Positions 1 to 64,000 of a stretch of DNA of 64,000 nt are shown here, piece by piece. The stretch is taken from assembly GCA_022750195.1 (NCBI GenBank), contig JAKIWE010000006.1, forward strand, positions 3,295-67,294, given 5' to 3'. The position numbers and the translations under genes are program-made. Each line of letters opens with the position of its first letter. The first letter of the stretch is position 1. The stretch comes from Thermoplasmata archaeon (GTDB taxonomy: Archaea; Thermoplasmatota; Thermoplasmata; Lutacidiplasmatales; UBA184). The notes beneath the pieces are model-generated. The model was not told the DNA's origin and made no database searches. It saw only the letters and a list, made by a program, of their open reading frames with translations.

Positions 1-609
1 GCCGGTGCCGCCGCGGTGCAACCACACACCGAGGAGCCCGGCGGCGCGAGCCCCGCGTGCGTCGGTGTTCGGCAGGTCGCCCACATGGCAAGCCTCCTCC
101 GGACGGACCCCGAGTCGTGCGGCGGCCCGTTGGAACATCTCTCGGGCGGGTTTCTTTACGCCCTCCGAGTACGACGAGAGCACGGCCGAAAAGTAGGCAC
201 TGATGCCGGCCTCCTCGAGCGTCTCACGGACCGCGGCCTCGGGGCGTTCGGTGTTCGAGACCACCGCGAGCCGGTGGCCGCGGCGGCGCAAGGCGTCGAG
301 GCAGCGCCGAGTATCGGAGAAGAGGTGGACGCGCCGCGGTCGACGACGGATCCTCGTCAGGAACTTCATTACGTCGGCGTCGCTCGGCGCATCCCCTCGG
401 GCGGCGGCGAACACCGCTGTCCAGAACTCCGAGCGTTCCGGCGGAGGAGGAGGGGCCCGGTCGAACTCGTCGAGCTTTTGGACGTAGAAGTGGGCCATCC
501 GGTCGGGTTCGACGAACAGCCCGAGCTCGTCGGCCTCTTCGCTCCAACCGAGGAAGTCGCGAAGGTCGACCAGGGTCCCATCGAGGTCGAACAGTACCGC
601 GCGGATCAT
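1..609 (-). CDS. HAD-superfamily hydrolase (3' end runs off the window)
   Basis: Not in the ORF track. Reverse complement from 609 reads MIRAVLFDLDGTLVD, which is HAD motif I (DxDGT). Confidence 0.85.
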   Translation of the reverse strand, partial: MIRAVLFDLDGTLVDLRDFLGWSEEADELGLFVEPDRMAHFYVQKLDEFDRAPPPPPERSEFWTAVFAAARGDAPSDADVMKFLTRIRRRPRRVHLFSDTRRCLDALRRRGHRLAVVSNTERPEAAVRETLEEAGISAYFSAVLSSYSEGVKKPAREMFQRAAARLGVRPEEACHVGDLPNTDARGARAAGLLGVWLHRGGTG

Positions 610-785
610 CGTCCCCTCAGGAACGGGGTGTCGCGGTCTGAGCGACGATGCGCGCGTCCCCGTCGCGCCATGCGAGGGGCGGCAAGGGGGCAGACTTCCA
701 TATACGCCCGTCGGAGGAAGCGTACGACGGGCGGCCCTCCCCAACGGGCGCACCGGGTGCCCCGGCCCGCCTGACCTCCCGACGG

Positions 786-1211
786 TTACGCTACGCTCAC
801 CGAGTTGACGTCGGAGTGCCGCATCAGGATCGCCCGGGCGACCTTGAGATTCTTGCCGGCCTTGCCGATCGCTCGCGCCTTCCACGCCGGGTCGACGGTC
901 ACCGTCGCGTGCCGGCCGCCGCCCTTCGGCAGGAAGTCGACTTTCTTCGGGGTGAACGGGAAGAAGACGTTCTTCACGAGGACCTCCGCGTCGTCGGAGT
1001 ACTCGACCACCTGGATCTCCTTCTTGAGCATCTCCTTGAGACGCTCGACGACCGCACCCCCCGGGCCCACGGCTTTCGGGATCTCGCCGGGGTAGACCAG
1101 GAACACGAGCTTGTCCTCGGCGACGAGGCAGTCCTTGACCCGGGCTCCCGTCCGCTCTTCGAAGAGCCGGAGGTAGGCGAGCGTCTCGGTGTCGAAGGCG
1201 ATCTCCGTCAC
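786..1211 (-). CDS. nusA: Archaeal NusA-like transcription elongation factor (KH domains)
   Basis: LFEERTGARVKDC, AVGPGG and AIGKAGKNLK KH motifs; usual position downstream of the rpo operon. Confidence 0.93.
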   Translation of the reverse strand: MTEIAFDTETLAYLRLFEERTGARVKDCLVAEDKLVFLVYPGEIPKAVGPGGAVVERLKEMLKKEIQVVEYSDDAEVLVKNVFFPFTPKKVDFLPKGGGRHATVTVDPAWKARAIGKAGKNLKVARAILMRHSDVNSVSVA

Positions 1212-1340
1212 GGTCTCTCTCGCTACGGCGTCTCATCCATCTTCAGCTTTGGGGCGCTCTCCTGACGGAGGTCGGGGTCGTCGACCTCCGCCGGTGAAGG
1301 GCGGCGCGAAGCGGTGACGCCTCGTGTCCGCGGACGCGGC

Positions 1341-1568
1341 TTACGGGAGGAGCGGGGCCGGGACGGAGGGCGCCAACCGGCTGAGGCTCACCAGCTCTCC
1401 GCCCACCAGCAGCAACGTGACGCCGAGGACGAGGTCGAGCCACGCCGCGACCCAGGAGGAGACTGCGGCCCCAGGAACGAAGAAGGCCACGGCGGCCAGT
1501 ATCAGCAGAAAGCCACCTACGACAAGGATCTCGATGGCGATCACTCGGATTCGCTTGGCAAGATTCAC
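1341..1568 (-). CDS. Small two-helix membrane protein, hypothetical (75 aa)
   Basis: GTG start preceded by GGGGAG; two hydrophobic segments (IAIEILVVGGFLLILAAVAFFV and LDLVLGVTLLLVGG). Confidence 0.6.
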   Translation of the reverse strand: MNLAKRIRVIAIEILVVGGFLLILAAVAFFVPGAAVSSWVAAWLDLVLGVTLLLVGGELVSLSRLAPSVPAPLLP

Positions 1569-1690
1569 GGTGGACTCCCCCGCTCCGAAGAAGCGTTGGT
1601 GACTCCGAGGAATCATGTAGGGTTGAAGAGGTTCCTCCAGCAACTTCTGCGGCCCGGGGTCCGGGAACGTCCCGGGCGCGGCACGCCGGT

Positions 1691-1981
1691 TCAGTTGGTT
1701 TCGACGGAGAGGATCGCGGAGGAGCCGGGGTCGATGACGGCGAGCGCGCTGATCGGGAACGGCTTGCCGCACGCCGCGCCGAGCTCGAGGCTCGTCCCCT
1801 CGTAGTGGTAGACCGGGACCCGGTCGACCTTCTTTTCACGGGTCAGCTTCGGCTCCGGGCAGGTGGTGGCGACGACCAGCAGCTTCGCCTTTTTCTCATG
1901 GGCGCTCTCGAGCGACTCGCGGACGCCGATCTTCACGGTGCCGGTCTGGAGCGCGACCTTGAGCGCGTGGGCCAGGTCCAT
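1691..1981 (-). CDS. rpl30e: 50S ribosomal protein L30e
   Basis: C-terminal 96 aa of ORF 1691..3508: MDLAHALKVALQTGTVKIG...GTSLELGAACGKPFPISALAVIDPGSS. Confidence 0.95.
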   Translation of the reverse strand: MDLAHALKVALQTGTVKIGVRESLESAHEKKAKLLVVATTCPEPKLTREKKVDRVPVYHYEGTSLELGAACGKPFPISALAVIDPGSSAILSVETN

Positions 1982-1986
1982 GGCGT

Positions 1987-3306
1987 TCAGGCCTCCGACT
2001 TGACCGGTTCGCTCGGGACGACCACCGGCTCCGGCGGTAGCAACGACTTCGGCGGTGGCCGGTAGATCAGGTTGACGGCGCCGGTGCCGAGGGTGATCGG
2101 CTGCCCGACGATGATGTTCTCGGCGACGCCCTTGAGCTCGTCGACCTCGCCGATGATCGCGGCGCGGAGCAGGTGAGCGGCCGTGATCTCGAAGGCGGCC
2201 CGGGCGAGGACGCTGGTCTTCTTCCCGCTGATCCCGTGGCGGCCGATCGCGCGGATGTCCCCTTCGTTGGTCATCACGTCCGCGACGAGCATCAGGTGCC
2301 GGATGTCGACGGCGAGCCCCTGCTCGGCCAGGGTCCGGTTCGCTTCCAGCATGAGCGCCGCGCGCGCGGCCTCGACGCCGAACACCTTGTAGATCTCGAA
2401 GACGGAGTTGGTGGTCGTCCTGGACGCGTCGACCCCGGCGATGCCGAGCACGCCCTCCAGGGCCGAGCCCTCGGTGTAGATCACGTACTCTTCCTTCTCC
2501 TTCTTGATCAGCGCCCGCTTGATCCCGGCCACGCCCTTGATGCGGATGATGCGGGCCTCCTCGCTCGCGGCGAGGAGCTTCTTGTACGGCATTTCCTCGG
2601 CCGGCTCCTCCTTCTTGGAGACCTTGCCCGGCGCAGGGGTCGGGGCCTCGGCGAGCTGGATCTCGAAGCTGCGGGTCTCGCCGCCGCCGCTCCCGTTGGA
2701 GATCTTCACCTTTCGGACGTCCAGGTTCTCGGCGAGGGCCGCCTCGAGGTCGGCGCGCTTGACGCCTCGGGCCTGCATCGCCGACGGCTGGGGCGTGACG
2801 ACGACCTTGAGCTCCTCGACGACCGTCCCGATCGAGGCGACATCGGGGACCGTCGTGACCTCGATCTGGAGCGCGATCTGCTCGACCGCGACGCGGTCGC
2901 TCTTGAGCTTCTTCTCGACGTAGACCGTCATCATCGGCGTGGAGGGGACGCGACGGGCGTCGACGAGCTCGATCAGCCGCGGCAGGCCGAGCGTGACGTT
3001 CATCTCGGCGACCCCGGCGTAGTGGAACGTTCGCAGGGTCATCTGCGTCCCGGGCTCTCCGATCGACTGCGCGGCGAGGATCCCCACGGACTCGTGGGCA
3101 TCTACACGGTTGTGCGCGTAGCGCGTCACGACGGCGCGAACGACCTTGGGAAGCTCGGCCGGGGTGACCTTCAGGTGGTGGAGCCGGCGGCGGAGCTCGT
3201 CGGCGAGCGCCTCGGGGAGGACGACCCCCTCCTTCGCGGCGATCTCGACGATCCGTTCGCGCAGCGTCTTCCCGGGGCCGTTCTCTTTCTTCTTCTCGGC
3301 GGGCAT
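1987..3306 (-). CDS. rpoA2: DNA-directed RNA polymerase subunit A'' (Rpo1C)
   Basis: [21 protein letters not shown] trigger loop, [26 protein letters not shown]. Confidence 0.98.
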
Positions 3307-3311
3307 GGTAC

Positions 3312-6098
3312 CTAGCCTCCGAAGTCCGGGCCCTCTTCGGGGGCGCCGAACTCCTCGGTCTCCTCTTCCTCGCCCTCTTCCTCGAGCTGGGCCTCGGCGA
3401 GCAGGTCCATCTCTTCCTCGCCGACCGTCGGGGCGCCGGTGAGGTTCTCGAACGTGCCGTCCGCGTTCGTCCGGATGCGCCGGCCGAGCACGGTGGAGAG
3501 GATCTCATCGAGCGCGACCGCGGCGCCCTGGAACGAGCGCGTGGGGTCGACGCCGTCCTCGCCGTACTTGTACTCGATGATCGTCCCCGCGGTGTTCCGG
3601 ACCGTCCCGTCCTCGATCACCTTGAGGTCCTCAAGGGCGTTGATCAGCCGCCGCTGCATGTACCCCGAGCGGCTCGTGCGGACGGCCGTGTCGACCAGGC
3701 CCTCGCGCCCGCCCATCGAGTGGAAGAAGTACTCCGTGGGGGAGAGGCCCTTCTTGTAGCTCGACGAGACGAAGCCTCGGGCGTCCGCGCCCAGGTCGCC
3801 CCGCGGGAAGTGCGGGAGCGTCCGGTTGTAGTAGCCGCGGAGCAGCCGTTCGCCCCGCACCGACTGCTGGCCGACGGCGCCGGCCATCTGCGTCAGGTTG
3901 AGCATCGAGCCGCGCGCGCCGGATTTCGCGAGAATGACGGCGGGGTTCTCGAGCCCGAGGTACCGCCCCGCGATCTCACCGGCCTGGTCACGAGCCTTGC
4001 CGAGCTCGCGCCGGACCTGGACCTCGAGGGTCTCCTCCAGCGATCGGCCGGCCATCTGCTCGAGCTTGCCCTGATTGTACTGCTCGACGTACTCGGTGAC
4101 CAGGACCCGCGCCTTCGCGAGCGCGTCCTCGATCTCCTTGCGGGCGTTCTCGGGAACGTCCTCGTCGTCGATCCCGGTCGAGAGGCCCGCGAGGCCGATC
4201 GACGTGATCGCGAGCCGGCTCATCTCGTCCAGGAACCGTCGCGCCCGGTCCATCCCGTCGTTCCGGGCGATGGCGTCCAGGATCGCGCCCTTCTCGTAGG
4301 CGATCGCCTTCTTGTCGATCGCGCCGGCGAGGAGCACGCCCTTCTCGATCACGACGGTCGCGTCGTGCTCGCACTTCAAGGGGGCGCAGTCGCACCGGTT
4401 CCAGATGTTGGAGTGGAACTCGAGGTTGAGGTCCTTGGGGAGCGTGAGGCTGAACAGCTGCTTGCCCGTCCAGTACTCCGAGCCGTCCTTCTCCGTCCCC
4501 ACCGGGGGCGGGACCGGGTACCGCAGCTTCGAGAGCAGGTAGGTGACCTCGCTCCGGGTGAACCGCGGGTTCTGGTAGGTCAGCAGGAAGGCGGCGGTGA
4601 TGTGGTCGTGGAGCATCCCGATGATCGGGCCGCCGTACCGGGGCGAGAGGATGTGCTCCTCGACCTTCATGAGCACCTTCGCCTCGGCGCGCGCCTCCTG
4701 GCTCTGGAGGACGTGGAGGTTCATCTCGTCGCCATCGAAGTCCGCGTTGTACGGCGGGCAGTCGCAGAGGTTGAACCGGAACGTCTTGTGCGGAAGGATC
4801 CGGACGAAGTGGGCCATCATGCTCATCCGGTGGAGCGACGGCTGCCGGTTGAACAGGACGATGTCGCCGTCGACGAGCTGGCGCTCGACGACGCAGCCCG
4901 GCGCGACCAGCTCGGCGCACGCTTCCGCGTTCTTGTCCATGACCTTGATCCGCTGGCCGTCCTCGCGGATCAGGTAGTTCACGCCGCACTGGTACTCCTT
5001 CGCGGGCCCGTACGGCGGCGACGGGCCGCGCTTGACGAGCCCCTTGGCGACCTCCATGTTGTGGGGCGTGACCTCGAGCGGGACGGTGAGCGCGCGGGCG
5101 ACCTCCGTCGGGATGCCGACCTCGTTGATCGACAGCAGCGGGTCGGGGGAGATCACCGTGCGCGCGGAGAAGTTCACCCGCTTACCGGAGAGGTTCGACC
5201 GGAAGCGGCCGTCCTTTCCCTTCAGGCGCTGCACGAGCGTCTTCAGCGGGCGACCGGAACGGTGCCGCGCCGGCGGGATGCCGCTCGTCTGGTTGTCGAA
5301 GTAGGTCGTGACGTGGTACTGCAGGAGCTCCCAAAGGTCCTCGACGACGAGCTGCGGGGCGCCCATGTCGCGGTTCTCGCGCAGGCGCTGGTTGATCCGC
5401 AGCACGTCGACGAGCTTGTGGGTCAGGTCGTCCTCGCTCCGCTCCCCGCTCTCCAGCGTGATCGACGGGCGTACCTGGACCGGCGGCACCGGGAGGACCG
5501 TCAGCACCATCCACTCGGGGCGGCCGAACTTCGGGTTGAGCCCCATCGCGCGGACGTCGTCGTCCGGGATCCGCTCGAGCCGGGCGCGGACCTCCTTCGG
5601 GGTGATCTTGTGACCGTTCTCGCGGAACGTCGTCGGCTTGTCGAGGACGATCTTGTGCTGGACCTCGTGGCAGTGCGGGCAGAGACGCTCCTCCTTCGGC
5701 TCCCGGGTCTTGACCGGCGCCACCCCGTCCTCGGTCTCGGCGGCGAAGGTGCTGCGCGAGGACGGCGCGTCCGGGAGCAGCCGGCCGCAGGCGCGGCAGG
5801 TCCCCTGGAGCAGCCGCTTGATCTCCTTCGCGTAGCCGACGTGGACGACCGGCATCGCGAGCTCGATGATCCCGAAGTGGCCGGGGCATTCGCTGACGCG
5901 GCCGCCGCAGGTGCGGCAGCGCAGGTTCGGCTCGATGACCCCGAGATGGAGGTCCATGAGACCCATCTCGATCGGGTAACCGTCGTCGTCGTAGGTGTCG
6001 GCCGTGATGATCTTCACGCCGCTCATGCGGCGGATCTCGTCCGGCGAGAGGAAGGCGAACTGCAGGCTCTTGATCTTCTTCGATAGTCCCTGCGACAT
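3312..6098 (-). CDS. rpoA1: DNA-directed RNA polymerase subunit A' (Rpo1N)
   Basis: Catalytic [12 protein letters not shown]-terminal Zn motifs, bridge helix [22 protein letters not shown]. Confidence 0.99.
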
Positions 6099-6107
6099 GG
6101 TGGCCTC

Positions 6108-9100
6108 CTACCGCATCTCCTCGAGCTGAAGCCGCATGATGACCCCGAGGCTGATCAGCTCCTCCAGGAGGAGCTTGAACGAGTAGCTCATTTCGACCGG
6201 ATAGATCGACGACGTGTTCCCGCACGACGGGCACCGGAGCGAGCCGGCGCGGCTGTCCGGGATCGCGATGTGGCCGCACTCCGCGTTCCCGCACACGTAC
6301 TGGATCGTCCCGTCGGACTCGTCGAGCAGCCGGTCCTTGATCACCATCGCGACGCCGTGGCCGATCAGGCAGTCGCGCTCCATCTCCCCGAACCGAAGGC
6401 CGCCCTGCCGGGAGCGCCCTTCCGTGGGTTGGCGGGTCAGGATCTGCACCGGGCCGCGGGAGCGCATGTGCATCTTCCCGGCGACCATGTGGTGGAGCTT
6501 CTGGTAGTAGATCACGCCGGTGAAGATCTCCGCGTCGAACCGGCGGCCGGTGATGCCGTCGTACATCGTCTCGCGGCCGGACGGCTGGAAGCCGAGCGCC
6601 TTGAGCGACTCGCGGAGCGCCTCTTCCCGCTCGCCCGAGAAAGCGGTCCCGTCGATCGTCCGCCCTTCGAGGGCGCCGACCTTGCCCCCGAGCATCTCGA
6701 GGACGTGGGCGACCGTCATCCGCGAGGGGATGGCGTGCGGATTGATCAGAAGGTCCGGCGTGACGCCGTCGCGGGTGAACGGCATGTTCTCCTGCGGGAC
6801 GATGAGGCCGATGACCCCCTTCTGCCCGTGGCGGGAGGCGAACTTGTCGCCGAGCTCCGGGACCCGCTGGTTGCGGACCTTGACCTTGACCAGCTTGGAG
6901 ATGTTCTCTCCCTCGGTCAGGATGACGTTGTCGACCCAGCCGGACTCGCCGAAGCGCACGGTGACCGACGTCTCGCGGCGCTTCTGCGGCGTCAGCAGGT
7001 CGGTCTTCTCCTCGAGGAACCGGGGCGGGGAGGTCTTGCCGATCAGCACGTCGCCTTCCGTGACCTCGAGCTCGGGGAAGATCAGGCCGTCCTCGCCCAG
7101 GTTGCGGTAGGCGGTGTCGACGCGGGCCCCCGCGACATCGGGCCGGGGGATCTCGAACCGGTCCTCTTGGCCGCCGGGGTACTTGCGCTCCTCCCCGCGG
7201 TAGGTACGGAAGAACGACGAGCGACCGAGGCCGCGGTCGATCGCGGCCTTGTTGAAGACGAGGGCGTCCTGCATGTTGTACCCCTCGTAGGAGAGGACGG
7301 CGACCACGAAGTTCTGGCCCGCCGGCCGCTCGGTGAAGTGGACGTACCGCATCGTCTGCGTGCGGAGCATCGGCGCCTGCGGGTAGTGGAGCAGGTGGCC
7401 GCGCGTGTCCGGCCGCCGGCGGTAGTTGACCGACTCGACGCCGAGCGCCTGCTTGGCCATCGCCGCGCCCATCGTGTTGCGCGGCGTGGAGTTGTGCTCC
7501 GGGTAGGGGATCAGCCCCGTGCAGACCCCGAGCATCATGTTCGTGTCGATCTCGAGGTGGGAGGTCTCGCCGTTCATCTTGAGCGGCGTGTTGAACTCGT
7601 TGCCGCACCGGCCGCAGGCGACGAGCGCGGCGTCGCTCCGCTCGCCCATGTTGACCCAGCGGACGTCGCCCCGGGAGAGCGCCCTCTCGCACTTCGGGCA
7701 GACCTCGGGCGAGACGTATGGCTCGACCGCGATGAGCGAATCTTCCTCCTCCTCGGCGTCGACCCACTCGACCTTCCCCTGACGGATCAGGTCGCCGTGG
7801 GAGAGCGTGCCCTGGGCGAGCTCGTCGAGGTCGGAGCGCGTGACCCGGGGGACGCCGCTCTTGACGACGATGAGCGGACGGCGGAGACGGCCGGGGTCGC
7901 AGTGGACGATGACCTCGTTCATCTCCTCGTCGTAGCGGACGTTGATCTCGTAGGTCTTGTCGCCGAGCGTCGGGGAGAGCGAGCCGGAGTGCCGACGGTC
8001 CCGGATCTCCTTGACCAGCTCGACCGGCGTCGAGTGGAGCCCGATCAGGTTCCCGTTGACGTAGACGCGCGCCGCGCGCTTGCCCTTCGACGCCGCGCTG
8101 TCCTGGAACACCTCGGGACCAATGTCGCGGGTGTTGAGGTCGCGGAGCAGGAGCGCCACCTCCTCCTCGTCGCACCCTTCGGAGACGTCGACGCTCAGGG
8201 CGTAGTTCTTGACGAGTCCGCAGTTCTGACCTTCGGGCGTCTCGTTCGGGCAGAGCCGGCCCCACTGCGTCGGGTGCAGGTCGCGCGCCTCGAAGTGCGG
8301 CTGGCTGCGCGTGAGCGGGCTCGTCACCCTCCGGAGGTGGGAGATCGTCGACATGTGGCTGGTCCGGTCGAGCACCTGGCTGACGCCGGCGCGGCCGCCG
8401 ACCCAGTTGCCGGTCGCGAGGGCGTGGACGAGCCGCTGGGTGAGGAGGTCCGGCCGGATCGCGCTCGCGATCCGCAGGTCCTTCTTCCGGGCGAACGACC
8501 GCTCGAGCTGGTACTTGAGGTCCTTCAGGAGCAGCGTGAAGGCGACGCGGAACAGGTCCTCCATGAGGTCGCCGGCGAGCTTGAGGCGCTTGTTCGCGTA
8601 GTGGTCCTTGTCGTCCTCGCCCCGTACCTTGAGGTTGAGTTCGAGGACCGTACGCGCCATGCGCGCGAGGTAGAGGGCCTTCTTCAGCCGATCCGGCTTC
8701 GTGTCGCCCAGGTGCGGGAGGAGCGACCGGTCGAGGATCCCGTCGACCTTCCGCTGACGGTACTCCTTGGCCTGGCCGGTGGCGAACTTCTTCTCGAGGA
8801 ACAGCAGCGCGTCCTCGGTGGTGAGGATCCCTTCGGGCGGGTACTGCTTTTTGCTGACGCACTCCTCGAGGTTGACGTTGAGAAGATGCTTCATCGTCTG
8901 GACGAACGGTTCGTCCAGCGGGAGCAGCTCGCCCAGGACCGCCTGGACGATCTCCTCGTCGTTCTTCATCCCGAGGGCGCGCATGAGGATGACCAGCGGG
9001 ATCTGTCCGCTCGCCGTCGGGACCGAGACCTGAAGGATGCCGTCCTTCTTCTTCTCGACGACCGTCAGCGACCGGTAGCCGCCGCGTTGGCTGAACACCT

Positions 9101-9782
9101 TCGCGCTCTCGATCGGCGTGCCGTACCGCTCGTTGAACTCGGCGAAGATCCGGTTCGGGGCGAGGTCCTCCAGGCTGATGATGACCCGCTCGGTACCGCC
9201 GATGATCACGTAGCCGCCGGGGTCGAGCGGGTCTTCGCCGTACTCGACGAGCTTCGCGCGGTACTCCTCGTCGGAGAGGGGAAACCCGGAGTCGCGCTCG
9301 ATGTTCGCCCGGTGCAGATTGCACGGGCGGCTCTTGACCATGATCGGCAAGTCACCGATGTGCACCTGCTCCGGGGCGCGCTCGACGCCGTTCTCGACGA
9401 CCGTGACGTTGAGGAAGATCGGGGCCTGGTAGGTGAGGTTCCGGAGGCGGGCCTCCATCGGCGTGAGCGTCGGTTTCGAGCCGACGGGCTCCTTGACGAA
9501 CGGCTGGCCGACGAGGATCGTCGGCTCTGAGGAGGGGGAGATCTGGCCCGTGCGCGGGTCGCGCCGCCGTCCGACGCGGACGTTGATCGAGCTCTTCGTC
9601 TTCTGCACGTCGAGCCGGATGACGCCGCGCTCGACGGAGTCCTCGCTGACCCGCGCATCGTCGACGATGCGCTGCATCCGGGAGTTCGGGTTGTCGTTGG
9701 TCGGCAGGAAGTCGTTGAAGCTCGCGAGGTGGTGGTTGACGATGGAGCGCTCCCGGAAGAAGGCGTCGACGATCTCGCGCAT
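6108..9782 (-). CDS. rpoB: DNA-directed RNA polymerase subunit B (Rpo2, unsplit)
   Basis: [39 protein letters not shown] and a C-terminal Zn ribbon. Confidence 0.99.
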
Positions 9783-9791
9783 GGAGAGGAA

Positions 9792-10133
9792 TCACTCCCC
9801 CAGGTTGTGGACGACGGCCCGGTAGGCGATGGCGGTACCGGCGGTCGAGGAGGGTCGGGCGACGCGGACGAGCCGGTTGGAGAGGTTCTCCTGCGCTTCG
9901 CGCGCCTTCGTGAAGTTCGGGTCGGTCCGGAGCCCGGGGTCGGTCACGAGGATCTTCGGGAGCCGCTCGACGAGCGTCTGCAGGTCGGCCAGGACCTGCT
10001 GGCTCTCGGCGTCGGAGAGGAGCGTGTGGGGCGGGACCAGGTGGTGGGCGACGAACGGGCGGGGCGGCTCCGGCGGGGCCGCGGCCGCCGCCTTCTTCGT
10101 CCGTTTGCGCGCGGAGCTCTTTGCGGGGGTCAT
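9792..10133 (-). CDS. rpoH: DNA-directed RNA polymerase subunit H (Rpo5)
   Basis: HHLVPPHTLL, LPKILVTDP, RPSSTAGTAIAYRAV. Start placed at ATG 10133 because the longer ORF overlaps a tRNA gene. Confidence 0.92.
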   Translation of the reverse strand: MTPAKSSARKRTKKAAAAAPPEPPRPFVAHHLVPPHTLLSDAESQQVLADLQTLVERLPKILVTDPGLRTDPNFTKAREAQENLSNRLVRVARPSSTAGTAIAYRAVVHNLGE

Positions 10134-10157
10134 GGTGCTGCTTGTCCGGGTGCGAGA

Positions 10158-10300
10158 CGGGCCCGGGGGGATATCCGGCGGGGCGTCCCAGCGACGGGAC
10201 GGCCTCGCGTTCGAACCCCCGACCAACTGGTTAAAAGCCAGATGCTCTTTGTAGGGCCGCCGCCGTGAGACGCCGGCCTACCTACCTGAGCTACGGGCCC
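10158..10300 (-). tRNA. tRNA-Lys(UUU) with two non-canonical introns (20/21: 10249-10279; 59/60: 10172-10209)
   Basis: Acceptor stem GGGCCCG/CGGGCCC plus G73; D stem GCTC/GAGC; anticodon arm TCTGG-CTTTTAA-CCAGT; T stem GGGGG/CCCCC. Removing two BHB-bounded inserts gives a standard cloverleaf. Confidence 0.93.
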
Positions 10301-10359
10301 TAACCCGCGCCGGAAACGGTCGACCCGGTCGCCGTATTTCACCTTTGGCCCGACCGGTC

Positions 10360-10674
10360 TCACTTCTGGCTCTCCAGGTCGGAGATGATCGACCAGATCG
10401 CGGTGCGACCGTGCGTCGGAAGGTTAGGATCGTTCGCAAGGTCGTCGAGCACGTACACCGCGCTCGCGATCCGCACGTCGAGGGCGACGCGGTTCTTGCC
10501 GAGCTCGTCGCGCGCGCTCTGAGCGCCGCGACGAATGTTCCGAGGGACCGACGAGTCCTCCGCGAGCTCGCCCAGCGATTCGACGATCCGTGCGAGCATC
10601 GCCGGAACCGCCGACTCCGCGGGCGCCGGGGGCGTCCCGTCGACCGGGCCGTTCGAGACGGAGGCTCCGGTCAT
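10360..10674 (-). CDS. UPF0147 family protein
   Basis: DSSVPRNIRR and LDDLANDPNLPTHGRTAIWSIISDLE signatures. Confidence 0.9.
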   Translation of the reverse strand: MTGASVSNGPVDGTPPAPAESAVPAMLARIVESLGELAEDSSVPRNIRRGAQSARDELGKNRVALDVRIASAVYVLDDLANDPNLPTHGRTAIWSIISDLESQK

Positions 10675-11012
10675 GCGGGCCGGGTCTCCCCGCCCTCCTT
10701 GTAGGCGGTGACGACGAGCAGCGTCTTCGTCTCCCGGATGCCCCGGACCGCCGGGAGCCGGTGCAGGACGAACTCCTTGAGCTCGTCGTAGTGCGGGAAG
10801 CGGACCTTGAGGAAGATGTCGGTGTCGCCGGTCACGAGGTACACGTCCTCGACCTCGGTGAACTTCGCGACCTCGCTCGCGACGTTGTCGGCCTCCGAGG
10901 TCTCTACCTTGAGCGCGATGAGCGCCGCGACGTGCTCGTCCCCCCAGACCTTCGTAAACGCGCTCTCGACGGCGCGGCTCACCGGCGGCTTGCCCGTTTC
11001 GGGCTTCTCCAT
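10671..11012 (-). CDS. Lrp/AsnC ligand-binding (RAM) domain protein
   Basis: EVEDVYLVTGDTDIFLKV...GIRETKT; no HTH domain. Confidence 0.88.
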   Translation of the reverse strand: MEKPETGKPPVSRAVESAFTKVWGDEHVAALIALKVETSEADNVASEVAKFTEVEDVYLVTGDTDIFLKVRFPHYDELKEFVLHRLPAVRGIRETKTLLVVTAYKEGGETRPA

Positions 11013-11094
11013 GAACTTTCTCCCCCCGTTTCGCTCGCGGACGCGGTAGCTGACTCTCTCCCTGCGCTACGAATGCCCGAGTGACCCACGCCGA

Positions 11095-11268
11095 CTAGGT
11101 CGCGGGCGCCGACTCGAACTCCTCTTGGAGGTCGTTGATCACCTGGTCGATGACGGCCCCGGACGACGGTGCGCGGTACTCACGCACGCCGCCCGCCTCG
11201 CTCGAGACTCGGGCCACCACTTCGGCGGGGCTGCGCAGGAACTCGACGCTACAGATGAGCTCCTCCAT
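11095..11268 (-). CDS. Small acidic hypothetical protein (57 aa)
   Basis: Not in the ORF track. Reads MEELICSVEFLRSPAEVVARVSSEAGGVREYRAPSSGAVIDQVINDLQEEFESAPAT*, has GC-rich third codon positions and an AT-rich TATA-like element at about 11314-11325. Confidence 0.7.
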   Translation of the reverse strand: MEELICSVEFLRSPAEVVARVSSEAGGVREYRAPSSGAVIDQVINDLQEEFESAPAT

Positions 11269-11361
11269 CGATGGCGACGCCCCCCCCGCGTCGGGGGTCG
11301 GAAAAAGGTCTGCTATATATGAATATGGGTGAGCGGCGAAGGGGACCCGGGCCGGGGGGGG

Positions 11362-11739
11362 CTACTTCGCGCTTCGGGCTCGATTCTCCGAGACCCGAGC
11401 CCGAACGATCCGCCGGATCAGGTCGGCCGGGAGAGGATTCGTCGGGGTGAAGTGAAGCGTGCCCTTGCCCTGGTCGAACGGCTTGAGCTCCTTCGCGAAC
11501 CGACGACGGACCTTGTGGCTCCCCACGAAGAAGCTGCAGTGATCACGGAAGGCCGCGTACCAGACGAGCACGCCGCCGTCGCGGAAAGCGGGCATCATGT
11601 AGCTGATCGTCTCGGTCGCCCGGGGCGCGGCGGCTCGGATCGTGCGCCGAAGCTTGGTCAGTTCCTTGCGAAAGGCGGGCGGGACCTTCGCCAGATACTC
11701 GTCGACGGCTTTGGACCCTAACGCAACGGAGGAAGGCAC
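11362..11739 (-). CDS. DUF1801/YdhG-like protein
   Basis: VDEYLA...LRRTIRAAAPRATETISYMMPAF...KGTLHF...LPADLIRRIVRAR. Confidence 0.88.
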   Translation of the reverse strand: MPSSVALGSKAVDEYLAKVPPAFRKELTKLRRTIRAAAPRATETISYMMPAFRDGGVLVWYAAFRDHCSFFVGSHKVRRRFAKELKPFDQGKGTLHFTPTNPLPADLIRRIVRARVSENRARSAK

Positions 11740-11837
11740 GGACGACCGCGACCACCGGCCGATGGGTTAACGACTTTGCCAAAGAGCGGGAGGCGGTGGC
11801 GGGGGCTCGTAGAGCGGGCTTTCGGGGGTGAAGGGAT

Positions 11838-12095
11838 CTAGGACTTCGCCTTCTTCGCCTCGTCGACCTCTTGCTTGATCTCGGCCGCGAGCACCTTGCG
11901 GCGCGCACGACGGGCGAGTGCGCCTCCCAAGATTCCGAAAATGATGCCGCCGATCAGCGCCGGGACGACGAGATACAGGACGCCCGTCGTCAGATTGCTG
12001 AGGTCGACGTAGCCGAACTGTTGCCCCAGGAGGACGACCACGACGAACAGAATGGCGCCGCTGGCTGCGCCGCTGATGGCCGGGTGTTCGCTCAC
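11838..12095 (-). CDS. Small membrane protein, hypothetical
   Basis: Two TM helices and a basic C-terminus; 4-nt overlap with the upstream gene. Confidence 0.7.
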   Translation of the reverse strand: MSEHPAISGAASGAILFVVVVLLGQQFGYVDLSNLTTGVLYLVVPALIGGIIFGILGGALARRARRKVLAAEIKQEVDEAKKAKS

Positions 12096-12793
12096 GGCTT
12101 CCCCTTGCCCGCTTCGTTCGCGAGCTCTTCGGGCATCGCCTCAGGAGGGGTCGGCGAGGTTTCGGGTCTGCGCACCGACTTCGTCGAGCCGAGCTTCGCG
12201 ATGCTGTAGATCTCGTAGATCGCGATCGCGACGAGAAGGACGTTGATCGCGACGAGATGGTACGGCGAGACGACGTGAACGTAGAACGACTGCTGCCAGA
12301 GGGTGGAGCCGCCTTGGGCGACCAGGCTGCCGGTCACCTCGTAGAGTCCCTCGGCCAGGTACCGAACCTCCGAGAAGTCGCTCGAGAGATTGATCCAACC
12401 GGTCGCGTTCGGGTCCGGCGGGGAGAGGACCTGGACCCGCGTGAACGCGGAGAAGCCGAGGACCACGGCGACGAGCTGTGCCTGGGCGATCGCTTGGCGA
12501 CCGCCCCCCACGCTGCTCACGGTTTGGAGCCAGTGGAACGTCGCGGCGACCGCCCCGGGAGCGATGGTCAGGGCGGTCGACGGGCTCCCCGCCCCGCTGG
12601 TGTTGAACCCCCCGAAGTCGAGGGTGCCTACCACTCCGTTCTGCTCGAGCGCGGCGGATGGGCGGACCGTGAGGGTCGAAACAGGAGTTCCTGCCGCGGG
12701 GGTCACACTGAGAAGAGCAACGACGGCCAAGAAGGCGGCGGCGACGACCGGCCGGAGCTTCGGCCCGGGCGAGCCCCAGCGGGGTGAACGCAT
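12092..12793 (-). CDS. Secreted, C-terminally anchored hypothetical protein
   Basis: Signal peptide-like N-terminus, beta-rich core, C-terminal TM helix (LVAINVLLVAIAIYEIY). Confidence 0.7.
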   Translation of the reverse strand: MRSPRWGSPGPKLRPVVAAAFLAVVALLSVTPAAGTPVSTLTVRPSAALEQNGVVGTLDFGGFNTSGAGSPSTALTIAPGAVAATFHWLQTVSSVGGGRQAIAQAQLVAVVLGFSAFTRVQVLSPPDPNATGWINLSSDFSEVRYLAEGLYEVTGSLVAQGGSTLWQQSFYVHVVSPYHLVAINVLLVAIAIYEIYSIAKLGSTKSVRRPETSPTPPEAMPEELANEAGKGKP

Positions 12794-12909
12794 CCACCGA
12801 GAGCAGGTCGGCTTGGGTTATCTATCTTCGCCCGGCGTGCCACCGCCCCTCGGCGGCGGCCTCACCGTTAATAGCCGGGCGGAATTCGAAGCGTCGAGGG
12901 AGGTCGACT

Positions 12910-13164
12910 ACGTCCACCATCACGTTGGAAGTGCGCGTCGAGCTCAAGCCCGGGATCCTCGACGCCGAGGCGGAGAGCATTCAGAAGTCCCTCGGCCTGT
13001 TGGGAGTAGGCCACGTGAGCCGCGTCCTCACGGCGAAGGTGTACGCAATCTCCTACGAAGGGGTCGACCTCGCCGAAGCGCACGCGCTCACCGACCGGGC
13101 GGTCGACCAGCTCCTGGCGAACCCCGTGGTCCACCGCGTGACCGTCGCGCCCGCTCGCCCATGA
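12910..13164 (+). CDS. purS: Phosphoribosylformylglycinamidine synthase subunit PurS (start uncertain: ACG 12910 or TTG 12925)
   Basis: VELKPGILDAEAESI...LLANPVVH motifs; ATGA overlap with purL. Confidence 0.9.
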   Translation, partial: TSTITLEVRVELKPGILDAEAESIQKSLGLLGVGHVSRVLTAKVYAISYEGVDLAEAHALTDRAVDQLLANPVVHRVTVAPARP

Positions 13165-15494
13165 CCCCGGCCCGAAGATCGGCGCCTTCGGCCCCCGTGG
13201 CCTGGGCCTCAGGGGTCCAGTCGGTGCCCCTTCGGCGTGCGACGGCGGGGGCGCTACGCGAGCTGTCGGCACGGTTTCGGTGGGGGTTTTCCGAGCCCGA
13301 ATTGGCCCGGCTCCAACGGTACTTCAGGGTCGAGGGCCGTGATCCTACGGACGTCGAGCTCGCGGGATTGGCCCAAAGCTGGAGCGAGCATTGCAGCTAC
13401 AAGAGCTCCCGACCGTTCCTCCGAGCCTTCGCGAGGCTTCGCCCCGACCGGAGGGTCCTCGGGACCGGTGATGCCGGGGTGATGGCGTTCGCGCCGGGGT
13501 ACGCCTACGCACTTCGGATCGAATCCCACAACCATCCCTCTGCGGTCGAACCGTACGGCGGGGCGGCGACCGGGATCGGCGGGATCCTTCGCGATGTGCT
13601 CGCCGTGGGGGCGAAGCCGATCGCGCTGACCGACCCGTTGTTCTTCGGACCGCTCGACCTCGACACGACGCCGCAGGGGGTCAAGCACCCGCGGTACCTC
13701 ATGGCCGGGGTCGTCAGCGGTATCCGCGACTACGGCAACCGCGTCGGCGTTCCGACGATCGCGGGTGGCGTCTTCTTCGACCCCGCCTTCACCGTCAATC
13801 CCCTCGTGAACGTCGGCTGCGTCGGGTTCCTCCCGAGGCGGCGACTGGTCCCGAACCGGGCCCGCGCCGCCGGTGATCGCCTGGTCCTCGTCGGGGGCCT
13901 CACGGGGCGCGACGGGCTCGGCGGCGTCGCCTTCGCGTCGAAGGAGCTCACCGAACGGAGCGAGGACGAGTCCCGGGGCGCCGTCCAGCTCGGCAACCCG
14001 ATCATGAAAGAGCCGCTGATCCACGCCTGTCTCGAGGCGTACGACAAGGGGCTCGTTGCCGGCGTCAAGGATCTAGGGGGCGGAGGCCTCGCGAGCGCCT
14101 CCGGCGAGCTGGTCCACGCCGGCGGTTTCGGCTCTCGCATCGACCTCGACCGGGTACCGTTGCGCGAGACCGGGCTCCGGCCGTGGGAGATCTGGATCTC
14201 GGAGTCGCAGGAGCGGATGCTCCTCGACGTTCCTCCCCAGCATGTGCCGGCGGTCCTCGCGATCTTCGCCCGCTACGACGTCCCGGCCCAGGCCGTCGGG
14301 GAGGTCACCGCCGACGGCCGAGAACGGCTGTTCTACAAAGGCACCCCGGCGGCCGAGCTCAACGTCGGGTTCCGGGTCGCTCCCCCTCCCCTCCGACGTC
14401 GAACGCTCGCGCGTCGAGCGCCGAAAAGTCGGCTTCCGCCGCACGTTCCCGAGGAGGGGATCCCGGCGCTGTTCGAGCGGCTGGTCCTCGCTCGGGAGTG
14501 CGTCTCCCGTGAGCCCGTCCTCCGCGTCTACGACCACGAGGTCCAGGGGGAGACGGTCGTGAAACCGTTGCACGGCCACACCGTCTCCCCCTCGCACGGC
14601 GACGCGGCGGTGCTCCGTCCGCACCCCGGCCTTTGGAAGGGCCTCGCGGTGACCGTCGCGGCTCGTCCGTCGTACGGGGCGATCGACCCCCGCGCGGCGG
14701 GCGTGGAGGTCGTCGAGGAGGCCGCACGGAACCTGTACGCCGTCGGCGCCCACCCCGACGCGCTGACCAACTGTCTCAACTTCGGTAACCCGGAGGACGC
14801 GCGTGTCATGGGCGACTTCCGGTCGGCGGTCGACGGCCTGGCCGCCGCCGCGCAAGCGCTCCGCTTCGCGGTCCCCTCGGGCAACGTCAGCCTGTACAAC
14901 GGCGGCTTGGGCGCGGGGATTCCCCCCACCCCGGTGGTGATGGCGACCGGCCTCGTCGACGACGTCCGCCGGTGCCTGACCTCCGATCTGAAGACCATCG
15001 ACGACCCACTCTTCCTCGTGGGACCCAGCTTCCCGGCGCTCGGAGGATCGGTCTATGCTCGAACGTGCGGGGTACGGGGAGGTGCGTTGCCCCCCCAGGA
15101 TCCGGCCGGGGTCAAGAAGGCGGGCGACCGATTGCTCACGGCCACCTCGCGGGGAGGGGTCCGCGCCTCGCACGACATCTCGGAGGGTGGCCTCGCGGTC
15201 ACCCTGGCCGAGATGGCCTTCGGCGGCGCGCTCGGGTTCGATGTCGACCTCCAGACGACCGGCCTTCCCGGGCCGGACCTCGCCCTGGCGGCGGAGGGTG
15301 GCTCGCGCTGGGTCGTGGAGGTCGCGCCACAACACCGGCATTCGTTCCTCCGAACGATGCGTGGAATCCCGGTCGCGGAGCTCGGGGTCGTGACCGCCGA
15401 GTCGACGCGTTTGCGCTGGGGTCCGAAGATCCTCGCGGACGAGCCGATGGGGTCGCTGTACGGGCGGTGGCGGGAGGGGGTGGGGATCCCCTGA
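13161..15494 (+). CDS. purL: Phosphoribosylformylglycinamidine synthase subunit PurL (small type)
   Basis: QSWSEHCSYKSS, ESHNHPSAVEPYGGAATGIGGILRD, SESQERM, NCLNFGNPE, HDISEGGL. Start at ATG 13161. Confidence 0.97.
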   Translation: MTPARRSAPSAPVAWASGVQSVPLRRATAGALRELSARFRWGFSEPELARLQRYFRVEGRDPTDVELAGLAQSWSEHCSYKSSRPFLRAFARLRPDRRVLGTGDAGVMAFAPGYAYALRIESHNHPSAVEPYGGAATGIGGILRDVLAVGAKPIALTDPLFFGPLDLDTTPQGVKHPRYLMAGVVSGIRDYGNRVGVPTIAGGVFFDPAFTVNPLVNVGCVGFLPRRRLVPNRARAAGDRLVLVGGLTGRDGLGGVAFASKELTERSEDESRGAVQLGNPIMKEPLIHACLEAYDKGLVAGVKDLGGGGLASASGELVHAGGFGSRIDLDRVPLRETGLRPWEIWISESQERMLLDVPPQHVPAVLAIFARYDVPAQAVGEVTADGRERLFYKGTPAAELNVGFRVAPPPLRRRTLARRAPKSRLPPHVPEEGIPALFERLVLARECVSREPVLRVYDHEVQGETVVKPLHGHTVSPSHGDAAVLRPHPGLWKGLAVTVAARPSYGAIDPRAAGVEVVEEAARNLYAVGAHPDALTNCLNFGNPEDARVMGDFRSAVDGLAAAAQALRFAVPSGNVSLYNGGLGAGIPPTPVVMATGLVDDVRRCLTSDLKTIDDPLFLVGPSFPALGGSVYARTCGVRGGALPPQDPAGVKKAGDRLLTATSRGGVRASHDISEGGLAVTLAEMAFGGALGFDVDLQTTGLPGPDLALAAEGGSRWVVEVAPQHRHSFLRTMRGIPVAELGVVTAESTRLRWGPKILADEPMGSLYGRWREGVGIP

Positions 15495-16201
15495 CCGACG
15501 GCCCACGGGTCACGGCGCTCGTTTCCGGCGGAAAGGACTCGATCTATGCGGCGTACCTAGCCGAGTCGCAGGCGTGGCCGGTCGACGAACTGCTGGTCCT
15601 CCGGCCGAGCGACCCCGAGTCGATGATGTTCCACACCCCCAACCTGCATCTGGTCTCCCTCCAGGCAGAGGCCTGGGGCAAGCCCTGCCGGTACGTGGAG
15701 TTCGACGGCCGAGGCGAAGCGGCCGAGACGAAGGCGCTCACCGACGCTCTCGCGACGGGCGGAGATCGAATCGTTGCCGGCGCGATCGCCTCCTCGTACC
15801 AGTGGGGCCGTCTGAACCGTATCGCCCATGGCCTGGGGCGAAAGGTCTACACACCCCTCTGGGGGAAGGAAGCCGGACGCGTGGTCCGCGAGGAGATCGC
15901 CGCAGGGCTCGACATCCGGCTCGTGCACCTCGCCGCCGAGCCGCTCGGTGCCGACCTCGCCGGACAGCGACTCGACCTCGAGCTCCTCGCGGAGCTCGAG
16001 CGGCGGAGCGCCGAGCGGCGGCCGATCCACGTGGGGGGCGAAGGAGGGGAGTATGAGACGCTGGTCGTCGACGCTCCGTTCTTCGCGCGCCGGATCGAGA
16101 TCGACGACTCCGAGGTGAAACGCGACGGCCGGGCGACGACCTTCATCGTCCGGGCCGCGCACCTCGCGGAGAAGGTCGGGCGTTCCCGCGCCGCCTCGTG
16201 A
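15491..16201 (+). CDS. Diphthine--ammonia ligase (Dph6-like PP-loop ATPase); start CTG 15491 or GTG 15467
   Basis: SGGKDS PP-loop, SMMFH, GAIASSYQ, TPLWG, GEGGEYETLVVDAPFF. Confidence 0.9.
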   Translation: MTDGPRVTALVSGGKDSIYAAYLAESQAWPVDELLVLRPSDPESMMFHTPNLHLVSLQAEAWGKPCRYVEFDGRGEAAETKALTDALATGGDRIVAGAIASSYQWGRLNRIAHGLGRKVYTPLWGKEAGRVVREEIAAGLDIRLVHLAAEPLGADLAGQRLDLELLAELERRSAERRPIHVGGEGGEYETLVVDAPFFARRIEIDDSEVKRDGRATTFIVRAAHLAEKVGRSRAAS

Positions 16202-16253
16202 CCGTCGGCGGGGTTTTCTGCTGAACGGCGTCAGGGCCCGCGGCGAAGGGTCG

Positions 16254-16994
16254 ATGCGGAGCGCGAGTGGGGCACGGGAGGCGGCGCGGGCCCTGGGCGA
16301 CCGGCGCGCGGTTCCTGACCTTCGGTGGATCCAGCGGCTCACGGGCGCGCCGGAAGATCGGGTGCTCCGGGTCCTGAACGAGCTCGGAAGTAAGGTCGCC
16401 ACCGAGCGGTCGATCCGAGAGGCCCACCGGGCGGGCGGACGGAGCTTCTACGCCCAGTTCCGGGCCCCGTTCGACCTCTACGCGATGGTGCGCTTGACGC
16501 GACCGGCCGAGATCATCGAGACCGGAGTCTCCTCGGGCGTTTCCTCCGCCCACCTGCTCCTCGCGCTCGCCCGCAACGGCACCGGCCGTCTCCATTCGAT
16601 CGACCTTCCGACGCGGCAATCGTCCGAGGAGCTGCGACGCGACGAGTCTCCCGTTGCGATCCCCCCGGGCCGGGACTCGGGCTGGGCGGTCCCTTCCGGC
16701 CTCCGACGCGGATGGGACCTCCGCCAGGGTCGGAGCGAGCGGCTGCTGCCTGCGCTTGTCCGCGAGCTCTCGGAGGTCTCGATCTTCCTTCACGACAGTC
16801 ACCACACGCCCGCGCACCTCTCCTTCGAGCTCGAAGCCGTGCGGCCACGGCTCCACCCTGGGTCGATCGTGCTCGCCGACAACACCGTGTGGACAGGACA
16901 GTCGTTCCCGCGATTCGCCCGGTCGATCGACGCGCCGGTGGTCCGCCGTCGTCGCAGCGATCTCGTGGGGGTTCGTGTCCCGGAGCGCCGGTGA
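16254..16994 (+). CDS. Class I SAM-dependent methyltransferase (Methyltransf_24-like)
   Basis: IIETGVSSGVSS, LHSIDLP, IFLHDSHH, VLADN. Confidence 0.88.
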   Translation: MRSASGAREAARALGDRRAVPDLRWIQRLTGAPEDRVLRVLNELGSKVATERSIREAHRAGGRSFYAQFRAPFDLYAMVRLTRPAEIIETGVSSGVSSAHLLLALARNGTGRLHSIDLPTRQSSEELRRDESPVAIPPGRDSGWAVPSGLRRGWDLRQGRSERLLPALVRELSEVSIFLHDSHHTPAHLSFELEAVRPRLHPGSIVLADNTVWTGQSFPRFARSIDAPVVRRRRSDLVGVRVPERR

Positions 16995-17139
16995 GCAGCC
17001 CAGCCGAAGTCCGCGCCGACGGCTGGCCTCCGCGCGCTCCGGGAAACCCTACCTCCTGCGGGTTGCGCCGATGCTGTACGATTCGCTCGAGGGTAGGCGC
17101 CGGGAAGGGTTAGATACGCTGCGCCCGTCCCGCCGGAGG

Positions 17140-20100
17140 ATGGGGGCGGGGCGCTCCACCGTGCGCCGCTCCAAGTTCGCCCACGCCGCTGTGATCGGCG
17201 CGGTGCTGGCGGTGTTGCTTCTCTCCGGAGTGGGTGCCGAGCGCGTTCGCTCGGTGAACGGTTCCGCGGCGCCGGCCGCCGCCGCCCCGACGCCCCTCGT
17301 TAGCCTCCACGTGCCGTCGGCAGGCGGCCGTTCTGGGGGCGACCCGATGCTCCCGACGGCGTGCCCAACCTTGGGCGGCGCCCGGAACGGCTGCCCGCTC
17401 GTCGGGCAGAGCGTTGGGCCGGCCGTCGCGGGCCCGGCACCCCCTTGGAGGAGTCTCAACGTGTCAGGGGCCGTCCCTCCGGGGCGGGACTTCTACGCGA
17501 TGGCCTACGACCCGGCGGACCAGTACGTCGTACTGTTCGGCGGGTACAACGCGAGCAACGGCAACGACTACAACGACACCTGGACCTACACCCACGGGGC
17601 GTGGACCAAACTCACCCCCTCCGTCGCGCCTCCCGCCCGCCGGGGTGGCTCCATGGCCTACGACGCAGCCGACGGGTACCTCGTGCTCTACGGTGGCATT
17701 CCGGCCAGCAACAGCTGCTGCTTCAACGACACCTGGACGTTCACGGCCGGAAACTGGACGGACGTCACGTCCAGCTCCCCGAACGGTTCGAACACCCCGG
17801 GCGCCCGGTACGTCGCAGGGTTCGCCTACGACCCCGTCGACCACTATCTCGTCCTGTACGGGGGCAGCACGGCGCTGGGTTGCGTTTCGGCGATGAACGA
17901 CACCTGGAAGTTCGTCGCGGGAAACTGGACGCTCCTCAACGACAACGGCACGAACCCGGGCCATCGCGGGGGTCAGATGATGCTCTGGTATCCGCCCGCC
18001 AACGCCCTGCTCGTCGTCGGCGGGTGCGATCCGGCGGTCGTCGCGGGCAACGGTCACCACAACGACACGTGGGAGTTCGCCGGCGGGAATTGGACCGTCG
18101 TGAACACCCCCGCGAGCCCCGGTCACCGGGGAGACTCCTGGATGGTCTGGGATCCGGTGTACCACTATCTCGTTCTGTTCGGCGGGCTCTACGACAACAC
18201 CTACGGCGGCAACGCCCCGATCAACGACACCTGGCTGTACCTCTCCTCCGGCTGGACCAACGAGACGGCGAACCTCTCGCTCGCGCCCTCCGCGCGCTGG
18301 ACGTTCGAGAACGCCGGCGTCTGGGACGGGGCGGACGGCTACCCCCTCCTCTTCGGCGGCCGTGACGCCAGTGGCATCGACCAGAACGACACCTGGACGT
18401 TCAACTGGACCCTGCGCGCGACCCTTGTGGCCTCCCGCCCGGCGGTCGACCAGAACCAGAGCGTCGATCTGGTCGCGAACGCGTCCGGCGGGACGTTCAC
18501 CTTCACCTACACCTACGGCAATCTTCCCAGCGACTGCGCCTCGAGCAACAGCACGTCGATCTCCTGCGCGTTCAACGTGACCGGCACGTTCCCGCTCAAC
18601 GTCACCGTCACGGACTCGGCGGGCGCCCGGGTCGTCGCGAACCTGACGATCCAGGTCTACCCAGATCCGTTGGCGAACCTCACCGTCGCCCCCGCGGTGA
18701 TCGACCTCGGACAAGGCGTTCAGTACACGGTCACCATTCTCGGAGGCTCGGGCGGTGTCAACTACACCTATCGAACCCTCCCACCGGGCTGCGCTGCGCG
18801 CAACGCCCCGAGTGTCAACTGCACGCCGTCCGCGGGCGGTACCTTCAGCAGTTCGGTCCGGATCGTCGACCGCGCCGGGGAGGCCGTAGCGACGCCCAAC
18901 GTGGCGATCGTCGTGCACCCGCGTCCGACCGTCAGCGCGCAGACCGGGCCGACCTCGGGGACGGTGCCGTTCACGGTCAACTTCACGGCGGTATCGAGCG
19001 GGGGGACGCTGCCCGTCTCCTTCGTCTGGTCGTTCGGGGACGGGAGCAGCAACGCGAGCGTCGCTAACGTCTCGCACGTGTACCTCTCGGTCGGCCACTT
19101 CGTGGCCGTCGTGACGGCGAGCGACAGCCTGGGCGACGTCGGGACCGCTCGGGTGGCCATCACGGTCCTGGCCCCCCTCGCGGTACAGACCGTGGCCGTC
19201 CCCGCGTCGGGCATCGCACCGTTGTTCACGAACTTCTCCACACTGCCGAGCGGTGGATCGCCGCCGTACTCGTTCCTCTGGAACTTCGGCGACGGCAGCT
19301 CGTCGAGCGCGGTCTCCGACCCGAGCCACGTCTACACGACGGCGGGGTTCTACAACGCGACGCTCACCGTCACCGATTCGGCCACCCGCACCGCGTCGGC
19401 GAAGGTGCCGATCGCCGTGATCCGGCCTCTGTCGGTCGCCCCGACCGCCAACCGGACCATCGGCGAGATCCCCTTCAACGTGAGCTTCGGCGCGACGATC
19501 CTGGGCGGCCAGAGCCCGTACACCTACCTCTGGTCGTTCGGCGACGGCACGACCTCCACGCTCGCTGCTCCGTCTCACAGCTTCAAGACCGCCGGCCAGT
19601 TCCGCGTGGGCTGGAGCGTCTCGGACGCGCTCGGGGAGCAGGCCGGCTCTTCCGAGCTCATCGAGGCGGTGGCCCCGCTGACCGTGACGCTAGGCCCCGC
19701 TTCCTCGACCCTGCTGCTCGGCCAGAGTGTTAACTTCTCCGTCACGAGCCATGGAGGCTCGGGACTGGTGAGCTACACCTGGAGCGGTCTCCCTACGGGC
19801 TGCGCCACCGCCAACCGCTCCACCCTCAGCTGTCAGCCGACGGCCCCCGGCAACTCTACGGTCACCGTGCTCGCGGTGGATGACCTCGGCGGCCGGTCGG
19901 GGGCCTCCGCCCGGGTCGAGGTCGACCCGGTCCCGAAATCCCCGAGCCCATCGCAAGGTGCCTCCAACGCCTTCGCCTCCCCCCTGACATGGCTGGCGAT
20001 CGCGGCGGTCGTCGTCGTGGCCGCCGTCGTCGGGCTGGTCCTTGCTCTCCGTCGGCGGCCAAGGTCGCCCGCGATGGACAACCAGACCGCCGGACCGGAG

Positions 20101-20142
20101 GCAGCCGAGCAGACCGACGGCGAGGTCGTCGAGCAGAGTTGA
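17140..20142 (+). CDS. Cell-surface Kelch beta-propeller plus PKD-repeat protein, C-terminally anchored
   Basis: Signal peptide; repeated MAYD..LVLFGG..NDTW Kelch units; WxFGDG PKD repeats; TM helix followed by RRRPR. Start approximate. Confidence 0.88.
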   Translation: MGAGRSTVRRSKFAHAAVIGAVLAVLLLSGVGAERVRSVNGSAAPAAAAPTPLVSLHVPSAGGRSGGDPMLPTACPTLGGARNGCPLVGQSVGPAVAGPAPPWRSLNVSGAVPPGRDFYAMAYDPADQYVVLFGGYNASNGNDYNDTWTYTHGAWTKLTPSVAPPARRGGSMAYDAADGYLVLYGGIPASNSCCFNDTWTFTAGNWTDVTSSSPNGSNTPGARYVAGFAYDPVDHYLVLYGGSTALGCVSAMNDTWKFVAGNWTLLNDNGTNPGHRGGQMMLWYPPANALLVVGGCDPAVVAGNGHHNDTWEFAGGNWTVVNTPASPGHRGDSWMVWDPVYHYLVLFGGLYDNTYGGNAPINDTWLYLSSGWTNETANLSLAPSARWTFENAGVWDGADGYPLLFGGRDASGIDQNDTWTFNWTLRATLVASRPAVDQNQSVDLVANASGGTFTFTYTYGNLPSDCASSNSTSISCAFNVTGTFPLNVTVTDSAGARVVANLTIQVYPDPLANLTVAPAVIDLGQGVQYTVTILGGSGGVNYTYRTLPPGCAARNAPSVNCTPSAGGTFSSSVRIVDRAGEAVATPNVAIVVHPRPTVSAQTGPTSGTVPFTVNFTAVSSGGTLPVSFVWSFGDGSSNASVANVSHVYLSVGHFVAVVTASDSLGDVGTARVAITVLAPLAVQTVAVPASGIAPLFTNFSTLPSGGSPPYSFLWNFGDGSSSSAVSDPSHVYTTAGFYNATLTVTDSATRTASAKVPIAVIRPLSVAPTANRTIGEIPFNVSFGATILGGQSPYTYLWSFGDGTTSTLAAPSHSFKTAGQFRVGWSVSDALGEQAGSSELIEAVAPLTVTLGPASSTLLLGQSVNFSVTSHGGSGLVSYTWSGLPTGCATANRSTLSCQPTAPGNSTVTVLAVDDLGGRSGASARVEVDPVPKSPSPSQGASNAFASPLTWLAIAAVVVVAAVVGLVLALRRRPRSPAMDNQTAGPEAAEQTDGEVVEQS

Positions 20143-20205
20143 TCCTTCCGCCCCGGCCGGATCCGCCGTGCTCCGGCGCGATGCTGACCGCGAGTAGGAG
20201 GGGTG

Positions 20206-21003
20206 TCAAGGCCGTAGGACCGCACCGCGGCGGCCGTGGGGTCCGAACCATCGGAACCCGGGGCTCTTGATCTCCCGACAGAATTGAGGGAACGCGTCGT
20301 TCAGCGACACGTCGTCGGAGAGCAAGTACCCTCCCGAGCGGAGGTGCGGCCAGCTCGTCCGGTACTCCCAGATCATGTTCTCGAAGGTGTGCTCCGAGTC
20401 GTGGAAGAAGATGTCCGCGGGGCCGACCTTCTCGAACAGCGAGGCGAGCGTCGGGTTGGACGGCGCGAGGGTCAGGCTCCAACGGTCCCGGAGGTCGTTC
20501 GGGACGACCCCGCCGGTCTGCGCTACCGGAACGGAGGTCCGGTCGAGCACGCCTTCGGACGTGACGTGCCCCTGAGGGTCGGTCGTCGGGAGGTCGATCG
20601 AGTGGAGGTGGCCCTCACTGTTGTCGTGGAGGCCCTGGAGGAGGAAGGCGCTCGAATAGCCTAGGGCGACGCCCGTCTCCACGACGACCTTGGGCCGGAG
20701 GGCGCGAACGAACAGGTAGAGGACCTCGCTCGAGGCGTCGGCCCGGCCGCCGGGATTGAGGACCGGTTGACCCGAGCTCTGGATCTCCCGCTCCCGCTCG
20801 TGGATCCGTTCGTAGATCCGGTCCCGCTCGAGGAGTTCGACCCACCAGCTCCGGAGCTGGGCGCGAGGCAGGCCAAGGAATCCGGCGAGCGAAGCCTCCA
20901 AGCGGAAGCCCCCCCACAGGGCTCGAGCCGTCGCGACCGGATGGTGGTACAGCTCGTACGCCAGCGTCGGCGTTACCCGGCGCGTCACGGATAGATTGAA
21001 CAT
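20206..21003 (-). CDS. Class I SAM-dependent methyltransferase (Methyltransf_24-like)
   Basis: VVETGVALGYSS, LHSIDLP, DIFFHDSEHT, LLSDDV. Start at ATG 21003. Confidence 0.88.
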   Translation of the reverse strand: MFNLSVTRRVTPTLAYELYHHPVATARALWGGFRLEASLAGFLGLPRAQLRSWWVELLERDRIYERIHEREREIQSSGQPVLNPGGRADASSEVLYLFVRALRPKVVVETGVALGYSSAFLLQGLHDNSEGHLHSIDLPTTDPQGHVTSEGVLDRTSVPVAQTGGVVPNDLRDRWSLTLAPSNPTLASLFEKVGPADIFFHDSEHTFENMIWEYRTSWPHLRSGGYLLSDDVSLNDAFPQFCREIKSPGFRWFGPHGRRGAVLRP

Positions 21004-21256
21004 CGCCGGCCCCCGCAATCCTACAGGTCGCGACGGGCGCTGACGGCGCCGGAGGGTCCGCCCGCGAGCACTGGAATCAACCTGCGTGCCGGCGGTCGAG
21101 CGGCGGAACGGCCAGCGGATGCGAGGTGCTCCGGTCCGACCTCGAGCCTGGAACCGGCGGGCGGCCCGCGCTCCCCGTTCAACGTTCCCCCACGTGCTCC
21201 CGCGCGCGAGGAAGGTGCGGTATAAGACCCTCCGTGTCGCCGTGGCCGGAGGAGTT

Positions 21257-23005
21257 ATGGCGTTCGTAACCTCCTCGACGTGGATGGCGTCGGGCCGCGC
21301 GGAAACCCCGCATTCCCCCTCCGTGCCCGAGGGCTCCCGCAAGCGGTCAGGAGCTGTGGCGAAGGCCCGGGAGGCCTGGGAGAACGAGCTGCTCCGTCCC
21401 GCGCTGGCGAAGTCTCCCGAGCGCCAGGACCCGTTCGCGACGTTGGGGGGTATCCCCGTAGATCGGCTCTACGGACCGGACACCGTGCCGGCGCGGCCGG
21501 ACCGGATCGGCTACCCCGGCCAGTTCCCCTACACGCGCGGCGTCCATCCGACGATGTATCGGGGTCGCCTCTGGTCGATGAGGATGTTCTCCGGGTTCGG
21601 CACCCCGGAGGACACGAACCGCCGGTTCCACTACCTACTCCACCACGGCGAGAGCGGGCTCTCGATCGCGTTCGACGACCCAACGCTCTACGGCATCGAC
21701 GCCGACGACCCCGAAGCGCTCGGGGAGGTCGGAAAGTGCGGGGTCAACGTCTCGTCGCTCGACGACATGCGACGGTTGCTGAAAGGGATCCCGCTCGCGG
21801 ACGTCACGACGTCCATGACGATCAACGGCCCGGCGAACATCGTTTGGGGGATGTACCTGCTCGCCGCCGAGGAGAACGGAGTCCGGCGCGGTCGCCTGGG
21901 GGGGACGACCCAGAACGACATCCTGAAGGAGTACATCGCTCAGAAAGAGTTCCTCTACCCGCCGCGGCCTGCGCTTCGGCTGGTCGTCGACACGATCGAG
22001 TTCGCCACGAAATCGATGCCCCGGTGGAATCCGGTGTCGATCTCCGGCTACCACATTCGAGAAGCCGGCTCGACGGCCGTGCAGGAGCTCGCGTTCACCC
22101 TCGCCGACGGTTTCGCGTACGTCGAGGCGGCGGTCGAGCGGGGGCTGCCCGTGGACGAGTTCGCTCCTCGGCTCTCCTTCTTCTTCAACTCGCACAACGA
22201 CTTCTTCGAGGAGGTCGCGAAGTTCCGGGCGGCCCGCCGGATCTGGGCTCGCGCGATGCGCGAGAAGTACCACGCCAAGAAGGAGCGATCGTGGTGGATG
22301 CGCTTCCACACGCAGACCGCCGGCTGCTCGTGCACCGCCCAGCAGCCGGAGCTCAACGTCGTCCGCACGACCGTCCAGGCTCTCGCCGCGGTGATCGGCG
22401 GCAGTCAGTCGCTCCACACCAACTCCTACGACGAGGCGCTGCAGCTGCCCACCGAGGACGCGGTCCGGATCGCGCTGCGGACCCAGCAGATCCTCGCGCA
22501 CGAGAGCGGCGTGGCGGAGACGGTCGACCCGTTCGGGGGCAGCTACTACCTCGAGTGGCTGACGGATCGGATGGAGGCGGAGGCCGAGAAGTACTTCGAC
22601 CGGATCGCCACGATCGGCGGCGTCATCCCCGCCATCGAGCGGGGCTTCTTCCAGCGCGAGATCCAAGAGGCCTCCTTCCGCTACCAGCGGGAGGTCGAGT
22701 CGGGCGAGCGGAAGATCGTCGGGGTCAACGCCTACACGGTCGACGAGCCGATCAAGGTGCCCCGCCTCAAGATCGCCGAGGCTGCCCGCACCGCGCAGTC
22801 GAAGCGGCTCAGGGCGCTGCGGTCCCGGCGCAATCCAGCCCGCCACGCCCGCGCGCTCGAGAAGCTCCGGCGCGTGGCCCGCACGGAAGCGGGGAACACC
22901 ACCCCCGCGGTGCTCGAGGCGTTGCGCGCGGAGGCGACGCTCGGCGAGATCGTCCACGCCTTCCAGGATGTCTTCGGACGGTACCGCGAGCGCTCGATGT
23001 TCTGA
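21257..23005 (+). CDS. Methylmalonyl-CoA mutase family, substrate-binding (large) subunit
   Basis: [32 protein letters not shown]-type motif, [18 protein letters not shown]; no B12-binding domain; GGAGGAG before ATG 21257. Confidence 0.95.
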
Positions 23006-23067
23006 CCCGCCTTTCGGGGCGGGGCAGAGTTAAGCCGCGCTCCGGGTCGTAGGTCCCCCGGACGACC

Positions 23068-24468
23068 GTGGCCCCCAACGCGTACCGCCGCACCCTCGAG
23101 CAGCTGTACGGTCTCCGCCGTTTCGGGACGCGCCCCGGATTGGAGGTCATCCGCGCGGTTCTCCTCGAGCTCGGCGAACCTCAGCGGTCGTTCCGGGCGA
23201 TCCATATCACCGGCTCGAAAGGCAAAGGCTCGGTCGCGGCGATGGCGGCGGCGATCGTCGGGGCGACGGGCGAGCCGGTAGGACTGTTCACTTCCCCCCA
23301 CATGCAAAGCTACCCGGAGCGCATCCAAGTGAACCGCAGGTCGATCCCCCGCCCGGAGGTCGTGCGCGGCGTGGCCCGAGTTCAGGAGGCCGCGGATCAA
23401 CTTACCCGGAGGGGCGCGATCGAGCGACCGGCGACGTTCTTCGAGATCACCACCGCCCTGGCGTTCGACTACTTCGCCCGGCGGAAGGTGCAACACGCGA
23501 TCGTCGAAGTGGGGCTGGGAGGCCGGCTCGATTCGACCAACGTGATCGACGCGCCGGTCGGGGTGATCAGCAGCATCGAGCTCGAGCACACCGAGGTCCT
23601 GGGTCGAACGGTCGAGGCGATCGCCCACGAGAAGGCGGGCATTCTCCACCGAGGGATGCGGGCGATCACGGCCGTCACCCCCCCGACCGCTCTCGCGGAG
23701 ATCGAGCGCCACGCGAAAGCGGAGGGCGTCCCCGTCTGGCATCTGGGCCAGGAGGTTCGGATCGGCGACCGGACGATCGAACCCGACCGCCAGCGATTCG
23801 ACGTCGTTCACCCCGGCCGATCGATCTCGGACGTCAGCGTCCCGCTTCATGGACCGCAGCAGGCGGGGAACGCGGCCCTGGCGATCGCCTCGGCGGATGT
23901 CTACGGGGAGGCGGTCGGCTTCCGCGTCCCGGACGAGAAGCTCCGCGCCGCGCTCGCGAAGGTACGTTGGCGGGGCCGTGCGGAACGGCTGCCCGGACGG
24001 CCGGAACTATTTGCCGACGTCGCCCACACTCCGGACAGTGCGCGCGCGCTCGGCCAGACCTTGGCCGAGCTCCGTCCGCTCGCCCCCCCGGAGGAGAGCG
24101 CCGTGCTCTTCGGCTGCCTCGCGGACAAGCTGGTGGATCCGATCTTCGATTCGCTCGCCCTCCTCGCGCGGACGATCGTCCTCGTCCCCGTCCGTTCGAG
24201 CCGTGCTGCTTCGACCGCCGACCTTCGGCGCCACGCGGTGGGACGTTTCCCGCGCATCGTCGTCGCGGGGTCGCTGGCGGATGGGCTGCGGCTCGCGCGG
24301 GCGGCGACCGGGCCCGATGGGTACACGCTCGTGACCGGAAGCGACTACCTGGTCGGCGAGCTGCTCGACGAGGTCGAGGGCCGGCCGTCCGAAGAGCCGG
24401 ACCTTTCAGACCCCGGCGTCGCGGTCCTGGAGCCCCCCGCCTCGCGGGAGGGGTCGGTAGCGCGATGA
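23068..24468 (+). CDS. folC: Folylpolyglutamate/dihydrofolate synthase family (Mur ligase fold)
   Basis: IHITGSKGKGS, FTSPH, EVGLGGRLDSTN, IAHEKAGI, DVAHTP. Confidence 0.9.
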   Translation: MAPNAYRRTLEQLYGLRRFGTRPGLEVIRAVLLELGEPQRSFRAIHITGSKGKGSVAAMAAAIVGATGEPVGLFTSPHMQSYPERIQVNRRSIPRPEVVRGVARVQEAADQLTRRGAIERPATFFEITTALAFDYFARRKVQHAIVEVGLGGRLDSTNVIDAPVGVISSIELEHTEVLGRTVEAIAHEKAGILHRGMRAITAVTPPTALAEIERHAKAEGVPVWHLGQEVRIGDRTIEPDRQRFDVVHPGRSISDVSVPLHGPQQAGNAALAIASADVYGEAVGFRVPDEKLRAALAKVRWRGRAERLPGRPELFADVAHTPDSARALGQTLAELRPLAPPEESAVLFGCLADKLVDPIFDSLALLARTIVLVPVRSSRAASTADLRRHAVGRFPRIVVAGSLADGLRLARAATGPDGYTLVTGSDYLVGELLDEVEGRPSEEPDLSDPGVAVLEPPASREGSVAR

Positions 24469-25283
24469 AATCCGCTACGAGCTTCGATTGGGAGACCGTA
24501 CTCGACCGGCTCTCGGCCTTCTACGGCACCGGAGACTGGCGGGTTCCTTACCTCCGAGATCATGCCGAGGACCCCTTCCAGGTCCTGATCGGTACCATTC
24601 TCTCGCAACGCACCCGGGACGCGAACACCGACCGGGCGAGCGCGCTCCTGTTCGCTCGGTACCCGACGGCCGAACGACTGGCGCGGGCCCCGCTACCGTC
24701 GATCGAGCGGCTGATCCGGTCGACGGGGTTCTATCACGTCAAGGCCCGCGTGATCCGAGCCTGCGCCCGTACCCTCCTGGCCCAGTACGGTGGTCGCGTG
24801 CCCTCCACACTCGAAGAGCTGGTCGCCCTGCCGGGCGTCGGGCCGAAGACCGCGAACTGCGTGTTGGTGTTCGGCTACGGCGTGCCCGCGATGCCCGTCG
24901 ACACGCACGTGCACCGGATCGCCAACCGTTTCGCGGTCGTGAAGACCCGGACGCCCGAGGCGACGGAGCTAGCGCTGCGCGCCACGGTGCCTCGCGAGTT
25001 CTGGATCCCTATCAACCCCTTGCTCGTCCAGCACGGCCAGAACCTCTGTCGGCCCCGCAACCCGCTCTGTTCGCGCTGCCCGTTGGAGGAGCTCTGCCCG
25101 ACCGGTGTTGCACGCCGACTCGGTCGCCCCACCCCCCGCCCGGAGGACCGACTTCCGCCAGCGAAACCCGGCCGAGGGTCGAACTCGGCCCCGGCGCGAC
25201 GCTCGGTCCCAGCCGGCCCGCTCTCGCCCCCAAGCATTTTGGTCTCGGCCCCTGTCGGCCGCGCCGGTCATGGATCCAAGTGA
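24465..25283 (+). CDS. nth: Endonuclease III (HhH-GPD glycosylase with 4Fe-4S cluster)
   Basis: ILSQRT, LPGVGPKTA, VDTHVHR, C-x6-C-x2-C-x5-C. Confidence 0.95.
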   Translation: MKSATSFDWETVLDRLSAFYGTGDWRVPYLRDHAEDPFQVLIGTILSQRTRDANTDRASALLFARYPTAERLARAPLPSIERLIRSTGFYHVKARVIRACARTLLAQYGGRVPSTLEELVALPGVGPKTANCVLVFGYGVPAMPVDTHVHRIANRFAVVKTRTPEATELALRATVPREFWIPINPLLVQHGQNLCRPRNPLCSRCPLEELCPTGVARRLGRPTPRPEDRLPPAKPGRGSNSAPARRSVPAGPLSPPSILVSAPVGRAGHGSK

Positions 25284-27855
25284 GTACCAGCTCGCGTTCT
25301 TCCAGCGCGAAGGGTTCCAGCGGCGCGCCTGCGCGGGCTGCGGAGAGGCGTTCTGGACGCTGGGCGACCACACGCGCTGCCAAGAAGAGCCGTGCACCCC
25401 GTACGGATTTCTCGGCCACTCCCCCCTCAAGCGGCCGTACTCGGCCGACGAGATGCGCGAAGCCTACCTCGGATTCTTCGAGCGTCGCGGGCACACGCGG
25501 CTTCGCCGCTACCCGACCGTCGCCCGGTGGCGCAACGATGTGTTCTTCACGCAGGCGAGCATCTACGACTTCCAGCCGTGGGTGACCAGCGGGGCGATCC
25601 CGCCTCCGGCCAATCCGCTGACGATCAGTCAGCCGTGCCTTCGTTTCAACGACCTCGTCGAGGTCGGTCACTCCGGGCGCCACCACACGATGTTCGAGAT
25701 GATGGCGCACCACGCGTTCAACCGACCGGACCACGAGGTCTACTTCAAGGATCGATGTACCGAGCTCTGCCACGAGTGGTACACGAGCGAACTCGGGGCT
25801 GACCCGCGACTCCTGACCTACAAGGAGGAGGCCTGGGAGGGCGGCGGGAACCTCGGACCTTCGTTGAGCGTGGGCATCCTCGGCCTCGAGGTCGCCACGC
25901 TCGTGTTCATGGAGTACACCCGCGACGGCGCGGCGACCAAGCCGATGCCGCTCACGGTCGTCGACACCGGCTACGGCCTCGAGCGGAACACCTGGCTTTC
26001 GCAGGGGACTCGTTCGACGTACGAGGCCGTCTTCGGGGGACCGTACGACGAGCTTCGGCGGACCTTTCCGCCCGCAGACGCCGCGGTGCTCGTCGACCAC
26101 GCTCGGTCGCTGAACTTCCTGCTCGTCGACGGCGTCGTGCCGTCGAACAGCAAGGCCGGCTACTTCGCGCGCCTGGTGCTCCGTCGGATGCTGCGGGTCC
26201 TCGCGAAGGCGCCCGAGGCGCCCGAGCTCGTCGCCGTGGTCGACCGGGCCGGTCGTGAGCTCGCCCGGGTCTTTCCGGAGATGGGCGAGCACCGCGACGA
26301 CCTTCACCGGGTCATCGAGGCCGAGATCGAGAGGTACCGCGAGTCGATCGAGCGGGCCCGGGGCATCATCCGCCGTACCGAGGAGCGGCTCCAGCGCGAC
26401 CAGAAGACCGTGGTCCTCGCCGACCTCCTAGGGTGGTTCGACTCGCTCGGGGTCCCCCCCGACGTGGCCGCGAGCGAGCTCCAGCATCCTCCGCTCATCC
26501 CGGCGGACTTCTACCAGCAGGTCGCCAAGCTCCACGAGGCGGAGACACCCGCGACCGACTACAGCGGGACCGACGCAGGGGCGCCCGAGGTCCCCGCGGC
26601 CGTCCCGCCGACCGAGGTGCTGTACTACCTCGACCCGTACACCCTCACCTTCGAAGCGCACGTGGTGTTCGCGACCGGCCCCTTTGTGGTCCTCGATCGG
26701 ACCTACTTCTACCCGACCGGAGGCGGACAGGTCACGGACACCGGCCACCTCAACGATACGCCCGTCGTCGAGGTGCTCCGGAAAGGGCCCTGGGTCGTGC
26801 ACCGATTGGACGCTCCGACGTCCCTGCAAGCCGGTCATCGGGTGCGGGGGAGGATCGATGGCCCTCGTCGCACGCAGCTGATGCAGCATCACACTGCGAC
26901 CCACTTGCTCAACGGCGCGCTGCGTCAGCAGCTCGGGCCCCACGTATGGCAGGCGGGCGCGTACAAGGGCCCCGAAGGCGCGCGCATCGACATCACGCAC
27001 TTCAAGGCGCTCTCTCCGGGGGAGCTGCGCGAGGTAGAGCGAGCGGTGAACCGGGTCGTCCGCGAGAGCCGACCCGTGAAGAGCTACTTCGAGCCGCGGA
27101 ACGAGGCGGAGCGACGGTTCGGCTTCACCCTCTACCAGGGGGGAGCCGTGCCGGGTCGGGAACTTCGGATCGTCGAGGTCGACGGCTTCGACGTCGAGGC
27201 GTGCGGCGGGACGCATTGTACCAAGACGAGCGAAGTAGGTCTCGTCACGATCCAGAGCACCGAGCGCATCCAGGACGGCATCGTCCGCGTGAACTTCGCC
27301 GCGGGCGAGCGGGCGCTCGACGTCTATGAGCACCATATGGCAGCCCTGGCTTCGACGGCGCGAAGCTTGGGCGTCGGGCCCGACGAGGTGCCGAAGGCGG
27401 TCGAACGTCTGATGGCCGAGGCCGAGGAGGCCCGCCGCGAGGCGCGGGCCGGGGCTCGGCACGACTTTGGCGCTCTCGCGGATCGTCTCCTGCTCGACGG
27501 GGTGGCCACGCACCAGGAGGGGGGGGTCACGGTCACGGTGACGCACCTCGACCTCGACCGAAACGGGCTGCAGGAGGTCGCCCGAGCCCTCACGAGGCGC
27601 CCCGGACACGTGGCCATTCTCTCGTCGGAACGCGACGGCCGGGGGATCCTCTTCGTCGCCTCGTCCGTCCCCGCCTTGGCGGCGGACAAGCTGTTCGCGA
27701 GGGCGCTCCCCGAGTTCGCCGGGCGCGGGGGAGGGAACGCCTCCGCAGCCACCGGCGTGGGAGAGCCCGGGGCGGCCCTCGAACAAGCGCGCGCCGCCGC
27801 GGCCACCGGTGCCCTAGACGTAGTGCGCACGACCGAGGCCGGGTCGGCGCCGTAA
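25270..27855 (+). CDS. alaS: Alanine--tRNA ligase (archaeal type)
   Basis: N-terminal CxxC..C..C, RWRNDVFFTQASIYDFQP, VDTGYGLER, editing HHTATH and ACGGTHC motifs. Confidence 0.97.
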   Translation: MDPSEYQLAFFQREGFQRRACAGCGEAFWTLGDHTRCQEEPCTPYGFLGHSPLKRPYSADEMREAYLGFFERRGHTRLRRYPTVARWRNDVFFTQASIYDFQPWVTSGAIPPPANPLTISQPCLRFNDLVEVGHSGRHHTMFEMMAHHAFNRPDHEVYFKDRCTELCHEWYTSELGADPRLLTYKEEAWEGGGNLGPSLSVGILGLEVATLVFMEYTRDGAATKPMPLTVVDTGYGLERNTWLSQGTRSTYEAVFGGPYDELRRTFPPADAAVLVDHARSLNFLLVDGVVPSNSKAGYFARLVLRRMLRVLAKAPEAPELVAVVDRAGRELARVFPEMGEHRDDLHRVIEAEIERYRESIERARGIIRRTEERLQRDQKTVVLADLLGWFDSLGVPPDVAASELQHPPLIPADFYQQVAKLHEAETPATDYSGTDAGAPEVPAAVPPTEVLYYLDPYTLTFEAHVVFATGPFVVLDRTYFYPTGGGQVTDTGHLNDTPVVEVLRKGPWVVHRLDAPTSLQAGHRVRGRIDGPRRTQLMQHHTATHLLNGALRQQLGPHVWQAGAYKGPEGARIDITHFKALSPGELREVERAVNRVVRESRPVKSYFEPRNEAERRFGFTLYQGGAVPGRELRIVEVDGFDVEACGGTHCTKTSEVGLVTIQSTERIQDGIVRVNFAAGERALDVYEHHMAALASTARSLGVGPDEVPKAVERLMAEAEEARREARAGARHDFGALADRLLLDGVATHQEGGVTVTVTHLDLDRNGLQEVARALTRRPGHVAILSSERDGRGILFVASSVPALAADKLFARALPEFAGRGGGNASAATGVGEPGAALEQARAAAATGALDVVRTTEAGSAP

Positions 27856-27963
27856 CGGCGTCCCGACCGACGAAAGGTTAACTACCCCCATCCGCCCTCA
27901 ATCCCACTCGGGGGCCGACGAACTACCCTTCGCCGGGTGGGGGGGACGTCCTCCAGACGATCG

Positions 27964-29511
27964 ATGGCCGAAGAGAACGGTGGCAAGGCGGGCGCAGGGG
28001 TCCCGCCCGAGGTACTCGCCTTCCTGTCGGGTCGCGGCGGACGCTCGCTCATCGTCAAGGGCGGGGCAGGGACCGGGAAGACGACCTTCGGCCTCGAGCT
28101 CCTCGAGCAGATCGGCAAGCCCGCGCAGTCCTACTACCTCTCCACCCGCGTGGGGGACGAAGCCCTGTACCGACAGTTCCCCTGGCTGAAGGCCACCGAG
28201 ATGCGGGCCCGCATCCTCGATGCCGGCAAGCTGTTCCTCGAAGCGATCAACGCCGGCGGGCGGAGCGGCTCCGCGGAGTTGCCCGAGGCCGAGCAGAAGA
28301 AGATCTCCGCCGCCCGCGAAGTGATGCGGAGCTTCGGCGAGGAGCGCGGCGCGCCGACGCGCGTCGAGCGCACGTACCTTCACGCGCTGCTCAAGCGCAG
28401 CCCGATGCCGGAGGTCGAGAACGTCTACAACCGCGTCGAGCGGGCGCTTCCGGAGAAATCCCTACTCGTCATCGACTCCCTCGAGGGTGTGACCCACAAG
28501 TACGGTCTCGAGATGGAGGAGTTCGTCATGGCCCTCCAGAAGGACCTCGTCGAGGGCTCCAACACCAACGTCGTCATGATCCTGGAGAAACCCGAGGCCG
28601 GGGGGATCGAGTACCTCGTCGACGGCCTGATCTCCTTCGTCCGCGAGGAGCTCGACGAGCGCCGCGTGCGGCACATGCGGCTCGAGAAGCTCCGCGCTAC
28701 CGCCATCGCGCGGCCGCGCTACGCGGTGACGCTCAACGACGGCCGTTTCGAGGCGCTCGGCTTCGCGAACCACAACCACTCGGACCTGACGCCCCAGCTC
28801 TGGAAGCCCGAGAGCGACCCCGAGCGGTTCTACTCGACCGGTATCCCGGACTTCGACAAGCTCCTGGGAGGCGGCTTCCGGCGGGGGAGCTTCAACGCCT
28901 TCGAGGTCGACGTCAACGTGGGCATCGACGACTACTACATGCTGTTCACGCCGACGTTCCTCAACTTCCTAGCCCACTCCCGCGGCATCATCGCGGTCCT
29001 CGCCGCGGGCGAGTCGCACGAGAGCCTGCGCGAGACGATCACGAAGTACATCCCGACGCACGTGTTCGACACCCGCGTACGGATCGCCGACTACACCGCG
29101 AACGAGACCGAGGAGAGCTACATCGTCCCGATGGGACGGTACGGCCGCGACGAGGCCGTCCGGGCGATGAGCGTCGCCGACAAGGCGGCCCGCGGCCCGG
29201 AGAACAAGCCGATCCTGGAGTACACCGCCTTCGACACGCTGGAGAGCCTGATGGGCGACCAGGTGGCGATCCGGATGTACTTCCACGGCGTTCGACGGAC
29301 GAAGCTGCTGGGCAACCTCGGCATCGGTCTGCTGAAGCCCGGTCTGCTCGTCTCGAGCGAGATCCTGAACATGATGGACACGTACTTCCGGATCATCAAC
29401 ATCGACAACGCGCCGTGCATCTACGGGATCCGGCCCCGGACCACCATCCACTCGATCTCGATCGACACGACGCGCGGGCCACCGCACGCTCGGCTCACCC
29501 CCATCGTTTGA
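27964..29511 (+). CDS. GvpD/KaiC-like double-domain RecA-family ATPase
   Basis: Walker A GGAGTGKT, YLSTRV, VIDS, EYLVDG, LEKLRA; second domain begins STGIPDFDKLLGGGF with a degenerate P-loop. Confidence 0.82.
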   Translation: MAEENGGKAGAGVPPEVLAFLSGRGGRSLIVKGGAGTGKTTFGLELLEQIGKPAQSYYLSTRVGDEALYRQFPWLKATEMRARILDAGKLFLEAINAGGRSGSAELPEAEQKKISAAREVMRSFGEERGAPTRVERTYLHALLKRSPMPEVENVYNRVERALPEKSLLVIDSLEGVTHKYGLEMEEFVMALQKDLVEGSNTNVVMILEKPEAGGIEYLVDGLISFVREELDERRVRHMRLEKLRATAIARPRYAVTLNDGRFEALGFANHNHSDLTPQLWKPESDPERFYSTGIPDFDKLLGGGFRRGSFNAFEVDVNVGIDDYYMLFTPTFLNFLAHSRGIIAVLAAGESHESLRETITKYIPTHVFDTRVRIADYTANETEESYIVPMGRYGRDEAVRAMSVADKAARGPENKPILEYTAFDTLESLMGDQVAIRMYFHGVRRTKLLGNLGIGLLKPGLLVSSEILNMMDTYFRIINIDNAPCIYGIRPRTTIHSISIDTTRGPPHARLTPIV

Positions 29512-29619
29512 GCCCGCCGCGCCGCTCGTCGGCGGCGGGGGGGCTTCCCGGCGGGGAGGATCCCAAGGGCGTTCACGCGGCCGATTTATCGGTCCGCGAC
29601 GTGGGCCCCCGGTTCGTTA

Positions 29620-30000
29620 GTGACGGTGGAAGAGGAGATCCTCGCCCTCGAGGAGCGACTTCGCCTCGGAGATGCGAGCTCCGAGCCCGACACGAGCGCC
29701 ATCTTCGACGAACTTCTCGCCGACGAGGTTCTGTTCGTCCAGGAGAACGGGAATTCGGTAGGAAAAGCCGGCGTGCTACGGGGTCATCGACCCCCTCGTA
29801 AACGGAGCTTCACGAAGGTCGTGAACTCGGAGGTCGCGGTGCGCGACCTCGGCTCGGTCGTGGCGGTGTCGTGCCGGACCGACTATTCGTTGGAGGACCG
29901 CACGTTCGCGTTCCGGGCGCTCCGCCTCTGGGCCAAGGTCGGCGCGGAGTGGCGCGTCGCGGTCGTCGCGCTGATCACGATTCCTAAGAGCGGCGGATAG
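29620..30000 (+). CDS. NTF2-like (DUF4440) protein
   Basis: ILALEE...ELLADEVLFV..NG...K and RLWAKVGAEWRV pattern. Confidence 0.75.
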   Translation: MTVEEEILALEERLRLGDASSEPDTSAIFDELLADEVLFVQENGNSVGKAGVLRGHRPPRKRSFTKVVNSEVAVRDLGSVVAVSCRTDYSLEDRTFAFRALRLWAKVGAEWRVAVVALITIPKSGG

Positions 30001-30077
30001 CCAAGGCGCGCTCGGTCGCCCCCCGGTACCGGGCCCCGCCTGGAGGGCGGAGTCGCCGGGTCGCTGCCCTGACGCTC

Positions 30078-31187
30078 CTACAGGATTTCCCCATCCGCCA
30101 CGAGGGCCTTTCCGTCGACCTCGAGGTGGCCGCCCGCCAGGGCCAGGTAGGACTGGAACGGGGAGCGGTTCTTCCCCCCGAACGAGGTGTTCGACCCTAC
30201 GCCGATGAGGATCGTGCCCCGCTCGAACTCCTCAAGCTCCGGCACCTCACGCAGCGCCGAATTGAATCCGACGGAGAGGAATCCTGGTTTGTCCTTGCCG
30301 GTCCCGGCCGCGTCGTACATCTCGGCGAACCGCTCGCCCCCCGCTTCGTAGGAGTAGCTCGCCAATCGGTTCTGTTCGAAGCTCCAACGGCCCCCGGCGA
30401 GACACCCCATTCGAGGGGAGCAGATGGCGCGGTTCGCGACGACCTTGCCCTCGATGAAGCTCTCGTCGAGCGCGACGTAGGTGGCCCCTCCCGGGAACGT
30501 GGTCATGTTGTTCCCCGTGCGGACATCGTCGGCGTCGACGATGCCGTCGTCGACCGTAGGTTTCCGTCCAAGGAGACGGACCGACACATCGGTCCCGTTG
30601 GCGTGGGTGACGCGGAGCTGCTTGCCCTTGCGAAGGCGGGATGCAACACGGGCCGCGTCCCGGGCGATCCCCTTCATGTCGGCGCGGCTCCCGGCCAGGA
30701 CGTTCGCTTGCCAGGTGACGGGGTTCACGCCGAAGAACCGGGCCGCCGCGGGGGTGGCGCGGCCGAGCTCGATCCGGCAGCCGCGAAGTCGGGACTTCGT
30801 GGCCGCCTCGTACCAGGCGCCGTTGTACGCCGTGAGCGCCTGACCCTGCTCGGGCGGCAGGGCCGCGCGCCGGGGCCGGTCCTCCGGGCCCCAGAAGAAG
30901 ACGTAGCCGTCAGCTTTCGCGATCGCTCCCAGCTCGGGGTCGGGCATACGCCCAAGGTCGGCGGCCTTACTCTCCTCGACCGACCGCCAGTACGTGGCCT
31001 CGTCCTCGTACAGGAGCGTCGTCCGGATCCCCAGCTTCCGGGCCTCGAGCACGAGGAGGTTCGCCCACGGCAGCATGTGGGACCAGCTCTCCACGACCAG
31101 GTTTTCGCCGCGCCGGAGATGGAGGGTCTGGCTCAGGATGGTCCGGCAGATCTCGGGGGCATCTTCGGGAGGGGCGAGTTCGGTCAC
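30078..31187 (-). CDS. M29 aminopeptidase-like protein with degenerate metal site
   Basis: Overall M29 layout (LRVTHANGTDVSV, FPGG, VGFN, GVGSNTSFGGKNRS, VDGKALVADG). Confidence 0.8.
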   Translation of the reverse strand: MTELAPPEDAPEICRTILSQTLHLRRGENLVVESWSHMLPWANLLVLEARKLGIRTTLLYEDEATYWRSVEESKAADLGRMPDPELGAIAKADGYVFFWGPEDRPRRAALPPEQGQALTAYNGAWYEAATKSRLRGCRIELGRATPAAARFFGVNPVTWQANVLAGSRADMKGIARDAARVASRLRKGKQLRVTHANGTDVSVRLLGRKPTVDDGIVDADDVRTGNNMTTFPGGATYVALDESFIEGKVVANRAICSPRMGCLAGGRWSFEQNRLASYSYEAGGERFAEMYDAAGTGKDKPGFLSVGFNSALREVPELEEFERGTILIGVGSNTSFGGKNRSPFQSYLALAGGHLEVDGKALVADGEIL

Positions 31188-31285
31188 GAGGGAGGGACCG
31201 CGCTCCGCTACTTGGCCGTTCCCGAGCGCGCTCTCTGCCCGGCCGGTGTTAAGTCGGCCCGCTCCTGCCCGGGGTCGGTGAGCCT

Positions 31286-31777
31286 CTGGAGCCTCGCGTC
31301 GCCGTCCTGATGGGCAGCCACAGTGACTGGCCCTCGCTCGAAGGGGCCTCCAAGCTCCTCGACGAGCTGGGGGTCGGGCACGAGGCTCGCGTGCTCTCCG
31401 CGCACCGGACGCCGGAGGCGCTCCGCAGCTACGTGACGGCGGCGGAGAGTCGTGGTATCGAGGTGATCATTGCCGCGGCGGGTGGGGCCGCCCACCTCGC
31501 TGGGGTCTGCGCGAGCCTCACGTGGCTCCCCGTACTGGGGGTACCGATGGAATCGGCCCACCTCCACGGCATGGACTCGCTCCTCTCGACGGTCCAGATG
31601 CCCGGAGGGGTGCCGGTGGCGACCTTTGGTATCGGAAAGTCGGGCGCGACGAACGCCGCCTTGTTCGCTGCAGCCATCCTCGCGAGGAAGTACCCCGAGT
31701 ACCGCGAACGTCTGGCCGCCTACCGCGCCCGACGGGCGAAGGAGCTGCTCGACCGGCCCGACCCCCGCGCGCCCTGA
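31286..31777 (+). CDS. purE: N5-CAIR mutase PurE (probable CTG start at 31286)
   Basis: VAVLMGSHSD, SAHRTP, AGGAAHL, DSLLSTVQMPGGVPVAT. Confidence 0.96.
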   Translation: MEPRVAVLMGSHSDWPSLEGASKLLDELGVGHEARVLSAHRTPEALRSYVTAAESRGIEVIIAAAGGAAHLAGVCASLTWLPVLGVPMESAHLHGMDSLLSTVQMPGGVPVATFGIGKSGATNAALFAAAILARKYPEYRERLAAYRARRAKELLDRPDPRAP

Positions 31778-31787
31778 GCGGGCTGGC

Positions 31788-32450
31788 TCAGTTCCACAGC
31801 GGGTGGAAGAACGGCACCGTCAACGCGACGGTGAGCAGCACGAAGGCTGGGACGAGCGTCATCGCCAGATCGTCGTCGACCCCACGGACGCGGGGCGCCT
31901 CGATGGCCACGCCGATGATCGCGGCGAGAGCGCCGCCGGTGATCGCCACCGGTAGGGCGACCCGCCACGCGAACGTCAGGCTCCCTACGGCCAGGCCGAA
32001 GTACGCGGCCAGGGGCAGCGCGGGGTGGACGGGCGGACCGACGCGCCGGACCCTGAGTTCGCCGATGAGCGGATCGACCAGGCTCGTGCCCAGGACCACC
32101 ACGGTCGCAATGGCCGGGGGGAAGACGACGACCGCGATCACCAACGCGATGGCGTAGAACGCGAAGCTGGCCACGCGGTGTTGCTCGTAGGGCCGGAGGG
32201 TCGGGAGTTCGGCGTGGGCGACGTGGCGTAGCACTTCGAGCACGAGCACCGCGCCGAGCGCGAGCAGCAGGGCAAGGACGTTCGGGACGACGAGAAAGAA
32301 CCGCGGCGGGAGGAGATAGTAGACCAGAACGAAGGCGCCGGAGAGGTGCAGACAACGTCGCCAGATCCGATCCCCGAGCTCGAGATCGCCCCCGAATTTG
32401 GCGCCGAGCCACCCGCGGAGTCGGCCGCCACGGTGGAACCGCAACCGCAT
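31788..32450 (-). CDS. Polyprenol/dolichol kinase-like membrane protein
   Basis: RRCLHL, LRPYE, DPLIG and DDDL motifs in a multi-TM protein. Confidence 0.72.
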   Translation of the reverse strand: MRLRFHRGGRLRGWLGAKFGGDLELGDRIWRRCLHLSGAFVLVYYLLPPRFFLVVPNVLALLLALGAVLVLEVLRHVAHAELPTLRPYEQHRVASFAFYAIALVIAVVVFPPAIATVVVLGTSLVDPLIGELRVRRVGPPVHPALPLAAYFGLAVGSLTFAWRVALPVAITGGALAAIIGVAIEAPRVRGVDDDLAMTLVPAFVLLTVALTVPFFHPLWN

Positions 32451-32540
32451 CCCGCGAAGGCGGGGCGCTCGGAGGTAAGGAGCTTGTGGCGGGGGATCGA
32501 GGCGCGAAGGGTTTTGTGGTTCGTCCGTTCCGCGCCGTCG

Positions 32541-33488
32541 ATGGTCGACCCGGCGGCGTTCCGGAGCGAAGCCGTCCGGAAGATCCGAGCGGAGGTGCCG
32601 TCCCGCGCGATCGTCGCCGCCAGCGGCGGCGTCGACAGTACGGTCGCTGCCTTCCTCGCGCACGAAGCCCTCGGCGACCGTGTCCGTTCGGTGTTCGTCG
32701 ATACCGGTCTTCTCCGGGCAGGAGAGGCCGACGCCGCCCGGGAGCTGTTCGGACCCACCCACGTCCCGCTCAACGTCGTCGACGCTTCGGCGAGGTTCCT
32801 CGGCGCGTTGGCCGGGGTGACCGACCCGGAGGAGAAGCGGCGGCGGATCGGCTCGACGTTCATCCGATTGTTCGAGGAGGAGGCGGACCGGTTCGGCGCG
32901 GACCGTCTCGTGCAGGGAACGATCGCCCCGGACTGGATCGAGAGCGGGGGGGCCCTTCGGGACACGATCAAGACGCACCACAACGTCGGGGGCATCCCCG
33001 CCGACTCGCGGCTCACGCTCGTCGAACCGCTACGAGACCTGTACAAGGACGAGGTCCGGGCGGTAGCGCGCGCCCTGGGCATCCCCGGGTCGGAGCGGCA
33101 GCCGTTCCCCGGCCCCGGATTGGCGGTGCGCGTCGGGGGTCCGGTCTCGGCGGAGCGCGTCGCCGTCGCGCGCGTCGCGAACCGGATCGTGGAAGAAGAG
33201 GTCGACAAGGCGGTCGCCGAAGGACACCTGGCGCGGCCGTGGCAGTACTTCGCGGTCCTCCTCCCGGTCCGGACCGTGGGGGTCACTGGGGACAATCGGG
33301 TCTACGGGGAGGCCGTGAGCATCCGGCTGGTCGACTCGACGGACGCGATGACCGCGGCCGCCGTCCCCGCCCCGCCGACCCTCCTCCGACGCATCGCCGA
33401 ACGGGTGACCCGGGAGCTCCACGGCAAGGTGACCCGCGTCCTGTACGACGTCACCGACAAGCCGCCGGCGACCATCGAGTGGGAGTAA
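32541..33488 (+). CDS. guaAB: GMP synthase ATPPase subunit B
   Basis: SGGVDS, DPEEKRRRIG, QGTIAPDWIES, IKTHHNVGG, PFPGPGLAVR, KPPATIEWE. Confidence 0.96.
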   Translation: MVDPAAFRSEAVRKIRAEVPSRAIVAASGGVDSTVAAFLAHEALGDRVRSVFVDTGLLRAGEADAARELFGPTHVPLNVVDASARFLGALAGVTDPEEKRRRIGSTFIRLFEEEADRFGADRLVQGTIAPDWIESGGALRDTIKTHHNVGGIPADSRLTLVEPLRDLYKDEVRAVARALGIPGSERQPFPGPGLAVRVGGPVSAERVAVARVANRIVEEEVDKAVAEGHLARPWQYFAVLLPVRTVGVTGDNRVYGEAVSIRLVDSTDAMTAAAVPAPPTLLRRIAERVTRELHGKVTRVLYDVTDKPPATIEWE

Positions 33489-33558
33489 TCAACCGCCTCC
33501 TCCCGCCCGGAAAGCCTATCCGTTGAGTCACCTGTTCTAGCGTAGGTTCAGGACATCG

Positions 33559-33777
33559 ATGGCGAGCGCGGTCGTGGACGGACGGACCGTGAAGATCACC
33601 GAGGAGATCGCTCGCGGGCTCGAGCGACGCATCTCCGGGACCGGGTTCAAGTCGATCGACGCGTTCGTCGAGTTCGTCATGGCCCGACTGCTCGAAACCT
33701 CGTCCGAGATCCCCTTCTCGGAAGAGGACGAACGCCTGTTGCGCGAGCGGCTTCGATCGCTCGGCTACATCGACTGA
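33559..33777 (+). CDS. Small CopG/ribbon-helix-helix-like protein
   Basis: TVKITEE...TGFKSIDAFVEFVM...ERLRSLGYID. Confidence 0.78.
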   Translation: MASAVVDGRTVKITEEIARGLERRISGTGFKSIDAFVEFVMARLLETSSEIPFSEEDERLLRERLRSLGYID

Positions 33778-33801
33778 AGGACGTGCGCGGGTAGGTACCG
33801 C

Positions 33802-34059
33802 ATGGCGGAAGACCCGGTCAAGGTCCAGTGCCCCTTCTGTGGGGCCCCAGAGACGGAGCGCATCAACATGGAGGGGCACCGTTTCCTGGTGTTCAGCTGC
33901 ATGTTCACGCCCGAGGTCGACCCGGCGCTCGACGAGTCGGCGCTGCCGCAGCACCTCGCCAAGGAGTACGGTCCGAACGGGAACACCTACTTCCGGCGCC
34001 AATGCGACCGGCTCCATCTGGTCGTTACGCGACCTCCCGGCGGCGGCTCTCACGGCTGA
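33802..34059 (+). CDS. Small Cys-containing hypothetical protein (possible Zn finger)
   Basis: CPFCG plus distal C, C and H residues; coding-like codon usage. Confidence 0.7.
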   Translation: MAEDPVKVQCPFCGAPETERINMEGHRFLVFSCMFTPEVDPALDESALPQHLAKEYGPNGNTYFRRQCDRLHLVVTRPPGGGSHG

Positions 34060-34097
34060 CCGCCGCCCTGAGCCGTCCTCTCCGGGGGGAGAACTCC

Positions 34098-34688
34098 TCA
34101 GCCCCGGGATGGGGGGATCGGCGGGGCCGAAGGTGGGGACGGGCGCAGCAGCGCGGCCCGATAGACCAGATAGACTCCGAAGTTGCGGCCGAGGAACAGG
34201 CCCGTGCTCACGGCGAACAACGCGTCGACCACGAGCAAGGCGGCGGCCGCCGCCGGGGAGAGGGTGACGGAGGAGCCGACCGGCCCGAACGGATCGAGCC
34301 CCACGACGAACAGGTCGAGGAGGAGTCGGACCGCGAACAGGGTGAGGTACACGATCGCGATGACCATCCCCATCCGATACATCCAGACGCCGTCCGGCCT
34401 CCGCCAGATCTCGACCCGGCGGCGCGTGTACCGGATCCCCACCCACGCCGACGCGACGATGAGCACGGAGTCCACGCCGAGGTCGACGAGCGAGAGCGAC
34501 GGGAACAGGTAGAGGCCCTCGACCACGGTCACGACGAAGAGCAGGAGGAAGAAACCCGCCAGCGCGAGCAGGCTCGTCGGGTTGATCGACGCTCCGTGGA
34601 CGCTCTGGTAGACCCGGCGGGCGAGGAGGACGACGACGAGTACCAGGAAGATCGCCGTGGGGGCGATCTCGGAGGCCGAAAGGGCCAT
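34098..34688 (-). CDS. DUF1453/CcdC-like membrane protein
   Basis: About five TM helices; loop pattern TRRRVEIWRRPDGVWMYR. Confidence 0.68.
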   Translation of the reverse strand: MALSASEIAPTAIFLVLVVVLLARRVYQSVHGASINPTSLLALAGFFLLLFVVTVVEGLYLFPSLSLVDLGVDSVLIVASAWVGIRYTRRRVEIWRRPDGVWMYRMGMVIAIVYLTLFAVRLLLDLFVVGLDPFGPVGSSVTLSPAAAAALLVVDALFAVSTGLFLGRNFGVYLVYRAALLRPSPPSAPPIPPSRG

Positions 34689-34689
34689 C

Positions 34690-35148
34690 CTAGGCGCCCC
34701 GGTTCCCCCGCCTTCGGGGCGGCCGCGTCGGGGGTCGGGGAGCCCGCACGGCGTCGACCTCGATCTCCACGAGGGCGTCCTTCGGGATGAACCGCTCGAC
34801 CTGGACCATCGTCGCCGCCGGACGGGCGCGCCCGAACGCCTCCTGATGGGCCCGGCCGAACTCCTCCCATCGGCGGATGTCGGTGACGAACATCCGGGTC
34901 CGAACGACGTCGTCGAACGACGCTCCGGCTTCCTTCAGCGCCGACTCGACGATCTTCAGCGCCGCGCTCGCCTGACGGTAGCCTGCGTCCGGACCGCGGG
35001 TCCTTCGCTCCGCCTCCGGAGCGACCGTTCCCGCGACGAACACCCGATCCCCCACTCGGATCGCCCGGGAGTAGCCGACGGTCGCCTCCCACGGCGCGCC
35101 GCTCGAGATCCGCTGCCGGTCCGACGCTCGAGGGGAGCTCCGGGTCAT
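34690..35148 (-). CDS. RidA/YjgF family protein
   Basis: SSGAPWEATVGYSRAIRVG, VVRTRMFVTD, RPAATMV, LVEIEVDA. Confidence 0.93.
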   Translation of the reverse strand: MTRSSPRASDRQRISSGAPWEATVGYSRAIRVGDRVFVAGTVAPEAERRTRGPDAGYRQASAALKIVESALKEAGASFDDVVRTRMFVTDIRRWEEFGRAHQEAFGRARPAATMVQVERFIPKDALVEIEVDAVRAPRPPTRPPRRRGNRGA

Positions 35149-36032
35149 GTGGGGACCGCGACGGGTCCGATCTTGTCGAGAGCACTGTCGACCGAGACGA
35201 GATGGCGCGGGAGTCCGAGCTGCTCCGGCGGAGCGCCAAGGGCCAGGCCGACGAGCTGAGGAAGGTGGAAGATCGGCATGTGCAACGGCCGACCGACCTC
35301 GGCGGCGGCCCGGTTCTGGAAGGAGTCGAGCGAGATGTGGCAGAGCGGGCACGGGGTCGCCATCGCGTCCGCGCCGTGCGCCGCAGCGTCCTCGATCTGG
35401 TGGGCGGCGATCCGGTTGGCCGTCGGCTCCTTGACGAACAGGATCGGGAAGCCGCAGCACATGACCCGCCCGCGGTACATCACCGGCGTCGCGCCGAGGG
35501 TGGTGATCAGGTCCTCGAAGGCGTGAGGCTCCTCCGCGCTCTCCGACCCGAGCTCGGCCTGGGGACGCAGGAGGTGGCAGCCGTAGAACGCGCCGACCTT
35601 GAGGCCGGTGAGCGGTCGGCGCACGCGCTGGGCGATCGCCGCGAGCCCGTACTCCTCGGTGAGGACGCTCAGGAGGTGGCGGACCTTCACCGTCCCCTTG
35701 TAGCTGACCCCGATCTGGGCGAGCGCGGGGTCGACGCGGGCGCGGATCGCCGGGTCGGCGAGCTTCTGCCGGGCGAGGCTGAGCATCCCCTGGCAGGTCG
35801 AACAGACCGTGAGGATGTCGAGCCCCTGCCCCTCGGCGATCGCGAGGTTCCGGGCGTTGAGCGCGACGTTGAGGATCATGTTCGCCTCGTCGACGAAGCC
35901 GGAGCCGCAGCAGGAGAACCGCGGCGACTCGACGAGCTCGATCCCGAGCGCGGTCGTCACCCACCGGGTCGCCATGTCGAGCTCCTTGCCGGACGCCTGC
36001 GCGACGCAGCCGGGATAGTAGGCGATCCTCAC
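35145..36032 (-). CDS. CCG-domain (HdrB-like/SdhE-type) subunit of succinate dehydrogenase
   Basis: YYPGC, SCCG, CSTC, FYGCH, CCG and CPLC motifs; overlaps sdhB. Confidence 0.9.
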   Translation of the reverse strand: MRIAYYPGCVAQASGKELDMATRWVTTALGIELVESPRFSCCGSGFVDEANMILNVALNARNLAIAEGQGLDILTVCSTCQGMLSLARQKLADPAIRARVDPALAQIGVSYKGTVKVRHLLSVLTEEYGLAAIAQRVRRPLTGLKVGAFYGCHLLRPQAELGSESAEEPHAFEDLITTLGATPVMYRGRVMCCGFPILFVKEPTANRIAAHQIEDAAAHGADAMATPCPLCHISLDSFQNRAAAEVGRPLHMPIFHLPQLVGLALGAPPEQLGLPRHLVSVDSALDKIGPVAVPT

Positions 36033-37000
36033 GTCGGTTTCTCCTCGTCGAGGAGCTCGTAGAGCTTCTCGACCTCCTCGACCCCTTCGATGGGCCGAGG
36101 GGACTTCAGCAGTTCGGGCTTCTTGCGGATCAGACGGGCCGCCTGGGGGAGCAGCGGGAGGGCCTCCAGCGGCGTGTAGGTCTGACGGATCAGCTTCGCC
36201 TCGTTGAGCTGCCCGCGCTGCCGGATGTTCTCCTTGAACCCGAGGGCGTGTTTCGAACCGTGCTCCGTGGCGCCCTGGACCGCGATCGCCATCTCCTTGA
36301 GGTCGCGGATCCGCTCAGAGGGCTGCACGTCCTTCGGACAGGCTTCGGTGCACAGGTGGCACCGGAGGCAGAGCCAAAGGCCCCCGGGCTGGATCTTGAG
36401 CAGACGCTGCTGGGCGGCTCCGTCGCGCGGGTCGACGACGAATCGGAAGAGCTTCGCCAGCGACATCGGGCCCGGGAACTCCGGGTCCGCCTCGACGGCC
36501 GGGCACGCCGAGTAGCAGGCGGCGCAGGCGATGCAGCGAGGCGTCTCTCGGAACGCGTCGACCTGCTGCGGCGTCATCTTCGACGGCTCCCCCTTGGGGA
36601 GCGGGTGGTCCGGGTCGCCGATGAGGTGCGGTTCGAGCTTGCGGTAGTTGCCCCAGAAGCTGCCCATGTCGACGACGAGGTCGCGCAGGACGGGGAGGTT
36701 CCGCATCGGGTCGATCACGACGCGACCGTGACGCTCGAACTCCGGTCCCACCGGGGTCTGGCAGGCGAGTCGGCTCTTCGAGTTCACGACCATCGAACAC
36801 GAGCCGCAGATCGCGCTCCGGCAGGAGTAGCGGAGCGTGAGCCCGGGGTCGATCTCCGAGCGGATCCGCAGGAGCGCCGTCAGCACCGGGGTGTGCGGTG
36901 CCAGGTCCAGCGTGTAGCGAACGTACCGGGGTTCCTTGTCCTTCGTCGGGTCGAACCGGTAGACGTCGAACGGGATCGTGAGGGTCCCGGCCACCGCCAT
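36029..37000 (-). CDS. sdhB: Succinate dehydrogenase/fumarate reductase iron-sulfur subunit
   Basis: SCRSAICGSC...LAC (2Fe-2S), CIACAACYSACP, CLRCHLCTEACP. Confidence 0.95.
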   Translation of the reverse strand: MAVAGTLTIPFDVYRFDPTKDKEPRYVRYTLDLAPHTPVLTALLRIRSEIDPGLTLRYSCRSAICGSCSMVVNSKSRLACQTPVGPEFERHGRVVIDPMRNLPVLRDLVVDMGSFWGNYRKLEPHLIGDPDHPLPKGEPSKMTPQQVDAFRETPRCIACAACYSACPAVEADPEFPGPMSLAKLFRFVVDPRDGAAQQRLLKIQPGGLWLCLRCHLCTEACPKDVQPSERIRDLKEMAIAVQGATEHGSKHALGFKENIRQRGQLNEAKLIRQTYTPLEALPLLPQAARLIRKKPELLKSPRPIEGVEEVEKLYELLDEEKPT

Positions 37001-38673
37001 CAGTACACCCGCTCCTTGGGCTCGAACCGCGTCATCGTCACGGGCGCGTAGCTGAGCACCGGTCCGCCCGGCCCCCTCGCGGCGAGCGTGTGCTTGAGCC
37101 ATGCGACGTCGTCGCGCTTCGGGTAGTCCAAGCGCGAGTGCGCGCCGCGGCTCTCGGTGCGCGCGATCGCCCCGACCACGATCACTTCGGCGAGCTCGAG
37201 CATGTTGCCGGTCTCCAGGGCGTCGATCAGATTGAGATTGAACTGGGCCGAGGTGTCGGCGATCCGGACCCGCGCGAACCGCTGGCGCAGCGCTCGGATC
37301 TGCCGGAGCGCCTCCTCGAGCTCGCCCGCGGTCCGGTAGATGCCTACCAGCGAGTCCATTGTCGTCTGCATCTCGGTGCGGAGCCTCTGCGGGTCTTCGC
37401 CGTCCGTCCGCCCCCACATCGACCGGATCGGGGTGACGGCCTGGTCGAGGTCGGTCTCGTGGAGCACCGGGCTCGGAGCCGTGGCGACGTAGCTGGCCGC
37501 GGCCTCGCCCGCCTGACGGCCGAAGACGAGCGTCTCCAACAGCGAGTTCCCACCGAGGCGGTTCGCCCCGTGGATCGACACGCAGGCCGCTTCTCCCGCC
37601 GAGTAGAGGCCGGGCACGTTCGTCTCGCCGCGCAGGTTCGTGCCGATCCCGCCCATCATGTAGTGCTGGGCGGGCATCACCGGGATCGGTTGCGTCACCG
37701 GGTCGACGCCGGCGAATTTCCGGGAGAAGTCGCAGATCTCCTGCAACCGGGACTCGATCCTCTCCTTCCCGAGATGCATCAGCTCCAGATGGACGTAACC
37801 CCCGGGGAACCCCCGGCCCTCCTTCACCTCGGTCACGATCGCGCGGGAGACGACGTCCCGCGACGCCAGGTCGAGAACGTGCGGGGCGTACCTCGTCATG
37901 AACCGCTCCCCGCTGGCGTTCTTCAAGATCCCGCCTTCCCCCCGGGCCCCCTCGGTGATCAGGATACCGGATTCGAGGAGCGCGGTCGGGTGGAACTGAA
38001 CGAACTCCATGTCCTTCAGGAACGCCCCCGCCCGGTAGGAGGCCGCGATGCCGTCGCCGGTGCAGCTGTGGGCGTTCGTGGTCCGACCGTAGATCCGTCC
38101 CGCGGGTCCGGTCGCCATGATGACGGCCTTGGCGGCGATCTCGGCGAATTCGCCGGTCCGTCGGTCGAGGGCGACGATCCCCTGGACCCGACCGTCGCGG
38201 ACCACGACCTCGAGGAGGTCCCACTCTTCGTACAGCGTGTACGGCTGCGTCCCGAGGTGCTCGTACAGCGCCTGCAGGAGCGCGAGCCCCGTGCGGTCCG
38301 CGGCGTAGATAGTGCGGGGGAAGCCGGCCCCGCCGAACGGCCGCCGAGCGAGGCTTCCGTCCTCGCCCCGACTAAAGATGGTGCCGAAATGTTCCATCTC
38401 GACGACCGTCGGGCCGGCGGATTGGCAGAAGAACTCGATCGCGTCTTGGTCGCCGAGGTAGTCCGAGCCCTTCACCGTGTCGTAGGTGTGGGTCTCGACG
38501 GAGTCCTCCTTGCCGACGGCGGCGTTGATGCCCCCCTGGGCGGCGCCGGAGTGCGAGCGGAGCGGGTGGAGCTTCGAGACGATCGCCACGTCGCGCCCCG
38601 CCTGGATCGCGGCCAACGCCGCTCGCTGGCCGGCGAGACCGGCGCCGACGACGACGACGTCGTGACGTTGCAT
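37000..38673 (-). CDS. sdhA: Succinate dehydrogenase/fumarate reductase flavoprotein
   Basis: [16 protein letters not shown] (covalent FAD His), [28 protein letters not shown]. Confidence 0.97.
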
Positions 38674-38889
38674 TGAGTGAACCGGCCGCCCCGAGACCTG
38701 GGCGGGCTTAATTGTTGGTGGACCCGGGCGAGAGCCCCGCAGCGTGCGTTGCTCACCGCGCTCGCCACCGTGGCACGATTCGCCGTTGGGCTCCCGGGAG
38801 CGCGGGCAGCCGAGTCGGCCGCCGCGACGTCTCTCGCCGACGGACCGGGTTCGATCCGGCCCGCGCCGGAACCCAGGCTCCTCGCTGGC

Positions 38890-39666
38890 TCAGCTGCTGC
38901 CGGGGGGCGGAGGGGACGGGGGTTGTCCCATGGGTGGGGGAGGGGGCGGTGGCATCTGTTGCCCGGGGGCGGCGGTCCATCCCATCGGGGGTGGCATGCG
39001 CTTCTTGCGGGTCACCACGATGACGACCACGACGACGATCACCACGATGGCGACGAGGGAGATGACCGCGATCAAGATGAGTCCGGAGAAGATGTTGTTC
39101 ACCACGGCGGGCGCCGAAATGCACCCGGCCGCGTTGCACGTCCCGCCCCCGTTGTAGTCGCTGCCGAGGTAGCTGTCCGACGTGCCGCTCGGACTGGAGC
39201 TGGTCGCGATCGCATTGAGCGAGAAGCCGGACGACGCGCCGACCGCGGAGGTGTTGACGAGGAAGCTCAAGGTGCTCCCGCCGCCGCTCACCGTGAACGG
39301 CGCGGCGCCGTAGCCGAAGGAGCCAGAGCCGGCGCTCTCGAGAATGCCCGCGGTCGCATTGTCACTGAGCAGGAAATAGCCGGTCGCGGACGACGCCGAG
39401 TTCCCGCCGAAGTAGACGTAGTACGTGTCGTACGCGTTGGTCGTGCCCACGGAGCCGGCCACGGTGAAGCTGATCGAGAGCTGAGCGGAGCCGCTGGTGG
39501 AGCTCGACAGCGAGACCAGGTCCACCGCCGAGTTGACCGAGCCGTTGGAGGACTGGGAGAAGCTGAGGTTGTAGCCGGACCCGCTCGCGAGCGCAGCAGG
39601 CGCGGTCAGAAGGATCGCCGCGAAGAGGAAACTCGGCAGGGTCGCTCGTCGGAGCCAGCGTCGCAT
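38890..39666 (-). CDS. Secreted Ser/Gly-rich protein with TM anchor and Pro-rich cytoplasmic tail
   Basis: Signal peptide, low-complexity beta domain, Val/Ile TM helix, RKKR, poly-Pro tail. Confidence 0.8.
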   Translation of the reverse strand: MRRWLRRATLPSFLFAAILLTAPAALASGSGYNLSFSQSSNGSVNSAVDLVSLSSSTSGSAQLSISFTVAGSVGTTNAYDTYYVYFGGNSASSATGYFLLSDNATAGILESAGSGSFGYGAAPFTVSGGGSTLSFLVNTSAVGASSGFSLNAIATSSSPSGTSDSYLGSDYNGGGTCNAAGCISAPAVVNNIFSGLILIAVISLVAIVVIVVVVVIVVTRKKRMPPPMGWTAAPGQQMPPPPPPPMGQPPSPPPPGSS

Positions 39667-39797
39667 ACGCCTGCTTTGGCCGGCCCCCCGTTATGAAACT
39701 ACCCCTGCACATCGCGTTCCGCCCGGGGGCTGAAACGCCGCTCGTCGCCGAACTTCGGCGGTACCGAGTGAATCGAACGTAAGCGCCCGGCGTGGCG

Positions 39798-39804
39798 TTA
39801 TATA
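39798..39804 (+). promoter_or_regulatory. TATA box upstream of psmB
   Basis: TTATATA in a GC-rich background about 50 nt upstream of the start. Confidence 0.55.
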
Positions 39805-39852
39805 GCGACCGTCGGTCTCCCGCTCGCTTTTCGGAGCTTACCGAGGAATCCG

Positions 39853-40524
39853 ATGCAAGCCGCTCCCCAATCTATGGAAGAGAATCTGCTGAAGGGCACG
39901 ACCACCATTGGCCTCGTCTGCAAGGACGGGGTCGTCCTCGCCACGGAGCGCCGCGCCACGGCGGGGAACATGATCGCGAACAAGATGACCCAGAAATTGT
40001 TCAAGATCGACGTCAACCTGGGCGTGACGGTCGCCGGGCTCGTCGGCGACGCGCAGGTACTCACCCGCTACCTTCGTGCTGAAGTCTCGCTCTACCGCCT
40101 GCGCCGGAACGCAGCGCTGACCGCCGAGGGCGGTGCCACGCTTCTCGCGAACATCCTCAACGGCAACCGGATGTTCCCGTACTACGCCTGGTTGATCCTG
40201 GGCGGCGTCGACGGCAAGGGCGGCCACGTCTTCAGCGTCGACCCGGCCGGCGGCTCGATCGAGGACAAGTACGTCTCCGTCGGCAGCGGCTCGCCGTTCG
40301 CCTACGGCGTCCTGGAGGAGGGGTACGCGCGCGACATGAGCGTGAGCGACGGCGTCGACCTTGCGATCCGAGGGCTCACGGTCGCCATGAAGCGCGACAG
40401 CGCCAGCGGCGATGGGTACATCGTCCACACGATCACGCCCAAGGATTACAAGGAGTTCGGGGACGACGAAATCAATAAACGCTTGAAAGCGCTCAAGATT
40501 CCGTTGCCTCCCGTGCTCCAGTAG
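39853..40524 (+). CDS. psmB: Proteasome subunit beta
   Basis: Propeptide then G|TTTIG, AGLVGDAQ, GSGSPFAYGVLE, RDSASG. Confidence 0.97.
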   Translation: MQAAPQSMEENLLKGTTTIGLVCKDGVVLATERRATAGNMIANKMTQKLFKIDVNLGVTVAGLVGDAQVLTRYLRAEVSLYRLRRNAALTAEGGATLLANILNGNRMFPYYAWLILGGVDGKGGHVFSVDPAGGSIEDKYVSVGSGSPFAYGVLEEGYARDMSVSDGVDLAIRGLTVAMKRDSASGDGYIVHTITPKDYKEFGDDEINKRLKALKIPLPPVLQ

Positions 40525-40580
40525 TGCATTTCCTAGCGTCCGGGTGAACCCCTTCCCGCCAACCGCTTCCCTGCCCAACG

Positions 40581-42485
40581 ATGAGTTTCGATACTCTAAT
40601 CCAGCAAACGCGTGAAGCGTTGAAGGAGGTCCTTCCCGACTCGATCGAGGTCACCGACATCGAGTTGGAAGGGCCTCACATCGTAATCTACACCAAGCAG
40701 CTCGACAGCTTCCTCTCCGGGGGCGACCTCCTCCGGCAGGTGGCGCAGCGGCTCCGTCGCCGCGTGCTCGTCCGTACCGACCCCGACAGCCTCATCGACC
40801 CGAAGGAGGCCGAGAGCGCGATCCGCGAGGTGATCCCGCCCGAGGCGGAGATCTCCGGACTGTTTTTTGAACCCGAGACCGGCGAGGTCACCATCGAGGC
40901 GGCGAACCCTGGGGCGGCGATCGGCCGCCAGGGTTCGGTCCTCAACGAGCTCAAACGTCGGATCGGTTGGGTGCCGACGGTCGTCCGAACGCCTCCGATC
41001 CCGTCGAAGACCGTCGAGGAGGTGCGGGTCCACCTCCGCAACGAGTTCGACGACCGACGGCAGTTCCTGAAGAAGGTCGGGATCCGGATCGCCCGCGACC
41101 GCCTCCCCGAGAAGATCTGGGCGCGGTCGACCGCGCTCGGCGGCTACCGGGAAGTAGGGCGGAGCGCCCACCTACTGACGACGCAGAACTCCAAGGTGCT
41201 GATCGACACCGGCATCGACCCCGGGTCGGACCGGACGCCGTACTTCAACGCCCCCGAGCTGCTGCCGCTCGACTCGCTCGATGCCGTCGTCGTCACCCAC
41301 GCCCACCTCGACCACTGCGGTCTCATCCCGGTCCTCCTGAAGTACGGCTACAACGGCCCGATCTACTGCACCGCGCCGACCCGCGATTTGATGACGCTGA
41401 TGCTGCTCGACGCGATCAAGGTCACGAACCAGGAAGCGCGCAAGGGGCTGTACGACTCCGGCAACGTCCGGAGCATGGTCACGCGGACGATCCCGCTCCG
41501 GTGGGGCGAGACGACCGACATCGCCCCGGACCTCCGGCTCACGCTGCACAACGCCGGCCACATCCTCGGCTCGTCGATCTGCCACTTCCACATGGGGGAC
41601 GGCGACCACAACCTCGCCTACAGCGGGGATATCAAGTTCGAGCGGAGCTGGCTGTTCAACCCGGCGGCGAACCGGTTCCCGCGCCTGGAGACGCTGGTGC
41701 TCGAGTCGACGTACGGCGGCTACCGCGACGTCCAACCGAGCCGGCAGCAGGCGACGGAGGAGTTCACGAGCTTCGCGGCGAAGGTGCTCGCCCGCAACGG
41801 CCACCTCGTCGTCCCGGTCTTCGCGGTGGGGCGCTCCCAGGAGGTCATGCTCGTCCTCGAAGAGCGGATGCGCGAGGGGAAGCTGGCCCGCGTCCCCGTG
41901 TACCTGGACGGCATGATCTTCGAGGCGACGGCGATCCACACCGCGTACCCGGAGTACCTCAACAGCCAGTTGCGCACCCAGATCTTCCAGCAGGGGGACA
42001 ACCCGTTCCTCTCGGACGTCTTCCACCGCGTCGACTCCTCCCAGATGCGGAACGGGATCGTCGACGGCAAGGAGCCGTGCATCGTGCTCGCGACCTCGGG
42101 GATGATGAGCGGAGGACCCGTGATGGAGTACTTCCGTTCGTGGGCGCACGACGAGAAGAACGGGCTGCTGTTCGTTGGGTACCAGGCGGAGGGGACCTTC
42201 GGCCGGCGCCTCCAGCGCGGCCTCAACGAATCGACGTTCATGGACGGCGGCCGCACGACCAACGTGCCGGTCCGTCTCGAGATCGCCACCATCGAGGGAT
42301 TCAGCGGTCACTCCGACCGCGTGCAGCTGATGAACTACGTCGCGACGCTCGACCCCCGGCCGCAGAAGGTGATCTTGAACCACGGGGAGGAGTCGAAGAT
42401 CCTCGACCTCGCGACCAGCCTCCACAAGCGGTTCAATATCGAGACCCGGGCGCCGTACAACCTCGAGTCCGTCCGACTTCTCTAG
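40581..42485 (+). CDS. beta-CASP ribonuclease aCPSF1 / transcription termination factor FttA
   Basis: N-terminal KH domains, LGGYREVGRS, THAHLDH, NAGHILGS, GFSGHSD, HGE. Confidence 0.96.
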   Translation: MSFDTLIQQTREALKEVLPDSIEVTDIELEGPHIVIYTKQLDSFLSGGDLLRQVAQRLRRRVLVRTDPDSLIDPKEAESAIREVIPPEAEISGLFFEPETGEVTIEAANPGAAIGRQGSVLNELKRRIGWVPTVVRTPPIPSKTVEEVRVHLRNEFDDRRQFLKKVGIRIARDRLPEKIWARSTALGGYREVGRSAHLLTTQNSKVLIDTGIDPGSDRTPYFNAPELLPLDSLDAVVVTHAHLDHCGLIPVLLKYGYNGPIYCTAPTRDLMTLMLLDAIKVTNQEARKGLYDSGNVRSMVTRTIPLRWGETTDIAPDLRLTLHNAGHILGSSICHFHMGDGDHNLAYSGDIKFERSWLFNPAANRFPRLETLVLESTYGGYRDVQPSRQQATEEFTSFAAKVLARNGHLVVPVFAVGRSQEVMLVLEERMREGKLARVPVYLDGMIFEATAIHTAYPEYLNSQLRTQIFQQGDNPFLSDVFHRVDSSQMRNGIVDGKEPCIVLATSGMMSGGPVMEYFRSWAHDEKNGLLFVGYQAEGTFGRRLQRGLNESTFMDGGRTTNVPVRLEIATIEGFSGHSDRVQLMNYVATLDPRPQKVILNHGEESKILDLATSLHKRFNIETRAPYNLESVRLL

Positions 42486-42559
42486 GTCGTCCGTACCAAG
42501 GCGCTTAAGATGGGCATAGGGGTAGGACTCCCCCGCTACTGAGGGAAGGTCCGCACGCG

Positions 42560-44068
42560 ATGCCGCCTCTACGCCGTCGATTCCTCGTCCTCGGCCTGGA
42601 CGGAGGGACCTTCGACCTCCTCAACCCGTGGATGGACGCGGGCGAACTCCCGTTCCTCGCCTCGCTCGTCCGGTCCGGGGCCTCCGCTCCGCTCGCCTCG
42701 GTCTACCCCCCCAAGACGATCCCGGCCTGGTACTCCTTTGCGACCGGTCAGGACCCGGGAAGCCTGGGGATCTTCGGCTTCACGGAGCCGGACGGCGGGC
42801 CCGGTCGCAGCCGTCTCGTGCAGACGTTTCGCCCGGCCGAAGCGGTGTGGGACCACCTTTCGCGCGTCGGCGTCCCCGTCGGGGTCCTGAACTTCCCGCT
42901 GCGCGCCGGCTATCCGCTCAACGGCTTCCTGGTCCCCGGCATGATCAGCGAGAATCCGCCAACGTTCCCCGAGACGCTGCGGGCCTCTCTCGAAGCCGAG
43001 CTCGGTGAACCGTACGTCCCCGAGCTGCCGGCGTACCGAAGTTCGGAGCGGGCGAGCTGGGTCGGACAGGCGACCCACGGCGTCGAGCAACGGGCGCGGG
43101 CCGCCGAGATCCTGTGCAAGAAGTACCGGCCCGACTTTCTGTTCGCTCTCTTTCGCGAGACCGACCGGGTCCAGCACCAGCACTGGGCTGAGCTCGCCGG
43201 TCCGCGGGACGGGGTCGGCCGCGACCTTCGCGAGTTCTGGCGAGCGGTCGACGTAGCGCTCGCGAAGATCGACGGCGCCTTCCGAGCCTTGGGGACCCCC
43301 GCGGTGACGTTGATCATCTCCGACCACGGCCACGGCCCCGCCCAATCCGACTTCTTCACGAACCGGTGGCTGGCGGAGGAGGGGTACCTCGTCTTCCAAG
43401 GACGCGGCAGCGGCCTTCGGCGGCGGTTCGTCTCGAGCGCCCTCCTGGCGGGGGAGAAGTGGGGACCGACCCGTCGGCTCCTCCGCCCGGTCGCGGACCG
43501 GCTGCGCGGGGGACCGAAGCGGGAGGCGTTCGGACGTCTGTTCACCGGGGAGTCGAGCTTCGAGGCGATGGCGCCCAAGATCGACTGGGGGCGGACCGTC
43601 GCCTTCTCCTACCCCGTCCCCGAAGGGATCTACCTGAACCGGTACAACACGAACCTGACAGCCGAGCGGTCGGCCGAGGTCGTGGCCGAGATCAAGCACA
43701 AGCTGCGGCACTACGCCGCCGCGCACGTCGAGGTCTTCGAGCCGAAGGAGGTCTACCGCGGCCAGAACTTGGCGAACGCACCGGCGTTGCTCATCAAGAT
43801 CGACGAGCTCGAGACGGAACTTCGGATGGACTTCAGCTACGCCAAGCCGATGCTGCGTGAACGTCCGGGATTCTTCTACGGCACCGGGGTACACCGGATG
43901 AACGGGATCCTCATCGCGGCCGGCGACGGCGTTCGCGCCGGTCGCCGCACGGCCCCTCTCTCGCTGCTGGACGTGGCCCCGACGATCCTCGAGGGGATGG
44001 CCCTCCCGGTCCCCGCGGCGATGGTCGGCCGGTCGTTCGCCCCCTGGCTGGGCCTAGGCCCGAACTAA
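42560..44068 (+). CDS. Alkaline phosphatase-superfamily (nucleotide pyrophosphatase/phosphodiesterase-like) protein
   Basis: GLDGG, TIPAWYSFATG, DRVQH, ISDHG, GVHRMNG, DVAPTIL. Confidence 0.88.
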   Translation: MPPLRRRFLVLGLDGGTFDLLNPWMDAGELPFLASLVRSGASAPLASVYPPKTIPAWYSFATGQDPGSLGIFGFTEPDGGPGRSRLVQTFRPAEAVWDHLSRVGVPVGVLNFPLRAGYPLNGFLVPGMISENPPTFPETLRASLEAELGEPYVPELPAYRSSERASWVGQATHGVEQRARAAEILCKKYRPDFLFALFRETDRVQHQHWAELAGPRDGVGRDLREFWRAVDVALAKIDGAFRALGTPAVTLIISDHGHGPAQSDFFTNRWLAEEGYLVFQGRGSGLRRRFVSSALLAGEKWGPTRRLLRPVADRLRGGPKREAFGRLFTGESSFEAMAPKIDWGRTVAFSYPVPEGIYLNRYNTNLTAERSAEVVAEIKHKLRHYAAAHVEVFEPKEVYRGQNLANAPALLIKIDELETELRMDFSYAKPMLRERPGFFYGTGVHRMNGILIAAGDGVRAGRRTAPLSLLDVAPTILEGMALPVPAAMVGRSFAPWLGLGPN

Positions 44069-44080
44069 GTCGGCCCGTCC

Positions 44081-45241
44081 ATGGCGGGCTGGCGGATCGA
44101 CCTCCTCGCCACGGAACCGGCGGAGACCACGGCGAGCGGGCTCAGCCGAACGGTCTGGGAGCTCGCCGCCGCCCTCGTCGATCGGGGCCACGCGGTCCGT
44201 GTCCTCTTCCCGGCCGACGCGCCGTCGGAGCGGCCCGACCACCGGGGGGTGGCGGCGGTCGCGGTCCCGACGATCGGCCAGGGTCGGCGGCCGTTCGGCC
44301 GGGACATCGCGATCGGCAAGAACGCGAGCGAACTCCTGGACCCGCGAGCGGACCTGGTCATCGGCAACGACGAGAAAGCGGGCGCGTTGAGACTCCCCCG
44401 CGGAGCCGGCGGGCGCCGGCCGGTCTTCGCCATGTTCGTGCACGACGTGGCGATGCACACCTTCGAGACGTTACGCCCGCTCGAGCCGGACCGCGGCTGG
44501 CGGCAGAAGGTCGGGAACTTCCTGGATCGGCGGACGCTGCGGCGCCTGGAGGGCACGGCCCTGGGCCGGGCCCGCGTCGTCCTCGTCGCCTCGGAGCTCA
44601 ACCGCGAGCTGCTCCGAAAGTACTACACGCTCACGGGCGACCGCGTCGCGCTGCTTCCGCTGGGGGTGCCCGACCCGATGGACGTCGGTTCGAAGGACGA
44701 CGCGCGGGCCGCCCTGAAGCTCCCCCGGGACGTGCCGGTCGTTGCGTTCATCGGGCGCAACGCCGAACGCCAGGGACGCGACACCGCCCTCGAAGCGTAC
44801 CGACGTATCCGGGTGTTCTTCCCGGGAGCCCGTTGCGTCATCGTGGGCAGCACCGTGCCGACGGAGGCCGGCGTTCTCTCCCTCGGCGTCGTGGACGAAC
44901 CGACGAAGGCCAAGGTACTGCGCGCCGCCGACGTCTTCGTCTTCCCGGCCCGGTACGAGGGCTACGGACTCGCGCCCCGAGAAGCGATGCGGTACGGGGT
45001 CGCGACGATCGTCAGCCGGAACGTACCGTTCGACGGTGCCAGGGCCGGCGAGACCCTACGCGTGGTCACCGACGACGACCCGGGGGCGTACGCCTCGGAA
45101 CTGGCCGAGCTGCTGGCGGACCCGGCGCTGCGTCGCAAGATCGGCGAGGCGGGTCGGAGCTACGCCGACAACTACAGCTATGCGAAGATGGCGGCGCGGT
45201 TCGAGGAGCTGTTCGCCCCTCTTCTCGGTCCGCCGAGCTAG
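44081..45241 (+). CDS. Glycosyltransferase family 4
   Basis: ADVFVFPARYEGYGLAPREAM (ExxGxxxxE motif). Confidence 0.9.
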   Translation: MAGWRIDLLATEPAETTASGLSRTVWELAAALVDRGHAVRVLFPADAPSERPDHRGVAAVAVPTIGQGRRPFGRDIAIGKNASELLDPRADLVIGNDEKAGALRLPRGAGGRRPVFAMFVHDVAMHTFETLRPLEPDRGWRQKVGNFLDRRTLRRLEGTALGRARVVLVASELNRELLRKYYTLTGDRVALLPLGVPDPMDVGSKDDARAALKLPRDVPVVAFIGRNAERQGRDTALEAYRRIRVFFPGARCVIVGSTVPTEAGVLSLGVVDEPTKAKVLRAADVFVFPARYEGYGLAPREAMRYGVATIVSRNVPFDGARAGETLRVVTDDDPGAYASELAELLADPALRRKIGEAGRSYADNYSYAKMAARFEELFAPLLGPPS

Positions 45242-45792
45242 TCGCCCGATTTCGGGGTCGGAAACTCCTCGAGGGTCCAATCGAGCGCCGGTCGCCGCCG
45301 GTGGGTGACGTGGGCCGCGTGGGCGGCCAGCCCCCACTCGAACCCCTCGGGCAACCCGCCCTCCTCGAGAGCGTCGAGGAACAGGCGGAGACGCGCCCGC
45401 GGTGCTTCGAAAGGGTCAGGCTCGCCCGGGTCGTAGAGCCGGAGGGCCGGGCGGACGACCTCGACCGACTCCCCCGAGACCACCCATACCCCGACCCGTT
45501 CGGGGCGGCCGGTGGCACTGCGCGCGAGCACCTTGTCGGCGAGCGACCGGCGAGGGAGCGCGACCGCGACCCAGTCGCCCCAGGCGCGACGCCGGAGCGC
45601 CTGGACGAGGACGGTCTTCCAGTCTGCGACCTTGAGCTCGACCAGACCGACCACCCCCTCGCGTCGCGCGACGACGTCGAGGAAGTCCGAACCGTCCGGG
45701 TCGACCCAGACCCGGTACCCCTCGCTCTCGAGGTGTCGCCGGACCGGCTCGGCGAGCGCCCGCTCGGGCAGGCGCACCCGCTGCGGCGTCAT
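45238..45792 (-). CDS. Putative PD-(D/E)XK nuclease, third gene of the mutS-mutL operon
   Basis: E-helix (PERALAEPVRRHLESEGYRV), DVVARR, VELK, downstream Q; ATGA overlap with mutL. Confidence 0.75.
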   Translation of the reverse strand: MTPQRVRLPERALAEPVRRHLESEGYRVWVDPDGSDFLDVVARREGVVGLVELKVADWKTVLVQALRRRAWGDWVAVALPRRSLADKVLARSATGRPERVGVWVVSGESVEVVRPALRLYDPGEPDPFEAPRARLRLFLDALEEGGLPEGFEWGLAAHAAHVTHRRRPALDWTLEEFPTPKSGD

Positions 45793-47582
45793 CCGCGCGA
45801 CCGTAGGAACCAGCTGTCGAGCCGTGCGCGCGGAAGTTGGATCAGGATCGGTCGCCCGTGCGGGCAGGCATAGGCCGCATCGGGGAGTGCGTAGAGCTGC
45901 TCGAGGATCCGGCCCATCTCCTCGGCCGAGATCCGCTCCCCGCCGCGGACCGCGGCGTGACAGGCGATCGTCGCCGCCGTACGCGCTTCGAATCCGTCCG
46001 GCGTCGTCGGCCGACCGCCTTCGCCGATCTCCTCGAGCAGGCCGGCGAGACGGTCGGCCGGGATGCGTCGGCCCCGGTAGGCGGGGACCGCCAGGACCCG
46101 CCAGGAGGTGCCCCCGAACGGTTCGACCGTGTACCCCGCCTTGCGGACCTCCTCCGCATGTCCCCGCAGCACTTCCGACTGGCGCGCGGTCAGTTCCACC
46201 CGGACGGGGTCGACGAGCTCCTGCCGGGCGAGCTGTCCGGTCGCAAGGAGGTGGTCGAAGATCACGCGCTCGCTGGCCGCATGCTGGTCGACGAGGACCA
46301 GCTCGTCCGCCCCCTCCGCGACCCAGTAGAGGTCGAACAACGAGGCGCGCAACACGAGCCTAGGATGGCGGGCGTCCGGTGCCACCGCCGTTTCGCCCGT
46401 CGCCTCCCCCAGCTGCCGCTGACGGTCCGCTGTGGCCGCCGGCGGCGAGGCGGACCGGAGGACCTGCGGTGCGACGGAGGGGGCCTCGCCGGGGACCAGC
46501 GTTGGCGCCCGCGATGCGGCGGGCGCTCCGGCCGCGGGCCGAAGGGCCGCGTGAGGCTCCTCCCGCAACGCTCGGCGGACCGCGCTCCGGAGGAATTCTG
46601 CCACGTCCCGCTCCCGCTCGAAGCGGACCTCGCGCTTCGTCGGGTGGACGTTGACGTCGACGCGCGCCGGGTCGACGGCCAACTGGACGGCCCCCATCGG
46701 GAACCGACCCCGGGGAAGATAGTCAACGTACGCTTGCCGGATCGCCGAGCTGAGCGCGCGCGCGACGATCGAACGGCCGTTCACCGACACCATCAGCCGC
46801 TGAGAACCCGACGTGCTGAGGACCGGCCGGCTCAGTTGGGCGGAGACCGCGAGGCCTTGCCCGTCGTCGGCTGCGACGGCGAACGACGCGACGCTGAACT
46901 CCGGGCCGAAGACGCGGTCGGCCGCCTCGCGGACCGAGCGGGCCGGGGGGAACCTTCCCAGCTCTCGATCGGCGGAACGGAGTTCGAGCCCCACCCCGGG
47001 GCGGGCGAGGTACAACCGCTCCAGCGTGGCGCGAATCTCGACCTGCTCGGTCGCCGGGGACCGGAGGAATTTGCGCCGGGCCGGGGTCTCCCCGAACAGG
47101 TCGCGCACCTCGACCCGCGTCCCGGCGGGACCTCCGGCCACGAACGACGAGCCAGGTCGGCCCGCCTCAAGGATCAGGCCGTGGGCCTCCGCGGCTCCGG
47201 GGGGTCGGGAGACGAGGGCGAGGCGGGCCGCGGCGCCGATCGAGGCGAGCGCCTCGCCCCGGAAGCCCAGCGTTCGGAGGCGGGGCAGCTCCTCGGCGCT
47301 GGTCAGCTTGCTCGTCGCGTGGCGCTCGACCGCCAGCGGCAGGTCGTCCGCGGCGATCCCCTGTCCGTCGTCGATCACCTCGATCCGATCGATCCCGCCG
47401 CCCTCGATGACGACGAGCACCTCCGTCGCACCCGCGTCGACGGCGTTCTCCACCAGCTCCTTGACGACGGAGGCGGGTCGCTCGACGACTTCGCCCGCGG
47501 CGATCGCGGCGATCGCCTCTGCGCCGAGCCGGTGGATCGACCCGGTGGCGGTGGCTGTGCCGGCCGCGCGCTCCACGGTCAC
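45789..47582 (-). CDS. mutL: DNA mismatch repair protein MutL
   Basis: IAAGEVVERPASVVKELVEN, GFRGEAL, DVNVHPTKREV, DQHAASER, ACH, CPHGRP; GTG start at 47582. Confidence 0.97.
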   Translation of the reverse strand: MTVERAAGTATATGSIHRLGAEAIAAIAAGEVVERPASVVKELVENAVDAGATEVLVVIEGGGIDRIEVIDDGQGIAADDLPLAVERHATSKLTSAEELPRLRTLGFRGEALASIGAAARLALVSRPPGAAEAHGLILEAGRPGSSFVAGGPAGTRVEVRDLFGETPARRKFLRSPATEQVEIRATLERLYLARPGVGLELRSADRELGRFPPARSVREAADRVFGPEFSVASFAVAADDGQGLAVSAQLSRPVLSTSGSQRLMVSVNGRSIVARALSSAIRQAYVDYLPRGRFPMGAVQLAVDPARVDVNVHPTKREVRFERERDVAEFLRSAVRRALREEPHAALRPAAGAPAASRAPTLVPGEAPSVAPQVLRSASPPAATADRQRQLGEATGETAVAPDARHPRLVLRASLFDLYWVAEGADELVLVDQHAASERVIFDHLLATGQLARQELVDPVRVELTARQSEVLRGHAEEVRKAGYTVEPFGGTSWRVLAVPAYRGRRIPADRLAGLLEEIGEGGRPTTPDGFEARTAATIACHAAVRGGERISAEEMGRILEQLYALPDAAYACPHGRPILIQLPRARLDSWFLRSRG

Positions 47583-50206
47583 CCGGTCGTCGCCTCCTTC
47601 GCCTCGCGCGCGAGGCGCTTGCGCCATTCCACGAGCCACTCGTGGGCCTCGAGCGGTGTCATCCGGTCGGGGTCGAGCGCTGCGATCGCGACCTCGACCT
47701 CGGAGCGCGTCGAGCCTTGCTCGGCGAGCAGGATCGCTTGAGTGTACCTCGCGCCTTTCCCCCGCGCCGTCTCCCCCGGGGGGACGGTCGAACCCGCCTC
47801 GAGGCGCTTGAGGAGCCGATCGGCCTCTTTCACGACCGGGGCCGGAAGGCCGGCGAGGCGCGCAACATGCAGCCCGTAGCTTCGATCCGTCCCGCCCGGA
47901 ACCAGATGGTGGAGGAAGACGATGTCGTCGCCGCTCTCCCGGACGGCCATGTGTCCGTTCGATGCGCCCGGCAAGGTTCGCACGAGCTCCGTGAGCTGGT
48001 GGTAGTGCGTCGCGAGCACGGTCCGGCATCCGATGCCGTCGTGCAGGTGTCGCAGCGTGGCCCAGGCCAGAGCGAGCCCGTCGAACGTGCTCGTCCCTCG
48101 ACCGACTTCGTCAAGGAGCACGAGCGACCCCGCGTCGCAGGAGCGGAGGATCTCCGCGACCTCACTCATCTCGACCATGAAGCTAGACTTGCCGCGGCCG
48201 ATCTCGTCCGTGAAACCCATCCTGGTGAACAGCGAAGTGACCACGCCGATTCGGGCGAAGCGGGCCGGCACGAACGAGCCGGCTTGGGCGAGGACGACGA
48301 GAAGGCCCACCTGGCGCATGTACGTCGACTTGCCCGACATGTTCGGGCCGGTCAGGACGAGCAGGCGTTGCCCGTCCGCATCGAGCTCCGTGTCGTTCGG
48401 GACGAAGCGGCCGGCGAGGAGCCGGTCGAGCACCGGGTGGCGGCCGTCGCGGATCTGGAGCCGGTGACCGTCGTCGACCTGGGGCCGGACCAGCCCCCGT
48501 TCCTGGGCGAGTCGGGCGAAGGCGAGGAGGGCGTCCAGCTCGCCCACGGCGCGCGCGAGACGGCTGAGCCGGGGGAGAAACGCCTCGACCTCGGTGAGGA
48601 ACCGCTCGAGCCTCGCGCCGTGCGCCGTCGCGCGACGGTCCCGGGCAGAGAGGATGGTCGACTCGATCCCTGCGAGCTCCTCCGTGGTGAACCGTTCGCC
48701 TTGGGCGAGCGTCTGCTTGCGCCGGAAGTGCGCGGGAACCCGCGCGAGGTTCGACTTAGAGACCTCGAAGTAGTAGCCGAAGACCTGGTTGTATCCGACC
48801 TTGAGCCCCCGGATCCCTGCGGCCGCCTGCTCCCGGCGCTCGAGCGCCTCGAGCTGGGCGAGTCCCGCCTGCTCCTCACGGCGCAGCGCGTCGATCGCGT
48901 CGTCGTAGCCGTCGCGGAACAGGTCGGCCGCGTCGATCGAGGCCGGGAGAGGGTCGGCGATCGCCGAGGTCAGAAGGGCCCGGAGCTCGGGGATCGGGTC
49001 CAGTCGTTCGTGGACCGCTCCCAAAAGCCCGAGCGGAGGGGGGGAGGCGAGCCAGGCTCGCAATCCGTCAATGAGACCTAGGCTCTCCCGAAGCGCGCCG
49101 AGCTCGGAAGCGTGGGCGCGCCGACCGGCGACCCGAGCGCCGATCCGCGCGACGTCGGCGAAGGTGCGGAGCATGCGAACGGCGACGGCGAGCTCGGTTC
49201 CCTTCTGAGCGAGCTGCTCGACCGCGTCCAGCCGCTCGTTGATCGCTGCGACGTCCGCCAGGGGATTGCGCAACCAGAAGGCGATCGTCCGGTGACCCGG
49301 CGCGGTCGCCGAGACGTCCCACGTCGCGAGGAGCGTAGGCCCGGAGGGGTCGTCCGGGTTCATCGGACGGACGATCTCCAGGTGTCGGAGGGTCTTCCCG
49401 TCGAGCGGAAGTCGACGCACGGTTCGAGGCACCGACCGCTCGAGGTACGGGAGGAGGCGTGGCTGGCTGGTTTGCACGTACGCCGCCAATCGGCCCTCCG
49501 CGTCGGCGACCCCGGCATCTTCGGCACCGGCGGCGGGATGCGGGCGGAGGGTGGCCGCACCGGCCGCCGCGGGGGCCGGCTCGAGGCGGGCATGGGGAAA
49601 TTCGCGTTGGAGGAGGCTCGAAAGGGCCGACGAGCTTCCTCGGGGGGTTGGCGGACCGAGGAACAGGATCTCCCGGGGATTGAACGGCGCCAAGGTGGCC
49701 ACAGCAGATTCCGCTCCCGGGTGGGCGGCGACGCCGGAGAACCATTCGCCGGTCGTGATGTCGACGGCGGCGTACGCCGCCGGAGCGGAATCGCCGAGGA
49801 TGAGCACGGCGAGAAAGTTGTGGTCCGCCCCGGGGAGGATCCGGTCCTCGACGACGGTGCCGGGCGTGACGACGCGCGTAACCTCTCGCCGGACGAGACC
49901 CTTCGCCTGACGGGCGTCCTCGACCTGATCGCAGACCGCGACCTTGTGGCCTCGACGGATCAGGCGACCGAGGTAGGTCTCCACCGCATGGTAGGGAACC
50001 CCTGCCATCGGCGTCCGGTCGCCGGTGGCGTCGGGGGCGCGGGCCGTCAGGACGATCTCGAGCTCCTTCGAGAGCAGTTTCGCGTCATCCCCAAACGCCT
50101 CGTAGAAGTCGCCGACCCGGATCAGCACGAGGTGGCCCGGATACTGCGCCTTGACGCTCTCGTACTGCTCGAGGAGCGGGGTGAGAGCGCCGCCGCTGGA
50201 CGGCAT
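47579..50206 (-). CDS. mutS: DNA mismatch repair protein MutS (MutS1 type)
   Basis: GDFYE mismatch-binding motif, TGPNMSGKST, SSFMVEM, DEVGRGT, THYH, SYGLHVARLAG. Confidence 0.98.
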   Translation of the reverse strand: MPSSGGALTPLLEQYESVKAQYPGHLVLIRVGDFYEAFGDDAKLLSKELEIVLTARAPDATGDRTPMAGVPYHAVETYLGRLIRRGHKVAVCDQVEDARQAKGLVRREVTRVVTPGTVVEDRILPGADHNFLAVLILGDSAPAAYAAVDITTGEWFSGVAAHPGAESAVATLAPFNPREILFLGPPTPRGSSSALSSLLQREFPHARLEPAPAAAGAATLRPHPAAGAEDAGVADAEGRLAAYVQTSQPRLLPYLERSVPRTVRRLPLDGKTLRHLEIVRPMNPDDPSGPTLLATWDVSATAPGHRTIAFWLRNPLADVAAINERLDAVEQLAQKGTELAVAVRMLRTFADVARIGARVAGRRAHASELGALRESLGLIDGLRAWLASPPPLGLLGAVHERLDPIPELRALLTSAIADPLPASIDAADLFRDGYDDAIDALRREEQAGLAQLEALERREQAAAGIRGLKVGYNQVFGYYFEVSKSNLARVPAHFRRKQTLAQGERFTTEELAGIESTILSARDRRATAHGARLERFLTEVEAFLPRLSRLARAVGELDALLAFARLAQERGLVRPQVDDGHRLQIRDGRHPVLDRLLAGRFVPNDTELDADGQRLLVLTGPNMSGKSTYMRQVGLLVVLAQAGSFVPARFARIGVVTSLFTRMGFTDEIGRGKSSFMVEMSEVAEILRSCDAGSLVLLDEVGRGTSTFDGLALAWATLRHLHDGIGCRTVLATHYHQLTELVRTLPGASNGHMAVRESGDDIVFLHHLVPGGTDRSYGLHVARLAGLPAPVVKEADRLLKRLEAGSTVPPGETARGKGARYTQAILLAEQGSTRSEVEVAIAALDPDRMTPLEAHEWLVEWRKRLAREAKEATTG

Positions 50207-50356
50207 CGAGCTCCCGAGCGAGCGTAGGAGTTAACACGTTCTCAGCGAAGCTGAAACACCCTGCCACCACGGAGTCGTGTCGACGCGCGGAGCGTCGGCC
50301 AAACGGTCCCCATCCTAGAACTCACTCCCGTGCGCAGAGCCGCGCGAGGGGAGAGG

Positions 50357-50440
50357 CGCTGAGGGGGAGATTTGAACTCCCGTGGCGTTGCCGCCACCGG
50401 TTTTCAAGACCGGCGCCTTCCCGAGCTAGGCTACCTCAGC
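50357..50440 (-). tRNA. tRNA-Ser(UGA), intron-less
   Basis: GCTGAGG/CCTCAGC plus G73, anticodon arm CCGGT-CTTGAAA-ACCGG, long variable arm TGGCG-GCAA-CGCCA, T loop TTCAAAT. Confidence 0.95.
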
Positions 50441-50511
50441 ACCCTCGCCGCGCCGGAAGCCGTCGGCCGGTCCATTAACCTGCCGTCGGGGAGACGGTCC
50501 GGCGGGAGGAG

Positions 50512-50613
50512 TGCAGGTGCCGGGAGTTCCGCGGCGGCCGCGGGGCGGTCGACCGGTTCGAACCCGGGTGATCAGCTTGGAGGGCTGATATCCTACCGCT
50601 AGATTACACCTGC
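50512..50613 (-). tRNA. tRNA-Gly(UCC) with a 31-nt intron at 59/60 (50526-50556)
   Basis: GCAGGTG/CACCTGC plus A73, D stem ATCT/GGAT, anticodon arm TCAGC-CCTCCAA-GCTGA, T stem CCGGG/CCCGG with a BHB-bounded insert in the T loop. Confidence 0.88.
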
Positions 50614-50651
50614 ATCGCCGCCGGACGCGAGGCATCGACCCGCGTCCGAGG

Positions 50652-51224
50652 CTATGAGTCTTCGCTTGACGGCGCGTCGCCGTGGCGCACCGCGCCGAGG
50701 TCGACGAGCGCCACGCGCTCGAGCACCAGTCCTTCCCAGGACGACGCGGTGAGCACGGCCCGTTCCTCCACGGCTATCCCGAGCCGTTCGAGCAGCGCTT
50801 CGTTCACCGCGCGGGGATAGGCGGACGGGTCCGGCTCCAGCCCGAGAGCTTCGAGCAGGGCCTCGAGGGGGCGCGGTCGCTCCGTGACCAGGACGAACGC
50901 GCTCGTTCGGTCGGAGAATCCGACCTTCGCTAACGCTCGCGGCAGCTGGTCGTCGCCCGCGACGAACAGGGCCAGCTCGGCGCTGCGGTCGCGCAACCGG
51001 GTCGTGCCCCGGGACCGGGAGCGTCCGAGGTGGGCCCAGGCCGACAGCAGATGGCGTTCGCCGGCGATCGCATCGGCGTCGAAGAGCGCGACGAGTTCCT
51101 TGCCTTCCGACCCCAAGCGACGCAGGAGGACGATGAGCTCCTTGGTCGTCGGCGCTCCGGCGACGCGGCGACGGGCGCCGACGGCCACGATCGGCCTCTC
51201 ACCGGCCGGTGGAAGGGGCGCCAA
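50652..51224 (-). CDS. KEOPS complex subunit Cgi121-like
   Basis: LFDADAIAGERHL, ELALFVAGDDQLPRALAKVG, LVLERVAL. Confidence 0.8.
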   Translation of the reverse strand: MAPLPPAGERPIVAVGARRRVAGAPTTKELIVLLRRLGSEGKELVALFDADAIAGERHLLSAWAHLGRSRSRGTTRLRDRSAELALFVAGDDQLPRALAKVGFSDRTSAFVLVTERPRPLEALLEALGLEPDPSAYPRAVNEALLERLGIAVEERAVLTASSWEGLVLERVALVDLGAVRHGDAPSSEDS

Positions 51225-51231
51225 GGGAGTC

Positions 51232-51867
51232 TCACTCCTTCAGGATGGCGAGGAACTGCTCCCGGGTCCGCGGCGCGAGCGTGTAGTTCTCGCGCTTCTC
51301 CCGGCCGATCGTCGACGTAGGGCTGGTCCCGTAGTCGTGACCCGGGAGCACGACGAGCGCGTCGTCGAGGGTCTTCACCCTGCCGTGGAGGCTGTCGTAC
51401 ATCTGGGACGGGTCCCCTCCGGGGAGGTCGGTCCGGCCGCATTCGCCGACGAACAAGGTGTCGCCAGTCGCAACGTGACCTTCGAAGATGTAGAGCACGC
51501 TATCCCGTGTGTGACCCGGAGTGTGAACGACCTCGATCTTGAGCCGCCCGGACTCGATCACGCTCCCGTCGTCGACGGAGACGTCCTGGCGGAGGGGAGC
51601 GACCCGGTGAGCGACCACTTTCGCCCCGGTGCGCTCCCGGACCTCCTCGTTGCCCGCGACGTGGTCCCGGTGGCTGTGCGTGTTGAGGATGAACCGGACC
51701 TTGACGCCATGGCGATCGATGGACGCAAGGACCGGCTCGATCCCGAACGACGGGTCGATGACCACCCCTTCCCCTCCCTCGGAGTCGGCCACGAGGTACG
51801 TGAAGTTCTGCATCGGCCCGACCTGCCGCTGCTCGAGGAACACAGTTTCGCCGAGTTCCCTGTGCAT
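51232..51867 (-). CDS. MBL-fold hydrolase (glyoxalase II-like)
   Basis: THSHRDH, HTPGHT, TGDTLF, PGHDY. Confidence 0.93.
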   Translation of the reverse strand: MHRELGETVFLEQRQVGPMQNFTYLVADSEGGEGVVIDPSFGIEPVLASIDRHGVKVRFILNTHSHRDHVAGNEEVRERTGAKVVAHRVAPLRQDVSVDDGSVIESGRLKIEVVHTPGHTRDSVLYIFEGHVATGDTLFVGECGRTDLPGGDPSQMYDSLHGRVKTLDDALVVLPGHDYGTSPTSTIGREKRENYTLAPRTREQFLAILKE

Positions 51868-51927
51868 ATTTGACGGTGGGGTGCGAGCTATTCGCACGGT
51901 TTATCGGCCGGACCGAATAGCCCGCGC

Positions 51928-53160
51928 GTGAGTGCGTCGGCCGAAGGGCGCCGTCGTTCCCGGGCGGCGATCCCTGTCTCCTCGGACCAAGTGACGGCCT
52001 TTCGGCTGAAACGCCACCACCTCCTCGATCGCGCTCCACTGTCTTCGCTCGCCTCCGTCGTGGCCGACATGGGTGGGGCCCAGGCACAGCTCCTCGCCGC
52101 CGCGGAGCTGTCTCTGTGGGCCCGCGTCCGCGATCTACCCCCCGGAGCCGTCGACGTCGCCCTCTGGAAACGGAGGGCTTTGGCCAAGGCGTGGTGCATG
52201 CGGCGGACCCTGTTCTTGCTTCCTTCGAAGGAGCTCGCGATCTACGTACGCGGCTCGGCCCGTCGGGCTGAGAAGGAAATCCGGTGGGTCCTCAATCGAG
52301 GATTCCCAGCGGAGAAGCTCGAGCGCCTGTTGGCGACCGCCCTCGCCTCGCTCGACGAACCACAGACCCGGACCGAGCTGGCCGAGAAGGTCGGGCGGTC
52401 GCTTGGGCTTCGGCTCCGCCAGCAACCCGGTGGCGGATGGGGGGGGCGACGACCCATGCCCTGCGTCGAGGTCGGCAAGCAGTACTTTCCGGCCGACTAT
52501 CTCCTTCACCTGGTCGGGGCCCGGGGGGTCGTCTGCTCCGGGCCGACTCGAGGGGGCGAGGCGACTTTCGTCCGCGCCGACGCCTGGATCCGGTCGTTTC
52601 GTGATTGGGCCCCCGAGCGAGCCGAAGAGGAGCTCCTCCGGCGGTACCTTCGAGCCTTCGGACCCGCCACCGTAGCGGATTTCGTCGCGTGGACGCGGAT
52701 GCGACACTCCGATGCCCGCGGCATCTGGGCTCGCGTGGAGGCAGAGCTCGCTGAGGTCGCCGTCGAGGGCTCGCCGGCCTGGATCGTACGACGCGATCTG
52801 CCCGAGCTTCAACGCGCCGCAATTAACGAAGTCTCGGTCCGGCTCCTGCCGTACTTCGATTCGTTCGTCTTGGGCCACATGGAGCGGGGCCACCTTCTCG
52901 AGGCGAAGCACCACCGCCGAGTGTACCGCGACCAAGGGTGGATCGCCCCGGTACTCCTGGTCGACGGTCGCGTCGCCGGCGTCTGGTCCCACGCCCGCAA
53001 GGGGTCCCGTCTTTCGGTTCAGGTCGAGCCGTTCGAGAACGTCGCCAAGGAGGTTCAGCGCCGCATCCGCGAGGAGGTGGCGACGCTCGCCAATTTCCTA
53101 GGGGCCACCGAAGCGACGACTCGGTTCTCAACTCTCCGTACCGGGGCCCGCGCCCTTTGA
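51928..53160 (+). CDS. AlkZ-like (HTH_42) winged-helix DNA glycosylase
   Basis: GAQAQ (QxQ), WCMRRTL, RRYLRAFGPAT..DF..W, RLLPYFD, LVDGRVAGVW. Confidence 0.9.
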   Translation: MSASAEGRRRSRAAIPVSSDQVTAFRLKRHHLLDRAPLSSLASVVADMGGAQAQLLAAAELSLWARVRDLPPGAVDVALWKRRALAKAWCMRRTLFLLPSKELAIYVRGSARRAEKEIRWVLNRGFPAEKLERLLATALASLDEPQTRTELAEKVGRSLGLRLRQQPGGGWGGRRPMPCVEVGKQYFPADYLLHLVGARGVVCSGPTRGGEATFVRADAWIRSFRDWAPERAEEELLRRYLRAFGPATVADFVAWTRMRHSDARGIWARVEAELAEVAVEGSPAWIVRRDLPELQRAAINEVSVRLLPYFDSFVLGHMERGHLLEAKHHRRVYRDQGWIAPVLLVDGRVAGVWSHARKGSRLSVQVEPFENVAKEVQRRIREEVATLANFLGATEATTRFSTLRTGARAL

Positions 53161-53222
53161 CGTACGGTTCGCCATCCTCGGGTTCCGAGGGCCGGGGCGT
53201 CTCGGGGCCGGCAGAACCGAGG

Positions 53223-54140
53223 CTAGCGCGCTTCGTCGAGCTCGGCCACCGGGCCACCGCTCACGGCGTCGACCACGACGCGGCCCCCGGAGCTCTCGGC
53301 GTACCAGAACGGCACGTGAAGCACGACCGCCGTGCCGATCGCCAGGTCGGAGGGACCGGGCGGGACCTTGCGCCGTTCGATGATCAGCGCGCCCGCGTGC
53401 TGTTCCGTGTGGTCGACGCTGACGGTGTGATGACGACGAAGGGCCGACTCCGCTCGCTCGCGTGCTTCGTGCTCGGAGAGCGTCGGTTCGAGCCTCTCGG
53501 AAGGGAGCTCGATCTCCTCGACCAGGTCTCGCTCCCCGACCTCCCAGACGTCGACGCGCCCGGACAAGGCGTTGACCGCGACCAGGTGGTCCGCGATGGT
53601 GCCCGGCCGCCCGTGGGGGGTTGGGGTCCGCACCCGGTAGGGGGCCACGTAGAACGGCACGAGTCGTAGCACGTATCGACCTTCCTCTACGCCCGCCACC
53701 GTCCGAGCGTCCTCCTCGGAGAGCCGAGGCCGCACCGTCCGGGTCTGCGTCGGGACGAAGGAGGGGGGCGGCTCGAGCGGCCCTTCCCCTTCCTCGGCGT
53801 CGTCGGTGTCACGGACCAGGGCGACCGGAGAGGGGAGCAGCAGCTCCCCCATCGCGGGTCCGAGCGTCTGAGCGTCGAGCACCTCGAGGCCGCGCTCGGA
53901 GGCGACGGAGCGAGCGGCCGGGCCGGGGTCCTCCGTGTAGATGATCGTGCGGTGCAGGGAATCCGGGGGAAACTCGAGCTCGACCTCCGCCGGGGAGGGG
54001 GAGCCCGCGACGACGAGAACAACTCGTCGGTCGCGATTGCGGACCGCCTTGAGACCCGCGGGGCGATCCTCGAGGCGGTAGCCGGCAGCATCGAGGAGCC
54101 GGCGCAACAGCGACGTGCGCGTGCCGGACTCGCCCATCAT
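53223..54140 (-). CDS. Hypothetical protein with internally duplicated C-terminal domain
   Basis: Coding-like codon usage; two copies of P.LSE..AR...VPF[YW]...V[ND]A.SG. Confidence 0.75.
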   Translation of the reverse strand: MMGESGTRTSLLRRLLDAAGYRLEDRPAGLKAVRNRDRRVVLVVAGSPSPAEVELEFPPDSLHRTIIYTEDPGPAARSVASERGLEVLDAQTLGPAMGELLLPSPVALVRDTDDAEEGEGPLEPPPSFVPTQTRTVRPRLSEEDARTVAGVEEGRYVLRLVPFYVAPYRVRTPTPHGRPGTIADHLVAVNALSGRVDVWEVGERDLVEEIELPSERLEPTLSEHEARERAESALRRHHTVSVDHTEQHAGALIIERRKVPPGPSDLAIGTAVVLHVPFWYAESSGGRVVVDAVSGGPVAELDEAR

Positions 54141-54244
54141 GTGCGCGACGCTGCGCCAGATTAATCTGGCTATCGCCGGATTCGCAGCGCCTCCCGGACG
54201 TCCGGTGTCGGAACTTCCAAGGGAGGGGGTGTCGTGCCGCTCGC

Positions 54245-55063
54245 GTGGAGCGGTACCGGGTCGGCTGCTCGGGGTGGGGGTACGACGACTGGGTCGGCCC
54301 GTTCTACCCTCCGGGGACCCCCGCGGGCGATTACCTCAGCCGCTACGCCCGCGTCTTCGACCTCGCCGAGGTCGATTCGTCGTTCTACCGTGCTCCGACC
54401 CCGTTCCTGACCCGACGGTGGGCCACCACCACCCCCGACCGGTTCACCTTCACGCTGAAGGTTCCCCGGGCGCTCATCGATGCGACCCCTGCCGAGATCC
54501 CGGCAGGGGTCGAGTCGTTCTGTCGGGCGATCGAGCCGCTCGTCGAGGCCGGCAAGATGGGGGGGTTGGTCGCCCAGTACCCGCCTTCCTTCCGCCGAGA
54601 GACCGGCTTGCTCCGGCTCGAGGCGATGCTGGAGTTCGTGCCGGCCGACCTTCCGCTGGCGGTCGAGCTCCGTCACGGCAGCTGGTGGGTGCCGGCGACC
54701 CGGGCAGCGCTCCAGGCAAGGAGCGCGACCCTCGTCTGGTCGGTCGCGCCGGGGGTCCGTCCGCCGTTCTGGATCACGGGGAGCACCGCGTACGTCCGAT
54801 TCCTCGGGGACCGGGCGCTCACGAAGTTCGACCACCTTCAGCGCGACTACCGAGAGGAGATGGAAGTGATGCGAAAGCACCTCGAGGACGAAGGTCGGTC
54901 GGCCCAGGAGGCCTTCCTCCTCGTGAACAACCACTTCATGGGTTACGGCCCCGGGACCGCCCAGGTGCTGCGCGAGGTCCTCGGGCTCCCCCCGCTCGAC
55001 ATGACTCTGGCTCGGACCGCTCCAGGGCAACGACAGCTCGGAGAGGCCGGCGCGTTCGACTAG
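54245..55063 (+). CDS. DUF72 family protein
   Basis: VGCSGWGYDDWVGPFYP, EVDSSFY, QYPPSF, VELRH, YVRFLG, NNHF. Confidence 0.93.
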   Translation: MERYRVGCSGWGYDDWVGPFYPPGTPAGDYLSRYARVFDLAEVDSSFYRAPTPFLTRRWATTTPDRFTFTLKVPRALIDATPAEIPAGVESFCRAIEPLVEAGKMGGLVAQYPPSFRRETGLLRLEAMLEFVPADLPLAVELRHGSWWVPATRAALQARSATLVWSVAPGVRPPFWITGSTAYVRFLGDRALTKFDHLQRDYREEMEVMRKHLEDEGRSAQEAFLLVNNHFMGYGPGTAQVLREVLGLPPLDMTLARTAPGQRQLGEAGAFD

Positions 55064-55139
55064 CTTGACCCGAGGGGCGCGGGTCCGTCGTCAGGAGGCC
55101 CGCGGAGGTTGCTTTGAATACCGGGCGCCAGGTCCCTGA

Positions 55140-55859
55140 GTGGAGCGTGACGGCCGTCGGCCGACCCGGGTGAGCGGAGCAACGGCGAGCCCTACCCCCC
55201 CGGCGTCGCCGGAGGAGTTGGGCACGGTGACCACCGAGATCCGCCGACTCGGCGAGTCGGTACGCGGGCGGCTCGAGGAGGAGCGGGACTGGCTCGTTCG
55301 AGGGATCGGCCTGGTGGTCCTCGCCGCGACGTATCTGCAGACCGTCCCCCTGCTGTTCGTCATCCCCGTGAGCGGTGAGTGGCGCGTCATCGACACTGGA
55401 GTCGTCGCGTGCACCTCCGCGCTCGGTCTGCTGCTGCTGCTCGCTCCGCGGTGGATTCGGGAGGGCTTCGCCCGACTGTTCCGCCTACGACCTCCCCCGG
55501 TCCCGGCCCCGTCGAGCGTTGTGGCCGAAGCGATCCGGCAGGTCCTGGTCAACGAGGGCGAGATCGAGGAGATCAGCACCCTCGCCAACGTGACGTCGAT
55601 CCTCCTCGTGGTGCTCGTGACCATCGCGACCGTGCTCGGGGTCCTGGGCCTGTTCGCGACGCTCTCGGGAGTGATCCCTGGGTTCGGTCTCTTCGTCGTC
55701 GCTCTGGTCGGGCTCGGCGTGGCGGCGGCGATCATCGTGGTGGCAACGATCCTGCTGCTGCGGTGGCGGCACCACGCGCTTCGCGAGCTCGATCGGGAGA
55801 ACGCCTGGCGTTGGGGGGAGCTCGGGCGCCTCCAACGGGAATTCTGGCAGAGGTACTGA
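55140..55859 (+). CDS. Membrane protein, hypothetical (4 TM)
   Basis: Four hydrophobic helices; stop 4 nt before the wHTH gene; start uncertain. Confidence 0.65.
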   Translation: MERDGRRPTRVSGATASPTPPASPEELGTVTTEIRRLGESVRGRLEEERDWLVRGIGLVVLAATYLQTVPLLFVIPVSGEWRVIDTGVVACTSALGLLLLLAPRWIREGFARLFRLRPPPVPAPSSVVAEAIRQVLVNEGEIEEISTLANVTSILLVVLVTIATVLGVLGLFATLSGVIPGFGLFVVALVGLGVAAAIIVVATILLLRWRHHALRELDRENAWRWGELGRLQREFWQRY

Positions 55860-55863
55860 CCGG

Positions 55864-56157
55864 ATGGCCGGGCCGATCCAGCGGCCGGACCTCTACGTCG
55901 TCGCCCGTATCCTGGAGACCCTCTGCACCCGGGAGCGCCGGCTGGGCCGGACCCAGCTCCAACTGGCCTCGGGAGTGAACTACAGCCAATTCGCTCGGTA
56001 CCTGGAATTTCTGCAGCAGCGAGGGCTCGTCACTCTCAGGACGGTGGATGACGGAGCCGAGTCGATCGACCTGACCCCCAAGGGGTACGATGCGATGATG
56101 TTCATCGCGAAAGCGATTCGCGACCTTCTGGGCGACGATTACGTCAAGCGCCGGTAA
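55864..56157 (+). CDS. Winged helix-turn-helix transcriptional regulator
   Basis: TQLQLASGVNYSQFARYLEFLQQRGLV...LTPKG. Confidence 0.88.
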   Translation: MAGPIQRPDLYVVARILETLCTRERRLGRTQLQLASGVNYSQFARYLEFLQQRGLVTLRTVDDGAESIDLTPKGYDAMMFIAKAIRDLLGDDYVKRR

Positions 56158-56205
56158 GCCGGCACGTCCACCGGGCCTGCCCGGGCGAGCGCGTGCGAGC
56201 ATAGC

Positions 56206-56214
56206 TATTTAAAT
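56206..56214 (+). promoter_or_regulatory. TATA box of cdc48
   Basis: TATTTAAAT about 29 nt before ATG 56243, implying a short or absent leader. Confidence 0.6.
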
Positions 56215-56242
56215 CGACTTGAGGTTGAATCGCCACCCTCGA

Positions 56243-58465
56243 ATGGTAGAGGCTCTCACCCTCCGGGTCGCCGAGGCGTTCCAGCAGGACATCGGGTTGG
56301 GGACCGCCCGCCTCGACGTCGGAACGCGTTCCCGCCTCAAGGTCGGCATCGGCGATGTGGTCGAGATCCGCGGACGAAAGACCACGGCCGCGGTCGTCAG
56401 CCGCGCCCCGCCCGACGACGAGGGGAAGAGCCTGGTCCGTATCGAGGCCGTCGTCCGGCGGAACGCCGGGGTGAGCATCGGCGACCGCGTGCTCGTCCAG
56501 CGGGCCGACTGTCCGATCGCGGAATCGATCACGATCGCCCCGATCTACTCCGGCTCGGCGAAGATGGACCTGGGCCCCGGGCTCGAGCAGTTCGTCTCGA
56601 AGGCGCTGACGCGCCGGCCCTTCGTCCGCGGGGACGTCTTCGTCATTCCCGGGGTCTTCCTGATGGGCGGGTCGCTCCCGTTCATGGTCGTCGCGACCCA
56701 TCCGAAAGGAACGGTCCAGGTCGGACCGACGACCCTCATCACGATCAAGGAAGAGACGGTCACCGAGACCGAGGTCGCCGCGCCGCGCGTCGCCTACGAA
56801 GACATTGGGGGACTGAAGGAGAAGCTCGGTCGCGTCCGCGAGATGATCGAGCTGCCGCTCAAGCATCCGGAGCTGTTCGACCGGCTCGCGATCTCCCCGC
56901 CGAAGGGGGTGCTCCTGTACGGCCCCCCCGGGACCGGCAAGACGCTGATCGCCAAGGCGGTCGCGAACGAGGCCGGGGCGCACTTCATCGGCATCCAGGG
57001 CCCCGAGATCATCTCGAAGTACTACGGGGAGAGCGAGAAGGAGCTCCGCGAGAAGTTCGAGGAGGCCGAGAAGAACGCGCCGTCGGTGATCTTCATCGAC
57101 GAGCTCGACTCGATCGCCCCCCGGCGGGACGAGGTCGTCGGCGAGGTCGAGCGGCGCGTGGTCGCCCAGCTCCTGACCCTGATGGACGGTCTCTCCGGAC
57201 GAGGGAACGTCATCGTCATCGCGGCCACGAACCGCGAGGAGGCGATTGACCCGGCGCTGCGACGGCCGGGCCGCTTCGACCGGGAGATCGAGATCGGCGT
57301 CCCGACACAGGCCGGCCGCCTCGAGATCCTCATGATCCACACCCGGGGGATGCCGATCGAAGGGGGCGAGAAGGACCGCGACCGGATGCTCAAGGAGCTC
57401 GCCGCGCAGAGCCACGGGTTCGTCGGCGCCGACCTAGCGGCCCTCGCCCGCGAGGCGGCGATGCGGGCGCTGCGCCGCTTCCTGCCCGAGATCGACTTCG
57501 AGCAGCCGATCCCGCTATCGCTGCTCGAGCGGATGAAGGTCATCGACCGCGACTTCCGCGAGGCGCTCAAGGAGATCGAGCCGTCGAGCCTGCGCGACGT
57601 CGCGGTCGAGATCCCCTCGACGAAATGGGAGGAGGTCGGAGGGCTCGACCGGATCAAGCAGGCCCTGCGCGAGTCCGTCGAACTCCCGTTCAAGAGTCCC
57701 CAAGTGTACCGGAACCTCGGCATCGACCCCCCGCGCGGGATCCTGCTCTACGGACCGCCGGGCGTCGGCAAGACGCTGCTCGCGAAGGCGGCCGCCACCG
57801 AGAGTCAGGCCAATTTCATCTCCGTGAAAGGCCCCGAGGTGATGAGCAAGTGGGTCGGAGAGAGCGAGAAGGCGATCCGGGTGATCTTCAAGAAGGCCCG
57901 CCAGGCCTCGCCGGCGATCGTCTTCATCGATGAGATCGATTCGATCGCCCCGCGCCGCGGCCTGCAGACCTCGAGCGGCGTCACCGAGCGGATCGTCAAC
58001 CAGCTGCTCACGTCGATCGACGGCCTCGAATCGCTGGAGCGAGTCCTGGTCCTCGCCGCGACGAACCGACCGGACATCCTCGACGAGGCGCTCCTCCGCA
58101 CCGGGCGATTCGACCGGCTCCTGTTCGTCGAGCCGCCCGACCTCGCCGGACGGCTCGAGATCCTCAAGGTCCACACCCGCAAGATGCCACTCGCCGACGT
58201 CTCGCTCCCGGAGCTCGCTCAACGGACGACCGGGTTCGTCGGAAGCGACCTGGCCGCCCTGTGCCGGGAGGCGGGGCTCGTGGCGATCCGCGAGAGCCTG
58301 AAGGCCACGAAGGTGACGACGGCGCACTTCGAGGCCGCTCTCAAGCTGGTGCACGGCTCCGTGGACCCGGACTCTCTCAAGTTCTACGAAGAGTTCGGCC
58401 GGCAGCTGAACCGCGACCGCGTCGCCCGTCGTCGGGAAGAGGCGGCTCCGACCATCTACCGGTAG
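56243..58465 (+). CDS. Cdc48/VAT AAA+ ATPase
   Basis: N domain plus two AAA modules (GPPGTGKT, GPPGVGKT; IDELD, IDEID; RPGRFDR). Confidence 0.97.
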   Translation: MVEALTLRVAEAFQQDIGLGTARLDVGTRSRLKVGIGDVVEIRGRKTTAAVVSRAPPDDEGKSLVRIEAVVRRNAGVSIGDRVLVQRADCPIAESITIAPIYSGSAKMDLGPGLEQFVSKALTRRPFVRGDVFVIPGVFLMGGSLPFMVVATHPKGTVQVGPTTLITIKEETVTETEVAAPRVAYEDIGGLKEKLGRVREMIELPLKHPELFDRLAISPPKGVLLYGPPGTGKTLIAKAVANEAGAHFIGIQGPEIISKYYGESEKELREKFEEAEKNAPSVIFIDELDSIAPRRDEVVGEVERRVVAQLLTLMDGLSGRGNVIVIAATNREEAIDPALRRPGRFDREIEIGVPTQAGRLEILMIHTRGMPIEGGEKDRDRMLKELAAQSHGFVGADLAALAREAAMRALRRFLPEIDFEQPIPLSLLERMKVIDRDFREALKEIEPSSLRDVAVEIPSTKWEEVGGLDRIKQALRESVELPFKSPQVYRNLGIDPPRGILLYGPPGVGKTLLAKAAATESQANFISVKGPEVMSKWVGESEKAIRVIFKKARQASPAIVFIDEIDSIAPRRGLQTSSGVTERIVNQLLTSIDGLESLERVLVLAATNRPDILDEALLRTGRFDRLLFVEPPDLAGRLEILKVHTRKMPLADVSLPELAQRTTGFVGSDLAALCREAGLVAIRESLKATKVTTAHFEAALKLVHGSVDPDSLKFYEEFGRQLNRDRVARRREEAAPTIYR

Positions 58466-58523
58466 CCCGCCCGCTCCCCCGTTTTTCTGACGGAGTTATC
58501 CGCACTTTTTTCGCCGGGCAAGC

Positions 58524-58530
58524 TATATTA
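58524..58530 (+). promoter_or_regulatory. TATA box of the large surface protein gene
   Basis: TATATTA about 65 nt upstream of ATG 58595. Confidence 0.5.
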
Positions 58531-58594
58531 GGGGGGCCTAAGTTCGCCGCGCGCCCCCCGATAGGGGACGGCTGGAAAAGGGACGTGAAACACG

Positions 58595-61500
58595 ATGGGT
58601 AGATGGGTACCACGACTCGTCCTGTGGGCCCTCGTTACGCTCGTGCTGGCGGGTACGCTGGCGCAGGCGGCGGGAGCGCGGACGTCGTCGTCGACGAGTT
58701 ACACCCTGCTCGGCTACGTCGAGCAGAACGCCTCGGTCGGCTTCGCGCCGGTCCCGGCGGGTGTGACCGTTCAGCTCAGCTCCCAGGCGACTCACGCGAC
58801 CTACACGACGCTGACGACGAGCGCCAGCGGGCAGTTCAACTTCACGAGCGCCTCGACCTCGAACGCCCTGGGCGTCGGTTGGTGGAGCCTCTACGTCCCG
58901 CCCCAGGTCGCCCACCTCTCGGCGTACGGCTGCCAGCCGTGCGCGGTCCTTCCGGCGAGCCAGGACCCGACCTGGTACTTCGAGAACCAGTCGACGCTCA
59001 CCGGCTCGAACAACCCGGTCTACCTGAGCAACGTGAGCTACCTGCCGTACAACACGACCATCAGCGGCAACGTCACCTACGGCGCCCAGAAGATCGCCGG
59101 GGCGGTCGTGCAGCTGATCGCGCCGCGGTACAACGGCTTCGTGCTCTCCTCCAACACCACCAACAAGAACGGCTCGTTCAACCTGAGCGCCCCCTGGGGC
59201 AGCTGGGTCCTCGTCGCGTCGATCCCGTCGAACCCGCCGCTCGTATCGTACAACGCGATCTCGATCGCCGCGCCGATCGTCCGGTTCAACCCGGCGATCC
59301 ACGGTTACGAGACCTCCGGGTACATCAACGTCAACACGGTCAACGGTCCGCACATCCCGAACGGCGCGAACGTCTCGCTGTTCGACCCGACCAACCAATA
59401 CCTGTACACGACCTCGAACCCGGCCGGTGGCTACTACACCGTGGGTACCTACCCCGCGGGCTTCAACTACGGGGTCGGGGGCCCGGCGACCTACACGGTC
59501 ATCCTTGCCCCGGTGGGGTACACGACGACCTCCTACGCGCTGACCGTCAGCGGAGTGAACCCGACCGGCGGCTCGCCGATCAACGTCGCCGTCCGGGCCC
59601 AGGCGCCCCCGGCGTCGTACCTGACGACCCTGAACTTCACCTCGGCGGGGTTCGGCAAGCTGAACGTCACGACGATCGGCACCCTCGGCCCGAACGCGGT
59701 GCTCACGGAGCTGCCCAACGCCAGCGTCGGCGACCTCTGGGCCCAGCTGGCGCTCGACACCCAGCACAACCTGACGTTCTCGACCGCGAACCTCGGCTGG
59801 CTGCACACTTTCCTGGCGGGTGAGGGCCCATTCTTCCCAGCCGGTCAGGCCCAGACGACGGTCAACGGCACCGGCTTTGGCCAGCCCACCAACGACACCT
59901 TTGCCTTCGGCTCGACCTGTGCGTCGTACTGCGGCCTCTCCAGTAACGCGGGGGTCCAGCTCGCCTGGTACCAGAACTACAACGTCACGGCGAAGCTTCC
60001 GTCGGGCGGCAAGACCTACACGATGTCGTTCAACTTCCGCCATCCGACCAACGGCCAGTCCATCAACTACACCGTGGTGCTGCCCGCGACCTACGTGCTG
60101 ACGGCGAACAACCCCGTCCCGGCGCAGAGCCTGCTCAAGCCGGCGGGACCGGGGGGGACGTGGACGAAGTTCACCCTGGTCAGCAAACCGTCCTCGTCGA
60201 CCTGGGGAACGGCGTCGTTCACCTTCGTCAAGTACGCCAGCCTGTCGGCGAACGTCAACATCACGGCGCAGAACTTCACGTTCTCGAAGCTGAACGTGGT
60301 CAACTCCACGCGCAGCGGCTACACGGTCATCGTCGGGCAGGGCCAGAACGTCTCGTTCTCGGCCATCAACTCGACGTTCCCGGCGGGTAGCAACGGCACG
60401 TCGTACAAGTGGTACTTTGGCGACTCGGCGACCCCCACCGTCAGCGGGCAGCCGACGAGCTACCACACCTACAACGCGACGGGGAACTTCAGCGGCAACG
60501 TGACGGTCACGAGCTCGGGCGGGGTCAAGAACTCGACCGGGTTCCACGTGGTCGTCGGCAACCTGCCGCCGACCGCGGTGATCAGCCAGAACGACACGAA
60601 GCCGTACGCGCGGGGGAACCTCGCGGGCACGCCGTTCGTCGTCGTCAACTGGTCGACAGGCATCCGGTTCAACGCCTCGTCCAGCGTCTCGACGCTCTAC
60701 CCCAGCGCAACGCAGAAGGGCGTGATCTCGATCGCCTCGTTCAACTTCTCGAGCTACAAGTACTACCCGAAGCCGTTCAACGTCTCGGCGGGCGCCGGCG
60801 GCAACCCGCTCGTCGACTCGAACGACTCGATGGCGTTCCTCGGCGCGGGACACTACCTGAGCGAGGCGCTGCCGAACGTCACGGGGACCTTCAACGGCTG
60901 GCAGTACAACCTGACGCTGACGGTCTGGGACGGTCAGGGCCACAGCGCGACGGCCCAGCTGATCATCTTCGTCCGGGACACTGAAAAGCCGGTCGCGGTC
61001 GCTGGGGTGCTTGACTCCTCCGCACGGGCCACCACGAGCCTCGTCGAAGCGGCGAACGGCACGGCGGCCGTCCAACTGACCGGCACGAACTCCTCGGACC
61101 CGCACAACGGTTCGATCGTGACCTACAACTGGACGATCACCGACAAGTCGAACAGCTCGGTGAAGCTCACCTACCTGCAGACCGCGAAGGCGTCGGCCTA
61201 CACCTACCCGGGCAAGCTCGGGGTCTGGCTAGCGCCGCAGACCAAGCCGTACTCCGTCAACCTGACGGTGACCGACCGGGCGGGGAACTCGAACTACAAC
61301 GTCGCGTCGCTCACGGTGGGGATCAACACCTCGACGCGGCCGGTGTTGAGCGTGGCGAACCTCACCGGGGCGTCGACCCTCACCGCGGGTACGAGCTACA
61401 CCTACTGGGTGAACGTCACGAACACCCTCGGGACGAACTCCACGGCGCAGGGTGTCCAGGTCCGGTTCTACCTCCTGTCGACCGGCGGCAGCGGCACTCC

Positions 61501-61942
61501 GATCGGGATCGGCAACTCGCCGGCGTCGGTCTCCTTCTGGAACTACAGCAGCCCCGGCGTGCTCAACAGCACCCCGCAGGGGACGGGCACGACCTCGCTC
61601 AAGTTCAACCACACCGTCCAGGCGAAGGTCAGTTGGACCCCCTCGCGCACCGGCACTTGGGACCTATACGTCAACGCCACGGCGTCGAACGAGTTCCCGG
61701 GGAGCTACGGGGCGAACGTCGCGCACGTCCAGATCACCCTGAACCCGAACCCGACCACCCAGTACGAGGAGTACGGGGCGATCCTGGGCGCGGTCATCCT
61801 GGTGATCATCGCGATCGTCGTCTTCTACCGCCGCCGCTCCCGCGGCTCGGGCGGGAAGTCGTCCAGCGGACGGTCGGGCCTTCTGCGAGGCAGCAGCAAG
61901 AAGGACGACAAGGACAAAGACGAGGACGACGACGAAGAGTAG
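58595..61942 (+). CDS. Large cell-surface glycoprotein with PKD/Ig-like domains
   Basis: Signal peptide, many N-x-S/T sequons, WYFGD PKD motif, C-terminal TM helix plus RRRSR and an acidic tail. Confidence 0.88.
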   Translation: MGRWVPRLVLWALVTLVLAGTLAQAAGARTSSSTSYTLLGYVEQNASVGFAPVPAGVTVQLSSQATHATYTTLTTSASGQFNFTSASTSNALGVGWWSLYVPPQVAHLSAYGCQPCAVLPASQDPTWYFENQSTLTGSNNPVYLSNVSYLPYNTTISGNVTYGAQKIAGAVVQLIAPRYNGFVLSSNTTNKNGSFNLSAPWGSWVLVASIPSNPPLVSYNAISIAAPIVRFNPAIHGYETSGYINVNTVNGPHIPNGANVSLFDPTNQYLYTTSNPAGGYYTVGTYPAGFNYGVGGPATYTVILAPVGYTTTSYALTVSGVNPTGGSPINVAVRAQAPPASYLTTLNFTSAGFGKLNVTTIGTLGPNAVLTELPNASVGDLWAQLALDTQHNLTFSTANLGWLHTFLAGEGPFFPAGQAQTTVNGTGFGQPTNDTFAFGSTCASYCGLSSNAGVQLAWYQNYNVTAKLPSGGKTYTMSFNFRHPTNGQSINYTVVLPATYVLTANNPVPAQSLLKPAGPGGTWTKFTLVSKPSSSTWGTASFTFVKYASLSANVNITAQNFTFSKLNVVNSTRSGYTVIVGQGQNVSFSAINSTFPAGSNGTSYKWYFGDSATPTVSGQPTSYHTYNATGNFSGNVTVTSSGGVKNSTGFHVVVGNLPPTAVISQNDTKPYARGNLAGTPFVVVNWSTGIRFNASSSVSTLYPSATQKGVISIASFNFSSYKYYPKPFNVSAGAGGNPLVDSNDSMAFLGAGHYLSEALPNVTGTFNGWQYNLTLTVWDGQGHSATAQLIIFVRDTEKPVAVAGVLDSSARATTSLVEAANGTAAVQLTGTNSSDPHNGSIVTYNWTITDKSNSSVKLTYLQTAKASAYTYPGKLGVWLAPQTKPYSVNLTVTDRAGNSNYNVASLTVGINTSTRPVLSVANLTGASTLTAGTSYTYWVNVTNTLGTNSTAQGVQVRFYLLSTGGSGTPIGIGNSPASVSFWNYSSPGVLNSTPQGTGTTSLKFNHTVQAKVSWTPSRTGTWDLYVNATASNEFPGSYGANVAHVQITLNPNPTTQYEEYGAILGAVILVIIAIVVFYRRRSRGSGGKSSSGRSGLLRGSSKKDDKDKDEDDDEE

Positions 61943-62015
61943 GCCCTCCTAGGGCCTCTCTTCCCGTAGGCGCAGACCCGCGCCCCTTCGCGCCTAACGG
62001 CGCTCGATCGACGGC

Positions 62016-62213
62016 TTACCCGTACGGCCCGACCTCGTCGAGCAGGTCGACGTGGGTCAGGAGCATCCGGCGGCAGCAGTAGCGGCTGAGCCCCAACTCG
62101 GTCATCACGAGGCCGGCAGGGTCGCCGCGAGCGGTCCGCTCCCGGAACTCGTCCCAGTGGTGGCCGATCACGGTCCCGCAGGTGAAGCAACGGACAGGGA
62201 TCATCATCGTCAT
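62016..62213 (-). CDS. rpoN: DNA-directed RNA polymerase subunit N (Rpo10)
   Basis: IPVRCFTCG...RYCCRRMLLTHVD. Confidence 0.97.
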   Translation of the reverse strand: MTMMIPVRCFTCGTVIGHHWDEFRERTARGDPAGLVMTELGLSRYCCRRMLLTHVDLLDEVGPYG

Positions 62214-62237
62214 GGTGCCAGATTTCCTTCCTGCAGC

Positions 62238-62645
62238 TCAACGGTACGATTTCTGTCGGCGCTTTCGAGCTCCGCGCCCACCGGGTCGCTTCGGGAGCTT
62301 GCGGCGAGGGTCGTTGACGACCAGCGACCGGTCGTAGTGGCGGAACATGTCGTGGAGCGTATTGTCCTTGAGGACCTCGAGGAGGCCCCGGGCAACGGCG
62401 GTGCGGGCCGCGGAGGCCTGCCCCATGATCCCTCCGCCCTGGACCTGGACCTCGATGTCCAGCGCCTTCCACCGCTCGCCGACCATCAGGAGTGGCTCCT
62501 GGATCTTTCGACGGGCCATCTCCGGGTCGTAGATCTCCAACGGGAGGTCGTTGACGCGGATGCGGCCGGTGCCCTTCCGTAGGTAGGCACGGGCGACGGC
62601 CGCCTTTCGCTTGCCGGAGGTGATCGTGACGACGGGGCCCTTCAT
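62238..62645 (-). CDS. rps9: 30S ribosomal protein S9
   Basis: SGKRKAAVARA, GGGIMGQA, GARKRRQKSYR. Confidence 0.97.
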   Translation of the reverse strand: MKGPVVTITSGKRKAAVARAYLRKGTGRIRVNDLPLEIYDPEMARRKIQEPLLMVGERWKALDIEVQVQGGGIMGQASAARTAVARGLLEVLKDNTLHDMFRHYDRSLVVNDPRRKLPKRPGGRGARKRRQKSYR

Positions 62646-63100
62646 ACACGGGCTCCCAGGAGGCGAGAGACCTGCTCGAGCGTGATGGGGGGGATGAGGG
62701 TCGGACGGGCCTTGGCGCGGTCGAGCGACTCTGCAGAACCGCCGTCGACCCCGGGGGGGCAGCCGATGTGGACTTCGAGGCGGCGGTACGCCTCCTTCCC
62801 CCGGGTCTTCAGGTGCGGGAGCATGCCGCGGACCGTCCGGCGGAAGATCCTGTCGGGGTACCTCGGGTAGTGCGGGCCGCTGCGGACAGAGCCGCGGGCC
62901 CGACGGATGGTGTACTCGTCGACGACCGCGGTGTGGGAGCCGGTCACAACGCTCTTCTCGGCGTGGATCACGACGATATGCTCGCCCTTCAACAGACGCT
63001 GGGCGATGAGACTCGCTGCGCGGCCCAGCACGAGACCCGAGGCGTTGACGACCGCGACCTTCGGTGCGGGAGCGGATTTCGCCTTGGGGGCGTCAGGCAA
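62642..63100 (-). CDS. rpl13: 50S ribosomal protein L13
   Basis: VLGRAAS, GPHYPRYPDRIFRRTVRGMLP. Confidence 0.96.
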   Translation of the reverse strand: MPDAPKAKSAPAPKVAVVNASGLVLGRAASLIAQRLLKGEHIVVIHAEKSVVTGSHTAVVDEYTIRRARGSVRSGPHYPRYPDRIFRRTVRGMLPHLKTRGKEAYRRLEVHIGCPPGVDGGSAESLDRAKARPTLIPPITLEQVSRLLGARV

Positions 63101-63458
63101 GGACGCGCACCCCCGCGCCCTTCGGCCGGCTCTTCAGGAGCTCCTCGATGCTCAAGGTGCTCCCGCCGGCGGCACGGACCTTCGCCCTCGCCTCGGCGGA
63201 GTAGTGGAACGCGGCGATGGTGACGGGCTTCGTGATCTTCCCCTCGGCGAGCAACTTCCCCGGGACGACGATGACCTCGTTCGGTTTGGCGACGCGGTCG
63301 ATCTGGCCGACGTTCACGGGTTCTACCTGGTGGCGGGGCCGGTTGAGCCGCTCCGCGACGGTGCCCCAGATCGGGGCGTCGTGGTGGCGGGTCGCACGCC
63401 GAAGCTCGGTGAGCGTTCGCACTAGTTCCGGGTTCCCTTTCTCGATGGAGCGGGCCAT
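63093..63458 (-). CDS. rpl18e: 50S ribosomal protein L18e
   Basis: NPEL..., APIW..VAERL, VNVGQI, VVPGKLL; ATG at 63458. Confidence 0.95.
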   Translation of the reverse strand: MARSIEKGNPELVRTLTELRRATRHHDAPIWGTVAERLNRPRHQVEPVNVGQIDRVAKPNEVIVVPGKLLAEGKITKPVTIAAFHYSAEARAKVRAAGGSTLSIEELLKSRPKGAGVRVLA

Positions 63459-63489
63459 GGGGGCGGAGGGCGCTCGACCCGGGCCCCCG

Positions 63490-63495
63490 ATATAA
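63490..63495 (-). promoter_or_regulatory. TATA box of the rpl18e operon
   Basis: TTATAT on the minus strand about 32 nt upstream of the ATG. Confidence 0.55.
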
Positions 63496-63636
63496 CGTCT
63501 AGGGACCAAGTTTCACCCCGAGGGGAGCGTGCGTCGCCGTCGCGCGTCGGATTGACGCGCAGGGGGCGCCCGGGCCCTTCGCTCCGCGACGAACCGTTAA
63601 ATAGCGAACTCCGCCATCCACCGCCGAGGACGCGTC

Positions 63637-63879
63637 ATGCGCAAGTTCCTGACCGAGCTCCGGGGCAAGACGGTGATGACCAACGACGGCCAGATCCTGG
63701 GCCTCATCGAGAACTTTGTCGTCGACACCACGAGCGGCGGGATCGCGCACGTGCTCGTCTCCCCCGGCGAAGATGTCGAGCCTCGCCTGTTCCAGACCGA
63801 CGGCGCGGGTCGTCTCGTGCTCCCCTTCAAGAGCATGCGGGCGGTCAAGGACGTCGTCGTGATGGAGCTTGGGAAGTAG
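63637..63879 (+). CDS. PRC-barrel domain protein
   Basis: LRGKTVMTNDGQILG...VVDTTSG...LPFKSMRAVKDVVVM; TTAAATA at 63597-63603. Confidence 0.9.
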   Translation: MRKFLTELRGKTVMTNDGQILGLIENFVVDTTSGGIAHVLVSPGEDVEPRLFQTDGAGRLVLPFKSMRAVKDVVVMELGK

Positions 63880-64000
63880 CCCGGCGGACCGTCCGCTGGT
63901 CTCGATCGTCATCACCGTCAAGAACGAGGAACGCCACCTCGCCCGCCTGCTCGACAGTCTCGTCGGGCAGGAGCCTCCGATCGAGGTCGTGCTCGTCGAC
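63869..64000 (+). CDS. Glycosyltransferase family 2 (5' part only)
   Basis: Not in the ORF track. Reads PLVSIVITVKNEERHLARLLDSLVGQEPPIEVVLVD from a TTG at 63869. Confidence 0.85.
   Translation, partial: MGSSPADRPLVSIVITVKNEERHLARLLDSLVGQEPPIEVVLVD

Follow-up and report, generated by a model that had tools for sequence, protein, structure and literature searches.

A three-exon gene for tRNA-Lys(UUU), interrupted in both the D loop and the T loop, was identified at positions 10158-10300 on the minus strand of the window, the 64,000-nucleotide stretch analyzed here from the 2.45-Mb genome of a soil Thermoplasmata archaeon. The gene is real, old, and probably working, and it is the only tRNA-Lys(UUU) gene found in the genome. 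With a probability that we put at roughly 0.9, its two-intron precursor is spliced by the endonuclease EndA and the ligase RtcB into a single 74-nt tRNA-Lys(UUU). In this pathway, the gene would be transcribed as a 143-nt precursor consisting of the tRNA body and two extra hairpins, each presenting its splice sites four base pairs apart, as in the archaeal bulge-helix-bulge (BHB) motif, in which a 4-bp central helix lies between two 3-nt bulges on opposite strands and a further helix follows each bulge. EndA, acting as an alpha' homodimer with two repeats per chain, would cleave each bulge behind its second base, and RtcB would join the three exons to yield a 74-nt tRNA with the usual D and T loops. 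We infer the cutting by EndA and the joining by RtcB, the genes for both of which are present.

The limits of the 143-nt gene, from base 1 to the discriminator G73, were set by the spliced cloverleaf (ARAGORN) and the precursor fold; CCA is absent from the gene sequence. Reading along the minus strand, exon 1 (10280-10300, 21 nt, tRNA positions 1-20) contains the acceptor 5' strand, the D-stem 5' strand, and the D loop through U20. It is followed by intron 1 (10249-10279, 31 nt), which lies at 20/21 in the D loop and has a relaxed BHB motif. Exon 2 (10210-10248, 39 nt, tRNA positions 21-59) comprises the D-stem 3' strand, the anticodon arm, the variable loop, the T-stem 5' strand, and the T loop through A59, and intron 2 (10172-10209, 38 nt) lies at 59/60 in the T loop with a strict hBHBh' motif. 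Exon 3 (10158-10171, 14 nt, tRNA positions 60-73) supplies U60, the T-stem 3' strand, the acceptor 3' strand, and G73. The anticodon loop, CUUUUAA, is uninterrupted, so position 37/38 carries no intron. Joining of the exons by coordinate gave a 74-nt tRNA-Lys(ttt) with a full cloverleaf in ARAGORN, the sole irregularity of which is U.U at 27:43, and the coordinates and anatomy given in the original prediction were thereby reproduced. The neighbors it had named were likewise recovered: rpoH, encoding RNA polymerase subunit H (9792-10133, minus strand; PF01191, 53.3 bits, match at 9795-10133), lies directly downstream, and a UPF0147 family gene (10360-10674, minus strand; PF03685, 96.2 bits) is the upstream neighbor. 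Two terminator-like signals on the plus strand, which coincide with the tRNA anticodon arm and a GC hairpin within rpoH, were discarded; a promoter scan returned no sigma-70-like sites, the model being bacterial and irrelevant to archaea.

Standard annotation could miss such genes, as had been suggested; this was true of ARAGORN, Rfam, and version 1.3 of tRNAscan-SE, and no longer so of tRNAscan-SE in its current archaeal mode. ARAGORN found no genes in the unspliced 221-nt stretch around the tRNA and called only a tRNA-Ser (50355-50440) in the whole window. Rfam at its gathering score returned two tRNA matches in the whole window, neither at the locus, and a search of the whole genome with Rfam RF00005 at E ≤ 10 gave 45 matches, none of them at the tRNA-Lys(UUU) locus. 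An intact tRNA-Lys(UUU) elsewhere in the genome, the presence of which, together with a lack of spliced product, would have pointed to a pseudogene, was also sought. None was found by ARAGORN with introns allowed, whose only lysine tRNA was Lys(ctt), by RF00005, or by scans of genome segments spliced in silico, in which Lys(ttt) arose from the single locus at 10158-10300. The silence of ARAGORN and Rfam at this locus, and the fact that a genome that is 95.65% complete could have another copy left unassembled, are compatible with a pseudogene in decay or a sequence that resembles a tRNA by chance, with the AAA codons being read by another tRNA. Such a reading is contradicted by the failure to find any other Lys(UUU) gene in the genome and by the conservation described below, and we regard it as extremely improbable.

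The unconstrained minimum free energy (MFE) fold of the 143-nt precursor contained the acceptor, D, anticodon, and T stems together with a hairpin on each intron. Its energy was -76.6 kcal/mol, as compared with -63.9 ± 4.2 kcal/mol for shuffled sequences (z = -3.04), and two of 200 shuffles folded as well. The motif at the T-loop intron, GGGGG-TTCG-AAC-GCG paired with CGC-CGGA-TAT-CCCCC, is a strict BHB in which the T stem forms a 5-bp outer helix and UUCG/CGGA forms a 4-bp central helix. The 5' strand of the latter is U54 U55 C56 G57 (10212-10215, minus strand), and its CGGA partner lies in the intron at 10174-10177. The AAC and UAU bulges correspond to A58 A59 C and U A U60, respectively, and beyond them lie the inner helix GCG/CGC and a distal stem. 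The BHB scan scored this intron at 4/4 for the central helix, 3 for the inner helix, and 5 for the outer helix. When each bulge is cut behind its second base and the exons are joined, the canonical 74-nt tRNA-Lys(ttt) results. The geometry reproduces that of the canonical 37/38 intron in a different 7-nt loop, likewise closed by a 5-bp stem, and any archaeal EndA should therefore accept it; strict T-loop introns require no special enzyme. The description of this motif as strict and of the D-loop motif as relaxed was borne out by the MFE fold and the pairing across 35 genes.

The D-loop motif has a central helix GUAG/CUAC, a 5-bp inner helix GGCCG/CGGCC, and bulges GUA and AAA. The 5' strand of the central helix (GUAG, tRNA positions 16-18) lies at 10282-10285 on the minus strand, and its CUAC partner lies within the intron at 10251-10254. 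The 5' bulge, G19 U20 A, is a proper 3-nt bulge between the 4-bp central and 5-bp inner helices, and the 3' site, A A A21, falls within a 2x3 internal loop opposite A14 G15. The motif is a strict BHB in no register and is relaxed because A14 and G15, which cannot pair, separate the D stem (the outer helix) from the central helix. It fits the relaxed class named HBh'/BHL in the available text of a review (PMC6379350). Among 88 distinct D-intron-bearing genes, the central helix occurred in 18 sequence variants and was paired at 4/4 positions in 62 genes and at 3/4 in 26, and the intron was 31 nt long in 63. The outermost central pair was unpaired in 17 of 35 aligned genes and in 26 of the 88 distinct genes. 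The missing outer helix and this frequent mismatch both count against the splicing pathway set out above, as far as the D-loop site is concerned.

The central helix may also slip by one, as the MFE fold contains the 5-bp version GUAGG/CCUAC. An alternative register, with the 5' cut one base later and the 3' cut one base earlier, would remove 29 nt and leave a 76-nt tRNA that ARAGORN also accepts as a valid cloverleaf. Comparison of related sequences nevertheless makes the 20/21 junction appear preferable, because intronless orthologues have exactly its 9-nt D loop and because free variation among the 88 genes, as expected of intron bases, is seen just after U20 and at the two positions preceding A21. 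The first intron base, for example, is A in 39 genes, T in 36, and C in 8, with others in the remainder, and the two exon bases preceding the intron are nearly fixed. These observations bear on the suggestion that EndA removes the T-loop intron in the ordinary way and that the D-loop insert is dealt with otherwise, be it in the other register (giving an 11-nt D loop), with a helper RNA or protein that completes the motif, or by another nuclease. The lack of an adjacent outer helix, the helix slippage, and the validity of the 29-nt removal would all fit that suggestion; the 9-nt D loop of intronless orthologues and the pattern of variable intron edges beside near-fixed exon bases fit removal at 20/21, and separate handling of the D-loop insert is accordingly judged unlikely, also in view of the enzyme considered below.

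To assess whether the proposed pairings exceed chance, the window gene was aligned with 34 related loci (35 sequences, 37 pairs). Pairing was observed in 97.3% of cells, as compared with 93.3 ± 0.4% in shuffled alignments, and 11 of 37 pairs had changes on both sides, as compared with 6.1 in the shuffles; none of 500 shuffles reached the observed pairing share or double-change count. When the partners were slid by 1-3 columns, only 36-58% of cells paired. At the D-loop intron, double changes were present in 3/4 pairs of the central helix and 3/5 pairs of the inner helix. The T-loop central helix was paired in 97.9% of cells, with two pairs alternating between U-A and U-G; switching of this kind only is seen because the exon strand is fixed. 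Double changes were found in 2/3 pairs of the T-loop inner helix. Mean pairwise identity was 0.94, 0.96, and 1.00 for exons 1, 2, and 3 (94-100%) and 0.66 and 0.58 for introns 1 and 2 (58-66%). The intron pairings are therefore beyond chance and are kept by compensatory change, with the intron sequence free to drift. Near-identical exons beside introns that drift yet keep their pairing argue against a decaying pseudogene.

A scan with the RpoH protein gave 52 loci, 34 of which (L033-L066) were titled Thermoplasmata archaeon, UBA184, UBA61, or Ca. Lutacidiplasma silvani. These are the nearest named relatives of the contig, in keeping with the original assignment to a Thermoplasmata-like lineage, the first being MAGs. 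At 34/34 of these Thermoplasmata loci the tRNA gene precedes rpoH and contains the two introns at their sites, and both introns are also present at 20/20 same-genus loci, including one (L004) from an unpublished genome, which by itself carries none of the conclusions. At nine loci from other families of the class, both introns were present in four, the T-loop intron only in two, and no Lys gene was found near rpoH in three; linkage of tRNA-Lys(UUU) to rpoH is thus conserved, with other families included. A pattern comprising the anticodon and T arms of tRNA-Lys(UUU) was also used to scan one genome per species and matched at least 119 stretches, of which 80 loci were examined. Both introns were present in 31 of these 80 listed loci, the T-loop intron only in 12, the D-loop intron only in 6, and neither in 31.

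The loci with both introns, among the 80 listed, belong to UBA184-like Thermoplasmata MAGs, Methanomassiliicoccus and Methanomassiliicoccales MAGs, Ca. Saliniplasma, and Ca. Natronoplasma, and so span several orders and halophilic Thermoplasmata. Neither intron was present, among the same loci, in Thermoplasma, Cuniculiplasma, Poseidoniales, a DHVE2 MAG, haloarchaea, two Asgard MAGs (Promethearchaeota and Hodarchaeota), and a few bacteria matched by the pattern. The singly interrupted and intronless genes allow each junction to be read directly. At the D-loop junction, orthologues with only the T-loop intron read exactly as the spliced product, and at the T-loop junction the same is true of the group with only the D-loop intron, of Thermoplasma, and of Cuniculiplasma; cuts after the second bulge base thus restore both loops exactly, as had been claimed. 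Given this distribution over loci and orders, the two-intron structure is old and widespread in part of Thermoplasmatota and is not a quirk of one contig. Its presence at all syntenic loci examined in the nearest relatives, and in several orders of named genomes, is further evidence against a pseudogene. The locus was matched by 20 sequencing runs at small shares (0.07-0.16), with no RNA run among them. Contigs from four runs (DNA-like, one being labeled transcriptomic but probably DNA, and hence of no bearing on splicing) contained unspliced relatives and no joint across the introns.

Inspection of the genome did not support the possibility, raised in the original prediction, of an unusual EndA. 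A six-frame search revealed one EndA gene, with two PF01974 matches (80.8 and 48.8 bits) in one open frame. The predicted protein has 353 residues, in which PF02778 and PF01974 each occur twice, and residues 28-335 align with the A. fulgidus alpha'2 EndA (1R0V). The C-terminal, catalytic repeat runs colinear with the alpha subunit of the narrow-specificity M. jannaschii enzyme (6-174 versus 3-171, 169 residues each, with 1- and 2-residue gaps only). Chain positions 107, 117, and 148 of 1A79, which we take to be the catalytic residues Y115/H125/K156, are matched in it by Tyr, His, and Lys. The N-terminal repeat, as read from the sequence, has Leu at the position of the catalytic Tyr. With two repeats only, the protein is not a three-unit epsilon2 enzyme (alphaN, alpha, betaC), and the ARMAN-2 EndA (4FZ2) matches only residues 215-338. 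Comparison with a Thermoplasma sp. EndA (289 residues) attributed the difference in length to a deletion in Thermoplasma and not to an insert in the EndA of the window organism.

The catalytic unit of broad-specificity EndA enzymes has, near its N-terminal end, a loop insert that contains a conserved Lys and is termed CSL in (alpha-beta)2 and ASL in epsilon2. No insert of the CSL/ASL type was present at the loop site of this EndA in an alignment with M. jannaschii, 3P1Y, and 2ZYZ_B. The CSL-carrying A. fulgidus construct 3P1Y and the P. aerophilum alpha subunit 2ZYZ_B are ∼10 and ∼13 residues longer, respectively, before the shared LSL strand, and this EndA is not longer. Judged by its sequence, the enzyme is of the ordinary two-repeat alpha'2 homodimeric form. 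Among the 120 matches listed, EndA homologues were close relatives only, of 348-354 residues. RtcB is also encoded in the genome (PF01139, 581.7 bits). As a separate observation, in the genomes with the T-loop intron in tRNA-Lys (this one, a Methanomassiliicoccus MAG, and JdFR-43), the N-terminal EndA repeat keeps a Pfam-recognizable catalytic-type domain, and in the three other genomes compared this repeat keeps no such domain; as this covers six genomes only, no conclusion was drawn.

According to the available text of two papers (PMC6379350, PMC5829648), alpha'2 enzymes are narrow, and efficient removal of relaxed motifs is confined to (alpha-beta)2 and epsilon2 enzymes that carry a particular loop. 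Reviews (PMC4090602, PMC6379350, PMC5829648) likewise connect heavily interrupted tRNA genes with these two loop-bearing enzyme types. That the EndA of this organism is without the loops linked to relaxed-motif cleavage (PMC5829648, in the part available) could be taken to mean that something other than EndA handles the D-loop insert. The finding of a single EndA gene speaks against this, as does the report, in the available text of PMC6379350, that the loop-less M. kandleri EndA weakly cuts an HBh' intron in a full pre-tRNA. Splicing at both sites by EndA therefore remains our preferred reading. A broader proposal, which we advance tentatively and consider rather doubtful, is that in a large clade of Euryarchaeota, comprising Lutacidiplasmatales, Methanomassiliicoccales, and their allies, relaxed D-loop motifs are routine substrates of a loop-less alpha'2 EndA, which would recognize them by means of a determinant other than CSL/ASL. 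The folded tRNA core could be such a determinant: speculatively, its tertiary pairs U8-A14 and G15-C48 would take the place of the outer helix that the D-loop site lacks.

The tRNA-Lys(UUU) gene is not alone in this genome. A scan for BHB-like motifs gave 916,389 candidates, each of which was spliced in silico and the product submitted to ARAGORN; a filtered scan for interrupted T loops followed. In total, 17 tRNA genes with off-position introns were predicted, 14 with T-loop and 5 with D-loop introns, two genes having two introns, in keeping with the expanded tRNA intron repertoire that the original prediction envisaged. Introns at 59/60 in the T loop that passed all filters were predicted in 11 genes (Lys UUU, Gly UCC, Gln CUG, Glu CUC, Ser GCU, Ser CGA, His GUG, Ala GGC, Arg UCU, Arg UCG, and Asn GUU), and three further T-loop-intron genes (Asp GUC, Ser GGA, and Leu UAG) complete the 14. 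D-loop inserts were predicted in Lys UUU, Arg GCG, Pro UGG, a CAU tRNA at C3:98692-98795, and Leu UAG; the D-loop boundaries of the last are ambiguous, with 153 different cuts yielding a valid Leu. Conservation was examined for Lys alone, and the other intron-containing genes are to be read as predictions.

A search for pairs of BHB motifs (499,549 pairs) gave 58 ARAGORN matches, among which only the Lys gene was convincing as a two-intron gene; Leu(UAG) was missed by this search. Of the 33 Rfam matches above the cut-off, four covered only the 5' parts of interrupted tRNA genes. A simple anticodon-arm pattern did not find a Leu(UAA) gene in the genome, and this gene may be differently interrupted or unassembled. 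Many of the 80 genome calls made by ARAGORN with introns allowed had "introns" of 500-2800 nt and were clearly false; seven such loci (C11:236003, C44:65188, C11:341505, C52:117623, C11:1136218, C11:391049, and C47:96482) had folds unlike a tRNA. A 92-nt "Lys ctt" at C3:39854-40007 passed the filters but has an acceptor stem paired at 6/7 positions; it is probably false and was left out of the tally.

Introns of this kind are already known, and the tRNA-Lys(UUU) gene is a further example, which limits its novelty. In ARMAN-2, protein-spliced BHB introns likewise lie at sites other than the anticodon loop, 59/60 among them; two-intron genes occur there too, as do both strict and relaxed motifs (PMC3239211). 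Its EndA, however, is a three-unit epsilon2 enzyme with the broad-specificity ASL, as opposed to the loop-less two-repeat alpha'2 form of the window organism, and in the window tRNA-Lys the second intron occupies the D loop instead of the T loop. The tRNA genes with multiple introns known from Thermoproteales (Sugahara 2008, cited in the available text of PMC4090602 and PMC6379350) are similar in that each holds two or three BHB introns, in the D loop, the T loop, and elsewhere, and that a genome has many of them. The window lineage, by contrast, belongs to the Euryarchaeota with alpha4/alpha2 enzymes, a group in which, according to the available text of PMC4090602, <10% of tRNA genes contain an intron, always a single BHB intron in the canonical position. 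M. kandleri, in the account available in PMC6379350, resembles the present case in combining relaxed motifs with an EndA that has no CSL/ASL loop but differs in EndA subunit architecture and in having few such introns, as compared with the five D-loop inserts predicted here.

The closest precedent is a row in supplement file 1 of PMC8450103, in which Ca. Methanomassiliicoccus intestinalis Issoire-Mx1 is listed with chr.trna28-LysTTT, 139 nt long and scored at 83.1 bits; the supplement marks it as "novel" for tRNAscan-SE 2.0 relative to v1.3. The isoacceptor is the same, and the length fits two introns of ∼30 nt. In Methanomassiliicoccus and Methanomassiliicoccales MAGs (L086, L091, L100, L115, L143, and L149), the two introns occupy the same positions as in the window gene. 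On the evidence of its length and these MAGs, the tabulated gene, for which the comparison is of length and related MAGs and not of sequence, is probably an orthologue. The claim to novelty in the original prediction is weakened to this extent: earlier reports across the lineage, named there as something that would remove the novelty, exist in part, such a gene having been tabulated for a related lineage in that supplement. The main text of PMC8450103 contains no occurrence of Thermoplasma or Methanomassiliicoccus, the Lutacidiplasmatales paper has no occurrence of "intron", and a 2026 preprint with an Asgard intron census leaves Thermoplasmata unmentioned. No printed description of such introns in Thermoplasmata or Methanomassiliicoccales was found in a search that had most subscription journals outside its scope.

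About one third of the tRNA genes of this genome are missed or mis-called by ARAGORN and the Rfam tRNA model, and as a consequence the tRNA counts used in grading MAGs, and the completeness of the codon table, are understated without an intron-aware archaeal search. The 17 predicted genes with off-position introns contrast with the rule of <10% intron-bearing genes and single canonical introns as given in the available text of the review (PMC4090602), and the occurrence of the same two-intron Lys structure across several orders also runs against that rule. The orthologous gene also seems to be present in cultured Methanomassiliicoccus. What sits badly with the known enzyme rules is the set of relaxed D-loop introns, since they occur beside a loop-less alpha'2 EndA and the loops are said to be required. 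Should the tentative proposal of a determinant other than CSL/ASL be true, it would overturn the rule that heavy interruption of tRNA genes is made possible by specific loop inserts.

Introns at off-canonical positions were predicted in 17 tRNA genes of the source genome, on the contig that contains the window (C3) and on contigs C11, C47 and C52, with a T-loop intron at 59/60 in 14 genes and a D-loop insert in five. For several of these predicted intron-bearing genes, ARAGORN or Rfam wrongly reported an uninterrupted tRNA that was short or scored low; examples are the genes for Gln (CUG; 28.2 bits), Glu (CUC; 23.9 bits), Ser (CGA; 22.5 bits) and Asp (GUC; 18.2 bits).

Inspection of the 145-nt tRNA-Leu(UAG) gene (C11, 135791-135935, forward strand), which lies ∼30 nt downstream of a tRNA-Gln(CUG) gene, revealed both a 32-nt T-loop intron and a D loop with ∼27 extra bases, the boundaries of this insert being ambiguous. 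Accordingly, tRNA-Leu(UAG) is predicted to be a second two-intron gene.

The window itself contains a second interrupted tRNA gene, tRNA-Gly(UCC), on the reverse strand at 50512-50613 (C3, 53806-53907), adjoining tRNA-Ser(UGA) at 50355-50440. Its T-loop intron, at 59/60, is 31 nt long and has a strict bulge-helix-bulge (BHB) motif, and the Rfam match covers the 5′ part alone (50544-50613, 30.6 bits). The anticodon loop is CCUCCAA, which places a C at position 33; the usual base at this position is U.

Linkage of tRNA-Lys to rpoH is very widespread. The Pfam match to RpoH in the window (9795-10133, reverse strand) begins at residue 29 of the protein, in which a Lys/Ala/Pro-rich N-terminal extension of ∼28 residues precedes the Rpb5 C-terminal domain. 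Among archaea more distantly related to the source lineage, namely Methanobacteriota and Euryarchaeota MAGs and Woesearchaeota (loci L067, L069, L070, L071 and L073), the tRNA-Lys(UUU) gene located upstream of rpoH is interrupted by an intron in the anticodon loop rather than in the D and T loops; ARAGORN denotes this intron as i(39,14-21), or i(35,32) in L073. A tRNA-Lys(UUU)-like gene is also found upstream of rpoH in a Methanosarcinales MAG (L077, ∼870-960), with ∼22 extra D-loop bases following GG; no obvious BHB was seen on inspection of this locus, and ARAGORN made no call on the gene.

In some Thermoplasmatota and unclassified archaeal MAGs (L068, L105, L107, L110, L130, L153 and L163), tRNA-Lys(UUU) contains the D-loop intron alone, which is longer, at 32-41 nt in the six loci measured. 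A separate group of tRNA-Lys(UUU) genes contains the T-loop intron alone. That both groups exist indicates that the D-loop and T-loop introns of tRNA-Lys(UUU) have separate histories.
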